DNA of 64,000 nt from IMG/VR virus record IMGVR_UViG_3300044796_000394. One strand, written 5' to 3'. Origin of the DNA: a virus (Duplodnaviria > Heunggongvirae > Uroviricota > Caudoviricetes). Every line of letters begins with the position of its first letter. The first letter of the stretch is position 1. This document shows, piece after piece, positions 1 through 64,000 of the stretch. The notes beneath the pieces are model-generated. The model was not told the origin of the DNA, searched no databases, and was given only the letters and a program-made list of their open reading frames with translations. The position numbers and the translations under genes are program-made.

Positions 1-46
1 ACCTCCCCGTTGAAGGGAGGTCACCAAAGGAAAATGAATGTCAAAA

Positions 47-925
47 TTAGAATAGCGATCTTTCAGCAAGAAACCCTGCCGATTGAGCATGTCCACCACC
101 ACCATGATGTAAAGCTATTTTAGAAACATCAACACCCTTTTTATTGGAACGCAATGAGTAGGAATACTTGCCATCCTCTCGCTGAAACCAAACAACACCA
201 AAGGGTCTATTATCCGCCAACATACACCCAACATCCGAATTCATAACACTACTATTAACTGCTAAAACTCGGTAGCCATCCAATTCAACTTCTCTTGCAT
301 ATCGCACCATGTCGGATGCCATCTGCTCTTGAAATCTCAAAATTGAACAACCTTCTTTTTTAACATCACTCAACTTGCGATGAGATAATTCGTCCCAAGT
401 TTCAAAATCAAATGGATAAGAAGAAATGACAGCGTTAACACATCTCGTATCTGCCAATTCGTGTTTGCCCAAGTCTCTATCTTGGACATATTGTACCAGC
501 CAAGGCATTGAGCCATCAAAAGATCGGTCACTTTGACGACAATTATTGAAGTAGCACCAAGTCATCCCACTACCGCTTTTGTTCATATTGAAATAACAAT
601 ATGGCAAACCGGCAAGATCGGCTTCGGCAGTGATATGGTGATCCAAAACAGTTAATGTTTTAGATTGTTCGTACATAGATTGTAAAATCTTGCGTTTGTA
701 CGAAAAGTCCAAAATGTAAGTTTCACGGCCTTTTGTATCTGGCGGTGATTCCCCAAATTGAGCAAAGATGATGTTAGCATCTGGAAAAACCTTTTGGGCT
801 ACCCATGCCGCACAAAATCCATCTGTGCATCTACCGTGTGTTATCACGGTTACATTACTAGGAGGGTCTTCGGGTTCCGTAATAATGTCTTTGGGATTAG
901 AAATCACAACTTCTAAAACGCTCAT
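47..925 (-). CDS. DHH/DHHA1 family phosphoesterase
   Basis: Motifs H-x-x-C-x-DG (HGRCTDG), LDFS, LDHH and C-terminal GGGGHAQSAG; ATGA overlap with the upstream gene. Confidence 0.88.
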   Translation of the reverse strand: MSVLEVVISNPKDIITEPEDPPSNVTVITHGRCTDGFCAAWVAQKVFPDANIIFAQFGESPPDTKGRETYILDFSYKRKILQSMYEQSKTLTVLDHHITAEADLAGLPYCYFNMNKSGSGMTWCYFNNCRQSDRSFDGSMPWLVQYVQDRDLGKHELADTRCVNAVISSYPFDFETWDELSHRKLSDVKKEGCSILRFQEQMASDMVRYAREVELDGYRVLAVNSSVMNSDVGCMLADNRPFGVVWFQREDGKYSYSLRSNKKGVDVSKIALHHGGGGHAQSAGFLAERSLF

Positions 926-1587
926 AAACCTTTAGCGAACTGGTAAACAGCCCGCCCCTTATGACGTTTAGCATCCCACTGATTTTCCAACGTAGCATAA
1001 AAGCCCGTTTCGGTAATCGGTGAATTCCCTTCAAGCGGTAAGCCCCACTTGCGGATAGCATAAACGTTAACACTCAAGTCTTTTTTGGGAATGTATTTTG
1101 CCAAAGGTGGCACATCTTTTACAACCATCGCATTGCCAGCAATCATTGCATATTGACCAATGGTCGTAAATTGATGCGTCACAGCCGCTACACCAACGGT
1201 AGCGCCTTCCATAACTCTTGTCCAACCGGACAATATCGTACCAATTGAGAGAACAGCTTTTTGCTCTACGATACAATCGTGAGCAATATGGCATCTTCCC
1301 ATAATATACACATCATCCATCACCTCTGTCAATCCCGCTGTCGGGAGGGTGATAACACTTAATTCTCTAATAATCACACGTTCGCCAATACGTACAATTC
1401 CCGTACATTCGTTTTGTTGTTCGTATTTCTCTGTACTATGCTCTGGCGGCTGTCCTATAATGACATGCGTACCAACAATCGTATCATCACCAATCTCGCA
1501 TTGAGAAATGGTTGAATAAGCACCAATTCTCACGTTTTTACCCAAACGCACAGTTTCCCAATCAATGATAGCAGTTGGATGTATCAC
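922..1587 (-). CDS. LpxA-like left-handed beta-helix acyltransferase
   Basis: MIHPTAII start, hexapeptide repeats, IGERVIIRE, CHIAHDC (LpxA catalytic-His region), THQF, KDVPP. Confidence 0.8.
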   Translation of the reverse strand: MIHPTAIIDWETVRLGKNVRIGAYSTISQCEIGDDTIVGTHVIIGQPPEHSTEKYEQQNECTGIVRIGERVIIRELSVITLPTAGLTEVMDDVYIMGRCHIAHDCIVEQKAVLSIGTILSGWTRVMEGATVGVAAVTHQFTTIGQYAMIAGNAMVVKDVPPLAKYIPKKDLSVNVYAIRKWGLPLEGNSPITETGFYATLENQWDAKRHKGRAVYQFAKGL

Positions 1588-2162
1588 AGCTTGCCTTCTG
1601 CTAAATCTTGGTACAATTTATTAGTTTTAGCCCAAGCGGTCGCATCACGATAGTGAATATTGAAGTGCTGAATTTGAAGATCGCAATGCTGACTCTTTTT
1701 GAAGTTAACGCATTGTTCGTGAACCCGACCTGAATACCTAACGTGTTTTCTCATCAACCGGTACTGCGAGTCCCCGTTCGGACAAGGAACCCATTCACGG
1801 GTCATCTCTAAATCAAACCAGTGAAGTCTGGACATTGTCCAAGTGTCAACGCCTTGAGCATTACCTTGGTGACATAAATCTCGCAATCGTGCAGCGTGTG
1901 CGGGCAACATAATTTCATCTGAGTCAATGGTCAAAAGCCACTGACTTTTGACACGATCTATTAACCCATTTCTCATACTGCCGAAATCGGTAAATTTGAA
2001 TGTGAATGGATTATAACCAGCTTCACGTAGCCATTTTTCGGTGCCGTCATTGGTTTTATCATCAATACCAATGACGTAATCATCAACATGACCCTTTATG
2101 CTCGCAAGACATTTTTTGAGTGGCTCTAATTCGTTACAAGTTAAAATACAAGCTGTTAGCAT
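1584..2162 (-). CDS. Glycosyltransferase family 2
   Basis: ACILTCNE start, DFGSMRN, WLLTIDSDE (DxD), GRVHE, IQHF. Confidence 0.85.
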   Translation of the reverse strand: MLTACILTCNELEPLKKCLASIKGHVDDYVIGIDDKTNDGTEKWLREAGYNPFTFKFTDFGSMRNGLIDRVKSQWLLTIDSDEIMLPAHAARLRDLCHQGNAQGVDTWTMSRLHWFDLEMTREWVPCPNGDSQYRLMRKHVRYSGRVHEQCVNFKKSQHCDLQIQHFNIHYRDATAWAKTNKLYQDLAEGKL

Positions 2163-2170
2163 AAAATAAC

Positions 2171-2917
2171 TTAGTTAGTTCTCCTGTCATTCATAACAAA
2201 AAGCTTCCGATCACGCAAAGCTGTCGTATAAATATTTTCATCAGGAAGTTGTTCAATATCCATTTCACAAGTCCAAGCAAATTCTTGAAGTGCCATGAAG
2301 TTTGGAATGAAAAAAGAACCCGCACCAACATGTTTAACGTATTGTTGGCCTCTGTATACAGTAGTGTGCCGTTCTGGTCTATCGCTGGCTACTTCTAAAA
2401 TAGGCTTCTCAATGTTTATTCTAGTTAAGGGTGTTTCGATGAGAATTTGGCCACCCGGTGACAGCAATTGGGTCATCTTTCTAAAATGACCCAATACATC
2501 TTCGGCGTGATATAAAACACCAAAATACAAAATTACATCATACTTTTTATCTTCGCCAAGATTCAAAAAGTTATCAACTACAATGTCCAATTCAACGTTC
2601 CATTCAGCATTTGCCAAAAGGAGTCTATTCGGAAAATGGCCAATACACATTTCGAGGGGATTGATTGATGTGACAGACTTTGCGCCTGCGAGCATTGAAC
2701 CTATTGAGAAAAACCCATCATTAGCACCAATATCTAAAACTTTTTTGTCTTTGACATTAACGCCAACTCGCCGAAATGCTTCCCACATTTTTTGTTCACG
2801 ATTACGGTCATGATTAGCCCCCATAATCCTACTACCGTCTGGTAGTGGCATATTATGGAACCACATGCCTTTATCAACAAGTTTTCCGTCCCAAGCATAA
2901 TCAAAAAATGACTTCAT
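2171..2917 (-). CDS. SAM-dependent methyltransferase (CmoB/DUF1698-like)
   Basis: VLDIGANDGFFS motif I; YDVILYFGVLYH; LSPGGQILIET. Confidence 0.8.
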   Translation of the reverse strand: MKSFFDYAWDGKLVDKGMWFHNMPLPDGSRIMGANHDRNREQKMWEAFRRVGVNVKDKKVLDIGANDGFFSIGSMLAGAKSVTSINPLEMCIGHFPNRLLLANAEWNVELDIVVDNFLNLGEDKKYDVILYFGVLYHAEDVLGHFRKMTQLLSPGGQILIETPLTRINIEKPILEVASDRPERHTTVYRGQQYVKHVGAGSFFIPNFMALQEFAWTCEMDIEQLPDENIYTTALRDRKLFVMNDRRTN

Positions 2918-2976
2918 AACATGTATATAAGGCCGCTACTAGGCTTTCTTGTACACAATGTTTGCCGTCTGATCGA

Positions 2977-3417
2977 TCACCGCCGCACAAGACCGCTATA
3001 AGTATCGTAGTACTGTGCACCTTCTGAGTACGCTATTTCTAATTCATTGATGACTTCTTGGTAATAAACGCCATCCCGATAACCACTCAGATACAAATGA
3101 CGCAAAGTTGCCATGTTTGGATAGTGATTTGGGAACAAGAGATAGCGGTTATCTTTCTTGCTATTGGCAAATCCATCCACAAAACCATCAACCCACTGAA
3201 CCGTTGTTTGTAGCTCTTTGGCAATTTGATAGTTAATGTAATCTTCTATCTTTTGCCCTAAGATGATGGTTTCAAGTGGATGACAAATCTTCTCTTTTCC
3301 TACTGGCGAATAACATCCTGCTTTAGCCTGTAGCTTCATGAACTTGCTGATGCTATAGCCGTGACTCATGGCCATATCAACACTGTGGTCAAGTTTGTCT
3401 TTGAGGACTTTTTTCAT
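2977..3417 (-). CDS. Hypothetical protein (start moved to ATG 3417, MKKVLKDK)
   Basis: Open frame; the moved start removes the overlap with the upstream gene. Confidence 0.55.
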   Translation of the reverse strand: MKKVLKDKLDHSVDMAMSHGYSISKFMKLQAKAGCYSPVGKEKICHPLETIILGQKIEDYINYQIAKELQTTVQWVDGFVDGFANSKKDNRYLLFPNHYPNMATLRHLYLSGYRDGVYYQEVINELEIAYSEGAQYYDTYSGLVRR

Positions 3418-3439
3418 CTTTTTTTTCACAAGAATACCC

Positions 3440-4678
3440 TTATCGCCACATGGAAACAAAGTAACACTTACCGTCTCGCTCACCGACGACAATAGGGAAT
3501 ACGATATTGTTGTCTACCAACATCGTATCAAGGAAAGTTGAAGCGGTAACAGCGTTGTCAAATTCGTGTACGACACCTTTAGCATCGGTAATCGTCCAAT
3601 GGTCAACATCTTTATTCGGACGAATAAAGGAATTGTTGACGTTAATGCTTGGCACCAAAACCCACAGATAATCGAAGAAGGGATGACCACCAAGAGAGTC
3701 AAACTCTTCAACCTTATCGATAATCTTTTGTGTACTTGGCGGAATGCTGCCAAAAACAGGCAAAGGATACATGCGAGACTGGTAGAAGAAGTTCGATGAC
3801 CCACCAATCAGCGGGGCAAACTTGGTGTTCAAAATTAAGGTCTTCTTGATCGCTTCGGCTTTCGGATCATCCGAAGCTGCCTCATCGGACTTTTTGTCTG
3901 CCCAGAATTTGAAGTTGTCAAAATACTTGGACGGTACGATGATGTTGCCAGAGTCACTCCATCGGAACCCGTGCATACGAGCCAAGGTTACAGATGCTTC
4001 ATCGGGACGAATCCGATAGAAACCACAATAAGCCGACATGGACTCTTGAAGCGACTTCATTCGCTTTCCAAAAGTACCGGCTAATTCAGCCATGCCGATG
4101 TTGGCAAATTTATTTTGCTTCTTTTCCAACTCTGCCATCTCTTCATTGCTAGATGTTGAAAATCTGGCAAACCGATTGAAGTTAATGGGTTGTGAGAAAA
4201 AGGCATTCTCGCCCGTGGTGAAGAGGGACTTCAACCCGATGTTGTGAGGATTTTTCTTGACCGCTCGTTGATCCTTGCGTTCAACGACATTGGCCAAAAG
4301 GCGTGTACGAGGCTGTTGAATGGCCCGAAGCAAAGTCTTGCTTTCCGTCCATTTGTCTAATTCGCCTTCTCGATTAACTTTTCCATCTTCCGCAGCCTCG
4401 GCGCAGAATTTGAAAACTTCGAGTGCGCATTTCGGCAAACTTTCAACGAAAACCTCAAGATCGGGATGCTTGAGATCAACTCTGCTGGCAAACTTTTTAA
4501 GCTTGCGACCAGTGTCACCGAGACTAGCCTTAACGGTTTCGTCAGAAGTCTCGGCAATCTTGCTGAGGAATTTAACCCAACTAGGGATACTGCAAACTGC
4601 CTTTTCTTGGCAGTCGAATATCGCCTCAACCTTCGATTGGGTACTTTTAACCTGATCCAGAAGTTCGGCAGTCGCCAT
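3440..4678 (-). CDS. Hypothetical protein, 412 aa
   Basis: Long ORF with SD GGAG 7 nt before ATG; no recognisable motif. Confidence 0.7.
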   Translation of the reverse strand: MATAELLDQVKSTQSKVEAIFDCQEKAVCSIPSWVKFLSKIAETSDETVKASLGDTGRKLKKFASRVDLKHPDLEVFVESLPKCALEVFKFCAEAAEDGKVNREGELDKWTESKTLLRAIQQPRTRLLANVVERKDQRAVKKNPHNIGLKSLFTTGENAFFSQPINFNRFARFSTSSNEEMAELEKKQNKFANIGMAELAGTFGKRMKSLQESMSAYCGFYRIRPDEASVTLARMHGFRWSDSGNIIVPSKYFDNFKFWADKKSDEAASDDPKAEAIKKTLILNTKFAPLIGGSSNFFYQSRMYPLPVFGSIPPSTQKIIDKVEEFDSLGGHPFFDYLWVLVPSINVNNSFIRPNKDVDHWTITDAKGVVHEFDNAVTASTFLDTMLVDNNIVFPIVVGERDGKCYFVSMWR

Positions 4679-4728
4679 GTGTATTCTCCGGGTACGAACT
4701 TACATTCTACCCATGACAATGAAAAGAA

Positions 4729-5253
4729 TCAATCTTTAGAAGTTTTAGGAACTAATCTTACGGAAAGCCTAGTACCTTCAAACTTTGGAGGTGATACGGT
4801 TGTACCAACATCTTGAATGGATGCTAAAATCTTATTCATGATAATGAAGCCACGATCTTTGTGCTGCATTTCACGACTTCTGAAAACGATGTTAACCGAT
4901 ACAGGATGCTTGTCATTCAAAAACTTCTTCAGTTGATTGATTTTGACTTCAACATCATTATCACCGGAAACAGGTCGTAACCGAATTTCCTTCGGTGCGA
5001 CATTCTTAGAATTGTTTTGTTGCTCTTTCTTCTTCTTCTTTTCTTCGTACTGAAATCGCTTGTAGTCCATGATTTCGCATACAGGTATGTCGCCAGCGGA
5101 CACTTCCACTAGATCCATATCGTTAGACCACGCCAAGTCCCAAGCCTTGTACGTTGGCATGATCCCTAAGTGTTCACCGTCTCGTTTTACCCGTACAGTG
5201 GGTGCGGTGATGTAGCGGTTTACCCGTGTCATCCGTTTGTTGAAAATCGTCAT
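4729..5253 (-). CDS. infC: Translation initiation factor IF-3
   Basis: RVNRYITAPTVRV, DMDLVEVS, PVCEIMDYKRFQYE, KEIRLRP, VNIVFRSRE, PPKFEG; real start may be ATT at 5247. Confidence 0.93.
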   Translation of the reverse strand: MTIFNKRMTRVNRYITAPTVRVKRDGEHLGIMPTYKAWDLAWSNDMDLVEVSAGDIPVCEIMDYKRFQYEEKKKKKEQQNNSKNVAPKEIRLRPVSGDNDVEVKINQLKKFLNDKHPVSVNIVFRSREMQHKDRGFIIMNKILASIQDVGTTVSPPKFEGTRLSVRLVPKTSKD

Positions 5254-5294
5254 TCTCCAATAGTACTTGTTTTAAAATGGGACAAGAAACAACC

Positions 5295-5498
5295 CTATAA
5301 TCCAAAGCACTCTTCAACACTATCCGGATCGATTACATCAGGAATATAATCCTTCACAGAAAAATATTCCTTTGGATGCATTCTCTCTAAATCAGTCAAA
5401 ATCTTCTTTAACTTTTTCTCGTCGGTGAAAACGACCACGACTTCATCGCTTTCGTTTTCTTGACCGGGAGCCATCGTCACATAAATCGCTTTCATCAA
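5295..5498 (-). CDS. Small hypothetical protein
   Basis: Fits the operon tiling, 4-nt overlap with its neighbour. Confidence 0.55.
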   Translation of the reverse strand: MMKAIYVTMAPGQENESDEVVVVFTDEKKLKKILTDLERMHPKEYFSVKDYIPDVIDPDSVEECFGL

Positions 5499-5692
5499 AA
5501 AATCTGCTTTCCAGTTAGTTTCAAAATAATTTCAGGATCGACAACTGAATTGCCGTGTTCATCAAAAAAATGAACCCATCCATCTTCCGTGAGTCTTTCC
5601 CCACGATGATACCGCTTAATTGTATCGGCATCAATCTCGGCATTCATTTCTCTAATTGCCGTATCTGACAACTCTTGACGTATGTCTCTCAA
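5495..5692 (-). CDS. Small hypothetical protein
   Basis: Abuts the decarboxylase stop; operon tiling. Confidence 0.55.
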   Translation of the reverse strand: MRDIRQELSDTAIREMNAEIDADTIKRYHRGERLTEDGWVHFFDEHGNSVVDPEIILKLTGKQIF

Positions 5693-5693
5693 A

Positions 5694-7328
5694 TCAAACC
5701 TTCTTTGCTAGTTTGCTGAACATACGGCTCAGAGCGGGCGTAAAATCCCCACGCTCTATAACGGTGTTAATGATGAACGGCTCTTTGCATACAAGGGCTT
5801 GCGACAAAGCAGCATCCAACTCATCTTCAGTAGTTGCCTTGGCACCCTTACCACCACCGACCAACAACGGCATATTTTCAAAATTCCAATTTTGGATGTC
5901 GTTGAATGAACCCTCCAAGAGAATTCTTTCGGTGCCATATCCACCATTGTTGAGAACGATCACAATTGGATTCATCTTACGACGAACCAAAGTGCTGAAT
6001 TCCTGTCCTGTCATTTGGAAGGCACCATCACCCACCAATACAATTGGCCGCATCTTTGGATTGGCCAATTGAGCACCTAACGCAGCAGGCACAGCAAATC
6101 CCATACTGGTATAGAATGCTGACGCCAAAAACTGATTGTGGCCGTGTACAGTGACATCCAAGGCACCGAACAAGCTATCACCAACATCAGCGATAACAGT
6201 CATATCTTCGGTCAAGATAGCGTTAACTTTCTCCATCAACCGGTCGGCCTTGAGAGTAACGCCGCACTTGGCTTCCCATTTTTCGGTATACGCCGGGCCG
6301 GGCATCTTGACGCTTTCACGCCGTTGGAATTTGTGCTTACACAATCCGTCAACGAAGTCGCCAAACTGCACGTTGGCATACGTGTGGTTTCTCACCTGCA
6401 TGGTTTGACTGGTTGCGTTGATCGTATTGCGACGTTTGTGACGCAGTGGCAAGAATCCGAGATTCATATCCGTCATCATCACGCCCAACATAATCACGCA
6501 ATCGCTCTTGGCGAAGAAGTCAACCACTTCTGGACGACTTGTACTTTCGCTGTACACACCCAACGACATTGGATGCCGCTCACCAATACACGACTTGCCC
6601 AAGATGTCCGTAGCGATTGGAATGCCGGTTTGTTCGGCAAATTTCATTAACTTTTGACCCAAACCAAATCGGGCAACTTCAACGCCTGCCCAAATCACCG
6701 GGTTTTTGGCATTGGTGATCCAGTTAATCGTATCCGACAAAATTTCCTGTAGGTTCTCTTGATCGGAAGATATATTGGAAGGAGTGCCTACTGTGTAAGC
6801 ATCGTACGTAATTGGCTTTTCAACCATATCACGGGGTAACTCGATGTATACCGGTTGCTTGTAGTGTTTGGCTGCTTCGAGAACTCTGTCGATTTCAAAA
6901 GCCGCTCGACTTGGATCACGAAGTACCGTATTGGCACAAGTGATGTTCTCAAAAATTTCATGCTGGCATTCAAAACTGCGTACCATATGGTGAAGTAAAA
7001 CGTCACCATTACGCTCTTTCATACCCGGTGATCCGGAAATCACGACCACAGGACTCTTTTCGGCGAATGCACCACCAATAGCATTGATAAGGCTAAATCC
7101 ACCGACGCAATATGTCACACAAACCGCTGACATACCACCATTGTTAACACGGGCATAACCATCAGCAGCAAAGCCAGCATTAGCTTCATTGGTAGTACCA
7201 ACTAACTCTATGTTGCTCTTTTCAACGTACTTATTGAAAGCCAATGAATAGTCGCCGGGAACATTCAGCATGTGATTGACGCCGTTACTCTTTAACCGCT
7301 CAATCAAAAATTGGGCCACGTTAGGCAT
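5694..7328 (-). CDS. ThDP-dependent alpha-keto acid decarboxylase (pyruvate/indolepyruvate decarboxylase family)
   Basis: VPGDYSL, NEANAGFAADGYAR, LLHH, ThDP-binding GDGAFQM...NNGGYG. Confidence 0.92.
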   Translation of the reverse strand: MPNVAQFLIERLKSNGVNHMLNVPGDYSLAFNKYVEKSNIELVGTTNEANAGFAADGYARVNNGGMSAVCVTYCVGGFSLINAIGGAFAEKSPVVVISGSPGMKERNGDVLLHHMVRSFECQHEIFENITCANTVLRDPSRAAFEIDRVLEAAKHYKQPVYIELPRDMVEKPITYDAYTVGTPSNISSDQENLQEILSDTINWITNAKNPVIWAGVEVARFGLGQKLMKFAEQTGIPIATDILGKSCIGERHPMSLGVYSESTSRPEVVDFFAKSDCVIMLGVMMTDMNLGFLPLRHKRRNTINATSQTMQVRNHTYANVQFGDFVDGLCKHKFQRRESVKMPGPAYTEKWEAKCGVTLKADRLMEKVNAILTEDMTVIADVGDSLFGALDVTVHGHNQFLASAFYTSMGFAVPAALGAQLANPKMRPIVLVGDGAFQMTGQEFSTLVRRKMNPIVIVLNNGGYGTERILLEGSFNDIQNWNFENMPLLVGGGKGAKATTEDELDAALSQALVCKEPFIINTVIERGDFTPALSRMFSKLAKKV

Positions 7329-7364
7329 TTTGCACCATTCTCTATTGGAGCCAAAAACTTTTAT

Positions 7365-8192
7365 TTATTGAACCACTTCACTTGTGGGGCTATCTACAAT
7401 TTGGATCAAAAACCCATCGGAATCCATAGGAAATCGGCGAACCCACTCTACGCCTGCACCTATATCGCAACCACTAACAGTAGGAATAAAACTTGGAATT
7501 GCGCTCGGTGTGATTGTAATCGTACTAGGACTTCCCACACAACTTTTCAAAGGCATCACACCCCAAAACATCATACTACTTTCCGACTGCATCTTCAATA
7601 ACTTAAACTCCATCCAATAACAACCCGGCAAACAAGTATCCGCTGGAAGCCAATTGTAGATCAATTGCGAGTCCATAACGACATCTTTCTGTACAGTTCC
7701 ATCTAATTGAGGAATGTCTTCTAAGATGGTCGATGTTTCGGCAACCCCATTCAAAATGCGAAACACTTTGAAGGATTGGCCTTTTTTGTAGGTACCAGCA
7801 CTTGTGCCATTGTACCCACGTTGTACTTGTACTAAGTGTAGATTTTCATCAAAACCGAGAACGAGTAATTGTTCGGGATTACGAATTCGATCTACTACAA
7901 TTATATCGCCGACGTTGACTTGATAAAAGCCAACATTGTCAGCAAAACCAAAATAGGTATCTGTAGATGATACCGCTTTCTTCATTTTTCCTTTAGCCCA
8001 CATGGAAACTTCGGCAATGGTATCCGTTAAGTCCAGTGGACCATTACAATCATTTACTGATACACGGAAAGGCGGGAGGGTGTCATGCCTCTTAATTTGA
8101 AAATCAGGGCACACACCCGGAGGACACCCGAACACATCGGGGCATATTGATTGGGTGGGGCAGCATTGTCTAGTGTTTGATCCGCAACTCAT
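7365..8192 (-). CDS. Putative virion protein with BppU-like N-terminal segment
   Basis: FQIKRHDTLPPFRVSVND...PLDLT resembles baseplate-upper-protein N-termini; beta-rich; cysteine-rich extreme N-terminus. Confidence 0.45.
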   Translation of the reverse strand: MSCGSNTRQCCPTQSICPDVFGCPPGVCPDFQIKRHDTLPPFRVSVNDCNGPLDLTDTIAEVSMWAKGKMKKAVSSTDTYFGFADNVGFYQVNVGDIIVVDRIRNPEQLLVLGFDENLHLVQVQRGYNGTSAGTYKKGQSFKVFRILNGVAETSTILEDIPQLDGTVQKDVVMDSQLIYNWLPADTCLPGCYWMEFKLLKMQSESSMMFWGVMPLKSCVGSPSTITITPSAIPSFIPTVSGCDIGAGVEWVRRFPMDSDGFLIQIVDSPTSEVVQ

Positions 8193-8195
8193 GCT

Positions 8196-8753
8196 TTATT
8201 TAGGTGTCCATATATCCTTTTCAAACAAACCTTTTTCTTCCATCCAATTAACTCGCTCTTTTACCCAAAGCAAAGAACCAGTAAATTTTTCAACTACAAT
8301 ACCAGCTCGTTTAGCAATGTCTTCACCGTAACGAAAATGGTTTTTGTCAACCATCTTCAATGCTAATGGCCCCCAAACCACCCGCTTGATGCCCTTGTCG
8401 GCAATCTCCAACATACATCGCATACAAGGATGGCCCGTCACATACATCGTACAACCTTCTAATCCATTGATAGAAATCGCACGTGAATGTCTGATGGCAT
8501 TCTCTTCGGCATGTTTGATATAAGGATACTTGCCTAAATCATCTGGATTTTTTGGATCGGGTCTTGACCAATCAATCTCTTTGTCATTGATAGCTCTAGG
8601 AATGCCGTTCATGCCAAAGCCCAAAGGCACATTATTGGCATCAATAACAGCAGCGCCGGTTTGACTATTTGGATCTTTGGAACGACCGGAATATTGATAA
8701 AGAAGCCCGATATAGAACGAATCCCAATCGGGCACTGAACGAGGTGGTGTCAT
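8196..8753 (-). CDS. dCMP deaminase
   Basis: SKDP...GA, HAEENAI and PCMRC zinc motifs. Confidence 0.9.
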   Translation of the reverse strand: MTPPRSVPDWDSFYIGLLYQYSGRSKDPNSQTGAAVIDANNVPLGFGMNGIPRAINDKEIDWSRPDPKNPDDLGKYPYIKHAEENAIRHSRAISINGLEGCTMYVTGHPCMRCMLEIADKGIKRVVWGPLALKMVDKNHFRYGEDIAKRAGIVVEKFTGSLLWVKERVNWMEEKGLFEKDIWTPK

Positions 8754-9700
8754 ATTGTCATCTGTAGGTAAGAAATTTCGTAAGCATCACTCGGATAATC
8801 TTGGCGAGTCTTTAACAAAAGTCCCCGCTGATCGGGCGTCAAAGACTTCTCTATCACTTTTTCAGGAATAGGGATTTGAGACGACCAATTCCCCACATGT
8901 GGCATCATAATCCTAAAGCCGAAGGGAACAGTTCCCAAGTTAATGAACGTTACGCAAGATGCGATAAATGAATCACTTGAAGCCTCTCTGGCATATCCAC
9001 CATAAGCAGTACCGCCCTGACACTTGATTTTACACAAGACGTTCTTGGTATCATCCTTGCTTTTAACCACAGCGTAAATTAACGTACGTTCGGCGTCACG
9101 AACAATTTTGATACTTTCACGAATGGTCTCAAAGACTTGTTGATCAGATGCATTGCGTGCGGTATCGCTATCGATTTCCGGCAAAATTTCGCCACGCTCT
9201 TGTTCTTCAATCTTTGCCGATGGTGGGAGATAAGCACCGCCCGAATAAGCGACCTTCGGAAGAGCCTTACCTACACTATGACTCCCTTGAAAGTTATAGC
9301 TTGGGAGCGATCCTTGTGTCCGTTGGTAAGTTCCGCCCGATTGAATTTCAGCTCGTTGGTAAGTTTTGAAAGTTCCGCCCGATGTTTCAGACTCCTCTAA
9401 TACTTCCTTAACTGTTTTTCCAGACTTTAACAACGGCTCAGGCGCAACACCAAGAGTTGCCGTTTTTGATTGGACTTCACCGGTTGGGTATGCCGGATCA
9501 ACTTCACCATATGTCATCAAATCGTCGTAAGCACGATAAGATGCCTTTTGTGGCGGCTCTTCGCTCATGAGGTTTTCTAATTCGTCCAACTCACGATTTT
9601 TACTTTTGACGTACTCTTCATATTGCACCAACGACAAATCTTTTGCTACTTTTTCCGCTGTCAGCTTTATCGATCTAATTTTGGTTTTGGTTTTTTTCAT
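8750..9700 (-). CDS. Hypothetical protein, 316 aa
   Basis: Long ORF; internal short repeat SGGTFKTYQR/SGGTYQR. Confidence 0.65.
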   Translation of the reverse strand: MKKTKTKIRSIKLTAEKVAKDLSLVQYEEYVKSKNRELDELENLMSEEPPQKASYRAYDDLMTYGEVDPAYPTGEVQSKTATLGVAPEPLLKSGKTVKEVLEESETSGGTFKTYQRAEIQSGGTYQRTQGSLPSYNFQGSHSVGKALPKVAYSGGAYLPPSAKIEEQERGEILPEIDSDTARNASDQQVFETIRESIKIVRDAERTLIYAVVKSKDDTKNVLCKIKCQGGTAYGGYAREASSDSFIASCVTFINLGTVPFGFRIMMPHVGNWSSQIPIPEKVIEKSLTPDQRGLLLKTRQDYPSDAYEISYLQMTI

Positions 9701-9715
9701 TGTGTTCTCTAAAAA

Positions 9716-10051
9716 TTAACATTCGTCAAATTTGTACTTGCCATCTTTGATAGCAATCAAAGTGTCGACATCGTAATCATCCGTAGCTTTTTTTTCGGCT
9801 TTTGTCAAAGACTGAATTCGGTTTAGCAAATATCGCAATCTAGCATTGGAGCAGACTAGGCCGGTGTGATCTACGAATTGGTCACAATAATCACCGTTAC
9901 TGAGTATACCAACCATATGACCAAATTCAAGGTAGTATTTGGCGAAACAGGCCGGAAGTTCCGTACGAAAGTAATGAGACAGATAAGATAATTCCGATGA
10001 AAATTTAGGACTCATGAAATCGCCACGAATTATTTTAGCATCATCTGTCAT
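9716..10051 (-). CDS. Hypothetical protein
   Basis: ATGA overlap with the RNA ligase stop. Confidence 0.6.
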   Translation of the reverse strand: MTDDAKIIRGDFMSPKFSSELSYLSHYFRTELPACFAKYYLEFGHMVGILSNGDYCDQFVDHTGLVCSNARLRYLLNRIQSLTKAEKKATDDYDVDTLIAIKDGKYKFDEC

Positions 10052-11031
10052 TGGTATTCTGTTCCTTTTCTACGCTGAAGATAAGCGGGGTTAATCTTCT
10101 TGAGAATGACCCGACCTATGTAATTGTTCCATCGCTCTTGTGTAGGACGAACAACCACGCCTTCCCGCATATGATCGCCCTGAAAAGCTTGGCCTTGTGA
10201 CATTGCGGCCAATAATTCTTGGTCAAACGGCCCTCTGTAAATTAGAGGTGCTGTCGGCAAATCCATATCTTGACAAAAGGAATTAAAGACATCGTAATTC
10301 ACGTAAGTGTTATTAAAAGAAATATCAAACAATCTTAATTGTATTTCAGATGATCCATACTTCAAATCCTGTACTGGGCCGAATACCTCACCGAATAAAA
10401 TCCACACGCCAGACGGCAGCTTTTCTCGCATTTTCTTTTCAATATCATTCTTGATAGCCGCACGCCAATAGATGACACTTTCACTGTACGTCTTACAGTT
10501 ATGATGACTGCCTACGTAAAATTTTCCATCAATCAGAGCGGCACGCCAATTTGTACCATGAATTTTTTCAGTCATAACAACTTCTTCGCCCGGCTCTAAA
10601 ACCTTACTGTAGTTGTTAAAATTCTGAATGTTGGTGTAATGATGGAAGAGTTCTGGTTCGGATAGATTTTGCCCCCGCAAACTCAATGGAATTGGCTGTT
10701 GATATTTAACTACGCCAAAATGCTCCGTTAAGTCCGTACCTTCTTCCCAACCACCATCATTTGGCATAATCAAGCCACATGATGTGATACCACGCAATTT
10801 AACCACCTTAACTCTTTGCTTGCTCAACATGGACGTAATGTCCCACTTGTTGCTCAAGCCCAAAGGCAAGACGCTGTCTATTGGGAAATACAAAACCGTG
10901 TCCCCGACTTTGTACTTATCCTTTTGAACTACACATGTCCAATTGTTAACTGTTGCAACCGCAAGTTTGTCAGCATTGGGATGTGGTTCAATGTTTGTTA
11001 TTTTAACGACTTCGACTTTTAATGTACTCAT
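10048..11031 (-). CDS. ATP-dependent RNA ligase (DRB0094/Rnl5-like)
   Basis: N-terminal OB segment IEPHPNADKL; motif I TEKIHGTN; FGE, FDI, REGVVV, LKKIN. Confidence 0.88.
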   Translation of the reverse strand: MSTLKVEVVKITNIEPHPNADKLAVATVNNWTCVVQKDKYKVGDTVLYFPIDSVLPLGLSNKWDITSMLSKQRVKVVKLRGITSCGLIMPNDGGWEEGTDLTEHFGVVKYQQPIPLSLRGQNLSEPELFHHYTNIQNFNNYSKVLEPGEEVVMTEKIHGTNWRAALIDGKFYVGSHHNCKTYSESVIYWRAAIKNDIEKKMREKLPSGVWILFGEVFGPVQDLKYGSSEIQLRLFDISFNNTYVNYDVFNSFCQDMDLPTAPLIYRGPFDQELLAAMSQGQAFQGDHMREGVVVRPTQERWNNYIGRVILKKINPAYLQRRKGTEYQ

Positions 11032-11111
11032 TACCTTCTAGGTTAAATCATCCCCCTGTCACCTACTGCAAATACGTAACACTCCAAGGACTCTAATCCT
11101 ACCTTTAATAA

Positions 11112-11447
11112 TTATCGCAAATTTGTTGTTAGATTTGGGCCAATGAGAGTTGGCGGTTCGAATACCGTCCAACCATTACCCTTGTTGGTATAGCAAAATA
11201 AATCAATTTCAGGCGATTTGCGTATGACTGTTTTTGCATACCGAATAAAAAAGTCTTGCACATCTTCAAAGAACATGATGTCTAAATTGCGTTTAACTGG
11301 TTGCTGGCATAGAAGAATAATTGTAGCCCACGGTGGCAACTTGATCGACAAAGATTCTAAGTGCTGGAAAACTTCTATCGGCTCTTTGTCGATGATTCCC
11401 AAAATGGAAATATCAATTTCATTTAACTTTATCCGGCTTTTACGCAT
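11112..11447 (-). CDS. Hypothetical protein
   Basis: Operon tiling only. Confidence 0.5.
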   Translation of the reverse strand: MRKSRIKLNEIDISILGIIDKEPIEVFQHLESLSIKLPPWATIILLCQQPVKRNLDIMFFEDVQDFFIRYAKTVIRKSPEIDLFCYTNKGNGWTVFEPPTLIGPNLTTNLR

Positions 11448-11830
11448 AGTGTCTTGTCTTTGAATTCGTATTGTTTATCAACGAGGTACCGCCATTCGCA
11501 GCCCTCAACCAATTCCAAATACAACAAGATCAATCCACCAATCATTTCTTGTTGTAAGTTTTTTTCCTCACACATATGAATGATTTTGGGTATCAGTCTT
11601 TCGCCCATCCTCGGACGATATTTGCTTTTTGCCAATTTATTAACACGACCCAATGCTTCATGTGCAATATCTACACTCTGAGTGAGTTTGATATTTAGTA
11701 ATTTAACGTTCTCTGGATCTTTGATCGCATAGTTGGGGATAGGCCCACCACAGTAAAAATGCTCGTTTTCGAACATTCTTTCCACAGCATCCGATTCGGT
11801 AATGGCGACAGATAGTTTTTGCTCTTCCAT
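11429..11830 (-). CDS. Hypothetical protein
   Basis: Operon tiling only. Confidence 0.55.
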   Translation of the reverse strand: MEEQKLSVAITESDAVERMFENEHFYCGGPIPNYAIKDPENVKLLNIKLTQSVDIAHEALGRVNKLAKSKYRPRMGERLIPKIIHMCEEKNLQQEMIGGLILLYLELVEGCEWRYLVDKQYEFKDKTLCVKAG

Positions 11831-11884
11831 GACATTTCCCCTGATGAAAAAAGAGTATAAACTTTCCTCTAGTCGCTTTCAATG

Positions 11885-12310
11885 TCACATATCGATTTCG
11901 CCTTCATCGATCAAAAAAGTCGGCATGTCTTTGTCGAGTTGCTCTACGACCATATAATCGTCGCTTAAACGAAGAGCTAATTTGCCGATTTTTTCCCCGT
12001 CTTCTAATATCCCTTCCAAAACATCCGTCAAATCACGATTGAGTATCGGATAACAACGCTGCAAATGGTCGAAATCACGTGAACACGCTTGAAATTTGCA
12101 AAATTTCTCCGCTAATTTTAAACGTGCTTCTGAAAACACATGACGAGGAATAACCACTCGTACTCGTTTAGGGTGTGCCATCCAAATCATACCCCTGCAT
12201 TTTGAGTTTGAGCAACCTGTACCCACCACAGTTGTTGCCCAGAGGCATACCCATACTGTATGGATCGACCCCTCTATCTTTGTGTTTCTTGATGAATTCG
12301 TCAACCTCAA
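11885..12310 (-). CDS. Hypothetical protein (true start probably near 12181)
   Basis: The 5' part overlaps the next gene; the 3' part is unique. Confidence 0.45.
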   Translation of the reverse strand: MRLTNSSRNTKIEGSIHTVWVCLWATTVVGTGCSNSKCRGMIWMAHPKRVRVVIPRHVFSEARLKLAEKFCKFQACSRDFDHLQRCYPILNRDLTDVLEGILEDGEKIGKLALRLSDDYMVVEQLDKDMPTFLIDEGEIDM

Positions 12311-12455
12311 TATCTATTTCAGGTTTCTGTTGGCGAACCATTTTTAGACAATAAAATTTTCCGATAAGTGATTCATCTTCCGCCAAATAACGACATTGCG
12401 ACGATCCACTGCCAAGCATGCAAATATCTTTGACTTGCTTCAAACTTAAAGCCAT
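12168..12455 (-). CDS. Cys-containing hypothetical protein
   Basis: AAGG SD before ATG; CM...CRYL...YCLK...NCGGY. Confidence 0.6.
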   Translation of the reverse strand: MALSLKQVKDICMLGSGSSQCRYLAEDESLIGKFYCLKMVRQQKPEIDIEVDEFIKKHKDRGVDPYSMGMPLGNNCGGYRLLKLKMQGYDLDGTP

Positions 12456-12468
12456 GATCCAACCTTAA

Positions 12469-12717
12469 TTATTCTGGATAAAAATGACGTAATATTCCAA
12501 CCGCACGCCCGGATAGCCAATCATGCAACTTATCTTCATTGTCAGTCAAAAGTTCAACTGGAATAAGAAGTGCTACACCTTTTACGTCGTCAAGACCTAA
12601 GCCGGTTTGGTCAACTAAAGAATTCAATACAGCCGATTTGGTTGTAGACTTTTGTTTAGCAACTTTACCTAAAAGTTCGTCCGTTCGTTTGTTTACATAT
12701 ATCTGATTTTTGGGCAT
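12469..12717 (-). CDS. Hypothetical protein, possible ribbon-helix-helix DNA binder
   Basis: GGAGG SD; N-terminus QIYVNKRTDELLGKVAKQKSTTKSAVLNSLV fits an RHH pattern. Confidence 0.5.
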   Translation of the reverse strand: MPKNQIYVNKRTDELLGKVAKQKSTTKSAVLNSLVDQTGLGLDDVKGVALLIPVELLTDNEDKLHDWLSGRAVGILRHFYPE

Positions 12718-12738
12718 CTTTCAATACCTCCTTTGTAA

Positions 12739-13026
12739 TTAATATTTGCCGAAACCCTTTTTGTCCTTCTTTTCCTTTTTCTCCTTGGCGTCTTCCTTGG
12801 CCTTCAATTCGGCTTCCATCGGCGCACGCTGCTTCGCCATTCTCTTACGACGACGAATATCACAAGGTCGTACAAAGAATTCATGATCCCTATACGCTTG
12901 CGTTACACCAGCATCATTACAAGCCCTCTTCAAAGCTCGCAACAAACTCTGAATTGCCTTATCACGCTCTTGCCTTCCGGCTCCCAATGGCAACCGGCGG
13001 GCTTCAACTCTAACGTTAATAGACAT
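12739..13026 (-). CDS. rpsU: Ribosomal protein bS21 homolog
   Basis: AGGAG SD 7 nt before ATG 13026; INVRV...LLRALKRAC...AYRDHEFFVRPCDIRRRKR matches the S21 pattern. Confidence 0.78.
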   Translation of the reverse strand: MSINVRVEARRLPLGAGRQERDKAIQSLLRALKRACNDAGVTQAYRDHEFFVRPCDIRRRKRMAKQRAPMEAELKAKEDAKEKKEKKDKKGFGKY

Positions 13027-13036
13027 CAACAAACTC

Positions 13037-14134
13037 CTAATCGATTTTTGATAAATTGAACAATCGGATGCCAAACTTCTTCGCTTTTCGCTCACGCACA
13101 AGACCATAAGGCGCAGGCAATGACGAAGGTAAAGTGGAAGGTAATTCGTCCCTATCAACCTTGGTTAACAAAGACTCAAGTTTAGTAATTACACCACTAA
13201 TGACATTCGCATAATCGTTCCCTTCTATCATAGTTGCAAAGGAAAAAATATACGAATGCGGTAATTGATGCCCAACTAAATCATCTACTTCATAATCTTT
13301 GCAAGCGTTATATGTTTGTCTTTCAGTAACACAAACATAAGGAGCACGGGCCAATAAAGCCAATCTACTATCCGCCGCAAACAAATCCACCAAACACCCA
13401 GAACGAATAATACTCAATTCGTCAGATGCTTTCAAGTTCGCAAAAATAGCACACCCAGTAACGCTCGGCGATATATCATAAGTCCCTGCGTTTTGTAATA
13501 TCACCGGATTATAACCCTCAGCAACCAATCTAGCTGCCAAAGCAACATACAACTGCCTGTTTACCGTTTGTCTAATAAATCTTCCTTGTCGATTTACAAT
13601 CACCGTTCGATTTGGAATAACGATAACACGATTATCACCCATTTTGGCAGCATACTCGGTTTTTACCTGTGGTATACTCGGCAAATAATTCGTAACAGAT
13701 TGAAACTTCTGAAAAAACTTTGAAGTTAATCCAAAATCATAATATTCGTCCATTGATGTCATTGTATCAGCGTATTTATTCAATTGCTTTTCCACGCAAT
13801 TTGCCGCCTCACATTGACCCCACCCAATACTCTTATTGGCAATTTCATTACAAAGACTCTGATTATTCAAACTCCAATATTCGTGCGCCAAAGGAAATAA
13901 TCCGCCACGACCAGCAGGACCGGCAATAATTAAGTTAACATCACTCTTCAAATGATGATAAAGAAATACAGACAAAGCAAATTCATGCCTGCGGTCAGCA
14001 GTCAATGGCAAAATGAGAAACTTATCCGAAACCCGATCAGAATAAACCTCTCTGGTAAACCCCGTCTTGTCAGCAATACGTTCAATAAAATCTTTCACTC
14101 TTTCCCCCAATGCTTTTTGTCTACCATATCCCAA
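13037..14134 (-). CDS. Putative GT-B glycosyltransferase (GT9/heptosyltransferase-like)
   Basis: C-terminal YVALAARLVAEGYNPVIL...ADSRLALLARAPYVCV resembles the GT9 nucleotide-binding domain. Confidence 0.4.
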   Translation of the reverse strand: MGYGRQKALGERVKDFIERIADKTGFTREVYSDRVSDKFLILPLTADRRHEFALSVFLYHHLKSDVNLIIAGPAGRGGLFPLAHEYWSLNNQSLCNEIANKSIGWGQCEAANCVEKQLNKYADTMTSMDEYYDFGLTSKFFQKFQSVTNYLPSIPQVKTEYAAKMGDNRVIVIPNRTVIVNRQGRFIRQTVNRQLYVALAARLVAEGYNPVILQNAGTYDISPSVTGCAIFANLKASDELSIIRSGCLVDLFAADSRLALLARAPYVCVTERQTYNACKDYEVDDLVGHQLPHSYIFSFATMIEGNDYANVISGVITKLESLLTKVDRDELPSTLPSSLPAPYGLVRERKAKKFGIRLFNLSKID

Positions 14135-15210
14135 TTTTCCGAATAGTTACCATTCTCTATCTCACGAACCGCTCGCCGCACAAGAGGAAATGCCGTATTG
14201 TGGTCGTTGGCAATGTCATTGAAATGGGATAAAACCAACTTCTTTTCGCCACGTGTACACAATTCTAATCTCAATCCTTCGTGCCCCGCTCCAATAATCT
14301 GATCCGGGCTTTCAAAAATGATGAAAGGCACTCCTACCAAACCCGCCAATCGTGTTGAAGCAGTCCAAAATTGTATGGTGAATTTAAGATGCGAAACCAA
14401 ACCCAGAGTACACTCCAAATCATTCGCTTCCGGCATAGAACTAAAATCTAAAATACGAGGAAACGGGCAAGGATGAATAGATGTTTTTTCCCCTAGCCAT
14501 ACAGGATGATAACCCATATCCTCTAAAAGATATATCAAACGCTCATAAAACACAGGTGGTAAATTTCTGCCGTAACAGTCACGATTGCGGGCTGTGATGC
14601 CTACCGAATTGGGTTGCAGATATTTACCCATCAACGCTTTCTTTGCATCAGAAACGTGCGGCCAAACGGCTTTTTTCTTGGCTTTTTCAATATTATCAAA
14701 CAATCCCGGTGACCAATAAGTCGCATGGCAAAACCGGCAAACTTGTGCTTCTTTAATTTGCTTGATAGCTTTGCCACATGATGGACACACAGTTAACTTC
14801 GGATACACGGCAATATTGCCCATTTCACCAGCACCCAACAAATACCCAACTTCGGACATTTTCTGTTCAATCCTAGTTAAGTTTTTTGAATGATGATGAA
14901 ATGCCCGACAATATTTTCGCAACCACATATGCTCTTCATTGATCTCCCAATATTCGTCCACTAAATGACGATACAGAAAATCTCTGCCCTTCCAACCAAT
15001 GGCAATACTGTATTTGCCCCTTAAGTGCCGCAACAATATCGGGATACAATATACGCTTCCCAATATCTCGGTACCGAACTCCGAAAAACAAGAAAATACG
15101 ACGGTGTCTTTTTTATCCGGTCTGGTTCGGACGTTAAATTTATTAACGGTGAAATTGACCTCTTCAATCGTCTCTTCTGCCTCAGATTTAGAGGTAATAA
15201 TTCTTCTCAC
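14095..15210 (-). CDS. Putative GT-B glycosyltransferase (GT9-like) with Zn-ribbon insert
   Basis: RNLPPVFYERLIYLLEDMGYHPVWLGE...LECTLGLV...ASTRLAGLVGVPFIIF; CPSC...CRFC insert. Confidence 0.45.
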   Translation of the reverse strand: MRRIITSKSEAEETIEEVNFTVNKFNVRTRPDKKDTVVFSCFSEFGTEILGSVYCIPILLRHLRGKYSIAIGWKGRDFLYRHLVDEYWEINEEHMWLRKYCRAFHHHSKNLTRIEQKMSEVGYLLGAGEMGNIAVYPKLTVCPSCGKAIKQIKEAQVCRFCHATYWSPGLFDNIEKAKKKAVWPHVSDAKKALMGKYLQPNSVGITARNRDCYGRNLPPVFYERLIYLLEDMGYHPVWLGEKTSIHPCPFPRILDFSSMPEANDLECTLGLVSHLKFTIQFWTASTRLAGLVGVPFIIFESPDQIIGAGHEGLRLELCTRGEKKLVLSHFNDIANDHNTAFPLVRRAVREIENGNYSENWDMVDKKHWGKE

Positions 15211-15228
15211 AAATGCCTACCTACTGGT

Positions 15229-15474
15229 ATGAAATATATGCTTTTCTGTCAACACTGCTCTAATAAAGTCTTTACCGATGGAAAAGACTTAGATTATCTT
15301 TACCAAGTACCTTTATCAGCAATTCCAAAAAGAGCGGATGGTAAAGATAAATCGCTTTTTGAGCAAAGAAAAAAGATCAAATGTCCTGAATGTGGCTACA
15401 TTTTCACGATTGTTAAACTCAAACCAGATGAAGTAGTATCGCCCAAAGAAGAAAAAGAAATAGAAATACCTTAA
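15229..15474 (+). CDS. Small zinc-ribbon protein
   Basis: CQHC ... CPECG; start moved to ATG 15229. Confidence 0.6.
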   Translation: MKYMLFCQHCSNKVFTDGKDLDYLYQVPLSAIPKRADGKDKSLFEQRKKIKCPECGYIFTIVKLKPDEVVSPKEEKEIEIP

Positions 15475-15478
15475 AAAT

Positions 15479-16258
15479 ATGGCACAAAAACGAAGACAGC
15501 GAAATGTAGTACAAAAAAATGGACTTGGATGGTTAAGAGACTTGCCGGATGCAAGAGACCATTATTACGAACCCCCAAAAATGCTGGACATTCCCTCCAG
15601 CGTTGACCTCCGATCCAATTTCCCCAAAGTTTACGCACAGGGCAATGTAGGGTCATGTACGGCCCAAGCGTTGGCGGCTGTACTTCAATTCGATGAAGCC
15701 AAACAAAAGCAGTCGCAGGATACGGCACCATCAAGATTGTTCGTTTATTATAATGAACGTTTACTGATGAATACAACCGAATCGGATAGCGGCGCATCAA
15801 TGAGGATCGGCATCAAGAGCCTATCTGAATATGGCTATTGTCGTGAGGATATTTGGCCGTACGATCTAAATAAATGGCGTTCCAAGCCCAATCGCACTGC
15901 TTACAGATTGGCTCTGGCACACAAAATCAAAGAGTACGCAAGAGTCGGACAGGATATTAACCAACTCAAAACAACGCTCGCTGCCGGAAATCCATTCGTT
16001 TTTGGATTTACAGCCTATCAGAGCTTTGAGTCCGATGAAGTGAAAAAGAACGGGATCTTACCAATGCCTCACAACGAAAAAGTTGTAGGTGGTCATGCCG
16101 TTGTAGCTGTCGGCTACGATGATGCCGATCAAACCTTCCTTATCAGAAATTCTTGGGGTGAAGACTGGGGCATTGAAGGATATTTCAAAATTCCATACGC
16201 CTACTTAACTGATCCCAACCTTGCTGCTGATTTTTGGATCATTTCACAGATACCTTGA
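15479..16258 (+). CDS. Papain-like (C1) cysteine protease
   Basis: QGNVGSCTAQA (Gln, Cys), GGHAVVAVGY (His), RNSWGEDWG (Asn). Confidence 0.93.
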   Translation: MAQKRRQRNVVQKNGLGWLRDLPDARDHYYEPPKMLDIPSSVDLRSNFPKVYAQGNVGSCTAQALAAVLQFDEAKQKQSQDTAPSRLFVYYNERLLMNTTESDSGASMRIGIKSLSEYGYCREDIWPYDLNKWRSKPNRTAYRLALAHKIKEYARVGQDINQLKTTLAAGNPFVFGFTAYQSFESDEVKKNGILPMPHNEKVVGGHAVVAVGYDDADQTFLIRNSWGEDWGIEGYFKIPYAYLTDPNLAADFWIISQIP

Positions 16259-16272
16259 AAATTTTCTAACTT

Positions 16273-16653
16273 ATGTCATTATGTCACAATAACTTAACAA
16301 AGGATCATATGACCAAAACCATGATTGTCGACATTGACGGCACCCTAGTATTACAAACTGAAAATTACCTTGAACAAAAAGATCAAGTCATTGCTGGAAC
16401 GTTAGAAAAGCTGAAAGAGTGGGAAAAGAAAAACTACCGGCTCATATTAATTACCGGTAGAAAAGAAGGATCTAGGCGAGTGACGATGAAGATGCTTGAC
16501 GACTTGGGAATCCACTACGATCAACTGATTATGGGAGTGGGAATCGGGCCTAGAGTCTTGATCAATGACGTTAAGCCCGAATTCCCCGATATGGTTATGG
16601 CTGAGGCGTACAATCTAAAGAGAAACGCAGGCATCACAACCATTAACACTTAA
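16273..16653 (+). CDS. Small HAD-superfamily hydrolase
   Basis: IVDIDGTL, LITGR, YDQLIMG, LIND. Confidence 0.8.
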   Translation: MSLCHNNLTKDHMTKTMIVDIDGTLVLQTENYLEQKDQVIAGTLEKLKEWEKKNYRLILITGRKEGSRRVTMKMLDDLGIHYDQLIMGVGIGPRVLINDVKPEFPDMVMAEAYNLKRNAGITTINT

Positions 16654-17459
16654 TATCCATAAACTTCTTTTTTGGCCTGTGTCCAAAATTCAAGGTCACG
16701 ACCATGTTGCCAACCCGATTGTACCCACAATTCCTTGGCTCGCTCTTTGACGGACTGCTCATTGGGGCGATTCAAAATGTGTTCCAAAACATAATGATAA
16801 TTACTCTGAGGGTTGCTTTGAGAAGTAAAAGGTGTAAACGTTAACACCCAACCTTTACGACGTACACCATTTGGTGGTGTTAGCCATGTATCGCCACCAA
16901 GAAATCTTTGAGCGGCATTCCACGTAGAAGTTGCATGAAAATACTTACACTGGTGCAGTGTTTCCCGATGCCCTCTGCCCGATTGAGTCAATGACGCTTT
17001 GAGTGCACAGGTCAAAAAGGCGTGTCTAATGGGCTGTGCTTTCCAAAACGGCCCCGGCTCAACCTGCAAAATATTATAACCAGTACTACCCTTGGGACGA
17101 TAGTTTTCCTGATAATGGAACCTAGTTTTATCTTTAACGCCAATCGTATCTTCTACCCAACCCACCATATCCATGATAGGATCAGGGTTAATGACAACAA
17201 AGTAATAACGATTTTTGGTGTCTGGTTCGTAGAATTTTTGATCATCGTCGGCGTAAGAGTGAAAAGTTTCACGACAAGCAATCCAAGTTAACGCCTTGTT
17301 TGCTTTGTCGTACTTACCAAAGTCCCCATAGTGAGGCTTGTAAAGTCCGGCAGGTTCATGAATTTGAAAATGTGGTGCGCCCATAGGCTTACTCCTTGGC
17401 TCGATGACGCTTTCTTTTTTGCGTCTCTTTAATTTATTTAAGATCCTAAACATCATCAT
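16650..17459 (-). CDS. Hypothetical protein of the W-x-x-CRE-x-FH paralog family with C-terminal DUF2934-like segment
   Basis: WIACRETFHS shared with 38253-39562; C-terminus VKERAKELWVQSGWQHGRDLEFWTQA. Confidence 0.6.
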   Translation of the reverse strand: MMMFRILNKLKRRKKESVIEPRSKPMGAPHFQIHEPAGLYKPHYGDFGKYDKANKALTWIACRETFHSYADDDQKFYEPDTKNRYYFVVINPDPIMDMVGWVEDTIGVKDKTRFHYQENYRPKGSTGYNILQVEPGPFWKAQPIRHAFLTCALKASLTQSGRGHRETLHQCKYFHATSTWNAAQRFLGGDTWLTPPNGVRRKGWVLTFTPFTSQSNPQSNYHYVLEHILNRPNEQSVKERAKELWVQSGWQHGRDLEFWTQAKKEVYGY

Positions 17460-17545
17460 TCCTTCATCCAGAAGACTGATTTAATACAGTTTAACACATT
17501 TCTTCGCCTTTACAATCCTAGAAAATACGTTATTATAAAGCTCAT

Positions 17546-20047
17546 ATGACAAGACAACAATTATTCGATTTGTGCCTCGATGGCCTCAAACAAAGAAACA
17601 TTACAACCGATGATTATAAAAATAGGTTCTCTGCCGAATGGAAAGAAATCACATCAATGGGCGAAGACAAATACTTCGCTGAGTTAATAGAAAACAAAAC
17701 CAAGTTCAAGGAAAATGAAAACAACCTCATCATACCATATCTCTTGGGAATAGTTAACGATTTCGACATAGACAAACAAGCCAAATTCATCTACGGTGAA
17801 TGGCCAGATATTGATATTGACTATATTGACGGTGTTCGTGAATACCTCAAAGAAGATTATGCTAAGAAAGCGTTCGGTGAACAATACGTTTGCAACATTG
17901 CCAACTACAACACGTTCGGCATGAAATCAGCCCTGAAAGACATGGCAAGATTATTCAGTCTACCTCACGAAGAGGTTGATGCCGTAACGAAAAACATGAA
18001 GGATAAGGATGAAGACGGCAAAATATTAACGTGGGATCAAGCTGTCGAAATCTACGACGAGTTTCGTGAGTATTGCGAAAAGAATCCAGAAGTCGCCGAA
18101 GCCGCCAAACAGCTAGTCGGTCGTATTCGTGGTCAAGGCCAACACGCTTCCGGACTGGTTGTTTCCCGTGTTCCAATTCACGAACATATTCCATTGATTC
18201 GTGGTAAAGAAGGTTCGGTAGCAGCAGCTTGGCCAGAAGGACAAAGTAGCAGCGATTTGAGCATCGTGGGTTTCATTAAGTTCGACTTCTTGGGACTAGA
18301 TGGTAATCAAAAGATCGCAAGTGCTTGTAAGATGGCCTGCTTGGAAAAAGAAGAGTACGAAAAGTGGCAAGACAAAGAAAGTGATCTATACCAAACGTCT
18401 ACCAAAGTTCTCAGTGCTGTACAAGGCGTGACTGTATGTGCTCTTCCCGGTGAAAATCAACCTTCGTGGTCCGACACTTCTTATCTTGAAGACAAGAAGT
18501 GCTTGGAAATGGCTAACCGTGGAGACCTAAGAATGGTATTCCAATTCGACGGTTCTGCGGGCATTCGTAATATGGCGAAAGAGGGTGGCGTTGACAAGTT
18601 CGATGACCTTGTAGCTTATACCTCTCTATTCCGTCCCGGCCCTATGAAACTCGGTGCCCACGAACAATACATTAAACGTAAAAGAGGAACAGAGGAATGG
18701 TCAGTGCATCCGCTACTGGCAGAAGGCCCGGCCAATCTTCAATCCACGTATGGTGTACACGTATACCAAGAGCAAATCTCACGGGTTCTCCACACGGTAG
18801 GTAAGATTCCACTCGGCGACTGTGAAACTGTACGTAAGGCTATCTCAAAGAAGAAAATTGAGAAGTTCCAAAAATACAAGGATATGTTCATTGCCAATGG
18901 ACAAATCACCTTGGGGGCGACGATTGAAGAACTGGAACACTTGTGGGCACTCCTAGAGGCGTTCGCTGGTTACGGTTTCAATCAATCACACGCAGTAGGT
19001 TATTGTTACATATCTTCAAGAATGCTTTGGCTCAAATGCCATTTGCCGAAACAATTCTTTGCTTCGATGTTAACTCACACCAAAACCAGCAGTCAAAAAG
19101 ACTATGACAAACTGAAAGAATACAAACGGGAATCAGAACGCAACAAGGTCAAAATAGAAAGACTCCACCTCAACAAGTCCAAAAACGAATTCGTCGCAGA
19201 TGACAAGTACGTCTATTGGGGATTCTGCAAGATCAAGGGTATTGGTGAAGATGCCGCCAAGAGAATTGAAGAACTTCAACCATTCGCTGGTATTGAAGAC
19301 TTCCTTACACGATACGGTACAGATGCCAAAGTTGTTCAACCGCTCATTGCTTTGGGATGTTTCCAAGAAGCCGATCCATTAACTTTGGCAACCTTCTATG
19401 AAGCATACAAAGATTACGACAAAAAAGAAAATGACCGAAACAAACGCTTCCTGAAAAACAAGGAAAAACTTGAAGCCGAAATTACAGAAGCAACTGATGC
19501 CGACAAAATCAAACTAGAAAAGAAACTCGCAACCTGTATTGCCAACAAGTATAAAAAAGACGACTTTGCGGAACGTCCAACATTGACCAACTTTAATCAC
19601 GACTTCAAGATTAAAGCCGACTTCCTTGAAATACTCAAAGACAAAACAGGGGAAGCCGCTGAAGTTGCTTATTACGGTTTTGTTTGGCAGCACCCGATTG
19701 AAAAACTGACTAACTATCAAGGTTTGACCATTGCCCAATTCATCGAAGAAGGCGAAAAGCACGGACAGATCGAAGTCCTGCTGAAAGAAGTCAAACAAGT
19801 ACAAGGCCCGAAAGCAACATACTACAGCGTCCAATTTGAAGATTCAGCATACATGAAACGGAAGATGACGTTATGGCAAAACGACTACGAAAGGTTCAAG
19901 GATGAATTTGTGGTCGGCAACTATGTTAGATTGCATGTAGACGCCCCAAAGCCTCCATATCCAACCTACGGACTTCACCAATTCCCCGGCGGAAAATGGA
20001 AAATGCCTAAAAAAGAAAGCGATTATCGAGTCGTTAGCTTGACCTAA
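17546..20047 (+). CDS. dnaE: DNA polymerase III alpha subunit-like (DnaE), lacking PHP domain
   Basis: PDIDID, GQHASGLVV, IKFDFLGL, VFQF, LFRPGPM, VYQEQ, GYGFNQSHA, C-terminal OB-like region. Confidence 0.88.
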   Translation: MTRQQLFDLCLDGLKQRNITTDDYKNRFSAEWKEITSMGEDKYFAELIENKTKFKENENNLIIPYLLGIVNDFDIDKQAKFIYGEWPDIDIDYIDGVREYLKEDYAKKAFGEQYVCNIANYNTFGMKSALKDMARLFSLPHEEVDAVTKNMKDKDEDGKILTWDQAVEIYDEFREYCEKNPEVAEAAKQLVGRIRGQGQHASGLVVSRVPIHEHIPLIRGKEGSVAAAWPEGQSSSDLSIVGFIKFDFLGLDGNQKIASACKMACLEKEEYEKWQDKESDLYQTSTKVLSAVQGVTVCALPGENQPSWSDTSYLEDKKCLEMANRGDLRMVFQFDGSAGIRNMAKEGGVDKFDDLVAYTSLFRPGPMKLGAHEQYIKRKRGTEEWSVHPLLAEGPANLQSTYGVHVYQEQISRVLHTVGKIPLGDCETVRKAISKKKIEKFQKYKDMFIANGQITLGATIEELEHLWALLEAFAGYGFNQSHAVGYCYISSRMLWLKCHLPKQFFASMLTHTKTSSQKDYDKLKEYKRESERNKVKIERLHLNKSKNEFVADDKYVYWGFCKIKGIGEDAAKRIEELQPFAGIEDFLTRYGTDAKVVQPLIALGCFQEADPLTLATFYEAYKDYDKKENDRNKRFLKNKEKLEAEITEATDADKIKLEKKLATCIANKYKKDDFAERPTLTNFNHDFKIKADFLEILKDKTGEAAEVAYYGFVWQHPIEKLTNYQGLTIAQFIEEGEKHGQIEVLLKEVKQVQGPKATYYSVQFEDSAYMKRKMTLWQNDYERFKDEFVVGNYVRLHVDAPKPPYPTYGLHQFPGGKWKMPKKESDYRVVSLT

Positions 20048-20163
20048 CCAAATGGGTCACCTGTCATTGAGCGCAAGCACCACCAAACCATTGAGTGATG
20101 AAAAACGGTCTCTATATAATGGTGATTAGATGATTTCTAAAACAATTAAATGGAGATACTCAT

Positions 20164-20499
20164 ATGGCAACTGCCTCTTCTGTTACTGGTGTTGGTCAAG
20201 GTTCAGCCGATAAGGCGGGCCAAAAGGGTTCCGAACATCTCTACGTTGGCGTAGAAAAATTGATCGGTGTCCGTGTCGTTGTCGCTGGTACGATTACTCT
20301 TGCTTCTACAACTGGCACTGTAACGTTCCCAACAGTTCTCAGTGGCGTAGCTGCTGACTACATCGCAATCTGCAACGGTGCTCACTTGACTTACGGTACT
20401 TCCTTGACCACTGCTGGCTTCACGGTCAATGGTACTTCAGCTGACGTTATCAGCTACATCGTAGTTCGTGTAAACAACGCCACTGTAACCGTCAACTAA
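20164..20499 (+). CDS. Small Thr/Gly/Val-rich putative virion protein
   Basis: GGAG SD, own terminator, beta-rich composition. Confidence 0.55.
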   Translation: MATASSVTGVGQGSADKAGQKGSEHLYVGVEKLIGVRVVVAGTITLASTTGTVTFPTVLSGVAADYIAICNGAHLTYGTSLTTAGFTVNGTSADVISYIVVRVNNATVTVN

Positions 20500-20520
20500 G
20501 GTTGATTGAAACAACGAAAA

Positions 20521-20546
20521 AACTCGGCTTTTATGCCGGGTTTTTT
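20521..20546 (+). terminator. Intrinsic terminator
   Basis: AACTCGGC-TTTTAT-GCCGGGTT followed by a T run. Confidence 0.8.
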
Positions 20547-20548
20547 AT

Positions 20549-20971
20549 TTAACTAGCACTCCATATGCCTCTACAATGTATTGTCATTCTTTTGAGTGAT
20601 TTCCACAAATAATCACCTATGAATAATGGTAGCATAATCGCTATCGCTAAAGCAGATCGCCCTAAGTAGACAATCCCCCCAATTCCATCACAAATAAAGT
20701 CACAAGCCCTCTCCGTAAAAGATGGTTTGTAAACTTCGTAATGTACATCATAATTGTCATACCAATCATAATTGACAGAACTAGCAGCTTGTTGAAAGCC
20801 CCGTGGTGTAATAAATGTGGGGGCTAATTGAAAGTTTGGCGAACGTCTAGGTAGCAATGATGCTAAATAATCATCATCATGTGAAACACCACCACGACTA
20901 ATGCCATCATATTTCGGCATTCGCTTAGACCTTGGCATGACCACTTCTATCAACTCATCATCATCATTCAT
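20549..20971 (-). CDS. Hypothetical protein with C-terminal hydrophobic segment
   Basis: ATGA overlap; possible TM segment IGGIVYLGRSALAIAIMLPLFIG. Confidence 0.55.
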   Translation of the reverse strand: MNDDDELIEVVMPRSKRMPKYDGISRGGVSHDDDYLASLLPRRSPNFQLAPTFITPRGFQQAASSVNYDWYDNYDVHYEVYKPSFTERACDFICDGIGGIVYLGRSALAIAIMLPLFIGDYLWKSLKRMTIHCRGIWSAS

Positions 20972-22113
20972 AATAATTTCTCCACTTTATGACCCATCAC
21001 CCATTCGCCTTCTTGATTCTTTTTATTCCTTGGTACCATCGGCTTGTTGGGCGTTAATTTTGTTGGTTGGCACTGTCCCTTCACCTTCATACTTTGTTCC
21101 ATCCTAACTTTTCGCTTTCGCATCTTAAACGAATTGATGATACCATGTACCTCTTCGTCTGACAACTTCATAAAATCGTCAGTCTTGCTCAATAGCTCTT
21201 CCAAGTCCCCCAATCCCGCTTCAATGACATCCTTATCTTCTTCAATGGGCGGAACATCCTTCCAAAAATCTGCTGGCAAAATTGGCTCAACGTAGTCAGC
21301 TTTGGGACGATGATCTACCACTTGAGGCTTTTTGTCCCAATGAGGCAGTTTGGTTGGATCATCCAAATATGAATTAACAACATCCAAGCCTTCCCGCTTG
21401 GCGATATTGCTCAGTACCTTGTACTTGTTATCAAAAAACTCTTTACCATCTTCGCAATGGAAGACCCTTGTACACATCTTCTCCCACTTCTGTTCCAAAT
21501 TACCTTGACGTTTTGCACGAGTGTTCTGCTCTTCTTCCGACATTTCTTTGATGTCGTATTTGATATTCTTGGGAACGATAGTAAACGTAGCTACCGGATC
21601 GCCCTTCTTGAAAATTAACTTACATCCGGGCAATGGTGCTTTGAATACTATAAAAAACACTTCGGGCCACCAATCCATTTCCAACAAACCGGGAATTGCT
21701 ATTGGTGTGCTACCATTTTTGTCGGCGTAAATTCTTGGGTGAGGCTGTACCATCAATCCATAACCGAGCTGCGTCTTAATATCGATCATGGAAACAAAAC
21801 CGAAATGCCAAGGAGCAAATGCCCCAAAAGGTTCCCAAGCATCGCCTGATCCTTTTGGCTTTTCTTTTGTAAAATCACCAAAAAAATGACACTTGCCATT
21901 TTCGTCACATGTTACTTCACAAGTAGTTTCCCAAGGATATATCAACTCTAAACCGTATGTTGTCGCATCTGAGAACGGCTTACAATGCCATGCTTGAGGC
22001 TTTTTCCAAGTATTATCACCCGCCCATCCACCAATATCCAACTTGGTACGACGAGGTGGTTGGCCGATATGCCATGTTCGATACTCTACGGGAATTACTG
22101 TTGGTTCTGTCAT
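20968..22113 (-). CDS. DUF6065-like protein
   Basis: AWHCKPFSDATTYGLELIYPW ... IPGLLEMDW ... FKKGDPVA pattern. Confidence 0.5.
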   Translation of the reverse strand: MTEPTVIPVEYRTWHIGQPPRRTKLDIGGWAGDNTWKKPQAWHCKPFSDATTYGLELIYPWETTCEVTCDENGKCHFFGDFTKEKPKGSGDAWEPFGAFAPWHFGFVSMIDIKTQLGYGLMVQPHPRIYADKNGSTPIAIPGLLEMDWWPEVFFIVFKAPLPGCKLIFKKGDPVATFTIVPKNIKYDIKEMSEEEQNTRAKRQGNLEQKWEKMCTRVFHCEDGKEFFDNKYKVLSNIAKREGLDVVNSYLDDPTKLPHWDKKPQVVDHRPKADYVEPILPADFWKDVPPIEEDKDVIEAGLGDLEELLSKTDDFMKLSDEEVHGIINSFKMRKRKVRMEQSMKVKGQCQPTKLTPNKPMVPRNKKNQEGEWVMGHKVEKLL

Positions 22114-22189
22114 GATAACTCGAAAAATGTTTGTAAAAATATTGCCTACATTCTAATTAATATAGTTACGATAATAATTTCAACAGGAG

Positions 22190-22384
22190 ATGATGATGAA
22201 GGGTATTATAGTTTTTAACGTCGATGTCGGACAAGCCTCATTAGACACAATTGATAGAATTCTTAAACTTAAAAAAGAAGAATACAAAGAACTGGCCGCA
22301 AAACTAGCGGAAGAGAAATACGAAATGTTAATCATTACAAATCGTACAGGTCATAACCATATAGACAAAATTGATTTGAATTAA
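22190..22384 (+). CDS. Small hypothetical protein
   Basis: AGGAG SD, followed by a terminator. Confidence 0.6.
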   Translation: MMMKGIIVFNVDVGQASLDTIDRILKLKKEEYKELAAKLAEEKYEMLIITNRTGHNHIDKIDLN

Positions 22385-22389
22385 ATACC

Positions 22390-22419
22390 AAAAAAGCCAA
22401 GCAATGCTTGGCTTTTTTT
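22390..22419. terminator. Bidirectional intrinsic terminator
   Basis: A6-GCCAAGCA-A-TGCTTGGC-T7 between convergent genes. Confidence 0.88.
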
Positions 22420-22906
22420 ATTTATCGGACATCATGCCGGAACCTGCCCCGTATTCATTCACTTTTTTTTTAGCAGTAAAATCAGCCAATTGTTTTTTCG
22501 CAAATTCTACAACATCACTAACATGATTACACGCAGCAATTGCTGTAGGGGAATTTCTTTTTTTAGCAGCTTCTTTTTGTATTTTTTGTAATTCCTGTTT
22601 AGAAGTTTCAACTTTCTTTTTAGCTTCTTCAAATTTCTTTTGCTGGAACTCTGCTTCTTTTTTCTTCATTTCGTCTGGCGTTAACTGAATTTCATTAACG
22701 ACATAGAAACCTTCACGGGGATATTTGGCCGGTGAATAATAGCCATCATGCCTAATGTTTTGCAAAGAACAAACCTTAATGTTCCTGTCTTCCAATTTGG
22801 CATTCTTGCGGGCATTAATGTACCCCTGACTGTAAGCCTCTGCTTCAGCATAAAAAACAAAAGGCCCACCCAAATAAACGTATCGTAATTGCTTTGGCAC
22901 GATCAT
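22418..22906 (-). CDS. Hypothetical protein, coiled-coil C-terminus
   Basis: ORF; AT- and Lys-rich. Confidence 0.55.
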   Translation of the reverse strand: MIVPKQLRYVYLGGPFVFYAEAEAYSQGYINARKNAKLEDRNIKVCSLQNIRHDGYYSPAKYPREGFYVVNEIQLTPDEMKKKEAEFQQKKFEEAKKKVETSKQELQKIQKEAAKKRNSPTAIAACNHVSDVVEFAKKQLADFTAKKKVNEYGAGSGMMSDK

Positions 22907-22931
22907 TCTCTCTGGGTGGACATTAAAAAAA

Positions 22932-23086
22932 ATCTCGTTTATGGTATTTCACCACGACCGGCGTTGACACTTAACTCTATCTAACCCAGACAGACTACAC
23001 AGATAATAACCCATTGCTGTGAGGCCGATAGAGAAGTATCCGGTTTACTCATAGCCCACTCATCTCTAATGATGAGCTAACGAGAC
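22932..23086 (-). ncRNA. Putative second structured RNA
   Basis: Closing helix TCTCGTT/AACGAGA, internal hairpins (CTCATC/GATGAG; TGGT/ACCA), followed by a T8 run. Confidence 0.35.
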
Positions 23087-23164
23087 CATCATCCACTATC
23101 CGTTCCGATAACCGGCAAGAGTCGTGGATGAAAATTTCACGAAAACGGCGAAAGGTTAATGTGA

Positions 23165-23310
23165 GGGTAACATTTAGCAGATGTACTCACATCGAGATCC
23201 GTAATTCGTGATTCAAAAAGGGTTCAAAGCCCTTCGTGACTGAATGATGGAATTGAACCATCCTATCTTGTGGGTATAAACCACTGACGCCCCCGTGGCA
23301 ATTCATACCC
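23165..23310 (-). ncRNA. Candidate Y-RNA-like (YrlA-type) permuted tRNA mimic
   Basis: Starts 5 nt after the Ro60 stop; T arm GATGG-TTCAATT-CCATC, loop-closed acceptor-like stem, D-like arm with GG, helix TACCCACA/TGTGAGTA, terminal GGGTA/TACCC. Confidence 0.62.
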
Positions 23311-23315
23311 ATATA

Positions 23316-24929
23316 TTACTCTTCATCACCTTCATCTTCAATAGAAGATTTTCGCAGGTGTTTACCGTCTAAATCAATCTTCACAATCTCGCCCACAACA
23401 TGGTCGGCATCCATATTGCCATCAACGAATTGCTTAACCAACTTGAAGACGTTGTCACTAAACCCGCCAAGGTTCAGAACATCCTTCATTTCCTGTACTT
23501 GCGTAGTGGCGTACGGTGCTACGTCGATACAAACCAACTTCGCCTTCGGATTACGCTGCTTCCAACGCTTCCATTCGGCTTGGAATTGACTCTCACCCTT
23601 CAATCTCTTACCGTACCGATCCGTATTCAACGATTCACACCAAGATTGATTGTCCGATACGCAGATCAGCAAATCGCCAACCCTGTTCGCATCGTTCAAC
23701 AACTTAAGTGGCGCCCAACAAGCCGTACCACCATCCGCAATCTTACCGATTGCCGACGCATTCGCCATCACAGATTGCTCCGGATCGACATTGAATGGTA
23801 CAACATGCTTTTGGAAGAACATCATTTCAGCGTTCGGATTGTTTCTCTTGAAACAAGACGCAATCAGCGCAGCCACATCCACACAACGAGTTACCGTTGA
23901 AGCCGATCCACGACCGCCCGTCACTGGGTACGTCATGGACTTGGAAACATCGGTAAAGACGTACGCAGGAACGCTATCCTTGTAATGCGTCTCAAACGAC
24001 GGAATGTTGCGAGTAGCAATCTCCATCGCCCGTTCCAAACCATCCCGCAACTCGACAGGCACACCAACGGTATTTTGGTACGCCGTCATAATCTGATACG
24101 GAAATACGGAAGCCTTTTTGATCGACACAGGATCAGCCAAGCGGTTTGCAAGCAATTCAACCATCCCCGGCACGTTAAACACACCTTGTCGTTGAAGAGT
24201 TGCCAGATTACGGAGCAACCAGAACCAGCTCGCCTTTTGAGCGATTTCGGCCCATTGATCGGTGCCTAACTTTTTGGCAGTATACATACGGAAATCCGTC
24301 TTCGGCATTTCCTTAGTTTCGCCCTTCTTCCACGCTTCGTAAACCTTAACCGATTCCGGCAACGCATCATGGTTAAATGGTCGGTCAACCATCATACCAT
24401 AAAGGGCGGAACGAGTCTTATCCAATGGGCGTGGGTGAATGTTCTTCAAGATCGTCTTGAGAGAAGGCGTACCGACGCTCTGTTGCCAGATTTCCGTAGG
24501 CGTACGGCTATTCAACCAATTAACCATTAACTCTTTTGGAACGGTTCCAAAAGACTTACGACCGGTCTTGCCAGATCGAATGATTTGGTAGAAATTGCGG
24601 AACATCGTGCCATCGTTAATGACACGTACGAAAGTCTTACGAAGCAGCTTCGTTTCCTTGCGTGCAGCTAATACAGCGCATAACAAGGCCGGAACATCCT
24701 TCATAAAGTACAATTCACGGCTGAACACGGCACACTGCGCCACGAATTCAGGCTCCACAATCATTGCGGCATTTTGAATTTGATCTAGCTGTTTCTTGGC
24801 ACTCACGTAAAGCGTGTTGCCGAGACATGAAGTCGTGCTGAGTAAAGCAAGGGTTTGCTTGGGCGTTAATTGATACGCTACACCACCAGCCTCATTGAAA
24901 GAATCCAAAGAACTAAATAACTTATTCAT
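23316..24929 (-). CDS. Ro60/TROVE-domain RNA-binding protein (Rsr-like)
   Basis: NEAGGVAY, LRNLATL, VFPYQI, vWA DVSKSM, GGT...PL, VSDNQSW, GGFSDNVF. Confidence 0.93.
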   Translation of the reverse strand: MNKLFSSLDSFNEAGGVAYQLTPKQTLALLSTTSCLGNTLYVSAKKQLDQIQNAAMIVEPEFVAQCAVFSRELYFMKDVPALLCAVLAARKETKLLRKTFVRVINDGTMFRNFYQIIRSGKTGRKSFGTVPKELMVNWLNSRTPTEIWQQSVGTPSLKTILKNIHPRPLDKTRSALYGMMVDRPFNHDALPESVKVYEAWKKGETKEMPKTDFRMYTAKKLGTDQWAEIAQKASWFWLLRNLATLQRQGVFNVPGMVELLANRLADPVSIKKASVFPYQIMTAYQNTVGVPVELRDGLERAMEIATRNIPSFETHYKDSVPAYVFTDVSKSMTYPVTGGRGSASTVTRCVDVAALIASCFKRNNPNAEMMFFQKHVVPFNVDPEQSVMANASAIGKIADGGTACWAPLKLLNDANRVGDLLICVSDNQSWCESLNTDRYGKRLKGESQFQAEWKRWKQRNPKAKLVCIDVAPYATTQVQEMKDVLNLGGFSDNVFKLVKQFVDGNMDADHVVGEIVKIDLDGKHLRKSSIEDEGDEE

Positions 24930-25389
24930 TTAAATTTTTCCTTATTGGTATGGTGTAGTTTCTACTATCCCAAGTTCTCTTGAGGTGACAGTTAGAACAT
25001 CTAACTTCACATTTTTTGATTTCCTCACACAATTTTTCAATATTAACTTTTTTACTGTATGCCAATTCACTCAAACCGGCTTTTTTATCACCTCTCACAT
25101 GATCAAACTGTAAGACTCTAGGATCTTTTTCACCACAATCAACACAAGGATGAGACTCTTTATACTCCCAAAGAAATTGACGATTTAAGTCTCTTCTTTG
25201 TTCGGCCCACTGTTTGGAACGAATATAATAATTGCCTTGATCTTTGTTTTTCCGATAAGAGTTCCTATGGTATTCGTTGGCACATTCTTTACACGAATTC
25301 AAAAGTCCATCTTTGGAAGCCGTATTTTTTGGAAATAAATCGTATGGCTTACTTAATTTACACCTAAAACATAATTTCATAAATGTCAA
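24922..25389 (-). CDS. HNH endonuclease (probable homing endonuclease)
   Basis: CFRC...CKEC N-terminal Zn; CVDCG...LQFDHV...CEVRCSNCHLKRT. Confidence 0.85.
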   Translation of the reverse strand: MTFMKLCFRCKLSKPYDLFPKNTASKDGLLNSCKECANEYHRNSYRKNKDQGNYYIRSKQWAEQRRDLNRQFLWEYKESHPCVDCGEKDPRVLQFDHVRGDKKAGLSELAYSKKVNIEKLCEEIKKCEVRCSNCHLKRTWDSRNYTIPIRKNLNE

Positions 25390-25400
25390 ACCTTATTCAA

Positions 25401-25946
25401 TCATACCTTATTACCACAAATTTTCAATCGCTCTTTATGATGAACAATTGCATCTGGTAAGGCAATTTTCTCCTGCTCAAAAACTTTACTAGCTAAAGTC
25501 TCCGGCGTATCACCCTCTTCTACCGCAACAATACGCTGTGTAATGATTGGCCCTTGATCGTACTGATTCGTGACGTAATGAACAGTGCATCCACTAAACT
25601 TAACACCACTCTCAATCGCCGCTTTATGTACATTGATTCCAAACATCCCCTTGCCACCGAAAGCAGGTAAAAGGGACGGATGAATATTAATTACTTTTCC
25701 AGCGTAATCAGGCGGAATTTCAAGCATTTTGAGAAAGCCAGCCAAAACAATTAACTCAACTTTTTTCTCTCTTGCGAACTTAAAAAACTCTTTTGTTTCA
25801 CGACAAATAACTGTTGGTATTCCAGCCTTTTCAGCAATAGCCAAACCGGGGCATTCTTTCGTAGAACCTACCCAAACAATCTTAAAATTCTTATCAATGA
25901 GATTAGCTAATGATCTACCTGTGCCGCTAATGAGTACTGCTATCAT
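25401..25946 (-). CDS. purN: Phosphoribosylglycinamide formyltransferase
   Basis: IAVLISGTGRSL, LIVLAGFLKML, INIHPSLLP, SGCTVHYV...YDQGPII; start moved to 25946. Confidence 0.9.
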   Translation of the reverse strand: MIAVLISGTGRSLANLIDKNFKIVWVGSTKECPGLAIAEKAGIPTVICRETKEFFKFAREKKVELIVLAGFLKMLEIPPDYAGKVINIHPSLLPAFGGKGMFGINVHKAAIESGVKFSGCTVHYVTNQYDQGPIITQRIVAVEEGDTPETLASKVFEQEKIALPDAIVHHKERLKICGNKV

Positions 25947-26260
25947 AATTTTCCCATACAAACCCGACAACGCCAACAGGGGTGACTCCACGCTATTGTT
26001 TTCTCTGCTGATCTTTTTTGTCGCCACGCCGTTTCATCGGTCAAAATGTCAATAAAAGGTATATCATCAAGGCGTTTTTCAGCTTTGCGATACTTACAGC
26101 ATTTTTTAGGATTGGTCAACTTAGAATTAACAAAGTAGATGATTTCTGCGTTACGGGTACGAAGTATCTTATCAGCATCCGCTTCTACCAGTTGGATTTG
26201 CGAAGGCTCACAATCCATTGATTCAGGAATGTCTCGTCGCAAGCTTCCGGTAGTTTCCAC
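25943..26260 (-). CDS. Hypothetical Cys-containing protein (start uncertain)
   Basis: Fills the gap and ends in an ATGA overlap with purN. Confidence 0.4.
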   Translation of the reverse strand: METTGSLRRDIPESMDCEPSQIQLVEADADKILRTRNAEIIYFVNSKLTNPKKCCKYRKAEKRLDDIPFIDILTDETAWRQKRSAEKTIAWSHPCWRCRVCMGKL

Positions 26261-26934
26261 GGCTTTAACTCCTCGATAGCAGCGACTCGTTCGTCGACCA
26301 TTGCTTCGATAGCAGGGAAATCGTACTCATAACGGCGAATTGCCATTAAGAAAGCACGCTCTTCATTATCTTTCCAAATAACCGGATCACCACCTTGAGC
26401 AATCCTCGATGCATCGCCCAACAACCTAAAGATGTGATAAGCAAAGTTTTCAGAACTCTTTTTAGCCTCGTAGGATCGTCGCAAATGTGACATTTGACCG
26501 TCAGCGAATCCTAAGTAATGCTTAACAACTTGTTGCGTGAGAAATTGAGATTTGATTGAGCGAAGCTCTTCCCATTCAGATGACCACTCAGCATTCTTCT
26601 CGGTAAAAAGCATTTCAATGATGGTCGGATTGCCCTTAACTAGAAGTTTGCTGAACTTCAAAACTTCATAAAAAGCATGATCAGGGTATTTGCCTTTATC
26701 TCGCTTTTTGTCGTCATGACAGACAGAATCCAATTCCGCCGTGTCGTAATTTAATGCCACAACATCACGGGTAGGGACAATGTACACGCCCGCATAATCC
26801 CGGTCACTTAACAGGTGATGGGTATTGTGGCAGCGACTCCCGGCGAGTTTGCCGAAAATGACACGACCCGGCATAGGGCGGCTTTTCAAAAACTGCCTGT
26901 AGCCGGGTTCTTCGTCAGTGAGTAAGTTTTTCAT
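26185..26934 (-). CDS. DNA polymerase beta-superfamily nucleotidyltransferase (RlaP/YcgL-like)
   Basis: GSRCHNTHHLLSDRDYAGVY, KGNPTIIEML, YHIFRLL; start moved to ATG 26934, right after the upstream TAA. Confidence 0.85.
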   Translation of the reverse strand: MKNLLTDEEPGYRQFLKSRPMPGRVIFGKLAGSRCHNTHHLLSDRDYAGVYIVPTRDVVALNYDTAELDSVCHDDKKRDKGKYPDHAFYEVLKFSKLLVKGNPTIIEMLFTEKNAEWSSEWEELRSIKSQFLTQQVVKHYLGFADGQMSHLRRSYEAKKSSENFAYHIFRLLGDASRIAQGGDPVIWKDNEERAFLMAIRRYEYDFPAIEAMVDERVAAIEELKPWKLPEACDETFLNQWIVSLRKSNW

Positions 26935-26935
26935 C

Positions 26936-27145
26936 TTAGCCCTGCAGTCCAATGACACGACCTTCATCGTTTCGCACGACAACCTTGCCGGGCGGATTGT
27001 GCTTGGCATCATCATCCGCTGCCTGCACGAGCGTACGACAATGAGCAAGGTTGGACAAAGCCAATGTCCGCTCTGGTGAGTTGGGGAGAGATCCAATCTC
27101 TCCCCGAAGGTTAACAAACAAAGCGGCCATTTTCGTGTTTTTCAT
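26936..27145 (-). CDS. Small hypothetical protein
   Basis: Operon tiling. Confidence 0.55.
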   Translation of the reverse strand: MKNTKMAALFVNLRGEIGSLPNSPERTLALSNLAHCRTLVQAADDDAKHNPPGKVVVRNDEGRVIGLQG

Positions 27146-27158
27146 TGGTCACCTTTGG

Positions 27159-27698
27159 TTAGAATGCGGCAACAAACTTTTCACGCTCATCACAAGTCTT
27201 GATGGCGTTCTTCAAGTCGATAAACTCTTCACACCAACAACCGTATCGTGCTACATTATCCTGATATGCCGGAATATCCAAGGGTACTTTTTTCCAACGT
27301 GGATTTCCATCGTCATCATACTTGATTTCTTCAGTAAATATAATGCGGCCCCATTTGTCCTTTGCCGGTTTACCCTCTTTCGTCATTTCAGGCACATACT
27401 CAACTTGGCAACAATTCAGAAGCAAATCAATGTACGCTTCTTTTTGAAGGGCGGTTTCCAAAATGTCGTTGAAGGCAATATCGCACAACGTTAATTCAAA
27501 GTCATAGCTATCGGCCATCCAAATCTGGAATCCGGGGCCGAACTTGGAAACCTTACCCCAATTGAATCTGCCTTTGTTGAATGGCTTGCCGTCGTCAAAA
27601 GCTACGGCAATGGAAGCACTGTGAAGTCTTGGGAGATGATGTTTGCTTTTAACGTCGTTAACTAGATCAAAAATTTCTGGCGGAGCGGGTTTTTTCAT
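27159..27698 (-). CDS. Protein resembling the putative phage metallopeptidase family, HExxH not visible
   Basis: IAVAF...WGKVSK...DFELTL...W/F...QKEAYIDLLLNCC pattern. Confidence 0.4.
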   Translation of the reverse strand: MKKPAPPEIFDLVNDVKSKHHLPRLHSASIAVAFDDGKPFNKGRFNWGKVSKFGPGFQIWMADSYDFELTLCDIAFNDILETALQKEAYIDLLLNCCQVEYVPEMTKEGKPAKDKWGRIIFTEEIKYDDDGNPRWKKVPLDIPAYQDNVARYGCWCEEFIDLKNAIKTCDEREKFVAAF

Positions 27699-28302
27699 AA
27701 TTCAAACCTTCTTTATCAAGATCAACAATCCAACCTGCCACGAACTCGGTCGTCACAATACTTGGAAATGATGTAGGAGTAATAGTACCAGATGTAATAT
27801 TACAACCCTTCAACTCTTTTTTCAAATGCAAAGATAGGTTATTCAAAGCACACTTACTGACACCATAAGCAATCTGCTTATCATATTGCTTAAAAGCACT
27901 AGTACTACTGACATTCAAAACTTGTCGATGCTTAATAAGGTTCTTTTCAGGTCTTCGTTTCCAAAACTTCAAATACAATTCTCTGGTCAACGCATAAGGC
28001 CCAACCACATTAACATTGAGAACTTCCAACATTTCTTCCGGCGTCAATTCCTCAATACTCTTAAGAGCATAAGTGGCTGCGTTGTTAATTAAATAATCTA
28101 CCTTGCCGTGAACATCCAAAGCTTCTTCGATAATGTCTTCATAATCTCTAGCTACATCACCATGAATGATTATATCACATCCGGCTGGTTTAGGGCCAGA
28201 ACGTGCCACACCAATAATCGCATAATCCTTATGATGATTTTGACAAAAGCTCTTGCCTAAAGTTCCCGTCACGCCAGTAATCAGTGCCACTCTCTTAGCC
28301 AT
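27667..28302 (-). CDS. Short-chain dehydrogenase/reductase
   Basis: ITGVTGTLG, LINNAA, NVSS, YGVSK (YxxxK). Confidence 0.9.
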   Translation of the reverse strand: MAKRVALITGVTGTLGKSFCQNHHKDYAIIGVARSGPKPAGCDIIIHGDVARDYEDIIEEALDVHGKVDYLINNAATYALKSIEELTPEEMLEVLNVNVVGPYALTRELYLKFWKRRPEKNLIKHRQVLNVSSTSAFKQYDKQIAYGVSKCALNNLSLHLKKELKGCNITSGTITPTSFPSIVTTEFVAGWIVDLDKEGLNYEKTRSARNF

Positions 28303-29041
28303 TTTTTGGTTCCTGCCCATATTTTTTAGTTGCCCATTTTTCAGGTGAATGGAACCACATAACGAGACTGTTACGCTGCATCATACGATTGTTAATAAAA
28401 CTGTGATATGAAATCGGACTGACTTCAAATGCTACCAGCCGGTTTGATACAGGCGGAATTCGCTTAACTGGTTCCGTACCTTCTTTGTGATCTGGATAAA
28501 AAGCCGTTTCACCACCAAAATCGTCATACCACTTCTGGTTCTGGAAGTAGTACAATACGGCAATGCTTCTCACACAATGAACGGCACCTTTGGTTCGTCC
28601 ACGGTAATTGATTTGCTGTCTATGTGCATTAGTACCATTATCCAACGGTTCTTTGGCAAAACTGGCTATGTCGTAATCATTATGAATATACCCGCTCTCA
28701 CTGTCTGTTCTATGATGGTGAAGCTCGGCAAGAACGTTTTTAGTTAAGTTGTGCTGGAAAAACCCATTGATAAACTTTCGCCAATCAGGACTATAGACAA
28801 TATCACCGTACACTGAATCTGCCTCTGGACAGATGTTGTAGCAATATGCGTCATAATGATCAAATTTCCAGAATTTACCCGACTGTGACTTCTGTACAAG
28901 ACTACGTTCTAGGCGTTCATCCAAACCTTTACACATACTCCGATAAACGTCACGTTTAAAGACATTATCGATGATGATATGACGAAAAGGTTTTTTGCGG
29001 ATACGAATACTAATGTCTTCGCTGAGTTGATCTAATAGCAT
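28295..29041 (-). CDS. 2OG-Fe(II) oxygenase
   Basis: HNDYD (HxD), RSIAVLYY, GGET, NRLVAF...SYHS...RNSLVMW. Confidence 0.82.
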   Translation of the reverse strand: MLLDQLSEDISIRIRKKPFRHIIIDNVFKRDVYRSMCKGLDERLERSLVQKSQSGKFWKFDHYDAYCYNICPEADSVYGDIVYSPDWRKFINGFFQHNLTKNVLAELHHHRTDSESGYIHNDYDIASFAKEPLDNGTNAHRQQINYRGRTKGAVHCVRSIAVLYYFQNQKWYDDFGGETAFYPDHKEGTEPVKRIPPVSNRLVAFEVSPISYHSFINNRMMQRNSLVMWFHSPEKWATKKYGQEPKNG

Positions 29042-29044
29042 GAA

Positions 29045-30124
29045 TTAGGATAGCAACTTTGAAATCATTTTGTAGACAACATCAAAACTGATTCGCTTTC
29101 TACTGTATTCTTTAGTTGAATTTCGGAATGCGGTCAAAAAAATGGAATTATACTGTTCCCGGTACCACTCTAATTTTGTGTTAAATTTTTCTATAATCTC
29201 TAATTGTTGTTCAATAGTAGGTGGATTATCAAATTTAATTTGAGCATAATTCCTAGAAGTGGATTTGCCAGCCAAACACGATATGCCATGTTCACGAATA
29301 TTCATCAATTTGATTCGCCCGCTTTGAGTACCAGTATCTATTGCCCTAAGAAGTATGATATTCTTTTCAACATCAGGAGAACAATTCATTGTTACCTCTG
29401 AATCCAAGGCACCAACATATGCTTTCATAGGTTTATCGCCCACACAGTTTTCCAACGTGTAACGACCAATGCCCTTCGGATGATCAATATTAACAAATTC
29501 ATGAAACGCTTCGCCGAATATCCAACTGTAATTTGCCGATATTTGAAACGAGAAAACCCTACCCGATGGCATAAATGTCACTGATACGGTTCTTGTGGGT
29601 GTGTATTCAGCTTTTTTGAATGAAAACGCACATACCGTATAATCAGTATCATCAAATACTCGCTCTTCAAATACCTTACAATCCAAAATGTCGTATTGTT
29701 CAAAAAAGATGCTTCTAATTTCGGCGGATGTTTCTGCTGAAAGAAAGTTAACGGGAACGATCAAAATGCCACCTTCACAACCCATCATGGATCTGATGGA
29801 ACACTTGTAAAGATCGTCCAAATCATATTTGTCGTATATTGTTTTATCGGGATTTTTATTGCGTGCCAAATATGGTGGATTGGTTATTATCCACTTCCCT
29901 TGATAATCAATGGGATTTAATAAAGAGTCATTTGTTATCCAAGGAAGAGTCGGATCAACATCATAACCGGTAACTGTTTGTGCGTTCCATGCCCAAGGCA
30001 AAAGATCGCCAGCACCAGCAAAAGGATCGACAACATCCTTCCCCATTAGAAAGTCTTCAAATCCCTTCAAAATGTAGTCTTTACGAGTTGTATTAAATTG
30101 ACCGAGCTGTTTTTTAATTTCCAT
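29045..30124 (-). CDS. N6-adenine DNA methyltransferase
   Basis: LGQFNT, DPFAGAGDL, TNPPY. Confidence 0.8.
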   Translation of the reverse strand: MEIKKQLGQFNTTRKDYILKGFEDFLMGKDVVDPFAGAGDLLPWAWNAQTVTGYDVDPTLPWITNDSLLNPIDYQGKWIITNPPYLARNKNPDKTIYDKYDLDDLYKCSIRSMMGCEGGILIVPVNFLSAETSAEIRSIFFEQYDILDCKVFEERVFDDTDYTVCAFSFKKAEYTPTRTVSVTFMPSGRVFSFQISANYSWIFGEAFHEFVNIDHPKGIGRYTLENCVGDKPMKAYVGALDSEVTMNCSPDVEKNIILLRAIDTGTQSGRIKLMNIREHGISCLAGKSTSRNYAQIKFDNPPTIEQQLEIIEKFNTKLEWYREQYNSIFLTAFRNSTKEYSRKRISFDVVYKMISKLLS

Positions 30125-30137
30125 ACCATTAAAAAGT

Positions 30138-30163
30138 AACAGGATCGCAAAAGCGATCCTGTT
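30138..30163. terminator. Hairpin/terminator
   Basis: AACAGGATCGC-AAAA-GCGATCCTGTT, perfect 11-bp stem. Confidence 0.65.
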
Positions 30164-30191
30164 CGTGATTATTAATTATTTTATCCTGTCT

Positions 30192-31493
30192 TTATCCACC
30201 ACCACTAGAAACATTCACCACTCCACCATTATTCCAGAGTTGACCGGGATTCACAGGATCAGAAGTTGGCAAGCCTGAAAACATAACAATGCCGGATGTT
30301 GCTGCCACAGAAGCCGCAACCAAATTACCACTGTTATCAACAGTTAGATTAGACATACCAACAATAAATGTTGATACCGCAACCTGTGCCCCACTATTTA
30401 GACTGCCATCAGTACCAATATTAAGGGCGCCGGATGCAAAACTTGCACTGCCATCGGCGCCTATCGTAGCTGCGCCACCACCTACACCCAAACTTCCAGT
30501 TGTCGTAATTCCCCAAGTGTCCGTAATACCGGTTGTGTTGATATTGGTGTTAACGTTAATTGAATAAGGATTTATTGCACCGCTGCTATCAATCGTACAA
30601 CTTCCATTAGCAAATGAAGCTGTACCGTCTACATTAAGTTGAATATTACCACTACCGATACTCGTGCCCGCACCGGGAGCAATAGTAAAGGAACCCTCGT
30701 CTAACCAAACACTCCCATCACTGTTCAATTGGTGGTAGCCGGATGCAAAACTAGCACTACCATCAGCGACTATCGTAGCGGCGCCAGAGCCAAATGAGGC
30801 CGAACCATCGGACCCTTGTAGGTGGATATTAAGGTCACCCGATGCATCAAATAGTTGTATATCACCATCTTGAGTATAATCAGATCCACCTGATTTTAAG
30901 ATCGGAGTATAAATAGAAGCAGCGAAATTAATGTCCCCAGATGCACTAATAGATAGTCCACCATTAGCAAAACTAGCGGAACCGTCCGGCACCAGCACTA
31001 CACCATCATCACCAACATTGATGTTCCCAGAGAACGTATTGTCAACATTCTTCAATGGTACGTTGGCTGATAAAACGCCATCGGGCAAACCGTGACTGCC
31101 TGTTAATTGGGCTGCTGGAACACTTGTAAGTCCCGATGCTGCTCCTTGGAATGTTCCAGCTTGTACAATACCTGTTACGTTCAAAGCTCCCGTTAATGCA
31201 TTACTTGAAGCATTCTTCAGCGGAACATTTGAACTCAACCTAGCATCAGCTACTGTACCACTGCTGATATTACTACCATTCAAAGAAGTAAGGCTTGCAC
31301 CTGATCCTGAAAATAATGTAGCAGTAGCCGTTCCCGTGACGGTTAATGGGCCTGCCATTGTTTGTAATGCTGTTTCTACGATATTAACACAAGAAACCAA
31401 AAAGTCTCTAATGTCTTGTGGTGTAATGTCACCACTTGTGTTATCTACTAAAATTGCTTTTAACGCAGCAATATTGCGTGCCGTATCTGCCAT
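30192..31493 (-). CDS. Putative tail-fibre/virion protein with internal repeats
   Basis: Gly/Ser/Thr-rich; repeated DGSASFA(N/S)G units and two VPLKN units. Confidence 0.65.
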   Translation of the reverse strand: MADTARNIAALKAILVDNTSGDITPQDIRDFLVSCVNIVETALQTMAGPLTVTGTATATLFSGSGASLTSLNGSNISSGTVADARLSSNVPLKNASSNALTGALNVTGIVQAGTFQGAASGLTSVPAAQLTGSHGLPDGVLSANVPLKNVDNTFSGNINVGDDGVVLVPDGSASFANGGLSISASGDINFAASIYTPILKSGGSDYTQDGDIQLFDASGDLNIHLQGSDGSASFGSGAATIVADGSASFASGYHQLNSDGSVWLDEGSFTIAPGAGTSIGSGNIQLNVDGTASFANGSCTIDSSGAINPYSINVNTNINTTGITDTWGITTTGSLGVGGGAATIGADGSASFASGALNIGTDGSLNSGAQVAVSTFIVGMSNLTVDNSGNLVAASVAATSGIVMFSGLPTSDPVNPGQLWNNGGVVNVSSGGG

Positions 31494-31542
31494 ATTATTA
31501 TCCTTAGATGAGTGTCCTCTATATATTATCTTTTAAATAAAA

Positions 31543-31569
31543 AAACAAGATCGTAAAACGATCTTGTTT
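31543..31569. terminator. Hairpin/terminator
   Basis: AAACAAGATCGT-AAA-ACGATCTTGTTT. Confidence 0.7.
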
Positions 31570-31589
31570 GCTTATCTGCGATTAATATA

Positions 31590-31976
31590 TCACTGCATAT
31601 CAATCATCTTTTCAAATTCATCCCAATTGATCAATCCATCACCATCAGTATCCATAACATTAATAATTTGAATTGCTATAGCCCATCGTGACAACGACAT
31701 CCCAACACCAGACTTAGCCAAAATTACACACAATTCATCTTGATTAACTTTGCCGTCATTATCTGTATCTTCGGTGTCAAAAGCCTTCTTCCAATCACCA
31801 TCATATTTATCTTTTACAAACGCTGTTACTTTATCAATGACTTCTTTTTTTGTACTCATAGATTCTTGAATTATTCCAGTGCCATTACACTTTGGGCAAT
31901 CAACATATTGTGATTCGCAATTTCCAGCATTTGGATTAGACACTCTTCCAGTACCTTTACAATTTTTGCATTTCAC
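31590..31976 (-). CDS. DnaJ-type Zn finger fused to EF-hand pair
   Basis: GGAGG SD + GTG; CKNCKGTG...CPKCNGTG; DTDNDGKVNQDE and DTDGDGLINWDE. Confidence 0.75.
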   Translation of the reverse strand: MKCKNCKGTGRVSNPNAGNCESQYVDCPKCNGTGIIQESMSTKKEVIDKVTAFVKDKYDGDWKKAFDTEDTDNDGKVNQDELCVILAKSGVGMSLSRWAIAIQIINVMDTDGDGLINWDEFEKMIDMQ

Positions 31977-32149
31977 GTGACATCAACCTCCAAAAAAAAG
32001 CATGGCCCATAGACCACGCTTTTATCGCCACTCGCATATCTAAAGTATAAGGCAAAGTAACGTGTTTTTGTTAACCCGTCGTTTGCTTCATCCGCTTGTC
32101 TTTACTAGGGAAGGCGGCTTATTAATTTTTCGTCTCAAGGAGGTCATAC

Positions 32150-32257
32150 ATGACCAATCCAAAGCCGAAGGTGCGCATAGCTAAATATATATGCCGTATC
32201 TTCAAATTTCTGAAGTGGCTTTCAGAACACATAATCATTCCTCTACTAATTCCTTAA
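32150..32257 (+). CDS. 35-aa basic/hydrophobic peptide MTNPKPKVRIAKYICRIFKFLKWLSEHIIIPLLIP
   Basis: AGGAGGT SD, ATG 32150, TAA 32255-32257, terminator immediately after; below the ORF-track size cutoff. Confidence 0.6.
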   Translation: MTNPKPKVRIAKYICRIFKFLKWLSEHIIIPLLIP

Positions 32258-32261
32258 ACCG

Positions 32262-32293
32262 AAAAAAGCCGCCCATATGGGCGGCTTTTTTTT
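32262..32293. terminator. Bidirectional terminator (copy 1)
   Basis: A6-GCCGCCCATATGGGCGGC-T8. Confidence 0.88.
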
Positions 32294-32294
32294 G

Positions 32295-33917
32295 TTACAT
32301 ACCAGAACTAGAACTAGAACTAGAACTAGAACTAGAACTACAAGTCGGCTTGACAAGTGCCTCTTTATAAGCAAGCCATGCTTTACCAACTTCTATTATC
32401 TTCGCTTCAATTGACGACAAATAAGCCAAAATCTTATTGAAATAGTCGTTCATTTTATCGCCATTACAGGAAGCTGAACTACATGTTAAATTTCGCATAT
32501 CTTGATAGACTTTCGAAATATCTTTCATATAAGATAATCGACTACTAATCAAAGATGTTACGTAGTCAAGGATTTTACCCCATGCCGCATAGCACGCATC
32601 GTCATTTTTAGCCTTAGCATCAGCCATTCCTGCTTTTGCTTCTTTTTTCAATTGATCCATCGCATATTCGGCTTTGGACACTTTAACTGTTCCATCATTC
32701 TGTCGTGTAAAGACAAAATTGCCGCCGGGGAAATAAGTTTTATCTCTCTGCCAAAGAAATGTAATTTTATCGTCAATTGATTTTTTGATTTTAACACACT
32801 CAGGATCAGCAGGTTGCTTTAAACACCAACAAGCCTGAGCCATAGTCGTTATCTTATCAACAATTTGAACACACAGCGTTGTATATCCATCCAGATCAAG
32901 TTCTTCATCTGGATTAGCAAGTTTTTTATTTCCATCACATGCTTTTTGCGCAGCGGCTTTTAATAAATTAGTTACATCGTTTTGTGCGTTATCTATATCG
33001 TTAGCAGTAGCAAGAGGCAATGTGGGAACCAATGCTTGTCGCCATCTATTATCAAAACCGTTAATGTTCAACATGTGTACTCTATCGTTCAATCTGATAA
33101 ATTCTAACATTTGATCATTTGCTTCATCTTGACTATATCCACAGTCTGCGAATATTGACCTCATACAATCTCTAAAAGGTCTTTCTGATCGATATTTTTG
33201 AACACGCCCGGCCAATTCATCAATAACACCATAAACGAATAATGCGGTACCGGCAACATTCAAAGCAGTACCTAAAAAATTTGTCGGCGGTGTTGGAACC
33301 GGATTTGTTGGTCGTAGTGCAGTACCTGGTATTGTTTGCGTTCTAAAAGGGTTAAAACTATTAGGATCGACAGGAACACTCGGCGGTGGCTCAAGAAGAG
33401 GATTAGGTACACCCGGATAAGGAATCGTTCTCGAAGGGTTAAACGCAGGATCGACAGTAACAGCCGGTGGCTCAGGTACACCCGGATTGAATGGCCCTCT
33501 AGGCGTTATAGAAGGATCTGGTGCCATAACAGGAGGTGTTGGAGTCGTTGGAGTAGTTGGTGGTGGAGTCGGAGGTGGAGTCATTGGCGACTGAGGTCTT
33601 ATATTAAATCTTTCTGTTGGTGGGCCTTCCGGAGCAGCAGGTTGCCCCTCCAAATAATCAAAGATAGACCCTTCTAATGGTCTAATTTGACGACTATCTG
33701 GTCCATAAGTCGGCAATCTTGGCATTGTTCGTGGCTCTATATGAGGTCGCAAATCTGGTACAGTCCCCGCTGGAGGCCGTGGTGGCCCTGCTGATGCGGG
33801 GCCGGGTGGTCCAAGATTTGGCCTAGTTAAACCACCGCTGCGAGTTGGTCCAGGTTGTCCTTGTTGTCCGGGGATATATACCCAAGGTTGTGGTGGTGTG
33901 CCGGGTGGATTAGCCAT
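32295..33917 (-). CDS. Proline-rich / Cys-rich hypothetical protein with poly-Ser tail
   Basis: 540-aa ORF; Pro-rich N-terminal ~210 aa; S12 C-terminus. Confidence 0.75.
   Translation of the reverse strand: MANPPGTPPQPWVYIPGQQGQPGPTRSGGLTRPNLGPPGPASAGPPRPPAGTVPDLRPHIEPRTMPRLPTYGPDSRQIRPLEGSIFDYLEGQPAAPEGPPTERFNIRPQSPMTPPPTPPPTTPTTPTPPVMAPDPSITPRGPFNPGVPEPPAVTVDPAFNPSRTIPYPGVPNPLLEPPPSVPVDPNSFNPFRTQTIPGTALRPTNPVPTPPTNFLGTALNVAGTALFVYGVIDELAGRVQKYRSERPFRDCMRSIFADCGYSQDEANDQMLEFIRLNDRVHMLNINGFDNRWRQALVPTLPLATANDIDNAQNDVTNLLKAAAQKACDGNKKLANPDEELDLDGYTTLCVQIVDKITTMAQACWCLKQPADPECVKIKKSIDDKITFLWQRDKTYFPGGNFVFTRQNDGTVKVSKAEYAMDQLKKEAKAGMADAKAKNDDACYAAWGKILDYVTSLISSRLSYMKDISKVYQDMRNLTCSSASCNGDKMNDYFNKILAYLSSIEAKIIEVGKAWLAYKEALVKPTCSSSSSSSSSSSSGM
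32305..32340. repeat. (GAACTA)6 microsatellite encoding Ser12 on the minus strand
   Basis: Six exact 6-nt units. Confidence 0.95.
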
Positions 33918-33960
33918 ATTTTTTCTTTAAAAAGAGATTGATAACTTAATTAGTCATAAC

Positions 33961-33994
33961 AAAAAAAAAGCCGCCCATATGGGCGGCTTTTTTT
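33961..33994. terminator. Bidirectional terminator (copy 2, identical core)
   Basis: A9-GCCGCCCATATGGGCGGC-T7. Confidence 0.88.
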
Positions 33995-34005
33995 ATCAAT
34001 CTCTT

Positions 34006-34578
34006 TTACGTAACATCTACTTCTGGTTCTTTGTTCATCTTTTCGCACAATTTACCAATGCGATCACGGAGACTTTCCAATTCTTTGAGAATACCACCAC
34101 CGCCTTGAGCTTCCGAGTCGTGGTGTTTGCGTTCCATTGCCTCAACCTTACGCTTTAACTCGTCCAATTCCCGTAATTCAGGGCCATCGGAAAAGTTCTT
34201 CGTAACTCTGACATGACCATCAGGACCGACACCATCTGGGCCGGTACTTGATTGCTGAGTAGGGTTTGTTTTGGTAGGAGTAAACGCACCGAAATTGGCC
34301 TTTGGCTTAGTTTCACCATTGTCCCAATCGACAATCAAGTCGTGCATACTAACGGAACGAGCGTAAATGTCGGCCCATGACGGATCGACTTCCGGCTCTT
34401 TTTCAGAACCAGTGCTGTTGAAGGGCTTGTTAGGTGCGAAATAGCTAACCGCTCTTGGCTGTTCAGGCTGAATATTGGCAGTTAACTCAGACGTAGATTC
34501 TTTGGCGAACTGTTCAGCAGCGACATCCCATTTGGCAAGCCACTTGTTAAACTCTTCATTGGTCGTTGTATCTCTCAT
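34006..34578 (-). CDS. Hypothetical protein
   Basis: ORF preceded by CTAAATA and AAGG. Confidence 0.65.
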   Translation of the reverse strand: MRDTTTNEEFNKWLAKWDVAAEQFAKESTSELTANIQPEQPRAVSYFAPNKPFNSTGSEKEPEVDPSWADIYARSVSMHDLIVDWDNGETKPKANFGAFTPTKTNPTQQSSTGPDGVGPDGHVRVTKNFSDGPELRELDELKRKVEAMERKHHDSEAQGGGGILKELESLRDRIGKLCEKMNKEPEVDVT

Positions 34579-34616
34579 AACCTTTATTTAGGGCTATGAT
34601 CGCAATTTCTTCAAAG

Positions 34617-34868
34617 TCACTCTTTTTTCATAGCATCTTTATATTGCTTTGTTCTCTTGCAACTAGAACACGTAACGGCACTAGCCAAACAACTGTGCTG
34701 AATAAGATTGCCGTGCTTACGGAAATCGTTATAGCTTGACATGTCCGGAGCCGTATAGATCGTGTCACCGCAAATAAAAGTCCCACAAGCTGTAAAATCA
34801 GATAAAGCGTAATGGACTGTAATTTTTGGTTCGATTGCTGCCTTCTTAACCTTCATAATAATTCTCAC
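34617..34868 (-). CDS. Small Cys-rich (Zn-binding) hypothetical protein
   Basis: H...TACG...C ... C...VTCSSC. Confidence 0.55.
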   Translation of the reverse strand: MRIIMKVKKAAIEPKITVHYALSDFTACGTFICGDTIYTAPDMSSYNDFRKHGNLIQHSCLASAVTCSSCKRTKQYKDAMKKE

Positions 34869-36022
34869 TGGAATACAATTGCGTACTTTCTGCCTACCCG
34901 TAAACGGCGACTAATGCCACCCGTCTCCATCTTAATTGCCAAGAATGGATCAATCACTTTTTCGCCGTCCAAATCCACGGCACCCTGAATAACCAAGCGA
35001 CGGGCTTCATTGTTGCTAGTAGTCAAACCAGCAGCACAAATCAGCCTCATAAGCGTGGTGTCATTCACCAAAACCTTAACTTCGGGAATGTCATCAGGCT
35101 CTTTGCGAAGACTGAATTGGTTAACCCATTGAACAGCCGCCGCCGCAGCCTTATCTGTACCATGCATTGATTCTACAATACGAAGCGCAAGGGACTTTTT
35201 ACTATCCAAAGGTGCGATCCAATCAATGCCATTCGTGAGCAAATCCACCCACTCTTGCATAAGTGTATCAGGAATGCTCATCACTTTACAGTACATTTCA
35301 AAAGGCTCTTCATCTACACCGATGTAGTTTCCGAGACTTTTGCCCATTTTCTTAACGCCGTCCATGCCCCGCAAGATCGGCAAAGTGATACAAACTTGCT
35401 GTTCCATACCAGCAAGTTTCTGCATATCACGGCCAAAATTCAAGTTAAACATCTGTTCTGTGCCGCCAAGTTCAACATCGGCAGCAACCATCACACTGTC
35501 GTACCCTTGTAGCATCGGGTACATCAACTCACTCACCTGAATAGGTTGTTCGGCTTTAAATCGATTGTTGAAATCCTCACGATCCAATATCTGACTGACT
35601 GTGAAGGTCTTAAGTTGCTCTAATGTCCATCGCAAATCGCATTTATTCAGCCAAGTACTGTTAAGATTGACTTCTGCCTTCTTGATGTCTACAACTTTAC
35701 CAATTTGCTTCAAGTACTTCCGAGCATTATCCTTGGCTTCGTCAGGGGTGATTGAAGTGCTTCGAAGTTCATTTCTGCCTGTGGGATCGCCGATTGATGC
35801 CGTGAAGTCGCCCATAATGAGTACGGCAATATGTCCTTCATCTTGAAACGCCTTCATTAACCTCAATGGAACAGTATGTCCCAAGTGTACGTGCGGAGTG
35901 GTAGGATCAATGCCGTACTTGACACGCAAGGGACGACCCTTCTTCAGCTTCGCTTCCAAGGCGGGAACTTTTGAAGGGTCAAATTGCTTAACTTTTTCAA
36001 GTACCTTGCTCATATCATTCAT
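34865..36022 (-). CDS. tyrS: Tyrosyl-tRNA synthetase
   Basis: GIDPT...HLGH (HIGH), IGDPTGR, YPMLQGYD, GGTEQ, KMGKS, C-terminal S4 domain. Confidence 0.95.
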   Translation of the reverse strand: MNDMSKVLEKVKQFDPSKVPALEAKLKKGRPLRVKYGIDPTTPHVHLGHTVPLRLMKAFQDEGHIAVLIMGDFTASIGDPTGRNELRSTSITPDEAKDNARKYLKQIGKVVDIKKAEVNLNSTWLNKCDLRWTLEQLKTFTVSQILDREDFNNRFKAEQPIQVSELMYPMLQGYDSVMVAADVELGGTEQMFNLNFGRDMQKLAGMEQQVCITLPILRGMDGVKKMGKSLGNYIGVDEEPFEMYCKVMSIPDTLMQEWVDLLTNGIDWIAPLDSKKSLALRIVESMHGTDKAAAAAVQWVNQFSLRKEPDDIPEVKVLVNDTTLMRLICAAGLTTSNNEARRLVIQGAVDLDGEKVIDPFLAIKMETGGISRRLRVGRKYAIVFQ

Positions 36023-36977
36023 CTTTCAATTCTTTGGCCTGTTCCTTGAAATAATCCCATGCTTCCACTAATGCGGCTTCGGCTTTTTTGTCCGTCTGGG
36101 AAATCGCCTGTACATTGGTGATACCGAAATTTTTCTTCATCGCTTCCTGAAAGTACGTCATCGTGTGAGGAGCATTCGGATAACTCCCGGCACTGCCTAA
36201 GTCCTTAAACTTATGGGGAAGAGTCTCTTTGTAAATCGACTCGTTGTACGGTCTGGTATATCCGAAGCCTTCTGCCCACGTGCCGCCAGAAGTCTTAATG
36301 GGCTTCTGCGCTGCCAACCTACGAGGATCAGCAGAATGGGTTCTTGATAAAAGAATATCCGCTTTCGGATTCCAGTTAGGTCTAGAGCCACCGTAAATGC
36401 TGTGGTGAGCAAAGCCACCGAGACGCATCAAGGAATAGAACACCGTTGGATCAGTATTCATGTTAGTTAATATGAAATAACTATCCTTGAAAATGATCGT
36501 CTTTTTGTTGCCGAATGCTGCTACCCACGGGGATTCCGCCGAAAAGATGAATTCGTAATACGGCAGCTTGAAAACATCCTTGGTACTCGGACGGCAGCAT
36601 CCAATGTAAATGATGTCACCTTCGGGGAACGGCACATAAATATCCCTTGGAAAGTAGGGATTCATGAAGTGCTTCTCACCGTGCGAATCACGATACTTAA
36701 CAAGACCACCCAAACACGGCATTGAGTGCCGCCAATAGGTGAAAAATTCGCCATCTTTGAAAGTCGTGACTGTGTACGTCAACCCTTTCGGCTGACCTAA
36801 CAAAAACTCCGTCGCTGCAAGAGCCTCTTCCTTGGTTTTGCTGCGTACGAACTCATCGTCACGATAAACATTCTTGTTCTGAACCGGCTCTGCCCATTTC
36901 CACTTAACGGTTTCTACAGTAAATTTGCCGCTGACTTTGGTTTTGACTTCTTTGGCTTTTGACACGATCAATCTCAC
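36015..36977 (-). CDS. Hypothetical protein, 320 aa
   Basis: Long ORF in operon. Confidence 0.7.
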   Translation of the reverse strand: MRLIVSKAKEVKTKVSGKFTVETVKWKWAEPVQNKNVYRDDEFVRSKTKEEALAATEFLLGQPKGLTYTVTTFKDGEFFTYWRHSMPCLGGLVKYRDSHGEKHFMNPYFPRDIYVPFPEGDIIYIGCCRPSTKDVFKLPYYEFIFSAESPWVAAFGNKKTIIFKDSYFILTNMNTDPTVFYSLMRLGGFAHHSIYGGSRPNWNPKADILLSRTHSADPRRLAAQKPIKTSGGTWAEGFGYTRPYNESIYKETLPHKFKDLGSAGSYPNAPHTMTYFQEAMKKNFGITNVQAISQTDKKAEAALVEAWDYFKEQAKELKDE

Positions 36978-37041
36978 TTGAGTGGTCTAATAAAGGGTGC
37001 AGCCGTCATTGGTTACATATTACCCTATAAAACCCGTGATT

Positions 37042-37635
37042 TCAAACCGTATTGGAATAACCATAACGGTTAAAATCTTCGTAAAAAACAGAGTAGACCT
37101 TATCAATCGTGACGGGGTTGGCATAATAAAGACGCCAATTCCCATACCCGTCACCGCCACTCTGTTTGCCGACTTGCTTCTCAGGCAGTTTACCTACTAA
37201 ATTAAAAAATTTCAATCTTTCCCATTCACTGTTAAGATTTTCGTACGTAATAATTTTGATTGGCTTGTTAAAGTGCTTTTGTGCTTCATCAATCACCGAC
37301 GATTGTACAGATAAATGAAACTTGTTATATCCACAACCACTCGCCCCCGCCCGCAACCCTTCAACGTACGCATCGAATGCTTGATGCCGAAAATCTACAT
37401 CTCCGGTATCTATGTGTTTAAATACCTCAAACCACTTACTAACAGTTCGTGAAAAAGGGTTACGAACAACAGCAAAGGCAAAATAGCCCCGCATATCACC
37501 CGTTGGCGGTTGGATACTATGATGCCCCATACCTTCGGTGCTGCCGCCGATTTTCTTTAATGTACTGGATACGGTACGGGATGCGTTTTTAGGGAGAGCC
37601 AGAAACGCTATTTTGTGTTTGCGAACAATATGCAT
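37042..37635 (-). CDS. Sulfotransferase family 2 protein
   Basis: FLALPKNASRTV (5'-PSB), VVRNPFSRTVSKW (3'-PB), EDFNRYGY. Confidence 0.82.
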   Translation of the reverse strand: MHIVRKHKIAFLALPKNASRTVSSTLKKIGGSTEGMGHHSIQPPTGDMRGYFAFAVVRNPFSRTVSKWFEVFKHIDTGDVDFRHQAFDAYVEGLRAGASGCGYNKFHLSVQSSVIDEAQKHFNKPIKIITYENLNSEWERLKFFNLVGKLPEKQVGKQSGGDGYGNWRLYYANPVTIDKVYSVFYEDFNRYGYSNTV

Positions 37636-38207
37636 CAGTGATATTTCTTCTTGATAATGCTGTGTTCTCTATTTATTGTCGGGCCTTTAACCTTCAAAGC
37701 ATCAAGAAGTGAAACAGTATAACTGATATTGCCAAGTTTTTTGTTTGAAAATCTCTTATCGTCTATAGGTACGATAAAAATCAAATTTTCCAAGACGAGA
37801 TGAGGAACCAAAATTGGGGCTTTTTGTCCCGGCGGAAGTTCAATTTCTGCTACGCCGAAATAATTGTGTCTGCCGTGTTTGAAGAAATCAACTTCCCAAC
37901 CTTCGTGGATATAGCGGGTTTTGGTAACTTGATTGGTACCCTTAGACCACAACTTGTTAAAGTCATCAACATCAATAGACGACTCTATTTCCACAACTTC
38001 GCCGGGCGTTCCACAATCCTGCTTAAATGTGAAGTAATAGCTTTTTTCACCATTAAGTTTGGATGATCGAACACGGGCAGAGATACCACGCTCCGTTACG
38101 AGATACCTCTGTTCAATAAGAAGGATTTGCTCAGACGCTTCGGCAAACTTGCGTTCTACCTTGTCAGTTTCGTGAATGACATATTTACGTTCGTTTTCAA
38201 TAGGAAT
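37635..38207 (-). CDS. CYTH-domain protein (triphosphate tunnel metalloenzyme); ATT start
   Basis: Frame extends 71 codons upstream of the tracked GTG to IPIENERKY (ExExK); also IEQRYL, ARVR, KTRY, EVDFF, AEIEL. Confidence 0.82.
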   Translation of the reverse strand: MPIENERKYVIHETDKVERKFAEASEQILLIEQRYLVTERGISARVRSSKLNGEKSYYFTFKQDCGTPGEVVEIESSIDVDDFNKLWSKGTNQVTKTRYIHEGWEVDFFKHGRHNYFGVAEIELPPGQKAPILVPHLVLENLIFIVPIDDKRFSNKKLGNISYTVSLLDALKVKGPTINREHSIIKKKYH

Positions 38208-38252
38208 GGCAAGCCCTCCAAATTTAGAAGTCTCAATCGTCTTATAGTTATG

Positions 38253-38906
38253 TTAGCGAGCAGAAATTCGTCTCTTAACTGCTAGACGTTTTTCGTCATA
38301 TTCACTTTGTACGAGTTTGTGAATTCCTACTCCCATCTCCCCATTATGACCAGCGAATTCATCCACCCATCCGCCAAAATCACGAATATCAATTTTCGTA
38401 TTTCCATTCATGAACTTGCGAAATGCGTCCCATGTATTATACAAATAATCGTTTTTGCGAGCTGCTTTCCAGAAATATCCATTATCGTCAGTACGACCAT
38501 TATATCTTCCCTTGCGATCAACACGATAAAGTCTACCTGCCCGCAATAGAATAGTTAACAATGTAAGTCGATTGCCTGTGCCCCAAAATTTACCGGGAAC
38601 CACAGCGAGGACATACCTGTTATTCGATTTGATAAAGCGGCAACGATACTTGTAGCCAACATGAAGAATTCTTTCGGCGTGTCGTACAAAGCCGATAATC
38701 GCTCTACGACTGTGAATATGACCAAAAGGCTTTCCTTCAGCATCTTGGTGTGCCAAAGCGTGTACGAGCCTTTTAGGTCTTGGGCAATTGGTATGGAATT
38801 GCTCACGACAAGAATGCCAAATAAGCATTTTGACGCTATTAAAGTAACCAAAATCACCACCGTTAATGCCATAAAAGCACTTCGGAATTCTGACAATTGG
38901 CTTCAT
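38253..38906 (-). CDS. Hypothetical protein, W-x-x-CRE-x-FH family
   Basis: GDFG...WHSCREQFH...PGKFW...LLTILLRA. Confidence 0.65.
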   Translation of the reverse strand: MKPIVRIPKCFYGINGGDFGYFNSVKMLIWHSCREQFHTNCPRPKRLVHALAHQDAEGKPFGHIHSRRAIIGFVRHAERILHVGYKYRCRFIKSNNRYVLAVVPGKFWGTGNRLTLLTILLRAGRLYRVDRKGRYNGRTDDNGYFWKAARKNDYLYNTWDAFRKFMNGNTKIDIRDFGGWVDEFAGHNGEMGVGIHKLVQSEYDEKRLAVKRRISAR

Positions 38907-39562
38907 GACTTTGCTCGTTTTTTAGGAAAACAAAGATCGAAATTCGTAGAACACTTATCTCTGAATCGATGATTAACGAAATCACATACCCACCCTAAAA
39001 ACTTATTAGCATAAAAACGATTTGTGACTTTTGTTTGGCCGCTCATGAATGCCTCAAAAGCATCCCAAGTTTCTTTTAGGTAAGGCTCATGACGACAAAC
39101 CGCCCAAAAATCATCACCACGATATTTGTGAAACCTCTGCGCAGCCCGCAAGAGAATAGTAAATAAATTACTGCAGACTCTTTCGCACCAAAACTTACCC
39201 AACTCTATCGCCAAAACGTTGCGATGGTTTGTCCGTATAAAGGTACAACGCTCCGTAGACTTTAACTTCAAAATCTTTTCGGCGCAACGAATAAAAGCCT
39301 TAATGTGACGGTTTTGACGGTTTTGACATTCTTCCTCAAAATTATCACATGAAAGGGTTGCGAACAGAATTATTTGTTTGGGTTTATGACTGGCAACACA
39401 TTTGCCTTTTTTATTGAATGTTAAATCAATGTACGAATGGAAGATTTCACGACACGTGTACCAATTGGTAACAGGACGAAGACCTCTCTCCGCAACAATC
39501 ACCCCAAAGTTCCCCATTTGAAACTTATACGGGGATTTTGGGACTTTGATGATACGTGGCAT
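38903..39562 (-). CDS. Hypothetical protein, W-x-x-CRE-x-FH family
   Basis: GNFG...WYTCREIFH...LGKFW...LFTILLRA. Confidence 0.65.
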   Translation of the reverse strand: MPRIIKVPKSPYKFQMGNFGVIVAERGLRPVTNWYTCREIFHSYIDLTFNKKGKCVASHKPKQIILFATLSCDNFEEECQNRQNRHIKAFIRCAEKILKLKSTERCTFIRTNHRNVLAIELGKFWCERVCSNLFTILLRAAQRFHKYRGDDFWAVCRHEPYLKETWDAFEAFMSGQTKVTNRFYANKFLGWVCDFVNHRFRDKCSTNFDLCFPKKRAKS

Positions 39563-39581
39563 GTCGCACCAATTGATTTAC

Positions 39582-40055
39582 TTAACTCGTCACTGCTTCA
39601 CTGTAAGCGACTTTGATCTGCTTATCAAGCTCTGGCGACAATAACTCAATCTTGCTCCAATGTAAATCGTCTGGAATATTTTCTGCTTCTGTCCAAAAGA
39701 AGAACTCAATAATCATCTGGTATTCCGTGGCAGCAACTTCCTCAACAGTTTTGCCTTCCATGAAATCGTCCGTAATATTTAACGCTACTCTTAAAGCGTC
39801 TTCATAAATCGCACCACACAAATTCCTCAAAACCTTAATGGCCATCTCTGCGCCGGTATCCTTATTCTTAAGGAGCATATCCATAACATTCCGCTTCACC
39901 CAAGCATCGACAAAATGAGCCGTAGCACGATAGCGAGCTAAGACCTGTCCGGGTTGAGGTTTGTTTTTGCGAACATCAAAGAAGTTCTTACCGAACCAAA
40001 CCTTGAATTCTTCATCAGTCATTTCATTCGGCGTCGACATGGAATTCCTCCGCAA
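39582..40055 (-). CDS. Hypothetical protein
   Basis: ORF in operon. Confidence 0.6.
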   Translation of the reverse strand: MRRNSMSTPNEMTDEEFKVWFGKNFFDVRKNKPQPGQVLARYRATAHFVDAWVKRNVMDMLLKNKDTGAEMAIKVLRNLCGAIYEDALRVALNITDDFMEGKTVEEVAATEYQMIIEFFFWTEAENIPDDLHWSKIELLSPELDKQIKVAYSEAVTS

Positions 40056-40317
40056 TCTTGGCTTGCTCTGCCTTTACTTTAGCAAAATGCTCATCCAACT
40101 TGTCTTTGTTCTGCTCCTTGAACTCCATATCCTTTACCAACTGCTCTGCCATTGCTTTCAATTTCCGATTATTGATATACAAAGCCGTATTGTAAGGGTT
40201 CACAATCGGCTTTTGCTTTGGCGGTCTTTCTAACTTGTTAACTTTTTTGATATTCTGCAAAGCCTCTCTCTGCTTCTTCAACTTTTCCTTAACTCGTTCT
40301 GCCCTCTTCTTCGCCAT
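40024..40317 (-). CDS. Basic coiled-coil hypothetical protein
   Basis: TAATG coupling with the upstream gene. Confidence 0.55.
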   Translation of the reverse strand: MAKKRAERVKEKLKKQREALQNIKKVNKLERPPKQKPIVNPYNTALYINNRKLKAMAEQLVKDMEFKEQNKDKLDEHFAKVKAEQAKIAEEFHVDAE

Positions 40318-41096
40318 TACATTCTCCTGTTTCTGATAAGTGCCGCATCTTGTGCAGCGATAATTGAATCAATGCCACCACTTCCACCACCAATAGGCGC
40401 AGTATCAACATAACTCAACCGGCCTTCTGATACCGGCAACTGCGGATCATTCAAACCAATACCAACCAATCCTCTTCGCATCGGCTCAAAGAACAACGAA
40501 CTTACCTCAATCTTTGCACCTTGATCATCCGACACCTGATAAAAGATAGGTTCCATAGCACTGCGAACAACTTCCTTGAACACAGGATAAGGCTTATTCA
40601 AAGTCAACCTCACACCCTGTCGGCCAAGTACACCCAAATCTTCACGATTAGGACGGAACACCTCATGACGCAACGGGCCAGCCGCAATCGTCGGGCCATT
40701 AGACGTAGCAACACGACGATCCGAGAATTGTATCGGAACATTCGACGGCAATGATGGCATCATACCATTAGAAACACTAACTGCCGGTTCTAAAACTTCC
40801 TGCGACGTAAATTCACCCTGAAGCTGGTCGTATTGGAACTTACGATTTTTGATAATACAGCCACCTTTTGTTTCCTTGAAGGCGATTTCCCTTCTAGCAA
40901 ACTCAAAAACCTCTACATTAACAATCAGGATGTCACGACGGGTCATTTCACCCATAATAGCAGCAGCAACCTTTTCCAAGGGTACTTCTTCGGTTTTACG
41001 CTTGCCAATCACTTTAGCAAAAGTTTCGGTTTCTTCAGTGTTATATTTACCATCCTCTTGTCTTGGATGATAGTGGAACAAAATTTCATATGCCAT
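40317..41096 (-). CDS. Hypothetical protein
   Basis: GAGGAG SD, 259 aa. Confidence 0.7.
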   Translation of the reverse strand: MAYEILFHYHPRQEDGKYNTEETETFAKVIGKRKTEEVPLEKVAAAIMGEMTRRDILIVNVEVFEFARREIAFKETKGGCIIKNRKFQYDQLQGEFTSQEVLEPAVSVSNGMMPSLPSNVPIQFSDRRVATSNGPTIAAGPLRHEVFRPNREDLGVLGRQGVRLTLNKPYPVFKEVVRSAMEPIFYQVSDDQGAKIEVSSLFFEPMRRGLVGIGLNDPQLPVSEGRLSYVDTAPIGGGSGGIDSIIAAQDAALIRNRRM

Positions 41097-41115
41097 TATT
41101 ATTCTCCTCTTGCCT

Positions 41116-41295
41116 TTAAATAGCGAAGCCCCACCAAGTCTTTTTAGGTTCAGGGTGGATTATCGCCTTAAGGCTTTCTTTCTTTTGTTTCGTCAATGGC
41201 ATGTCTATAAATCTGACATCCAATTCCAATCTTTCACAAACCTTTTTCAGTTGTTCATATTGTTGTTTGACGATCTCTAAATCCGATGGGGTCAT
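41116..41295 (-). CDS. 59-aa hypothetical protein (not in ORF track)
   Basis: Hand translation MTPSDLEIVKQQYEQLKK...KKTWWGFAI fills the gap. Confidence 0.5.
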   Translation of the reverse strand: MTPSDLEIVKQQYEQLKKVCERLELDVRFIDMPLTKQKKESLKAIIHPEPKKTWWGFAI

Positions 41296-41303
41296 GCATT
41301 TAG

Positions 41304-41786
41304 TTATCCTTCGCCATAAATATCTTTCAGCTTACTTTCCATATCCGACTGAGTAGAAGGCGACGACATGACATTCTTTCCATAAAGACTGTCCATTTCC
41401 TTACGCATGTTGTAACAAAGCTCTTTTGCCGTACTATGAGCATAATCCATAGACTTCAAAAAGCCGTAAAGTTCATCCTTAACATACTCGGCCATTCTCA
41501 CCCGTTCCAACAAAGCACCAACTTCTTCATCCGATTTGGCTGATGCTTCTGCCATCTTATCACTCAAATTATGCGTTACCTTGTATTCACGCAACTTGGA
41601 ATTGAATAAGACCGTATGCTGGTCGTTCAATCTCTTAGCAATAAAAGAAGCATCATTGTGCTTGTTTTGATAATACCTATGTAACGAAGCGTACTTGGTA
41701 AGAAAGTCATTGATATTCTCTTGCGAAAACTCCAATGCCTTGTCATCAAGATTAACGTCTTCTTTGCCGACTTTGACCATTCCCAT
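41304..41786 (-). CDS. UvsY-like recombination mediator (tentative)
   Basis: Helical 160-aa protein near the helicase; pattern resembles UvsY. Confidence 0.4.
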   Translation of the reverse strand: MGMVKVGKEDVNLDDKALEFSQENINDFLTKYASLHRYYQNKHNDASFIAKRLNDQHTVLFNSKLREYKVTHNLSDKMAEASAKSDEEVGALLERVRMAEYVKDELYGFLKSMDYAHSTAKELCYNMRKEMDSLYGKNVMSSPSTQSDMESKLKDIYGEG

Positions 41787-42790
41787 TATTGTGCCTTTAT
41801 TTGAAGAAACTCTTTTATCAAATCATCAATATTGTTAATATCTGAGTAGTGGATAATCAACAATGGAATCTTTTTATCTTTAGCCCATCTACTTTTTATA
41901 TGATCTCGTTTTTTTATAGCCGCCAAATTATCAATAGCATCATCACAACTTATTGTGTTAGACCAATATACAGGAACATAATGTTGTATGCCATTATATT
42001 CAATAAGAAATTGATTTTCCTTAATGTTAACTAAAAAATCAAATGGCAACCTGTTGACACTAATGCAATCTTCAAATGTGGCTTGCCTAATAAAAGTTAA
42101 ATTTTGTTGAGACAAAAATTCAACAATCTTTTTTTCACCTCTTGATTCACAGCAAAAAGGACAACCTCTGCCGCCAGATCGATTACATATCATCGCTTCC
42201 CATTGGTGTTCTTTAACAAAAGAACATTGCCACCAAACCTTTTTATGACTTCCTGCTGTCACTTCATACGGCGTTATTTGATTTATGGAATGCCACTCTT
42301 GTGACAGAATTGGATGCGTTGTCGCCAAACAATTTGATTGTACAATTTTATGCGTACGACCGACACTGCGGCAACAAGGACATCCTCTACCAGCAAGTCT
42401 TTTTACTGGACTTGCAAACCATTCGTGATCTTCAGCAACGAAACATTTCCACCAAACTTTAATACCGCTACCAATAGTCAAATCAAACGGTGAAAAACTA
42501 TTTTTCAGATGCCACTGTTTTGCTAACTCTGGCTCTTTTGTCGCAATACAATTAGACAGAGATACTTTTTGCCCAGCACAAAAAGGACATTTCGTTTTTT
42601 CAATAACTCGTTTATTAACGGTAGTTTGCCACTCATGATCTTCGGCAGTTGAACATTTCCACCATATTTTTTTATGACTTCCAAAGCTAATTTCAAAAGG
42701 ATTTATGCCCAAATTTTTAGTCGGATGCCATTCTTTAACTATTTCTGGGTACAATTTACCGAAGCAGTTTTTATTCGTGACTTTTTTCAT
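41786..42790 (-). CDS. Treble-clef Zn-ribbon repeat (DUF4379-like) PD-(D/E)xK endonuclease
   Basis: Three EW H...GS.KK.WW.C....H.W......R....CP.C units; ESRGE...LPFDF...IEYNGIQHY...RD.IK. Confidence 0.8.
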   Translation of the reverse strand: MKKVTNKNCFGKLYPEIVKEWHPTKNLGINPFEISFGSHKKIWWKCSTAEDHEWQTTVNKRVIEKTKCPFCAGQKVSLSNCIATKEPELAKQWHLKNSFSPFDLTIGSGIKVWWKCFVAEDHEWFASPVKRLAGRGCPCCRSVGRTHKIVQSNCLATTHPILSQEWHSINQITPYEVTAGSHKKVWWQCSFVKEHQWEAMICNRSGGRGCPFCCESRGEKKIVEFLSQQNLTFIRQATFEDCISVNRLPFDFLVNIKENQFLIEYNGIQHYVPVYWSNTISCDDAIDNLAAIKKRDHIKSRWAKDKKIPLLIIHYSDINNIDDLIKEFLQIKAQ

Positions 42791-44226
42791 TGAATTTCAA
42801 TTTTTTTAGGCTCTACATTACCCGCTTTAGCTTTTCTATAATTGGTTAAGTGCATTTGCATTTCCTCTTTGGGAATTTCCGACATTAACAAAGTACCCGT
42901 ATTCATCTTATAGTGAATTTCTTGCCTACTAATGCCGTCTCTATGTTTGATAGCAAACAAACTACCAACATTACAACCAGATTCAGGTTTATTCAAAGAC
43001 CAAATAGCATCCATCGGTCGAGCTTGACCAAAACTGTCGGCCATTGCATCATCATCGATATGCCCTTCAAAGTCCTGCGCCTCACGACCCTTGCGGTTAG
43101 CCTGAATAGCCGTCAATGTACAATGTAGCTCTTCCTGTCCAAAGGCACGCATTTCACGAACCAGCAATTGACGACTCTCGTAAGTCTTCATGCCGTGGAT
43201 GTCTTTCAATTCACCGACGTAATCCACGCAAATCAAATCAGGCTTGAAACCATACAATCCCAACTGAGAAACATACGCCCGGAAAGTATTAATGTCGGCA
43301 GAACCACCCGGATAATGCTTGATAATCAACTGACGAGTATCTTCATCATGCTTAACGTGCTCAAGAATTGCCTGCTTGACAATATTTTGATCCTGCAAAA
43401 GCATCTTGAATTCAGTATTGGAAAGCAAGGAGTCAAATCGTTTGGCGATCTTGTCTTGGCTCATTTCCAACGTGATATACAAAACTTTCTTACTCAAAAG
43501 AAGGTTAGATGCTGCGGCGTTAATAAGGGCAATGGACTTACCGGCACCCGACAAACCTACGAAACAGCCGATTTCACCACGGGATAAACCCTTGGACGTA
43601 AGCATTTGATCGATGCCCTTGAAGCCGGAAGTAAAGATTTCCTTACCTGCCAACTCTTCTTGCATCCGCTGGTAACGTTCATCGAGGGTATTGAAATAAT
43701 CCAATCCCAAGTCTTGACTCTTTTCGGTAGTTAACGCACTTCGCCACAAATCCCAAATCTTTCCATAAGGATCTTTGTCAGCTTTAATGAGATCGATGGT
43801 TTGGTGAACTGCGATCTTGATGGCTTGCTTCTTGGCGAAGTCGCAAACCTTGTCCATCAAGTAGTCACGGGTTAACGACCCCGGAACATAAGACATCAAA
43901 ATCGCTTCCAATTCACCTAAGTGCAGGAAGAGGTGTTCTTTGTTCTTGCAACGTTCTTTGAGTTCTTGTTGTACGTAGGCTTTGTTTGGAAGTTGTTTGT
44001 ATTGTCCGAAGAAATCAAAGACGATCTTACAAATGAGTTCGTGGGATAAGTCGCCGAAATAAGTCGGCTTCAACAAACTGAGACATTGAACCAGAAAGTG
44101 TCTGTCAGTTAACAGAACCGCAACGATTTGTTTGTCTATCTCGTAAGAATGGTCAAAATGGGCTTCTTCTTTTTTTTCCTGTATCAAACTATGAACTAAC
44201 GCCTTGTCTTTATCACTAATCTGCAT
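42787..44226 (-). CDS. Replicative DNA helicase (DnaB/gp41-like)
   Basis: GLSGAGKS Walker A, YITLEMS, LICVDY, TAIQANR, MADSFG. Confidence 0.9.
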   Translation of the reverse strand: MQISDKDKALVHSLIQEKKEEAHFDHSYEIDKQIVAVLLTDRHFLVQCLSLLKPTYFGDLSHELICKIVFDFFGQYKQLPNKAYVQQELKERCKNKEHLFLHLGELEAILMSYVPGSLTRDYLMDKVCDFAKKQAIKIAVHQTIDLIKADKDPYGKIWDLWRSALTTEKSQDLGLDYFNTLDERYQRMQEELAGKEIFTSGFKGIDQMLTSKGLSRGEIGCFVGLSGAGKSIALINAAASNLLLSKKVLYITLEMSQDKIAKRFDSLLSNTEFKMLLQDQNIVKQAILEHVKHDEDTRQLIIKHYPGGSADINTFRAYVSQLGLYGFKPDLICVDYVGELKDIHGMKTYESRQLLVREMRAFGQEELHCTLTAIQANRKGREAQDFEGHIDDDAMADSFGQARPMDAIWSLNKPESGCNVGSLFAIKHRDGISRQEIHYKMNTGTLLMSEIPKEEMQMHLTNYRKAKAGNVEPKKIEIQ

Positions 44227-44229
44227 AAT

Positions 44230-44475
44230 TTATTTTTCTACTAGGGTAAGCTGAATTACTAAACCGAATTTATCTAACTGTGGGACGATCATATATTTGT
44301 TCAATCCTGCTTGAACGAGTATATCGTTAAAATATATGGTGTCAATCAATTCTTCATACGACCGTTTCCACTCGTAAGGAGTTGACAAAGTAAACAAGTA
44401 TTCATCATTGAGCAGTTGCTGCACCAAGTTGACAGCTTCACGGACTCTGACTTGAGTAGACCAATAGTTGTACAT
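44230..44475 (-). CDS. Small hypothetical protein (paralog of next ORF)
   Basis: YW...RVREAV...LNDEYL. Confidence 0.55.
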   Translation of the reverse strand: MYNYWSTQVRVREAVNLVQQLLNDEYLFTLSTPYEWKRSYEELIDTIYFNDILVQAGLNKYMIVPQLDKFGLVIQLTLVEK

Positions 44476-44490
44476 GTCATATATAGCAGC

Positions 44491-44739
44491 TCAAATCGTC
44501 CATGCATGCTGATTGAAACCAATCTCTACAATTTTTCCTTGATCGTACATCATATCCAAATGATACTTATAAGCGATCACCTGTTGTACATATAATGGTT
44601 CAACTGCCAATGTCAAATTAACAAAATCAGCACACACCATCGGTTCTACTTCTGAACCAAGAAAATGCTCATTAATGCGAAGATTGATCGTTTTGACCAC
44701 TTCACGGATACGAATTTCATAAAGCCAATTATTTTTCAT
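44491..44739 (-). CDS. Small hypothetical protein (paralog of previous ORF)
   Basis: NW...RIREVV...INEHFL. Confidence 0.55.
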   Translation of the reverse strand: MKNNWLYEIRIREVVKTINLRINEHFLGSEVEPMVCADFVNLTLAVEPLYVQQVIAYKYHLDMMYDQGKIVEIGFNQHAWTI

Positions 44740-44750
44740 TTTGGTGCTCC

Positions 44751-45332
44751 TTAGATTTTGTCGCCACTATTACCCATGAAATCAAATTCTGATAATGATA
44801 CAGCGCCACTTCTAACGGCACGTTCCCGGCTGATCTTTCTACCTAAGCTCTTTTGCTCATTCCAAGTAATAGACTTACAATAAGTGATGAACTTCTTATC
44901 AAAAACCAACGGGCGTTGCGGATCGGGTTTGAACTCTGCGGGCACAACTCGTCCAACGATATAGTTTAACAATTCTTCTTGATGCTTGCCGAATTTCTGC
45001 TTATTGGCTCCATGCTTGGTACGATTTTTCCACAAACCAACCAATTCGTCCACCACGTTTTTCATGAACTCGTCTTTGGCATACTCTTGGGCTTTTTCCA
45101 AACAGTCCTCAATATAAATCTGACGTTTGTAATAGCGACCTGCCCTGATGATTGCCATATGCAATCTCTGCATAATGTCTTCAATATCTTCCGTATGATT
45201 GTTTTTGACATTCTTTCTCATGAGTTGCCAAGATGCGAAATAGCAGAGATCGGTAAATTGCTTTTGCAACAGTTGATATTCCGATTCAGTCACAGCAAAT
45301 ACATCTATAGCTGACTTTTCTTTTACTTTCAT
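44751..45332 (-). CDS. Putative minimal sigma factor (region 2-like; gp55-sized)
   Basis: EDIEDIMQRLHMAIIRA ... FDKKFITYCKSITWNE...RKISRER...VSLSE resembles sigma regions 2.2-3.0. Confidence 0.45.
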   Translation of the reverse strand: MKVKEKSAIDVFAVTESEYQLLQKQFTDLCYFASWQLMRKNVKNNHTEDIEDIMQRLHMAIIRAGRYYKRQIYIEDCLEKAQEYAKDEFMKNVVDELVGLWKNRTKHGANKQKFGKHQEELLNYIVGRVVPAEFKPDPQRPLVFDKKFITYCKSITWNEQKSLGRKISRERAVRSGAVSLSEFDFMGNSGDKI

Positions 45333-45340
45333 TGATTGCC

Positions 45341-46648
45341 TTAAATTAGATTTTGAACTTCATGCCATTTTGGGCCAACCTTGGCAACTGCCTTCAAAAA
45401 CAAGCCCGGTGCCAGTTTGGATTCCGTTTCCAATACCTCTCGGCAACAAACACCAATCTTGTCAATTAACTTCTCATCCGCAATGCCGACATAAGCATCA
45501 TGGATACTCGCCACCAACTTCAAATCGCTCATTCTGGCTTCGTACAATTCCACCAGCTTCTCCAAACACACCAAAGCGCCTACACCTTGAATGATCGCAT
45601 TGCGGGCCTTGTACGGCTCTCTATCGCTAAACGGATACTTCCTGCCAAGCTTATCTGTAATGAACCCTGATTTGGCTTCTTCTTGAATAGCGTCCATAAA
45701 AGCGAACGCCTGTGGATATGATTGCTTTAACTTGTCGATAATGGATTGTGCGGCCTTTGGCGATAATCCCAATGACTCAGAAAGACTATTTGCCCCACAA
45801 CCGTACGCAACCGGCAGAAGGATCTTCTTCATCCAGTCTCTATTGGACTGATTACACTTAGAAGCCCCGGAAATCAATTTGTACGTTGCGGCATAAGCAT
45901 CCTCGCCTGAGTCTATAATACCCTTCAAGGTTTCGTCGCCACTCATCCACTGCCATACGCTAATTTCCATATGAGCGTAATCCAAAATCAGAAAAGACTT
46001 GCCCTCACCCGGCAAGAATTCCGACTTGATTTCATCTGTCATGTTGTGAGGATTGAAAGCACCATCAAAAGCCAATCGGCAACTCATCCGGCCATTCAAA
46101 GCACCATCAATCATATAAGATGAATAACGGCGTGTCGTACTTGACTCCGAACTAATCAAACCACTCGTTTCAATCGTCGGCAATACTTCCAAAGACAGCG
46201 GTGAGAAAACTTTATTGTTAACTTTTGCGAGTTTTGGATTTTGTAATTGAACACTCAACCGAGTTAACGCTTCCTTGAAAGATTCCGGTCTATTAGTTTT
46301 CAATTCGCCGTTAAATGCCTCACATACCCTCAAATCGAAGACTTTGGCTTTAACGGTCATTGGCTGGAACGGATAGTGAAATTGGAACCACGAAAACAAT
46401 TCTTTGATATTCCAAGAAACGATGGTGTGATTGCCATCGAATAAAGCAACGCTCAAAAAGCCTATTACTGTTCCGAGTCGTTCATCGTTGGAAATAGTGA
46501 TTTCTACGGATTGGCTTCGACTGTAGATTTTGATCTTGGGCGATTTGTTGTTACGAAAGTCCGTCAAATCATTTTCTAAAGAAAGATAGAATATATCTTC
46601 CCCTTCCAATAACGGAATCAGCTCCGATGAGATTTCCTGCCTAGTCAT
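45341..46648 (-). CDS. Family A DNA polymerase (short)
   Basis: GRMS...NPHNM, motif A LDYAHMEI, motif B R...KKILLPVAYG, RNAIIQG, motif C SIHDAY. Confidence 0.85.
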   Translation of the reverse strand: MTRQEISSELIPLLEGEDIFYLSLENDLTDFRNNKSPKIKIYSRSQSVEITISNDERLGTVIGFLSVALFDGNHTIVSWNIKELFSWFQFHYPFQPMTVKAKVFDLRVCEAFNGELKTNRPESFKEALTRLSVQLQNPKLAKVNNKVFSPLSLEVLPTIETSGLISSESSTTRRYSSYMIDGALNGRMSCRLAFDGAFNPHNMTDEIKSEFLPGEGKSFLILDYAHMEISVWQWMSGDETLKGIIDSGEDAYAATYKLISGASKCNQSNRDWMKKILLPVAYGCGANSLSESLGLSPKAAQSIIDKLKQSYPQAFAFMDAIQEEAKSGFITDKLGRKYPFSDREPYKARNAIIQGVGALVCLEKLVELYEARMSDLKLVASIHDAYVGIADEKLIDKIGVCCREVLETESKLAPGLFLKAVAKVGPKWHEVQNLI

Positions 46649-46679
46649 AGTTAAACATTAACCTATAGTTATAATGGTG

Positions 46680-46955
46680 TCAAGAGATTATTCCAACAAT
46701 CTTACCAATACCTACAATCCCACTTCCTTCACGAATTGTAAAGTGGCTTCCGACTTCTATTGCTGAATAATCAATGTGTTCATAGAGACATTCAAATGAT
46801 ACTTCATTAATTCCGAAATTCATAGGGTCACAAAATTTAATTCCCAGATAATCGGCTTGGTCGTAAAGAACAAGATGTGGGCGATAACCTGCAACTGTTG
46901 GCGTTCTTCTTCCGCCAATCTCTAGTAATTCTATTGCGGCTTTATACTTTGGCAT
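46680..46955 (-). CDS. Stand-alone EF-Tu domain III-like protein
   Basis: GGRRTP..AGYRP and FTIREGSGIVGIGKI match EF-Tu C-terminal GGRHTPF..GYRP and FAIREGGRTVGAGVV; AAGGA SD. Confidence 0.72.
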   Translation of the reverse strand: MPKYKAAIELLEIGGRRTPTVAGYRPHLVLYDQADYLGIKFCDPMNFGINEVSFECLYEHIDYSAIEVGSHFTIREGSGIVGIGKIVGIIS

Positions 46956-46985
46956 ATTTTTCCTTCGTTCAGATTATTCGAAAAG

Positions 46986-47098
46986 ACCCCCTGGGACCAA
47001 AGATTAAAGTACTATAGGTTAAGTACCTTTAACTGGCTTTAGAGTATTTGTGAGCACTTGTTGAATATCTTAGAACTAAAGCTCTGGTCCCGTGGGGT
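46986..47098. other. Three-way-junction structured intergenic element
   Basis: GGGACCA/TGGTCCC closing stem plus two internal hairpins. Confidence 0.5.
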
Positions 47099-47345
47099 GT
47101 AAGCCGTAGATGACTCGATATAGCGAACTCGGAATGGGGTCAGGTTTCCGGGGAGGCCCGCAAAGTGAAGCGGTCGCCGTTTTTCTCAATCAATCACAGA
47201 GAGCGAATGCTGGCTTGTGGCTGAAAGGAATCTAGGTGATTCATACCTGTTGCTAAAGTGTCTTTAGAAAGTTAGAATGTGCATCTGGTGAGGTGGTAGT
47301 TCATTAGTCAATAGTTCGTGGAAGTACGGAAAGTATATAAAACAA

Positions 47346-48038
47346 ATGATAGACAAACAACTGCAATTGATTTTGGAATGGAAAGATCCTGTCTGGACAC
47401 AAGACATGGTGTTGGCATTCCGATTGGGACAAATATACATGGAACTAGAGAAGAAATATTTCCCAACAGAAAGTAGGGCAAAATACCCGAAAAAAGGTGA
47501 TCCACGTACAAGCGAATTATTCCGTCTTTGTTACAAGATGGTGAATGATAACAAAGATAAGCTAAAACCGCAAGAATATCGTTTGTTCATGCAGGCGCAA
47601 TTGTCAATCCTGAAAAACATCAAAGCTGGCCCCGCAAGCCAATTGTTTTACGGCCCACGTTGCTTGATCGGTGATCCTGCTTGGGGACGTTGGGTGGTAT
47701 GGAGCAAATATGCCAAAGCCCAAAAGGTTGTTGAATCGTCGTCTCCTGAACCTGTTGAAAACTACACTGAAGACCTACTCAAGACAAAAACTCTTTTAGA
47801 AAACAAACTCAAACCCTTGAACAAAGATACGATGAATGCTGCGCTGGTCTCTGGTCAAATATTCCGATTAGCAATGTTGAAAGTCATTTCTCCAATATTT
47901 TTGCGGGCGTGCCCATTGGTGCAGAAATATATCTCATCCCATCCCGAAGTAAGTCGATTGTATGATGTTAAAATAACAGAACCACTTCCGAAAGAAGTGG
48001 TTCTAAAATATGACGAATTATTCGCTTGTTTGAATTAA
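47346..48038 (+). CDS. Hypothetical protein
   Basis: 230-aa ORF. Confidence 0.65.
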   Translation: MIDKQLQLILEWKDPVWTQDMVLAFRLGQIYMELEKKYFPTESRAKYPKKGDPRTSELFRLCYKMVNDNKDKLKPQEYRLFMQAQLSILKNIKAGPASQLFYGPRCLIGDPAWGRWVVWSKYAKAQKVVESSSPEPVENYTEDLLKTKTLLENKLKPLNKDTMNAALVSGQIFRLAMLKVISPIFLRACPLVQKYISSHPEVSRLYDVKITEPLPKEVVLKYDELFACLN

Positions 48039-48673
48039 AATGTATCAAAAAACTGAACATCAATCATTCTTTTGGCAATATATTTGACAACTTGTTTCTC
48101 GGCTTTTTTGGCGCTGGTAAACTTCATCAAAGTCGCCCATAAGTCTTCAATAGAGCTATACGTAATATGGGTTGCGTATTTGCTGCAATACAAATAAACA
48201 CCCTTGAACTTAAACACATATCTCGCATTGTTGTAACTGCGATATTTCTTAACGGCTTTATTCAATCGTTTGATAAACCGTTCTTTGGGGAACGGTTGCA
48301 TCTCTGGGAACAATTTAGTCAAACATTCATTGAAATTCGCTGGAATGATATTGGGTTCAAGTTTGCCACCTTCCATGAACTTTGCTTTTTCTTCTTCGGA
48401 ATAAGCGTCATGTTTGTGCTTTTCCCATAATATCATTCCACGAAGCTGGTCTTCTGTTACTTCTCTCTTTTCGTAGTATGCCAACAATTTATCGGCATTC
48501 CAATCTTTTCGAAAATCAGAATTGAGCGTGTGAGCCAACGAGTAATCAACTATTAACTGTTCTTGATATTCTTCTAGGCATTTTTTCAAAGTTTCAATTG
48601 CCTCTAATTCATTGTTTTCCATCGGTTCCTTCAAAAAGTGAATAGAAAGCGTGATGGAAGGTGAAAATTGCAT
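48035..48673 (-). CDS. Hypothetical protein (start probably at MENNEL)
   Basis: ORF convergent with 47346-48038. Confidence 0.55.
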   Translation of the reverse strand: MQFSPSITLSIHFLKEPMENNELEAIETLKKCLEEYQEQLIVDYSLAHTLNSDFRKDWNADKLLAYYEKREVTEDQLRGMILWEKHKHDAYSEEEKAKFMEGGKLEPNIIPANFNECLTKLFPEMQPFPKERFIKRLNKAVKKYRSYNNARYVFKFKGVYLYCSKYATHITYSSIEDLWATLMKFTSAKKAEKQVVKYIAKRMIDVQFFDTF

Positions 48674-49061
48674 TCACGCCATCAGCCGCTTCTTGTAAAT
48701 CTGTCACCCTCAATCCGTGCATCACCCACGATTCGGTTTGTTCACCGTGTTTATCGTACGTACGCAAAATACCGGCAAAATTACCATCGATTTCCAACAA
48801 GCGAATTTGAGACTTGCTTTCTAAAAATTTGGGGTCGGTGTAAGTCATGTTAACTTTTTCCCACACGACACAAACCGGTTTCCAAACTTTCTTGCCGTTT
48901 TCAACAACTTCCAATTGTTCAACAATCTTGACGGAGGGTCTTTCGTCAAGGTGTACGACTGTTTCTGGTAAAATACTCAAGTGATTCTTGTCGTAGATTT
49001 CGAACGTCTGAAATTCTACACCTTTAGCGAGAATCTTGTCTACTAGCCATTTATTTTTCAT
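48609..49061 (-). CDS. Hypothetical protein
   Basis: GGAG SD. Confidence 0.6.
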   Translation of the reverse strand: MKNKWLVDKILAKGVEFQTFEIYDKNHLSILPETVVHLDERPSVKIVEQLEVVENGKKVWKPVCVVWEKVNMTYTDPKFLESKSQIRLLEIDGNFAGILRTYDKHGEQTESWVMHGLRVTDLQEAADGVNAIFTFHHAFYSLFEGTDGKQ

Positions 49062-49070
49062 AATTGCTCC

Positions 49071-49874
49071 TTAGAAGTATTTTAGTGATGTAATCACAGT
49101 ATCGATAATTTCATCTTTGTCTTGCGTTGGTGTGAAGAACGCATCCAAATACGGAATATCAATTTCCCAATCGCCACCATCTTGTCCAATTGATACGGTG
49201 GACACAATCACGTGAATTAATCCACGTTTTTTATCGAAGTTAACATCTATTGTCGCTTCGGGTGTTTGTGTAACATTTCTAGTTCTACTTGCCAATTTTC
49301 CTACGCCCATGCCTCTAAGATTGAAATAAATGACGAAATAGTCTTTTCGTACTTCTTTGATGTCTTGAAAAATGTATAAATCGGGTGCGTGTGCCCTTAC
49401 TCTTGCGCTCATCCTCTTAGCCAGATTGATGACTTCGCATTTCTCGGTTGCTACTTCTAATTGATCAAAATAAATTTTTTCTACTTGCTTGAAAACGTCG
49501 TCCGCTACAAACTCTTCTTTCCCTGCGTAATCTTTCAATTTTGGTTTGAATACGTTTTTGAGAATCCAAGTCGACGTACCTTCTAGGTCGGTAATGCGTC
49601 TTTCAACGAAAATGGTGATATTTGGCGTTAATTTAACTCTTACGGCTCCGGCATCTTTGCCGCCCCATACGACTTGATCTAAAAATGCATGACTTGAACG
49701 TATGCGATTGCCGATTTTCTTGTGTGCGAGAGTCCCCATCAGCCATTCGACGCTAAAGGGCTTGACCGGCATTTCGTCTTCTGCCGTATCATCCTCTGCG
49801 GCTAATACTTTCTTAGCTTCAAGATCATCGAAGCCAAATATGTCGCTTTCAAAATAACTCTTAAATACACCCAT
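49071..49874 (-). CDS. Hypothetical protein
   Basis: 267-aa ORF preceded by GTAAATA. Confidence 0.7.
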   Translation of the reverse strand: MGVFKSYFESDIFGFDDLEAKKVLAAEDDTAEDEMPVKPFSVEWLMGTLAHKKIGNRIRSSHAFLDQVVWGGKDAGAVRVKLTPNITIFVERRITDLEGTSTWILKNVFKPKLKDYAGKEEFVADDVFKQVEKIYFDQLEVATEKCEVINLAKRMSARVRAHAPDLYIFQDIKEVRKDYFVIYFNLRGMGVGKLASRTRNVTQTPEATIDVNFDKKRGLIHVIVSTVSIGQDGGDWEIDIPYLDAFFTPTQDKDEIIDTVITSLKYF

Positions 49875-49929
49875 CCTATATATTTACTCCTAATGGTTCA
49901 TTTCTATGTACACATCGTAAAGGCTAAAA

Positions 49930-50214
49930 ATGAAATTCCGTGATTTTGTAAGGTTAAAAGAAGGCGTTGATTTATCAGACATCCGTGATATGATTTTGAG
50001 AGCGATAGGCGGCAACCCCGAAAGTCACGAGGCGTTTAATGCTCCGCTCACTCAGTTTGTAGAACCGGGGGATTTGGTCAACCGACTTAATTCACTAAAG
50101 GGACTCGCTGACCTAATCAAAGATAATGCTTCGGCAATTGATGCGATACAGAACGCACAGACCAACAATTTAACTGTTGGACAATTGGCCGTGATTTTGA
50201 CACGACAAGGATAA
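49930..50214 (+). CDS. Hypothetical protein
   Basis: MKFRDFVRLKE start, a type of N-terminus common in large-phage proteins. Confidence 0.6.
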   Translation: MKFRDFVRLKEGVDLSDIRDMILRAIGGNPESHEAFNAPLTQFVEPGDLVNRLNSLKGLADLIKDNASAIDAIQNAQTNNLTVGQLAVILTRQG

Positions 50215-50217
50215 CAA

Positions 50218-50451
50218 ATGCTCAATTCCGAACTTTCATTGTACGAAGGTATGCACGTGAAAATTCAAGCGACTAATTATGGAATCGGACCTGAAACCAT
50301 TGTTAAGGGAAAGTTGCGGTTTTCGGGTTCTACAAAACGTTGGTTCGTTGAAAGAACGGGCGTCTACGCCAATTTTACGTCGATGGAAATCAGCAAAATT
50401 GATCTTTGGACTCCCCAATACGAAGTTGAGATATTAAAGGAGACTCACTAA
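50218..50451 (+). CDS. Small beta-barrel paralog 1 (Sm/Hfq-like, tentative)
   Basis: Shared pattern; ends YEVEILKE. Confidence 0.65.
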   Translation: MLNSELSLYEGMHVKIQATNYGIGPETIVKGKLRFSGSTKRWFVERTGVYANFTSMEISKIDLWTPQYEVEILKETH

Positions 50452-50669
50452 TGACCAATGCAGAATTGAAAATACTTCGCAATAAACGGGTCGAAGTTAA
50501 GTTTAGCGACCGAAGTAGTGCTGCCGGTACTACTCGCAAGGGTCTTTTGACGTACAATTATGATCGTGAGCGATGGATGGTCGGTTCAAAATCGTTCTAT
50601 CTCGACGACATTGAAACCGTTGTCAAAATACAGCCGTACGTAGTGGAGATTCTTGATGAAGCCAATTAG
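50451..50669 (+). CDS. Small beta-barrel paralog 2
   Basis: NKRVEV...KGLL...FYLDDIETVV...VVEILD. Confidence 0.7.
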   Translation: MTNAELKILRNKRVEVKFSDRSSAAGTTRKGLLTYNYDRERWMVGSKSFYLDDIETVVKIQPYVVEILDEAN

Positions 50670-50880
50670 CCTCAAACCATTTCTCAATAAGCGAGTTGAA
50701 ATTACGAGAATTCCATTAACGGTGGATGATCCTCGCACTGTTAGAGGCCGATTAAGCTACAAGAAGTCCGATCCTTATGGGTATTTTCGCATAGACAACA
50801 CAGCATATTGCTCGTTCCGAGTCACTTCTATCAAACTAGCACCGGCAATTAGCGTGGAGATTCTCGATGCTCAAGAGTGA
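50656..50880 (+). CDS. Small beta-barrel paralog 3
   Basis: FLNKRVEI...RGRL...SVEILD. Confidence 0.7.
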   Translation: MKPISLKPFLNKRVEITRIPLTVDDPRTVRGRLSYKKSDPYGYFRIDNTAYCSFRVTSIKLAPAISVEILDAQE

Positions 50881-51094
50881 GTTCAAGCCATATGTTGGCA
50901 AAAAAGTTATTCTCCATAGAGGCGTGTTCAATGGTGTCCAATTGCCGCCTTCTACTGGTGTAATAACTACCACAAAGATTCAACTTATCAATTATTATTA
51001 CATCAATGGAATGGCCTTTAATGTTTCCAATGTAACAAGTGTTGAAGTTGTCAAACCAAAGCTAACTGTGGAGATCCTTGATGTATACCAGTGA
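50867..51094 (+). CDS. Small beta-barrel paralog 4
   Basis: YVGKKVIL...TGVI...TVEILD. Confidence 0.7.
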   Translation: MLKSEFKPYVGKKVILHRGVFNGVQLPPSTGVITTTKIQLINYYYINGMAFNVSNVTSVEVVKPKLTVEILDVYQ

Positions 51095-51293
51095 AATAAT
51101 ACCCTACTTGAATAAAAAGGTAGCTATCGTTTGCTATAAATTTGGCATACCTATGAATTACACGGGCGTATTGACAATGAGCGACGACTCTTATGGCTAT
51201 TGTCACATTGATAAGTCTCCCCACTGCATCAAATACATCACTCAAATTAAGTTAAAATCATCCATCAAAGTAGAGATTCTCGATGTTGATTAA
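51081..51293 (+). CDS. Small beta-barrel paralog 5
   Basis: YLNKKVAI...TGVL...KVEILD. Confidence 0.7.
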   Translation: MYTSEIIPYLNKKVAIVCYKFGIPMNYTGVLTMSDDSYGYCHIDKSPHCIKYITQIKLKSSIKVEILDVD

Positions 51294-51531
51294 CGAAATT
51301 ATTCCTTTTAGCGGCCAAAAAGTCATAGTGACATGTATTAAGTATAAAGTTTCAGGTATCATGCAGCAACCTTACAAGCTTTATGGTACCGAATACGTTG
51401 TAGTACAAAAAGACAATTTGTTCCACTATAACTTGCGTTTAGGAAATATAGTTTCCATTGAACCACAACCATCAAAATACAAAGTGGAGATTTTAGATGA
51501 ATCTCAATACGCTGCCAATCAGCATAGTTAA
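51283..51531 (+). CDS. Small beta-barrel paralog 6
   Basis: FSGQKVIV...SGIM...KVEILD. Confidence 0.7.
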   Translation: MLINEIIPFSGQKVIVTCIKYKVSGIMQQPYKLYGTEYVVVQKDNLFHYNLRLGNIVSIEPQPSKYKVEILDESQYAANQHS

Positions 51532-52522
51532 CAAGATGGGAAAGAACCTTCATCAAAAAAAGGATCACCCATTACAAAAACTCCAAAAACGTATCACAAG
51601 TCTCTTCACAGACTTCAAAATCTTTGATCAAGTTTATCCAGTAGTATCGGTTGAGGATAACTTCGACCGCCTTTTGGTACCACACAATCACCCGTCACGC
51701 AGCCCTAGCGACACTTACTATCTGGACAATAAAGAAGTCCTTCGTACTCATACTTCAGCACACCAACACCAGTTGCTTCGCCGTGGAAACAAAAAGTTCC
51801 TAGTGGTGGGTGATGTTTACCGCAAGGATGAAATCGATAGGAACCATTATCCCGTCTTTCACCAGATTGAAGGCGTTTGCATCTATCCGGATGATGAGCG
51901 GGAAGTTGAAGAAAAACTCCATCATCATATTTACGATGTTATGAGTGATTTGTTCCCCAACATGCCAACACGTCGATTAAAAAGCAGTTTCCCCTTCACT
52001 CATCCGTCGTGGGAATACGAGGTTTTCTTTAAGCAGAACTGGTTAGAGATTTTGGGTTGTGGTATCATCCAGCCAGAAATTTTGAAATCTGCCGAAGTTA
52101 AAGGTAAAGGTTGGGCATTCGGCATGGGATTGGAACGCCTAGCGATGGCATTGTATGACATTCCCGATATTCGTTACTTCTGGTCAGATGATCCGAGAAC
52201 CACAGACCAGTTCAAGGATATGGGCGACGACTTCAAATTCAAACCGTACAGCCTCCATCCATCATGCTATAAGGATATTGCGTTTTGGCTTAAGGGGGAA
52301 TTTAATACGGGCGAATTCTTTCAAATGATACGTGATGAAGGCCAAGACCTTATCGAAAGAGTTGTCAAAACGGACACCTACACCAGAGAAGACGGCAAAA
52401 CAAGTATATGTTACCGTATCTTCTACTGCTCAATGGATAGGACGCTGACAAACGAAGAGATTGATACTATCCAATTCAGAATACGCAAAAGAATGAGCGA
52501 TTTTAACGTGGAGCTAAGATGA
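51497..52522 (+). CDS. Single-chain (organellar-type) phenylalanyl-tRNA synthetase: alpha catalytic core + FDX-ACB
   Basis: NLHQKKDHPL, LRTHTS, YRKDEID, FHQIEG, FPFTHPS, FGMGLERLAM, IPDIRYFW, C-terminal DIAFW...RTLTNEEI. Confidence 0.9.
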   Translation: MNLNTLPISIVNKMGKNLHQKKDHPLQKLQKRITSLFTDFKIFDQVYPVVSVEDNFDRLLVPHNHPSRSPSDTYYLDNKEVLRTHTSAHQHQLLRRGNKKFLVVGDVYRKDEIDRNHYPVFHQIEGVCIYPDDEREVEEKLHHHIYDVMSDLFPNMPTRRLKSSFPFTHPSWEYEVFFKQNWLEILGCGIIQPEILKSAEVKGKGWAFGMGLERLAMALYDIPDIRYFWSDDPRTTDQFKDMGDDFKFKPYSLHPSCYKDIAFWLKGEFNTGEFFQMIRDEGQDLIERVVKTDTYTREDGKTSICYRIFYCSMDRTLTNEEIDTIQFRIRKRMSDFNVELR

Positions 52523-52701
52523 ACTGCAAACTCTGCGATGGACTTGGCATGGTCGCCCGCCCCTATGACGAAACATTGGGGTTTTGGGAGGACTGCCCAT
52601 TATGCATCAAACCAGTTAAGGTTCAAAGGCCGCCTTATGGCTTGTTAATATTTTTCTTTGTCGTTATTGTTACGATTTTCTTGTACAGCATGGGGAAATG
52701 A
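52519..52701 (+). CDS. Small Zn-finger membrane protein
   Basis: CKLCDG...CPLC plus C-terminal hydrophobic helix. Confidence 0.6.
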   Translation: MNCKLCDGLGMVARPYDETLGFWEDCPLCIKPVKVQRPPYGLLIFFFVVIVTIFLYSMGK

Positions 52702-52934
52702 TCATGATCGATGCATTCGGCCAACCAATCGGCCTTATAACACTTTGCTGCCGAGGCACCAAAGGAAGCGGCGGCACGGTTTACAATGGAGGGGTGGTAA
52801 TTAAAGTGTTTGAGCAGACACACACAAGCCCAGACAGAGTTACTGTTGAAGTCAAACAAACAAGTGCTCGTCATGGAATAACGCCTTCAAACCCAATCCT
52901 TTACGCAAGTAATGTTGTTGTTTTACCGCAATAA
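52698..52934 (+). CDS. Small hypothetical protein
   Basis: ATGA overlap. Confidence 0.55.
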   Translation: MIMIDAFGQPIGLITLCCRGTKGSGGTVYNGGVVIKVFEQTHTSPDRVTVEVKQTSARHGITPSNPILYASNVVVLPQ

Positions 52935-52955
52935 TAAACATTAAGGTGTTTTACA

Positions 52956-54305
52956 ATGGAACTGCAAAACCTCCTTGGAAGCAACCAGTTTTTCTCTGGT
53001 GGCTTAGTGTTAATGGTGTTAGGTGGGCTACTCGCCTACTTCAGACACCTTCCAGCCAAGCTCTACGCCTTCTTTGAACGATTCTTCATCTTGAAGATTG
53101 ACATTCAAGACGAAGACGAAGCCTATCAATGGATGCAGGTTTGGCTTGCTGACAGGCTCAAACACGCACTTTCTATCTCCGTTATTACCAAACGAAAAAA
53201 CGAACTTCGAGACTTTTCCGAAGACGAGTACATCACCAAACCCAAGTCGCAAATCTACTTCGTTCCGGCAGTAGGTACCTACTTCTTCTGGTATAAGAAT
53301 AGGTTCGTTACACTTAACAGATCCCGTCAAGAGAATACCACCGGCGGAAACATGTTAAGTTCCACTGGTACTGGACTCACTAGCGCCAGAGCAAAAGAGT
53401 CCTTCACATTCAGAGTTTTTTCCCGCAACAAAGAGATTGCTACGTCGCTCATTACCGAAGCCCGTGACATGGCCGTACCAGAAGACGGCAAACTGGAAAT
53501 CCGTGTCGCTTCATGGGCACAATGGCGTACCGGTACCAGAATCAAACCGAGAGACTTGGAGTCTGTCATTTTGGCGGGCGATAAGGTCGTGGAAATCGCT
53601 GCGGTCATCAAGGAATTCTTGGATAGTCGTGACTGGTACGAAAAAGTCGGTGTTCCTTACCGTCTATCCTTCTTGTTCAAAGGCCCGCCCGGTAATGGCA
53701 AGACAACTGCCGCCAAAGCCTTGGGTGGCTACTTCGGCATGAACATCCACGTTCTCGTTTTATCTGATCCAGATTTGAACGACAACAAAATCACCGAGCT
53801 TCTCTCTAACGTACCCGAAGGCAGTATCGTATTGTTGGAGGATATTGATTGTGCTTTCAATCAACGTAATAGGGTTGGGAAAGATGGCGGCTTAACATTC
53901 AGCGGATTGTTAAATGCTATTGATGGTGTGGCGAGTAGTGAAGGTCGTATTCTCATTATGACGACTAATCACGTTGAGAATCTTGATTCTGCCCTCATCC
54001 GTCCCGGCAGAGCTGACAAACACTATACGTTCGGCAATGCTACGGGGGAACAGGCTACCAAGCTCTACAATCGTTTCTTCCCCGGCAACGTCAAGATGGG
54101 GGAAGAGTTTGGAAAATTGGTACCAAATGAAGTCTATAGTATGGCCGTACTTCAATGTTACTTGATGTCATATCGCCATCAACCGTATGAAGCGGTTGTT
54201 AACATTGCTAAAATTGCGGATATACAAGCGAACATGATTCCATTACCACCCGAATCACCGCCTGAACCTGACTCGGTGTCATTGTCGGAAAAATCGGAAG
54301 ACTAA
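52956..54305 (+). CDS. BCS1-like AAA+ ATPase
   Basis: N-terminal TM + BCS1_N-like region; GVPYRLSFLFKGPPGNGKT, LLEDID, LTFSGLLNAIDG, LIRPGRAD. Confidence 0.88.
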   Translation: MELQNLLGSNQFFSGGLVLMVLGGLLAYFRHLPAKLYAFFERFFILKIDIQDEDEAYQWMQVWLADRLKHALSISVITKRKNELRDFSEDEYITKPKSQIYFVPAVGTYFFWYKNRFVTLNRSRQENTTGGNMLSSTGTGLTSARAKESFTFRVFSRNKEIATSLITEARDMAVPEDGKLEIRVASWAQWRTGTRIKPRDLESVILAGDKVVEIAAVIKEFLDSRDWYEKVGVPYRLSFLFKGPPGNGKTTAAKALGGYFGMNIHVLVLSDPDLNDNKITELLSNVPEGSIVLLEDIDCAFNQRNRVGKDGGLTFSGLLNAIDGVASSEGRILIMTTNHVENLDSALIRPGRADKHYTFGNATGEQATKLYNRFFPGNVKMGEEFGKLVPNEVYSMAVLQCYLMSYRHQPYEAVVNIAKIADIQANMIPLPPESPPEPDSVSLSEKSED

Positions 54306-55326
54306 TGAGTTTGTCTTTTAAGTCGAAAGCAACCGGGGTATGAGTACCCATATACATTGTCGTGCTTCCGATGAGGTTTGGATAATGGTATCCGTAAGCG
54401 ATACTGTTTTTGTTAAGATCACTCGCTAACTGATTTCTTTCTTCGAGGGATTCACATTTGAATTCGTAGAGGTGATAAATGTGTCGGCTATTGGGTTGTT
54501 GGACAGGACAACGCCCAATGCCGAATATTTCATTGTACAAGTTGGCAATCGCACGTCTTCTATCATTCCAATTATCCAATCTGTCCAGCGCATGAAAGAG
54601 TTGCGCAGCCACGATACTGTCTAATCGATAATTCCCGCCAAGACAAATATGCTCGTATTTTTCAATGCTGCCCTGATTGGCAATAATGCGAATTCTTTTT
54701 GCTAATGCTGAATCGTTGGTGATAACAGCACCACCTTGACCGCAACCGCCAAGGTTTTTCGCTGGATAGAACGAAGTTGATGCTGCGTGAGAGTAATATC
54801 CTACCGACTTCTTTTGGTACGTTGCGCCAATGGATTGCGCCGCATCCTCCAACAGATAAACCTTATGTTTCTGGCAAAGTTCGTACAGTGCTTCCATGTT
54901 CGGCATTTGGCCATACAAGTTAACTGCTAAGACTGCTTTGATATGATGTCGTTTGTTATTCTTGAGTTTTTCTTCTACGGCATCGTAATCAATGAGATAG
55001 GTGTAAGGATTGACATCAACTAGGACTGGTTTGGCTCCGGCTCTTGATACACCGAATGCCGAAGCGATAAACGAATTATTAGGGACTATGACAGAATCAC
55101 CCTTACCTATGTCCAAACCCTCGCAAATCAATTGTATCGCATCTGTACCGTTACTGACGCCGACTACGTGATCGATGTCTAAATAGTTTGCTAAGGATCT
55201 TTCAAATCTATCTAGGAAATGTCCACCAACGTAACTTCCGTGTCTCAAAACGTGTAAAACATCACGCTCTACACCATCGGCAATTTCAGCGTGTTGTCCG
55301 GATAGGTCTACAAAAGGTACGCTCAT
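54208..55326 (-). CDS. DegT/DnrJ/EryC1/StrS PLP aminotransferase
   Basis: VPFVDL, GVSNGTDA, EDAAQSIG, SFYPAKNLG, NYRLD. Confidence 0.92.
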   Translation of the reverse strand: MSVPFVDLSGQHAEIADGVERDVLHVLRHGSYVGGHFLDRFERSLANYLDIDHVVGVSNGTDAIQLICEGLDIGKGDSVIVPNNSFIASAFGVSRAGAKPVLVDVNPYTYLIDYDAVEEKLKNNKRHHIKAVLAVNLYGQMPNMEALYELCQKHKVYLLEDAAQSIGATYQKKSVGYYSHAASTSFYPAKNLGGCGQGGAVITNDSALAKRIRIIANQGSIEKYEHICLGGNYRLDSIVAAQLFHALDRLDNWNDRRRAIANLYNEIFGIGRCPVQQPNSRHIYHLYEFKCESLEERNQLASDLNKNSIAYGYHYPNLIGSTTMYMGTHTPVAFDLKDKLISLPIFPTMTPSQVQAVIRVVMESCSLVYPQF

Positions 55327-56261
55327 GTTTTTGCTTCTTTACTGTAAGTATCCTCTATTATTTTGACGACTTCCGCACCGACTTGTCCGTTGGATATGAA
55401 GGGTGTGTTATTGTTTAACGAGTCACGGAATTCTTCAAAGAGAACTTGGAGTGGTTCACGGCACTCGCCTTGGTATTCTGACACCCAATTGAACGAATGC
55501 AGCCAAGCTTTTTCGCTTTTGGATGCTTTCTTGTCGTAAATTTTGATTGGTTTATCGGCCAACATATCGTACTCGATCATACCTTCCGTTCCGATAACGG
55601 TTGTAGTTCTCACTTTTTTCGGGTATAACCAACTCATGCTGATAGCGTAAGTGGAATCCTTATACTTGAGTTCTACTGCCGCCGTATCTATCACGTTCTT
55701 ATCTAAGTGTCGCAAAAATTTAACTGATTCGACAGTTGGTATATCGTTCATTAGATAATTAGCCATTGCGATGTCGTGGGGCATCAAATCCCAGACTACC
55801 CCGCTATCCTGAAACTTGCCCAAGTTCTGACGGAAGCTATCAATGCGGAGTACTTTTCCGATCTTGCCTTGTTCAATCAATGCTCTAATGGTTCTAATAT
55901 GATCAGAAAATAAAAATGTATGGTCGACGCCGATTTTTATGTTATAATCCTTAGATGCTTGATTGAGTAATACAGCTTCTTCGGAATTAACCGTCATCGG
56001 CTTTTCAATAAGAACGTGTTTATGGGCTTTGATAGCCTCCATTGCCAGATCGTAATGGGTACTCGGCGGCGTTGCGATCACAACGACATCGCAATACGTC
56101 CAAGCATCTGATAATTTGTTGAAGGTTGGAATTGGTACATCTGAACGCTCGGCGTCGATATCGACACGTGCTGTCAGTTTGATGCCATCAACTTTGGAAA
56201 TGGCACGAACGAGATTTTGTGCCCAATAACCTTTGAACCCAACCAAGCATATATTGATCAT
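55323..56261 (-). CDS. Gfo/Idh/MocA NAD-dependent oxidoreductase
   Basis: VIATPPSTH, HVLIEKPM, WDLMPHDI. Confidence 0.9.
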   Translation of the reverse strand: MINICLVGFKGYWAQNLVRAISKVDGIKLTARVDIDAERSDVPIPTFNKLSDAWTYCDVVVIATPPSTHYDLAMEAIKAHKHVLIEKPMTVNSEEAVLLNQASKDYNIKIGVDHTFLFSDHIRTIRALIEQGKIGKVLRIDSFRQNLGKFQDSGVVWDLMPHDIAMANYLMNDIPTVESVKFLRHLDKNVIDTAAVELKYKDSTYAISMSWLYPKKVRTTTVIGTEGMIEYDMLADKPIKIYDKKASKSEKAWLHSFNWVSEYQGECREPLQVLFEEFRDSLNNNTPFISNGQVGAEVVKIIEDTYSKEAKT

Positions 56262-56386
56262 TTAATAATCTAATGAAATTACGAAAATTATTTTATCAAG
56301 TTTCAACTTTTGAGTCGTTCGTTCCGTAATACTATTGTGAACAAATCGTTCGCATAACATTACAAACTTTATAGGAAACCATACAA

Positions 56387-57322
56387 ATGGCTATTGACTT
56401 AGGTACTTTACAACAAGAATTCACGAGAATTGGCACACAAGGCGGCGGTTCATCTAACTTTTTAGATAACTTCGTTCCGATGCCAGAAGGCGAAGGCAGT
56501 ATCGTTCTGCGATTACTTCCCCCCACAGAAGGTCTTAACGGCTTACCCTGTGCTAGAACTCGCACTCACAAATTGAATAATAAGACATTTCACTCACCTC
56601 TCCAACTTGTAAATGGTAAATGGCTCGGCAACTGCCCCATTAACAATTACTATCGTTCGCTGTGGAAGCAATCAGAAACTGCATCTGCCGAAGAAGCTAA
56701 GGCACTCCAAGCGGAAGCCCGAAGCATCAAGCCCGTAGAACGCTATTACTTCAATGCGATTATTCGTTCAGCGACGAGCAAGAGCGGCGAAACCCTTCAC
56801 AATGTCGGCCCGAAGATTTACTCTTGTGGCAAGCAAGTTTGGGAAAAGATTCTCCGTGCGATTATCGGTGCTCCTGAAGTAGATGAACCGGGATTGGGCG
56901 ATATTACCGATCTGCATACTGGTCGGGACTTCAAGATCATCAAGAGATTAGTTAAGAGTGGTTCGGAAGCATATCCAAACTACACCGAATCTAAGTTCTT
57001 GGCTCCTTCGGCTGCTGGTACGGAAGCCGACATTGCTGCTTGGATGGCAAATCGCCACAACCTCGCATCCTTGATTACGGTCAAGACCTTCGATGAATTG
57101 GCCAAAGAAGTCAGAGTTCACCGTGGATTGGAAAAAGATCCTGATCTGGCTTTTGATGGTGGTACGCCAACGCCTGTCGTTGAAACCCGTGCCCAACCAC
57201 AAGCTCCACGGAACGTAGCTCCTCAGCGTCCAGTAGTCGCCCCTCAACCGGTTGCTGCTGTTAACGATGATGAAGACTTCGGTGTCGGTGATGAATTCTT
57301 CCAGAAGCTAAGGAACCTGTAA
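56387..57322 (+). CDS. Single-stranded DNA-binding protein (T4 gp32-like)
   Basis: LRLLPP, CPI..YY..LW, RYYFNAI, PKIYSCGK, GRDFKI, YPNY..SKF, acidic C-tail. Confidence 0.82.
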   Translation: MAIDLGTLQQEFTRIGTQGGGSSNFLDNFVPMPEGEGSIVLRLLPPTEGLNGLPCARTRTHKLNNKTFHSPLQLVNGKWLGNCPINNYYRSLWKQSETASAEEAKALQAEARSIKPVERYYFNAIIRSATSKSGETLHNVGPKIYSCGKQVWEKILRAIIGAPEVDEPGLGDITDLHTGRDFKIIKRLVKSGSEAYPNYTESKFLAPSAAGTEADIAAWMANRHNLASLITVKTFDELAKEVRVHRGLEKDPDLAFDGGTPTPVVETRAQPQAPRNVAPQRPVVAPQPVAAVNDDEDFGVGDEFFQKLRNL

Positions 57323-57323
57323 G

Positions 57324-57722
57324 ATGAAGTTGAGCTACACAATATTGGTAGACTCATCAATCATCAAGGACGAAACCAACAAAAATACCGCTGTTGAAGT
57401 TACTGCTCAATTAAGTGCAACTCCCGATAGAACATGGACTAGCTTGTTTGCGGGAGAAGCTTCACGACTTTTGAGTTATGACAAACATACACATGGTTTT
57501 GTGGGTAATGATGGTCTAATCATTTTGACATTGCCTCTTACGGATCGTTGGCTTGATAATGTGAATGATTATCTTTCAAAGGTGATCAACACTACCAACA
57601 GTGCTTATGCGGCTTGGCAAACGGAAGCTAATAGAATAATTGCTGCCGTCAAACAAATTACGAATGAAAATCGCAAAATGTTTGAAGTAGGCAAATCTTC
57701 CCGAAAAAATATTAATGATTAA
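57324..57722 (+). CDS. Hypothetical protein
   Basis: Operon tiling. Confidence 0.55.
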   Translation: MKLSYTILVDSSIIKDETNKNTAVEVTAQLSATPDRTWTSLFAGEASRLLSYDKHTHGFVGNDGLIILTLPLTDRWLDNVNDYLSKVINTTNSAYAAWQTEANRIIAAVKQITNENRKMFEVGKSSRKNIND

Positions 57723-58560
57723 ACACTGCGATGTATTGGAAGGATTACGGGAATTGCCGCATCGTAGCGCAGACATTGTATTGGTAGATCCGCCATACAA
57801 TATCGGAAAAGATTTCGGTACAACTAAAGACAAGCTGGACATTGACGAGTATGTCAATTGGTGTTCCCTATGGCTCTCTGAATGCGATAGGATACTTAAG
57901 CCGTCTGGCACGCTTTACGTTTACGGATTTCCTGAAATACTTGCTCACTTATCAGTTAAGTTCCCGATGCAACATCGGTGGCTGATATGGCATTATAAAA
58001 ACAAAACCACACCGACATTCAAGTTTTGGCAACGAAGTTTTGAAGCAATCTTATGCGGGTGGAAAGACGACAAAGAACGCATCTTCAATCTGGACGACGT
58101 AAGGGAACCATATACGGAAACCTTTTTGAAGAATGCAGCCGGTAAAACCCGAAAAGGCACAGCAGGCAGGTTCGGAAGCGATAAGGAAACCGTGTACACC
58201 GCTCACAGTGGCGGTGCTTTACCGAGAGATATGATTGAGTGTCCCGCACTGGCCGGTGGTGCGGGATTGGCAGAAAGATGGTTTTATTGTAAGACTTGCG
58301 ACGACGCTTTTCCAAATCCAGCTAAGGCTGATCATGAAAGCCACGAAACGATTCAGCATCCTACACAAAAACCATCTTGTATCACCAGAAAATTATTAAC
58401 AGCCGCCAAACCACCGAAAGATGGTTTGGTGGTTATTCCGTTTATCGGCTCCGGAGCGGAATGTGTAATAGCCAAGCAATTAGGCATGAGTTATTACGGA
58501 TTTGACATCAACGAAGATTACATCAAGTTGGCAACTAAATTTTTACAACACGCAGTTTAA
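57715..58560 (+). CDS. DNA methyltransferase (N4/N6, beta-class order)
   Basis: DPPYNIG, HPTQKP, IPFIGSG. Confidence 0.9.
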   Translation: MIKHCDVLEGLRELPHRSADIVLVDPPYNIGKDFGTTKDKLDIDEYVNWCSLWLSECDRILKPSGTLYVYGFPEILAHLSVKFPMQHRWLIWHYKNKTTPTFKFWQRSFEAILCGWKDDKERIFNLDDVREPYTETFLKNAAGKTRKGTAGRFGSDKETVYTAHSGGALPRDMIECPALAGGAGLAERWFYCKTCDDAFPNPAKADHESHETIQHPTQKPSCITRKLLTAAKPPKDGLVVIPFIGSGAECVIAKQLGMSYYGFDINEDYIKLATKFLQHAV

Positions 58561-58562
58561 CT

Positions 58563-59141
58563 ATGAGCAATTTATTCGCAAAATACGATCATTTGAATTT
58601 CAAAGAACGACTAGATCGTGGCAAGAAATTTGAAGAGATTATTGACTCGGTTCTCTTACCAATGAACCGCAAAATCAAGCAGTCTACTCTCAACGAAGAC
58701 ATGCACGAGAAGATCGACCGCATCGAAGAACTTCCTGACGGTACAACAAGAAAACTCGCCTACAAAGCCAGAACATCGGGTGACGACATCCTCTTGGATT
58801 TGTATGAACCATTCTATGGCATCGACAATACAGCAACTCGTCCCGGTCGTGACCTCATATCCCCTTATGATAGATATTTTTGCTTAGAGCGTGGTGGTGG
58901 CAACCTGCGAGAAATCGATGGCGCTGTCCAGAAAATGCGTATCAAGGAAGTCTTAACTGAATGGGCTGATTGTAGCTACTTTTTGAGCCGTGGATGGTTC
59001 AACAGTGTCAGAGTCCCAGGTATCAGCTTAAAGTATCACGTCGATAAGAGCAACGATAGGCCGAAGATCATAATGTTCATCAAGCCAAGCGTCTACAAAG
59101 AAAACGAAGAAATCTGGTATTATAAGGTTAATAATGAGTGA
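58563..59141 (+). CDS. Hypothetical protein, possible PD-(D/E)xK nuclease
   Basis: GKKFEE...EKIDRI...LAYKAR pattern; lies between two MTases. Confidence 0.4.
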   Translation: MSNLFAKYDHLNFKERLDRGKKFEEIIDSVLLPMNRKIKQSTLNEDMHEKIDRIEELPDGTTRKLAYKARTSGDDILLDLYEPFYGIDNTATRPGRDLISPYDRYFCLERGGGNLREIDGAVQKMRIKEVLTEWADCSYFLSRGWFNSVRVPGISLKYHVDKSNDRPKIIMFIKPSVYKENEEIWYYKVNNE

Positions 59142-60294
59142 ATTGCGACAGAAGACTTTGAACATCATGGGACAATTGAAGATCGAAGATAGAAAAAGAC
59201 TCGGCCAGTATTTCACACCAGAACATATCCGCCATGTTGCTTTCAATACACTCCCACAATATGACTTCAAAAAGATATTAGAGCCTTCGTTTGGTACTGG
59301 CGAATTCCTAGAGGATTTAGCCTTACGATACCCGGACTCGGCCATAGATGGTTATGAAATCGATCCCGCACTATTCAACGAGATGGCATGGGATAAGGGT
59401 ACGTTAACTCTCGGTGATTTCTTGAAGAACGATATTCCCGACGACACCTACGATTTGGTCATCGGGAATCCTCCGTACTTCCAAGTACAAGAATACGATC
59501 AAAAGTTTAATACCGTAGTCAACGGTCGGCCCAACATATTCTCATTCTTCTTTCAAGAAGGCATCAGAGTATTGAGGGACGGCGGTTGGCTTGTTTACGT
59601 TATCCCTACCAGTATGTGCACAGGGAAATACTTTCTTAATTTAAGAAAGCACATCGAGGAGTATTGTGGTGTCAAAGCCATCGTTAACTTTGATGACAGT
59701 GAGTTTGAAAATGCTCTACAGTCTGTAATTGTTCTAACACTTCAAAAAGGGTTTGAAAGTCAGAAGAATTTGGTGTATGGTGATGACTTCAAATTCAATT
59801 ACAACGGTGACGACATCATAGAGAAATCCCAGAGTGGCAAAACCTTAAACCAATTAGGGTTTCATGTCAAAACGGGTAATCTCGTCTGGAACCAGCATAA
59901 AGAAGAATTGACCGATGTAGCCGAAGACAACATTAAGTTGCTTTGGTCACACAATGTCAGCAAGGAAAATATCCTTACCGATCAAACCAAAAAACCGCAG
60001 TACGTGCTAAACAGGATGCGTGACAAGATTACGCCTTACCAAGCACCGGCAATTGTTGCCAAGCGGACATTGGGAGCAGTCGGTAAGGGTACTCTCAACG
60101 CTTGTTTGATTGAAAGCGGCGAGTTTTATGCTGAAAATCATTTGAATGTTATAACTCACAAAGACCATACACAACTGCCAGTGCTATTGAACGAATTAAC
60201 TAAGCCATCAACTTCCGAACTAGCTAGAAGGATCACGGGAAACACCCAATTATCGAAAACGGAATTGATGTACTTACTTCCATTGGCATTATGA
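59134..60294 (+). CDS. N6-adenine DNA methyltransferase (TaqI/Eco57I-like, gamma class)
   Basis: LGQYFTP, LEPSFGTGEF, IGNPPY, C-terminal ENHLNVI...GNTQLSKTEL. Confidence 0.88.
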   Translation: MSELRQKTLNIMGQLKIEDRKRLGQYFTPEHIRHVAFNTLPQYDFKKILEPSFGTGEFLEDLALRYPDSAIDGYEIDPALFNEMAWDKGTLTLGDFLKNDIPDDTYDLVIGNPPYFQVQEYDQKFNTVVNGRPNIFSFFFQEGIRVLRDGGWLVYVIPTSMCTGKYFLNLRKHIEEYCGVKAIVNFDDSEFENALQSVIVLTLQKGFESQKNLVYGDDFKFNYNGDDIIEKSQSGKTLNQLGFHVKTGNLVWNQHKEELTDVAEDNIKLLWSHNVSKENILTDQTKKPQYVLNRMRDKITPYQAPAIVAKRTLGAVGKGTLNACLIESGEFYAENHLNVITHKDHTQLPVLLNELTKPSTSELARRITGNTQLSKTELMYLLPLAL

Positions 60295-60875
60295 TCGAAA
60301 AAATACTGAACGTTTTTGAGACTTATGTTTCAAGGAACGACAAATTGAGCGGTACCTACCAAACCAAAGATACCGATCAGGAAAAAGAAATTTGCGACCT
60401 GCTATTGAGATCCGGCGTTCCTTATCTGGGCCACGGAAGTCAAGAGTACAAGAAAAGCAATCCGATGACGGACGGTTTTTATACGCAACCACATGGCACC
60501 CAAAACAATCCCGATATTGTCATACATCATCAGGGTAAAAGTTTAGGTATTAGTTGTAAATCGGCGAAAGATACGATCTGCTTCAATAGCACTCGACCGA
60601 ATCCCGATGTGGTTTATGTGATTGACAATGGCAATCATCGATGTGTTCAAACTGGCAGTGAAATCGTTTCGGAAGCAGAAGATTTAATATTTAAAGAGTA
60701 CGAGAATGAATTGAAAGAACTTTGCGGCAAAATCAAAGATCGTCTCAAAGAGGTGAAATCCAAAATAGTTGTATATGAGCGCAAAGCATATTACGCTAAT
60801 ACGAAATTGAAAACCACCAATTTGAACACCATACAAAACCACTTAAAGAATAAACTTAAAGGAAATAATGACTAA
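60291..60875 (+). CDS. Putative PD-(D/E)xK restriction-type endonuclease
   Basis: QPHGTQNNPDIVI...GISCKS...FNS..P; ATGA overlap with the MTase. Confidence 0.55.
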   Translation: MIEKILNVFETYVSRNDKLSGTYQTKDTDQEKEICDLLLRSGVPYLGHGSQEYKKSNPMTDGFYTQPHGTQNNPDIVIHHQGKSLGISCKSAKDTICFNSTRPNPDVVYVIDNGNHRCVQTGSEIVSEAEDLIFKEYENELKELCGKIKDRLKEVKSKIVVYERKAYYANTKLKTTNLNTIQNHLKNKLKGNND

Positions 60876-62064
60876 AAAGAAAAAGAATGAAGACAACGCA
60901 GAACTCCACGCCAATTTGTTTGCGGAAATCAGTAAGGGTATCGGGGGCGAACTCCTAGAAGATCGTGATAAGAACGCTTGGGGATTCATCGATACCGGCA
61001 TCTTGGGACTTAACTACATCTTATCCGGTAAATTCATCGGCGGCGGCGTTCAAGCCGGTGCCTGTGTTGAAATCCTCGGAAACAGCTCGTCCTGTAAATC
61101 CCTCTTGGGAACCAATATTCTCCGTGGCGTACAGACCGCTAATGGCATTCCTGTGATGTTGGATGCCGAACGGACAATCAGTAAGGACTTCGCCAAAAAG
61201 GCCAGCAGAATCGATCCTAATCGCTTTATCGTGGTGGAAGCCGATACGCTGGAAATGTGCTTTAACAAGATCCATACAACCATCCGCAATGTCCGTGATA
61301 CGATGAAGGTACCGATGCGGTCGCCTTTGGCTATTGTCTATGACAGTATTGCCGTATCGCCGTCTGAAAGAGAATTTGCCGAAACGGACTTGGATCTAGA
61401 GCATGCAACCGAAGCCGAAAAGAAAGCAGCGGGAGCCGGTGCTGATAAGCCGGGTGAACGTGCCAAGATTTGTTCCAAGGAACTTCGCAAGATTCCGCCA
61501 ATTCTCAGTGCTAACAACTGTTTGCTGGTTATTATCAATCAGTTGCGTACTAAGATCGGCGTAATGTATGGCGATCCCGATACGGCTGCTGGTGGTGGTC
61601 GTGCCTTGGAATACTACACGAGCGCAAGATTGAAGACGTTTAGCAGCAAACAGATCAAAGATGGTTTGGGCAAGGTTATTGGGATCAATTTAAACGTTAA
61701 GTGTATCAAGAATAAGTGTCACATGCCATTCGGTCAAGTTAACGCTTTGAGAGTGTTCTTTAACAAGGGCATCGATCCATTCGGTGGATTGTTGGAATTG
61801 TTGCAACAGAATGGTCGTATTGTTGCTTGTAAGCCTGCTGGAACTTATCAAATTGCCGAACCGTTTGCTGGCGGTAAGGAGATTAAGTTCAAGAGTTCCA
61901 AGGAACGTAATGATGTACCGGCTTCGGTATTGTTGGAATGCCCTGCTGTTGTGGACGCAGATTCCCCAGAACAAGTGCAGTACTATATCGATATGTTTGG
62001 CGAAGCACTCAGCGCTGTTGAGAATGACATGGGTTCGGAAGTGGATATGCCAGTTGAGGAATAA
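60868..62064 (+). CDS. RecA/UvsX recombinase
   Basis: IDTG...LNYILSG, VEILG.SS.KS, LDAE, IVYDSIA, IINQLRTKIG, GGRALEYYTS. Confidence 0.9.
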   Translation: MTKKKKNEDNAELHANLFAEISKGIGGELLEDRDKNAWGFIDTGILGLNYILSGKFIGGGVQAGACVEILGNSSSCKSLLGTNILRGVQTANGIPVMLDAERTISKDFAKKASRIDPNRFIVVEADTLEMCFNKIHTTIRNVRDTMKVPMRSPLAIVYDSIAVSPSEREFAETDLDLEHATEAEKKAAGAGADKPGERAKICSKELRKIPPILSANNCLLVIINQLRTKIGVMYGDPDTAAGGGRALEYYTSARLKTFSSKQIKDGLGKVIGINLNVKCIKNKCHMPFGQVNALRVFFNKGIDPFGGLLELLQQNGRIVACKPAGTYQIAEPFAGGKEIKFKSSKERNDVPASVLLECPAVVDADSPEQVQYYIDMFGEALSAVENDMGSEVDMPVEE

Positions 62065-62067
62065 TAA

Positions 62068-62385
62068 ATGACAAAAAATGATATGATTGAAGTGGCTGGA
62101 ATTCTTGAAACTATCAAAGACGGTCGAAAATATCAGCCGGGGATGAGACAAGCAGGAATTCAAGTTGACGATGGGCATGGAACAGGATTAGTTAAATGGA
62201 ATACTAGAAATTCTGCCTTTTGTGTTCTTGATTTGTATTGGGACTCGATGTCAGAAAGACCAAAAAACATCAAGGATTTGATTGGCAAAACTGCTGTCAT
62301 TAAAGATGATTTGCCGATTTCACAAGGTATTATAGAATTGAGTCATCATGCCAAAAATGGATTGTGGTTGAGATTCAAAAAGTGA
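62068..62385 (+). CDS. Hypothetical protein
   Basis: GAGG SD; followed by a terminator. Confidence 0.6.
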   Translation: MTKNDMIEVAGILETIKDGRKYQPGMRQAGIQVDDGHGTGLVKWNTRNSAFCVLDLYWDSMSERPKNIKDLIGKTAVIKDDLPISQGIIELSHHAKNGLWLRFKK

Positions 62386-62390
62386 ATAAT

Positions 62391-62420
62391 AAAAACGCCG
62401 GTCAATGACCGGCGTTTTTT
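62391..62420. terminator. Intrinsic terminator
   Basis: AAAAACGCCGGTCA-A-TGACCGGCGTTTTTT. Confidence 0.88.
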
Positions 62421-62449
62421 GTTTTAAATCATTAAGTCTAAATATCTTC

Positions 62450-63925
62450 ATGAATGTGCTGAATGAAGCTGTTAAGGGTATTCAAGACCTCCTAAAAACT
62501 CACAATATTATACATATTGGTGTTATGGGTATGTGGGATACGTATTATGCCTCATCACCTAAACCCGGTGAACAACCAACCGGAAAAGTTGTACAAGGCA
62601 AGCCTAATCCGTTAATATTACAGAAGCTCAATTCAATTACGACGGAAGCGGCACAACGATTGGGCAGTGTTGGTTTCCGTAGTCAGCGGGCGATATTGTG
62701 TATTGTTGATCAGAAGGAAATGCGAACCAATCATATCACTGGATCTACTGGTTGGGGTGGCTATGCCAGTAGATCAAACCACTTTATGGTTTTGGATTTA
62801 CAGAGAATTGATACCGAAGGTTTGGTACATGAACATGCTCACATGTATTGGTTCATGATGTCCAAACCTGCCAAGGAAATCTTTGAAAACTGGTACAGAA
62901 AAACAGTTAATGCCAACAAAGAAGATTTTGCCAAAACTCAAAACAAGTTAACACCCGAAGATCAGAACAAGGCAAAAGAAGATTTCATGAAGAGGGCGGG
63001 AAGCTTTGCCCGATCTGTCATTGAAACTTTGGCAATGGATACGCACAATTCCAGTCCTGATCATTATTTCAACTTGGCGGCGGCTCATGAATCGGGTGAC
63101 GAACAAGCAATGTTGCGACGGGCATTGATGACAAGACATAGTGCCAATGTTTATGGAACACTGCTTAAGCCTCTGGCAGTTGGTGATACGTCTTACGGAT
63201 ATGCAACACAGCGACTTGAACCCGGCGAAAAAGTTAAGATTGGGTATTATGGCGGCAAGTATATTATCATGTGGTATCCGCCAAACGACAAATATAGAAG
63301 TTTAGAACACCCAAAATCGTTTACTGACGATCAAATGAGCGAATTAGTGAAGATTGATCCCAAGTCATTAACACCTGAACAAAAAGAAGCATATAAAAAG
63401 AATGTTGCTTTGGCCAAGAAGCCGCCCGTATCGTTCTTTGCGTCACCTGCGATGAAGAAAAAGGTAGAGGAAGTATTCACAAAGGAATTCAATAATTTTC
63501 TCAATAACTATGGCCACAACCAAATGAAATATTCTGCTCGTTTGAGTGTTTCTGGAATTTTTAGTTCGTTCATGTCAAAGTTGAGGATGCGAAAAGCTAA
63601 ACTCAAAACTTTAACCGATGTTGAAGATGTTTTGATTGAAGTGATGAAGGCCAAGTTCTACGCTGGTACAATCGATTTCGCCGATGAAACATCAAAGGAA
63701 AGATACGGCCAAGAAAAGAGCAAGGTGGCTATTCAAGGTGTAAGTAAACCAGAAGGGGCCGGGTTCAGAGATTATATGCATCGTAACAGCAATTTGCCGT
63801 CTTCTTACGCAGCGGCTAACGTTGATGAATTGTGGGCTGAGACGGTGGATTTTGCGACTAGAAACATTCGTGGGATAAATCCGGAATTACGTTCTATGTT
63901 GATGAAAGTTCTTTCGATGAGATAA
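62450..63925 (+). CDS. Large hypothetical protein with HExxH motif (possible zincin)
   Basis: LVHEHAH and distal N.DELWAE; start moved to ATG 62450 because 62405 lies inside the terminator. Confidence 0.6.
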   Translation: MNVLNEAVKGIQDLLKTHNIIHIGVMGMWDTYYASSPKPGEQPTGKVVQGKPNPLILQKLNSITTEAAQRLGSVGFRSQRAILCIVDQKEMRTNHITGSTGWGGYASRSNHFMVLDLQRIDTEGLVHEHAHMYWFMMSKPAKEIFENWYRKTVNANKEDFAKTQNKLTPEDQNKAKEDFMKRAGSFARSVIETLAMDTHNSSPDHYFNLAAAHESGDEQAMLRRALMTRHSANVYGTLLKPLAVGDTSYGYATQRLEPGEKVKIGYYGGKYIIMWYPPNDKYRSLEHPKSFTDDQMSELVKIDPKSLTPEQKEAYKKNVALAKKPPVSFFASPAMKKKVEEVFTKEFNNFLNNYGHNQMKYSARLSVSGIFSSFMSKLRMRKAKLKTLTDVEDVLIEVMKAKFYAGTIDFADETSKERYGQEKSKVAIQGVSKPEGAGFRDYMHRNSNLPSSYAAANVDELWAETVDFATRNIRGINPELRSMLMKVLSMR

Positions 63926-64000
63926 CTCAATTATTTCATGCAAAGAACCATCTTCGATTATATCGACGTTAAGCGTCTCCCTAAGTGCCTTTGTGTCATT

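What the first reader, a model, noticed from the sequence alone, without database searches (positions are those of the whole stretch)
23165..24929. Phage Ro60 followed immediately by a permuted tRNA-mimic RNA (YrlA-type)
Seen on the minus strand, 5 nt after the Ro60 stop, in order: GGGTA; helix strand TACCCACA (23276-23269); 6-nt variable-like linker; T arm GATGG-TTCAATT-CCATC (23262-23246); acceptor-like stem ATTCA/TGAAT closed by hairpin AAGGG-CTTTGAA-CCCTT; 2 nt; D-like arm CGA-ATTACGGATC-TCG; one A; TGTGAGTA, which pairs with TACCCACA (one C-A mismatch); TACCC. Known: YrlA RNAs sit next to rsr and have this T-acceptor-D order opened at the anticodon. Caveat: the GNCGAAN(0-1)G Ro-site consensus is not evident, so this may be a divergent class.
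Basis: partly seen in the sequence, partly recalled or inferred. Interest (0 to 1): 0.8.

Follow-up and report, generated by a model that had tools for sequence, protein, structure and literature searches.

The report
Phage Ro60 with Y RNA, not permuted
A 430-kb phage encodes the RNA-binding protein Ro60 and, right behind it, a partner "Y RNA", which is a known kind of pairing. The RNA is a short Y RNA hairpin preceded by a worn-out ordinary tRNA-like element, not the rearranged tRNA mimic that was proposed.

Summary

The proposed fold does not hold. A covariance model built from 46 Y RNA cores at related Ro60 loci, with the window left out, gives one hit in the 64-kb window: 23213-23135 (-), 32.7 bits, E about 1e-6. 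This is a YrlB-type Y RNA core with these parts:
- stem P1;
- a loop that aligns to the family's G-R-A-U-G-C box;
- stem P2 (UGUGAG/CUCACA);
- the UACAU box;
- a small apical hairpin.

The T arm is real. Both ARAGORN (at 90% of its default threshold) and the Rfam tRNA model (14.1 bits, below threshold) place it in an ordinary-order, degenerate tRNA-like element at 23308-23236. That element pairs ATTCA with the upstream TGAAT. A real tRNA directly followed by a Y core recurs at related loci.

A second Y core lies 145 kb away in the same genome, abutting tRNA-Pro. Among 144 aligned cores, only this phage's two copies lack the otherwise invariant G of the AUGC box.

Verdict: a new, divergent member of a known kind.

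The parts
23316..24929 (-). Ro60 (TROVE + vWA) gene, 537 aa
   Evidence: Pfam vWA_Ro60 1.4e-14 and TROVE 7.3e-7. There are 2521 homologues at E<=1e-20, the closest at 69% identity. The best named phage relative is Myxococcus phage Mx1 at 41.6%.
23236..23308 (-). Degenerate, ordinary-order tRNA-like element (tRNA-Ile(UAU)-like). Parts: acceptor-like TGAAT 23305-23301 with ATTCA 23245-23241; U8-like T 23300; anticodon-like arm GTGG-TTTATAC-CCAC 23284-23270; T arm 23262-23246. The D arm is decayed.
   Evidence: ARAGORN calls it at 90% of the default threshold but not at default. Only 8 extra calls appear genome-wide at that setting. The Rfam tRNA model covers 23305-23241 at 14.1 bits against a gathering score of 29, model positions 3-68. 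It aligns colinearly with real tRNAs that precede Y cores elsewhere.
23246..23262 (-). T arm GATGG-TTCAATT-CCATC (5 bp stem, 7-nt loop matching the T-loop consensus)
   Evidence: Read directly. Pairing probability 0.83; z = -2.5. It is rare outside tRNA genes in this genome.
23271..23311 (-). Alternative fold of the same bases: a 14-bp hairpin, TGGGTATGAATTGC with GTGGTTTATACCCA. It is mutually exclusive with the cloverleaf-like fold.
   Evidence: It is the minimum-free-energy fold of 23313-23268: -18.9 kcal/mol, z = -3.08, 1 of 200 shuffles as good. It is about 10 kcal/mol better than the cloverleaf by nearest-neighbour energy.
23218..23234 (-). Hairpin AAGGG-CTTTGAA-CCCTT (5 bp, 7-nt loop of anticodon-loop shape, CU NNN AA), lying between the tRNA-like element and the Y core
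   Evidence: Pairing probability 0.96-0.99. The role is not established.
23135..23213 (-). Y RNA core of the short (YrlB-like) type. P1: 23208-23199 with 23148-23140 (RNAfold extends it to 23210/23138). 5' loop AUCUC 23198-23194, aligned to the family's AUGC box. P2: GAUGUGAG 23193-23186 with CUCACAUU 23165-23158. UACAU 23185-23181. Apical hairpin ACAU-CUGCUAA-AUGU. 3' loop ending UUCG 23157-23149.
   Evidence: Model R1 was built without the window. It gives 32.7 bits, E 1.4e-6, the only hit in 64 kb; the next best is 14.6 bits. The same model gives 170 hits in 86 of 100 related Ro60 loci, all on the Ro60 strand. Covariation: 18 of 18 pairs show double changes, score 0.757 against 0.203 for shuffles and 0.10-0.16 for slid partners. 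RNAfold alone gives the same structure, z = -4.57, 0 of 200 shuffles as good.
22925..23134 (-). Further structured non-coding block that ends in a run of 8 T (22932-22925). It is probably part of the same transcript and was not resolved here.
   Evidence: No ORF of 40 aa or more. Hairpin CATCCAC/GTGGATG z = -2.4; the 149-nt domain z = -3.0. No hit of R1 or R2.

Best explanation
The phage makes its own Ro60 ribonucleoprotein. The 410-nt non-coding stretch behind the Ro60 gene has no intrinsic terminator before the T8 run, so it is probably transcribed with the gene. It carries three elements in order:
1. a degenerate, ordinary-order tRNA-like element with an intact T arm;
2. a small hairpin;
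3. a short Y RNA (YrlB type).

In the Y RNA, the 5' and 3' ends form stem P1, an asymmetric internal loop carries the family's Ro box, and a second stem P2 is capped by UACAU and a small hairpin.

By analogy with bacterial and phage Ro60/Y RNA complexes, Ro60 binds the P1/loop region. The apical part would be free to recruit a partner such as the host's PNPase, steering degradation or repair of structured RNA during infection.

The tRNA-like element is a relic, or a still-used version, of the tRNA-then-Y-core tandem seen at many related loci. In those tandems tRNA-processing enzymes would set the Y RNA's 5' end.

Shown here: the gene, the conserved core with its covariation, and the tRNA-like alignment. 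Inferred: transcription, processing, Ro60 binding and PNPase recruitment.
For: - Ro60 domains.
- Core found by a model that never saw the window: 32.7 bits, E 1.4e-6, unique in the window. There is one further copy in the 430-kb genome.
- The family is real and tied to Ro60: 170 hits, all on the Ro60 strand, in 86 of 100 loci.
- Strong covariation in P1 and P2.
- The closest homologue, L009:1843-1921, differs in P2 by a compensatory U-A to A-U change.
- RNAfold gives the same fold on its own, z = -4.57.
- True YrlA RNAs (Rfam, 70-80 bits) occur behind related Ro60 genes.
- The tRNA-like reading comes from two programs.
- Seventeen cases of a real tRNA directly followed by a Y core, including tRNA-Ile(tat) in L047 and tRNA-Pro in this genome.
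- Phage Ro60 binding phage Y-like RNAs together with host PNPase is shown experimentally for Thermus phage phiLo (PMC12135203).
- Y RNAs next to Ro60 were reported in 22 phages (PMC4201824).
Against: - The core scores at the low end of its family (30-77 bits).
- It has C-U where 142 of 144 relatives have G (and 138 have C) in the AUGC box, so Ro60 binding cannot be taken for granted.
- The tRNA-like element is below the threshold of both tRNA programs. Its D arm is decayed and only 5 of 7 acceptor pairs form.
- A 14-bp hairpin using the same bases is about 10 kcal/mol more stable.
- The T arm is not conserved in the closest available relative, L009.
- There are no expression data.
Confidence: 0.78

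Rival explanations
1. One reading: one RNA of about 145 nt (23310-23165) is a YrlA-type, circularly permuted tRNA mimic. Its order is T arm, closed acceptor stem, D arm. It is closed by TACCCACA/TGTGAGTA and GGGTA/TACCC.
For: - All the strings exist.
- The T stem runs straight into ATTCA, as in YrlA and tRNA.
- A TGAAT lies downstream, and GG occurs in the proposed D loop.
- True YrlA RNAs occur behind related Ro60 genes.
Against: - No Rfam YrlA match at any threshold.
- The clade-specific YrlA model drops its tRNA module and aligns to the short core instead.
- A sequence profile of YrlA finds nothing.
- The D arm and the 3' strand of the closing helix lie inside the covarying P1, loop and P2 of the core.
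- The D arm has a 3-bp stem and lacks the near-invariant GUAGCUCA...GGUAGAGC of the clade's YrlA RNAs.
Confidence: 0.04
2. Only the Y core is functional. The T arm region is a decaying tRNA pseudogene, or simply a stable 14-bp hairpin plus a chance T-like hairpin, with no role in the RNP.
For: - Sub-threshold tRNA scores.
- Decayed D arm and two mismatches at the top of the acceptor stem.
- The competing 14-bp hairpin is the minimum-free-energy fold.
- No conserved counterpart in L009.
Against: - The T stem and T loop are perfect. A chance occurrence within about 400 nt on the given strand is of the order of 1e-3.
- The acceptor-like, anticodon-like and T elements are colinear with real tRNAs.
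- tRNA-then-core tandems are common in the clade.
Confidence: 0.15
3. The whole 390-nt spacer is one large nested RNA. It would be closed by its two ends (GGUAU/UUGCCACGG/GGCGU at 23309-23286 with 22965-22942), with the Y core and the other hairpins inside.
For: The minimum-free-energy fold of the 421-nt stretch uses this 19-bp closure. A GAAUUGC string resembling the Ro box sits in its 5' strand.
Against: - The duplex energy (-26.1 kcal/mol) is reached by 8.9% of random genome windows of the same length.
- It competes with the local 14-bp hairpin.
- Neither model finds a core using these strands.
Confidence: 0.03

Closest known systems
YrlB-type short Y RNAs of bacteria (S. Typhimurium YrlB, M. 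smegmatis YrlB; Chen et al. 2014, PMC4201824)
   Same: - Encoded next to Ro60 on the same strand.
- The 5' and 3' ends pair into a stem carrying the Ro box.
- No T-AS-D module inside the stem.
- Can sit in tandem with other Y RNAs or tRNA-like RNAs on one precursor.
   Different: - The Ro box reads ACGGAUCU rather than GNCGAAN(0-1)G.
- The G that is invariant in 142 of 144 relatives is C here.
- The element is carried by a 430-kb phage.
- Binding to Ro60 is untested.
YrlA (Rfam RF02553), the tRNA-mimicking Y RNA
   Same: - Same outer frame: P1, Ro box, P2, YUAY/UACA box, and the CUUG-type box before the 3' strand of P1.
- Same gene neighbourhood.
- A tRNA-type T arm is present nearby.
   Different: - In YrlA the T arm, closed acceptor stem and D arm lie inside P2.
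- Here the T arm lies 5' of P1, in an ordinary-order tRNA-like element.
- There is no canonical D arm.
- The Rfam model does not match.
Thermus phage phiLo Ro60 with Yrl1/Yrl2 (PMC12135203)
   Same: A phage-encoded Ro60 with phage-encoded Y-like RNAs close to the gene. That paper shows binding to the RNAs and a ternary complex with host PNPase.
   Different: - The Ro60 proteins are only about 23% identical.
- The phiLo RNAs lie upstream of the gene and were picked by a CGAA motif, which this RNA lacks.
Ordinary tRNA genes and tRNA pseudogenes of large phages
   Same: - T arm, acceptor-like pairing, U8 and a 7-nt anticodon-like loop with U33 and A37, in the normal order.
- The genome carries 37 tRNAs and a tmRNA.
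   Different: - Below the threshold of ARAGORN (default) and Rfam tRNA.
- The D arm is decayed.
- Two mismatches at the acceptor end.
- It is probably not chargeable.

Membership tests
YrlA (Rfam RF02553; Chen et al. 2014) | Encoded within about 4 kb of Ro60 on the same strand | tested here: met
   The RNA elements start 5 nt after the Ro60 stop, on the same strand.
YrlA (Rfam RF02553; Chen et al. 2014) | Match to the family covariance model at its gathering score (69 bits) | tested here: not met
   No match at the gathering score or at E<=10, in the window, in the 191-nt region or at the locus in the whole genome. Related loci score 70-80 bits.
YrlA (Rfam RF02553; Chen et al. 2014) | Near-invariant T and D stem-loops with an acceptor-like stem-loop between them, all enclosed by the Ro-binding stem | tested here: not met
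   The clade model R2 aligns only after deleting 72 module positions. The T arm appears as a separate 6.4-bit local hit outside the stem. No GUAGCUCA...GGUAGAGC D arm is present.
YrlA (Rfam RF02553; Chen et al. 2014) | GNCGAAN(0-1)G motif near the 5' end | tested here: inconclusive
   The aligned segment reads UACGGAUC. The C, G and second A are kept. The first A is G, compensated by its partner C as in 14-15 of the 144 aligned relatives. The final G is C.
YrlA (Rfam RF02553; Chen et al. 2014) | YUAY box at the start of the V region | tested here: met
   UACAU at 23185-23181, aligned to columns that are 141-144 of 144 conserved.
Short Y RNA core of this Ro60 clade (model R1, YrlB-like) | P1 and P2 helices in register with the family | tested here: met
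   Full-length alignment at 32.7 bits with two non-canonical positions in P1. The family helices covary. RNAfold reproduces them.
Short Y RNA core of this Ro60 clade (model R1, YrlB-like) | A-U-G-C box in the 5' internal loop | tested here: not met
   The window has A-U-C-U. G is present in 142 of 144 and C in 138 of 144. The only two cores without the G are the two copies in this phage.
Short Y RNA core of this Ro60 clade (model R1, YrlB-like) | Y-U-Y-G box before the 3' strand of P1 | tested here: met
   The window has U-U-C-G. The family has CUUG or CUCG, with C at the third position in 21 of 144.
Short Y RNA core of this Ro60 clade (model R1, YrlB-like) | Bound by the cognate Ro60 | not testable with these tools
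   Needs EMSA or co-purification.
tRNA | Cloverleaf accepted by tRNA finders at their normal thresholds | tested here: not met
   ARAGORN at default finds none. Rfam tRNA gives 14.1 bits against 29. It is called only at 90% of the ARAGORN threshold.
tRNA | T arm with G53, U54-U55-C56-R57-A58 and C61 | tested here: met
   GATGG-TTCAATT-CCATC.

The most novel reading that the evidence does not exclude
This phage lineage may have re-tuned its Ro60/Y RNA recognition. Both of its Y RNA cores replace the otherwise invariant G-C of the Ro box with pyrimidines. Its Ro60 differs at four residues that are invariant in its 15 nearest relatives (N37G, E45K, W179M, C358S). That could make a private pair that does not cross-talk with a host Ro60 or host Y RNAs. 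In addition, the tRNA-like element may stay fused 5' of the Ro-binding stem. That would give a tRNA-mimic Y RNA of a different topology from YrlA.
Probability: 0.2. Interest if true: 0.55.

Novelty: new member of a known kind. Interest (0 to 1): 0.35.

Why it matters
Ro60/Y RNA particles are an RNA quality-control system shared by animals, bacteria and some phages. This locus adds a very large phage that also carries RtcB, RlaP, 37 tRNAs and a tmRNA.

Three points are useful beyond this one locus:
- The Rfam YrlA model misses most Y RNAs of this Ro60 clade, whereas a simple core model finds 170 of them.
- Y cores are often placed directly behind tRNA genes, which suggests how they are processed.
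- The two cores of this phage are natural variants at the most conserved base of the Ro box. That gives a direct handle on how Ro60 recognises its RNA.

Tried and rejected
- DNA search of the phage collection with the locus: no match.
- Ro60-based scan of viral contigs with the single protein: nothing.
- Pattern scan for close relatives of the core in viral contigs: nothing.
The contigs of the closest Ro60 proteins (69%, 65% and 60% identity) could therefore not be fetched, and covariation of the T arm region could not be tested.
- nhmmer profile of YrlA on the spacer: no hit.
- blastn-short of the spacer against all loci: nothing useful.
- Long-range closure of the whole spacer: not significant, p about 0.09.
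- The core as a dispersed phage repeat: rejected, since only two copies exist in 430 kb.
- The T arm as part of a called tRNA gene: rejected at default thresholds.
- Apical loops as universal anticodon-loop mimics: only partly borne out.

Full report
**What is there.** The window is part of a 430-kb virus record. The ORF at 23316-24929 (-) encodes a 537-aa protein with the Ro60 vWA domain (1.4e-14) and the TROVE domain (7.3e-7). It has thousands of homologues, the closest at 69% identity. The best named phage relative is Myxococcus phage Mx1 at 41.6%. Behind the stop codon lie about 410 nt with no ORF of note, up to the next gene at 22906. This stretch folds better than shuffles, z = -3.8.

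**Known models.** Rfam gives no match in the window at gathering scores. The YrlA model gives nothing at the locus even at E<=10, whether on 1.2 kb, on 191 nt or on the whole genome. ARAGORN at default finds no tRNA in the window.

**Relatives.** Using an alignment of the 16 closest Ro60 proteins, I fetched 80 metagenome loci and 26 viral loci. T arms cluster just downstream of Ro60 on the same strand in most of them. Rfam YrlA matches some at 70-80 bits, so this Ro60 clade does carry true YrlA RNAs.

A simpler unit recurs far more often. Its parts, in order, are:
- the 5' strand of stem P1;
- the box G-R-A-U-G-C;
- the 5' strand of stem P2 (typically YGGGAC);
- the box UACAU;
- a variable apical module, which is either a plain hairpin or a T-arm or full tRNA-like module;
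- the 3' strand of P2;
- a box CUUG or CUCG;
- the 3' strand of P1.

YrlA is this frame with the T-AS-D module inserted. The short form corresponds to YrlB-type Y RNAs (PMC4201824).

**Test on the window.**
- I built model R1 from 46 short cores, none from the window. With filters off, R1 has one significant hit in the 64-kb window: 23213-23135 (-), 32.7 bits, E 1.4e-6. The next best is 14.6 bits.
- On 100 related loci the model gives 170 hits at E<=1e-3. All are on the Ro60 strand, in 86 loci.
- On the 144-sequence alignment, all 18 pairs show changes on both sides. The covariation score is 0.757, against 0.203 for shuffles and 0.10-0.16 for slid partners.
- RNAfold on 23213-23135 alone returns the same structure, z = -4.57.
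- The closest relative, L009:1843-1921, differs in P2 by a compensatory U-A to A-U change.

The proposed D arm (23208-23193) is the 5' strand of P1 plus the Ro-box loop. TGTGAGTA (23191-23184) is the 5' strand of P2, whose true partner is CUCACA at 23165-23160. TACCC (23169-23165) lies in the apical region.
Forcing the closing helix costs 15 kcal/mol.
- A model of 29 full YrlA RNAs of this clade (R2) matches the window only by deleting its tRNA-like module, at 23209-23137 (16.9 bits). It sees the T arm as a separate weak local hit.
- A sequence profile of YrlA finds nothing.

**The T arm.** GATGG-TTCAATT-CCATC fits the T-loop consensus exactly. The strict pattern is expected about 1.75 times per genome by chance. 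Most of the 52 copies found lie in tRNA genes or the tmRNA.

It can equally pair with an identical TGAAT upstream (23305-23301), which gives the ordinary tRNA order. Two programs choose the ordinary order:
- ARAGORN at 90% of its threshold calls a 73-nt tRNA-Ile(UAU)-like cloverleaf at 23308-23236. Only 8 extra calls appear in the whole genome at that setting.
- The Rfam tRNA model aligns 23305-23241 to model positions 3-68 at 14.1 bits, below its threshold of 29.

The D arm is decayed and the two outermost acceptor pairs are mismatched, so this is a tRNA-like element or pseudogene, not a working tRNA. The same bases can also form a 14-bp hairpin (23311-23271, z = -3.1) that is about 10 kcal/mol more stable by nearest-neighbour rules. 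I cannot decide between these two folds without closer relatives.

**Why a tRNA-like element sits there.** At related loci a bona fide tRNA is directly followed by a Y core (gap -9 to +24 nt) in 17 cases, including tRNA-Ile(tat) in L047 and tRNA-Pro in L013 and L035. This phage has a second core at 387417-387498 of its genome (31.6 bits), abutting the 3' end of tRNA-Pro(tgg). The window therefore shows the same tandem, with a decayed tRNA.

**A lineage-specific twist.** In the 144-sequence alignment the G of the AUGC box is present in 142 sequences. The two exceptions are exactly this phage's two cores (C and U), and both also have U for the following C. Both copies keep P1, P2, UACAU and the 3' box. 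The change therefore looks retained rather than decay, possibly matched by changes in the phage Ro60. That protein differs at four positions that are invariant in its 15 nearest relatives. This remains a lead only.

**Mechanism.** Binding of Ro60 to the stem and box, and tethering of PNPase by the rest of the Y RNA, are established for bacteria (PMC4201824 and the work cited there). They are also established for phage phiLo (PMC12135203). Applying them here is inference. The genome also encodes RtcB and, two genes upstream of Ro60, an RlaP-family protein, which fits an RNA repair and turnover theme.

**Verdict.** The specific permuted YrlA architecture is not supported. The locus is a divergent new member of a known kind.

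Noticed in passing
L115:218-299 (G000:C1:387417-387498, outside the window): A second Y RNA core in the same phage genome, 145 kb from Ro60, at 31.6 bits. It starts at the 3' end of tRNA-Pro(tgg) in the tRNA cluster. Its Ro box reads GAAUUU instead of GAAUGC.
   Followed up: partly
Alignment A5 (144 cores from L009-L114, window, L115): The G of the AUGC box is invariant except in this phage's two copies. The pair closing P1 switches A-U to G-C in 14 sequences, with no unpaired cell among the 143 distinct rows.
   Followed up: yes
L047:4392-4572, L013:55-198, L035:4310-4496, L105 (several), L027:4397-4624: Real tRNA genes directly followed by Y RNA cores (gap -9 to +24 nt): 17 cases. This suggests co-transcription and end formation by tRNA-processing enzymes.
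   Followed up: partly
window 23170-23184, 23218-23234, 23270-23284, and apical hairpins of many loci: Small hairpins with 7-nt loops of anticodon-loop shape (pyrimidine, U, three bases, purine, any). All 11 seven-nt apical loops found by folding have U at position 2, but only 11 of the 36 short apical modules that gave a hairpin (82 were examined) have a 7-nt loop.
   Followed up: partly
window 23316-24929 (protein positions 37, 45, 179, 358): The phage Ro60 differs from a residue invariant in its 15 nearest relatives at N37G, E45K, W179M and C358S. These were not mapped onto a structure.
   Followed up: no
window 22925-23134: Further structured non-coding RNA after the Y core: hairpin CATCCAC/GTGGATG, then a domain of about 150 nt, then T8. 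It contains a UAGCUCA string like the 5' half of a D arm. Neither Y RNA model hits it.
   Followed up: partly
window 26185-27117 (-) and G000:C1:416418-417515: An RlaP-family protein (RNA repair pathway nucleotidyltransferase) lies two genes upstream of Ro60. An RtcB ligase gene lies elsewhere in the genome. The genome also has 37 tRNAs and a tmRNA.
   Followed up: partly
L014:2068-2563, L015-L018:4080-4680: Arrays of five to seven tandem short Y cores behind a single Ro60 gene.
   Followed up: no

Follow-up and report, generated by a model that had tools for sequence, protein, structure and literature searches.

Why should a huge phage carry the third domain of elongation factor Tu (EF-Tu) as a gene of its own? 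The question is raised by a short gene in the window analysed here, a stretch of 64,000 nucleotides that belongs to a 430-kb virus record with a completeness estimate of 97%. Its reading frame is intact from the ATG start to the TGA stop and encodes 91 aa (protein P0001); the identical protein is also present on a 614-kb contig. The Shine-Dalgarno sequence AAGGA, 5 nt ahead of the ATG, is the commonest 5-mer upstream of long ORFs in this phage genome. The protein is acidic (pI 5.5, net charge -3). The gene heads a co-oriented replication block that continues with a family A DNA polymerase, a DnaB-like helicase and a weak UvsY-like match (Table 1). The non-coding gap upstream of it folded no better than shuffled sequences (z -1.6 and -0.1) and gave no Rfam family, no genome repeat and no promoter excess. 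An imperfect long hairpin inside the gap, just upstream of the Shine-Dalgarno sequence, could be a leader with a regulatory role or belong to a small RNA. The phage record also holds 37 tRNA calls, a tmRNA, IF3 and PheRS, the last two lying in the same window.

Table 1. Positions of the P0001 gene and of other features in the window
Feature	Position	Strand	Basis
Stand-alone EF-Tu domain III-like protein P0001, 91 aa	46680..46955	-	ORF, Pfam, fold
Shine-Dalgarno AAGGA	46961..46965	-	sequence
Family A DNA polymerase gene, 31 nt downstream of the P0001 gene	45341..46648	-	context
DnaB-like helicase, same co-oriented replication block	42787-44226	-	context
Non-coding gap, 390 nt, between the P0001 gene and a divergent 230-aa gene	46956..47345		sequence
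Imperfect long hairpin inside the 390-nt gap	46985-47090
Ro60/TROVE gene	23316-24929	-	
tRNA-like T-arm hairpin (5-bp stem, TTCAATT loop), non-coding DNA after Ro60	23246-23262	-	sequence
Single-chain PheRS	51497-52522	+	TIGR00469 above cut-off
IF3	4729-5253	-

To establish what P0001 is, we compared it with profiles and structures of EF-Tu. It scored 31 bits against Pfam PF03143 (cut-off 27) over profile positions 7-105 of 106, so that the entire domain is matched; the initial annotation had noted agreement at both ends of domain III, which stands, and the ends are not all that agrees. The AlphaFold model (pLDDT 97.6) shows the six-stranded barrel of EF-Tu domain III. In a Foldseek search against the PDB, a check that the initial annotation had called for, its top matches were all EF-Tu and no fold mismatch was seen. 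Superposition on residues 302-394 of E. coli EF-Tu gave a VIA-align Z of 13.2 and an rmsd of 1.7 A over 85 aligned residues. A full-length three-domain EF-Tu, for which the TIGR00485 model requires more than 522 bits, was rejected as an identity for P0001, which reached 27.6 bits over profile positions 305-393 only. A tblastn search of the 430-kb record with full-length EF-Tu returned the P0001 gene alone. These results confirm the earlier description of a free-standing domain III with its own Shine-Dalgarno sequence, and extend its claim that no G-domain or domain II lies nearby to the whole record.

Compared with domain III of EF-Tu (E. coli, about residues 300-393), P0001 is about 25% identical and retains the motifs GGR..P, GY+P and REG..VG.G together with the equivalents of R330 and E390, but it has no G-domain or domain II, carries H and L in place of Q341 and T350, has lost the FF and EMVM segments and has gained a four-residue insertion bearing an invariant Tyr (DY). 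The residues H27 and T73 of P0001 are the same changes as E. coli Q329H and A375T, which we take to be kirromycin-resistance changes at the interface of domains I and III; a literature search on these positions found no paper.

P0001 belongs to an unnamed family that is separate from tuf. A full HMMER scan of 50%-identity representatives gave 150 matches at E<=0.001, of which 131 are 80-135 aa long; the remainder include a tuf piece and a few long repeat proteins that do not belong to the family. Family matches scored up to 84 bits and the best EF-Tu 24 bits; with a core family profile, held-out members had a median score of 59 bits and EF-Tu scored 10-18 bits. P0001 has the length (85-135 aa) and the YxPH, YLG+xF and LY..+DY motifs of the family, whose members are closer to each other than to EF-Tu; in full, the motifs that it has in common with them are GR..P..GYxPH, YLG+xF, LY..+DYS and F.+REG..+G.G. 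Features found in the family alone are the H of YxPH in place of Q (97%), YLG in place of VTG, and the four-residue insertion with the invariant Tyr at its end. In trees, a branch of 1.7-2.8 changes per column with support of 100/100 separates the family from EF-Tu, and this length marks the family as an offshoot of long standing rather than a broken tuf. A decayed tuf fragment, which the initial annotation had named as the finding that would overturn its reading, is not borne out by the trees and substitution rates: the family is not nested in EF-Tu, no tuf remains are found in the record, and dN/dS is about 0.35 or lower.

The family is widespread and common in databases, where its members are often misnamed 'EF-Tu-like GTPase'; in the Atlas, several clusters of these proteins carry the name 'Elongation factor Tu' or 'hypothetical'. 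Single domains of this kind may also lie behind some 'EF-Tu' calls in huge phages. The pI is below 6.5 in 81% of the family; a low pI is usual for immunity proteins and holds for EF-Tu domain III too. Some members (P0023, P0096, P0106, P0140, P0184 and L048 5001-5924) are fused to other small domains, one of them to a methyltransferase-like domain, and some of these fusions may be read-through of adjoining cassettes. We found no paper on the family among open-access papers, no family for P0001 in PHROGs or PADLOC, and no noteworthy stand-alone viral match to its model in BFVD. A word-based homolog search with P0001 alone returned only itself. No relatives were detected when viral contigs were scanned with P0001 and two family alignments (A4 and A5) or with the polymerase and helicase of this phage, nor when JGI metagenomes were scanned with A4. 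With tblastn, GenBank phages contained no family member and plasmids one unannotated match.

Within the family tree, P0001 groups with P0002-5, P0007, P0024 and P0037 (support 96/86 and 96/94); a quick tree of 208 rows placed P0001 outside this phage clade, so the grouping is good and not beyond doubt. The six clade members whose context is visible all have phage-like surroundings, P0004 and P0007 being on contigs too short to read. Comparisons of P0001 with four phage relatives gave dN/dS of 0.33, 0.36, 0.13 and a saturated value, rough figures with synonymous sites near saturation, and codon-position identity ran second > first > third in all four pairs. These codon patterns show that the gene has been retained under purifying selection in the phage clade. 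Orphan immunity genes and translation genes of huge phages are already known; the new part here is this conserved clade of the family in huge phages.

The gene could also be a cassette passenger or a decayed piece of tuf with no present job in the phage. Its position differs between relatives, and its GC3 is 0.23 against 0.42 +/- 0.08 for long ORFs of the genome. These two features together suggest that the gene moved to its present site fairly recently from a relative of lower GC. It nevertheless keeps an intact frame and a Shine-Dalgarno sequence, and its 50% identity to the copy on a related phage contig (L001) lies inside the 29-69% range of the neighbouring genes shared with that contig. 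With the codon patterns and the long branch to EF-Tu described above, these findings make a jobless passenger or relic very improbable. The L001 contig (31% GC) is collinear over 1893-9938 with positions 395442-412092 of this phage's record, and the collinear genes include HesB, peptide deformylase, YqeY and a glutamate dehydrogenase-like gene; the contig offers a handle on the wider phage group.

Three of the phage-clade relatives sit among tRNA or translation genes. On L001 the family gene lies between tRNAs and peptide deformylase, in a block of about 12 collinear genes common to the tRNA region of this phage (395-412 kb); P0005 follows a GlyRS-like class II synthetase (57% identical to one in this phage) and precedes tRNA-Pro; and P0037 is three genes past ribosomal S21. 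P0024 directly follows a pyrimidine-dimer glycosylase, and P0003 is surrounded by small unknown genes. Huge phages are reported to encode translation factors, including EF-Tu, EF-Ts, S21, aminoacyl-tRNA synthetases and peptide deformylase (PMC7162821). This phage belongs to the same class of genome, and relatives of P0001 adjoin such genes, whereas P0001 itself is a single non-catalytic domain, unable to act as an elongation factor; a gene of its type is absent from the main text of that report.

The surroundings, with the tRNAs, tmRNA, IF3 and PheRS of this phage, raise the main rival to the antidote role proposed below: the phage-clade protein would help translation by binding tRNA, tmRNA, a tRNA-like RNA or the ribosome through the old T-stem face, perhaps to protect the phage's tRNAs against nucleases or to adjust their supply. 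We therefore mapped the tRNA-binding residues of EF-Tu onto P0001. T-stem specificity in EF-Tu is set by Q341, T350 and E390 (PMC3239215). Aligned with T. thermophilus EF-Tu, P0001 has R16, H27, L37 and E76 at the positions of R330, Q341, T350 and E390, so that the Glu alone of the T-stem trio is kept, and a fully conserved set of T-stem binders was rejected with two of the three replaced. Across the family, E76 is invariant and R16 present in 90%, which favours RNA binding, but the Q341 position is H in 97% and the T350 position L in 86%. Conservation within the family is highest on the T-stem face; its conserved residues (R16/Y24/P26/H27/E76/G77) are equivalent to a surface that in EF-Tu is turned towards domain I and the T-stem of tRNA. 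With two of the three T-stem residues fixed to new ones in an acidic protein, the old face appears to serve a new partner, and the pattern suggests that this partner is more likely a protein than a tRNA.

Other points weigh against the translation helper too. All three domains of EF-Tu join in tRNA binding (PMC3747624). The P0001 gene lies about 120-135 kb from the main tRNA cluster of its own phage, and about 135 kb from the site equivalent to that on L001; tRNA clusters gather many small accessory genes; and the bacterial members generally do not stand beside translation genes. We consider this explanation possible, if unlikely. The initial annotation had also proposed binding to the T-arm of a Y-like RNA. 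The RNA after Ro60 matched no Rfam Y RNA family, it lies 23 kb away and nothing ties it to the P0001 gene, and this proposal is left unsupported.

The opposite side of domain III bears on a further suggestion of the initial annotation, that the protein titrates EF-Ts, binding its subdomain C and altering the recycling of host EF-Tu. The idea draws on the fact that domain III forms half of the EF-Ts interface (PMC3747624). In M. tuberculosis EF-Tu, N358 of the PGDN motif contacts EF-Ts, though most of the listed contacts are in domain I (PMC9529903). This N corresponds to N50 of P0001, and the five closest phage proteins all have it, but the preceding D357 is I49 and is not conserved across the family. 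The FF and EMVM segments, which we take to face EF-Ts in the complex from E. coli, show little or no variation in EF-Tu, yet they are among the most variable columns of the family. Apart from N50 in the phage clade, the EF-Ts side is thus largely not conserved, and with its EF-Ts-facing residues mostly replaced, P0001 is extremely unlikely to be an EF-Ts titrator.

We then examined the bacterial relatives of P0001 at about 40 distinct loci, near copies among them. The bacterial members are single-copy and patchy, occurring in about 1% or fewer of genomes in the samples searched, and most lie in runs of small unrelated genes of the cassette or orphan-immunity array type. About 10 loci showed an attC-like pattern, an uncontrolled count that is suggestive only; an Rhs-motif flag at one locus (L055) was set aside as probably due to chance. 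At L062/L063 the member lies within an immunity array with three SMI1_KNR4 and one SUKH-3 gene as well as DUF7716 and DUF695 genes, and at L015 an Imm5-like gene is immediately upstream of it, so that orphan copies in immunity arrays, a trait of polymorphic-toxin immunity, are found at these loci. Such arrays (SUKH/SMI1-KNR4, Imm5) and integron-type cassettes are the usual setting of the bacterial relatives, whereas P0001 is found in a lytic-type huge phage, adjoining a DNA polymerase, with no toxin neighbour and no immunity array around it.

At one of these loci (L096/L098), found with a family profile that excluded EF-Tu, the family gene starts 8 nt inside the end of a gene for a CdiA-like protein of at least 2505 aa, which in L096 has DUF637, DUF6862 and a weak hemagglutinin-repeat match. 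To judge by gene order, this arrangement is that of a toxin and its immunity gene in CdiA-type systems. The L096 family gene scored 59 bits against the family profile and is 23% identical to EF-Tu and 36% identical to P0001 over 94 aa. By Atlas features, TreTu_C and Tox-ART-HYD1 are among the neighbours of the toxin tip (0.89), a lead that falls short of an assignment. The tip had no Pfam match, its search against PDB sequences gave only a chance kinase match, and its single-sequence model was unusable (pLDDT 38).

A known parallel is the Salmonella Rhs ADP-ribosyltransferase TreTu with its immunity protein TriTu (PMC9825190): L096 likewise has a toxin tip followed by a small immunity-type gene, and TreTu_C is among the feature neighbours of its tip. 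TriTu is described as a lid over the active site, and TreTu modifies Asp21 in domain I of EF-Tu (PMC9825190), whereas fold searches with P0001 returned no TriTu-like structure.

Taken together, the family and its contexts lead us to a tentative reading that may well be right, namely that P0001 is a phage-borne orphan antidote or decoy against a toxin that targets translation. The family would have arisen long ago from EF-Tu domain III; in bacteria its members would confer immunity to one ADP-ribosyltransferase-like toxin tip and be widely retained as orphans in cassettes and immunity arrays; and a group of huge phages would have acquired one member and kept it under purifying selection. Made during infection, P0001 would bind and block, through the conserved face described above, a translation-targeting toxin that comes from a host defence or from a neighbouring cell that injects it, and the infected cell could go on making protein. 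Four parts of this reading are inferred: the toxin belongs to the ADP-ribosyltransferases, EF-Tu is either its target or the route by which it acts, family members neutralise it, and the phage protein has kept this ability.

Several results count against this antidote role. A toxin stands directly upstream of a member at only one of the about 40 bacterial loci, and that member is on a long branch outside the phage clade; a single toxin pair fits a family that is mostly orphan immunity genes, without proving it. Searches of this phage, of viral contigs and of plasmids detected no relative of the toxin tip. Immunity proteins are usually specific for their toxin, and at 36% identity to the L096 gene the phage copy need not block the same toxin. 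The phage relatives among tRNA, GlyRS-like, peptide deformylase and S21 genes fit the translation helper equally well. If the phage copy does block a translation-targeting toxin, phages would be reusing an interbacterial immunity gene as counter-defence, and the gene would be a lead to a new toxin or defence system directed at EF-Tu. In its most specific form, in which a huge-phage lineage co-opted an immunity protein that had evolved from the toxin's own cellular target or docking site, as a target-mimicking counter-defence against an undescribed EF-Tu-directed ADP-ribosyltransferase system, we think the proposal improbable.

Alternatively, P0001 might act as a general decoy for EF-Tu, directed against a host anti-phage system that detects or attacks this factor and has no connection with the L096 tip; examples would be a Lit-like protease, a type IV Thoeris-like protease and an EF-Tu-dependent tRNase. 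EF-Tu-cleaving defences are known (Lit, PMC3014915; a Thoeris caspase, PMC13434031), the gene is kept across the phage clade and its fold is near-identical to domain III. This alternative is weakened, however, by the attack sites, which lie in domain I (Lit at Gly59-Ile60, PMC3014915; TreTu at Asp21, PMC9825190) and domain 2 (CdiA NC101, PMC9086364). With Lit cutting in domain I and Gol binding domains II and III (PMC3014915), domain III alone would not be a Lit substrate, which speaks against the initial annotation's example of a titrated defence. The low identity to EF-Tu and the family-specific residues on the conserved face indicate that P0001 is not a faithful mimic of EF-Tu. Such a decoy would also have to compete with EF-Tu itself, one of the most abundant proteins of the cell. 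We regard it as doubtful at best. Of the decoy or translation-modulator function originally suggested for this gene, the family evidence is in keeping with a selected, free-standing domain III whose role resembles that of a decoy or antidote; the mechanisms named for it fit less well.

In the Atlas, the neighbours of the L096 tip (L096 1080-1421) also include unnamed clusters of 107-118 aa that resemble the tip (0.91-0.93), from Planctomycetota, Cyanobacteriota and Acidobacteriota. These small tip-like proteins could be stand-alone toxins and candidate targets for the phage protein.
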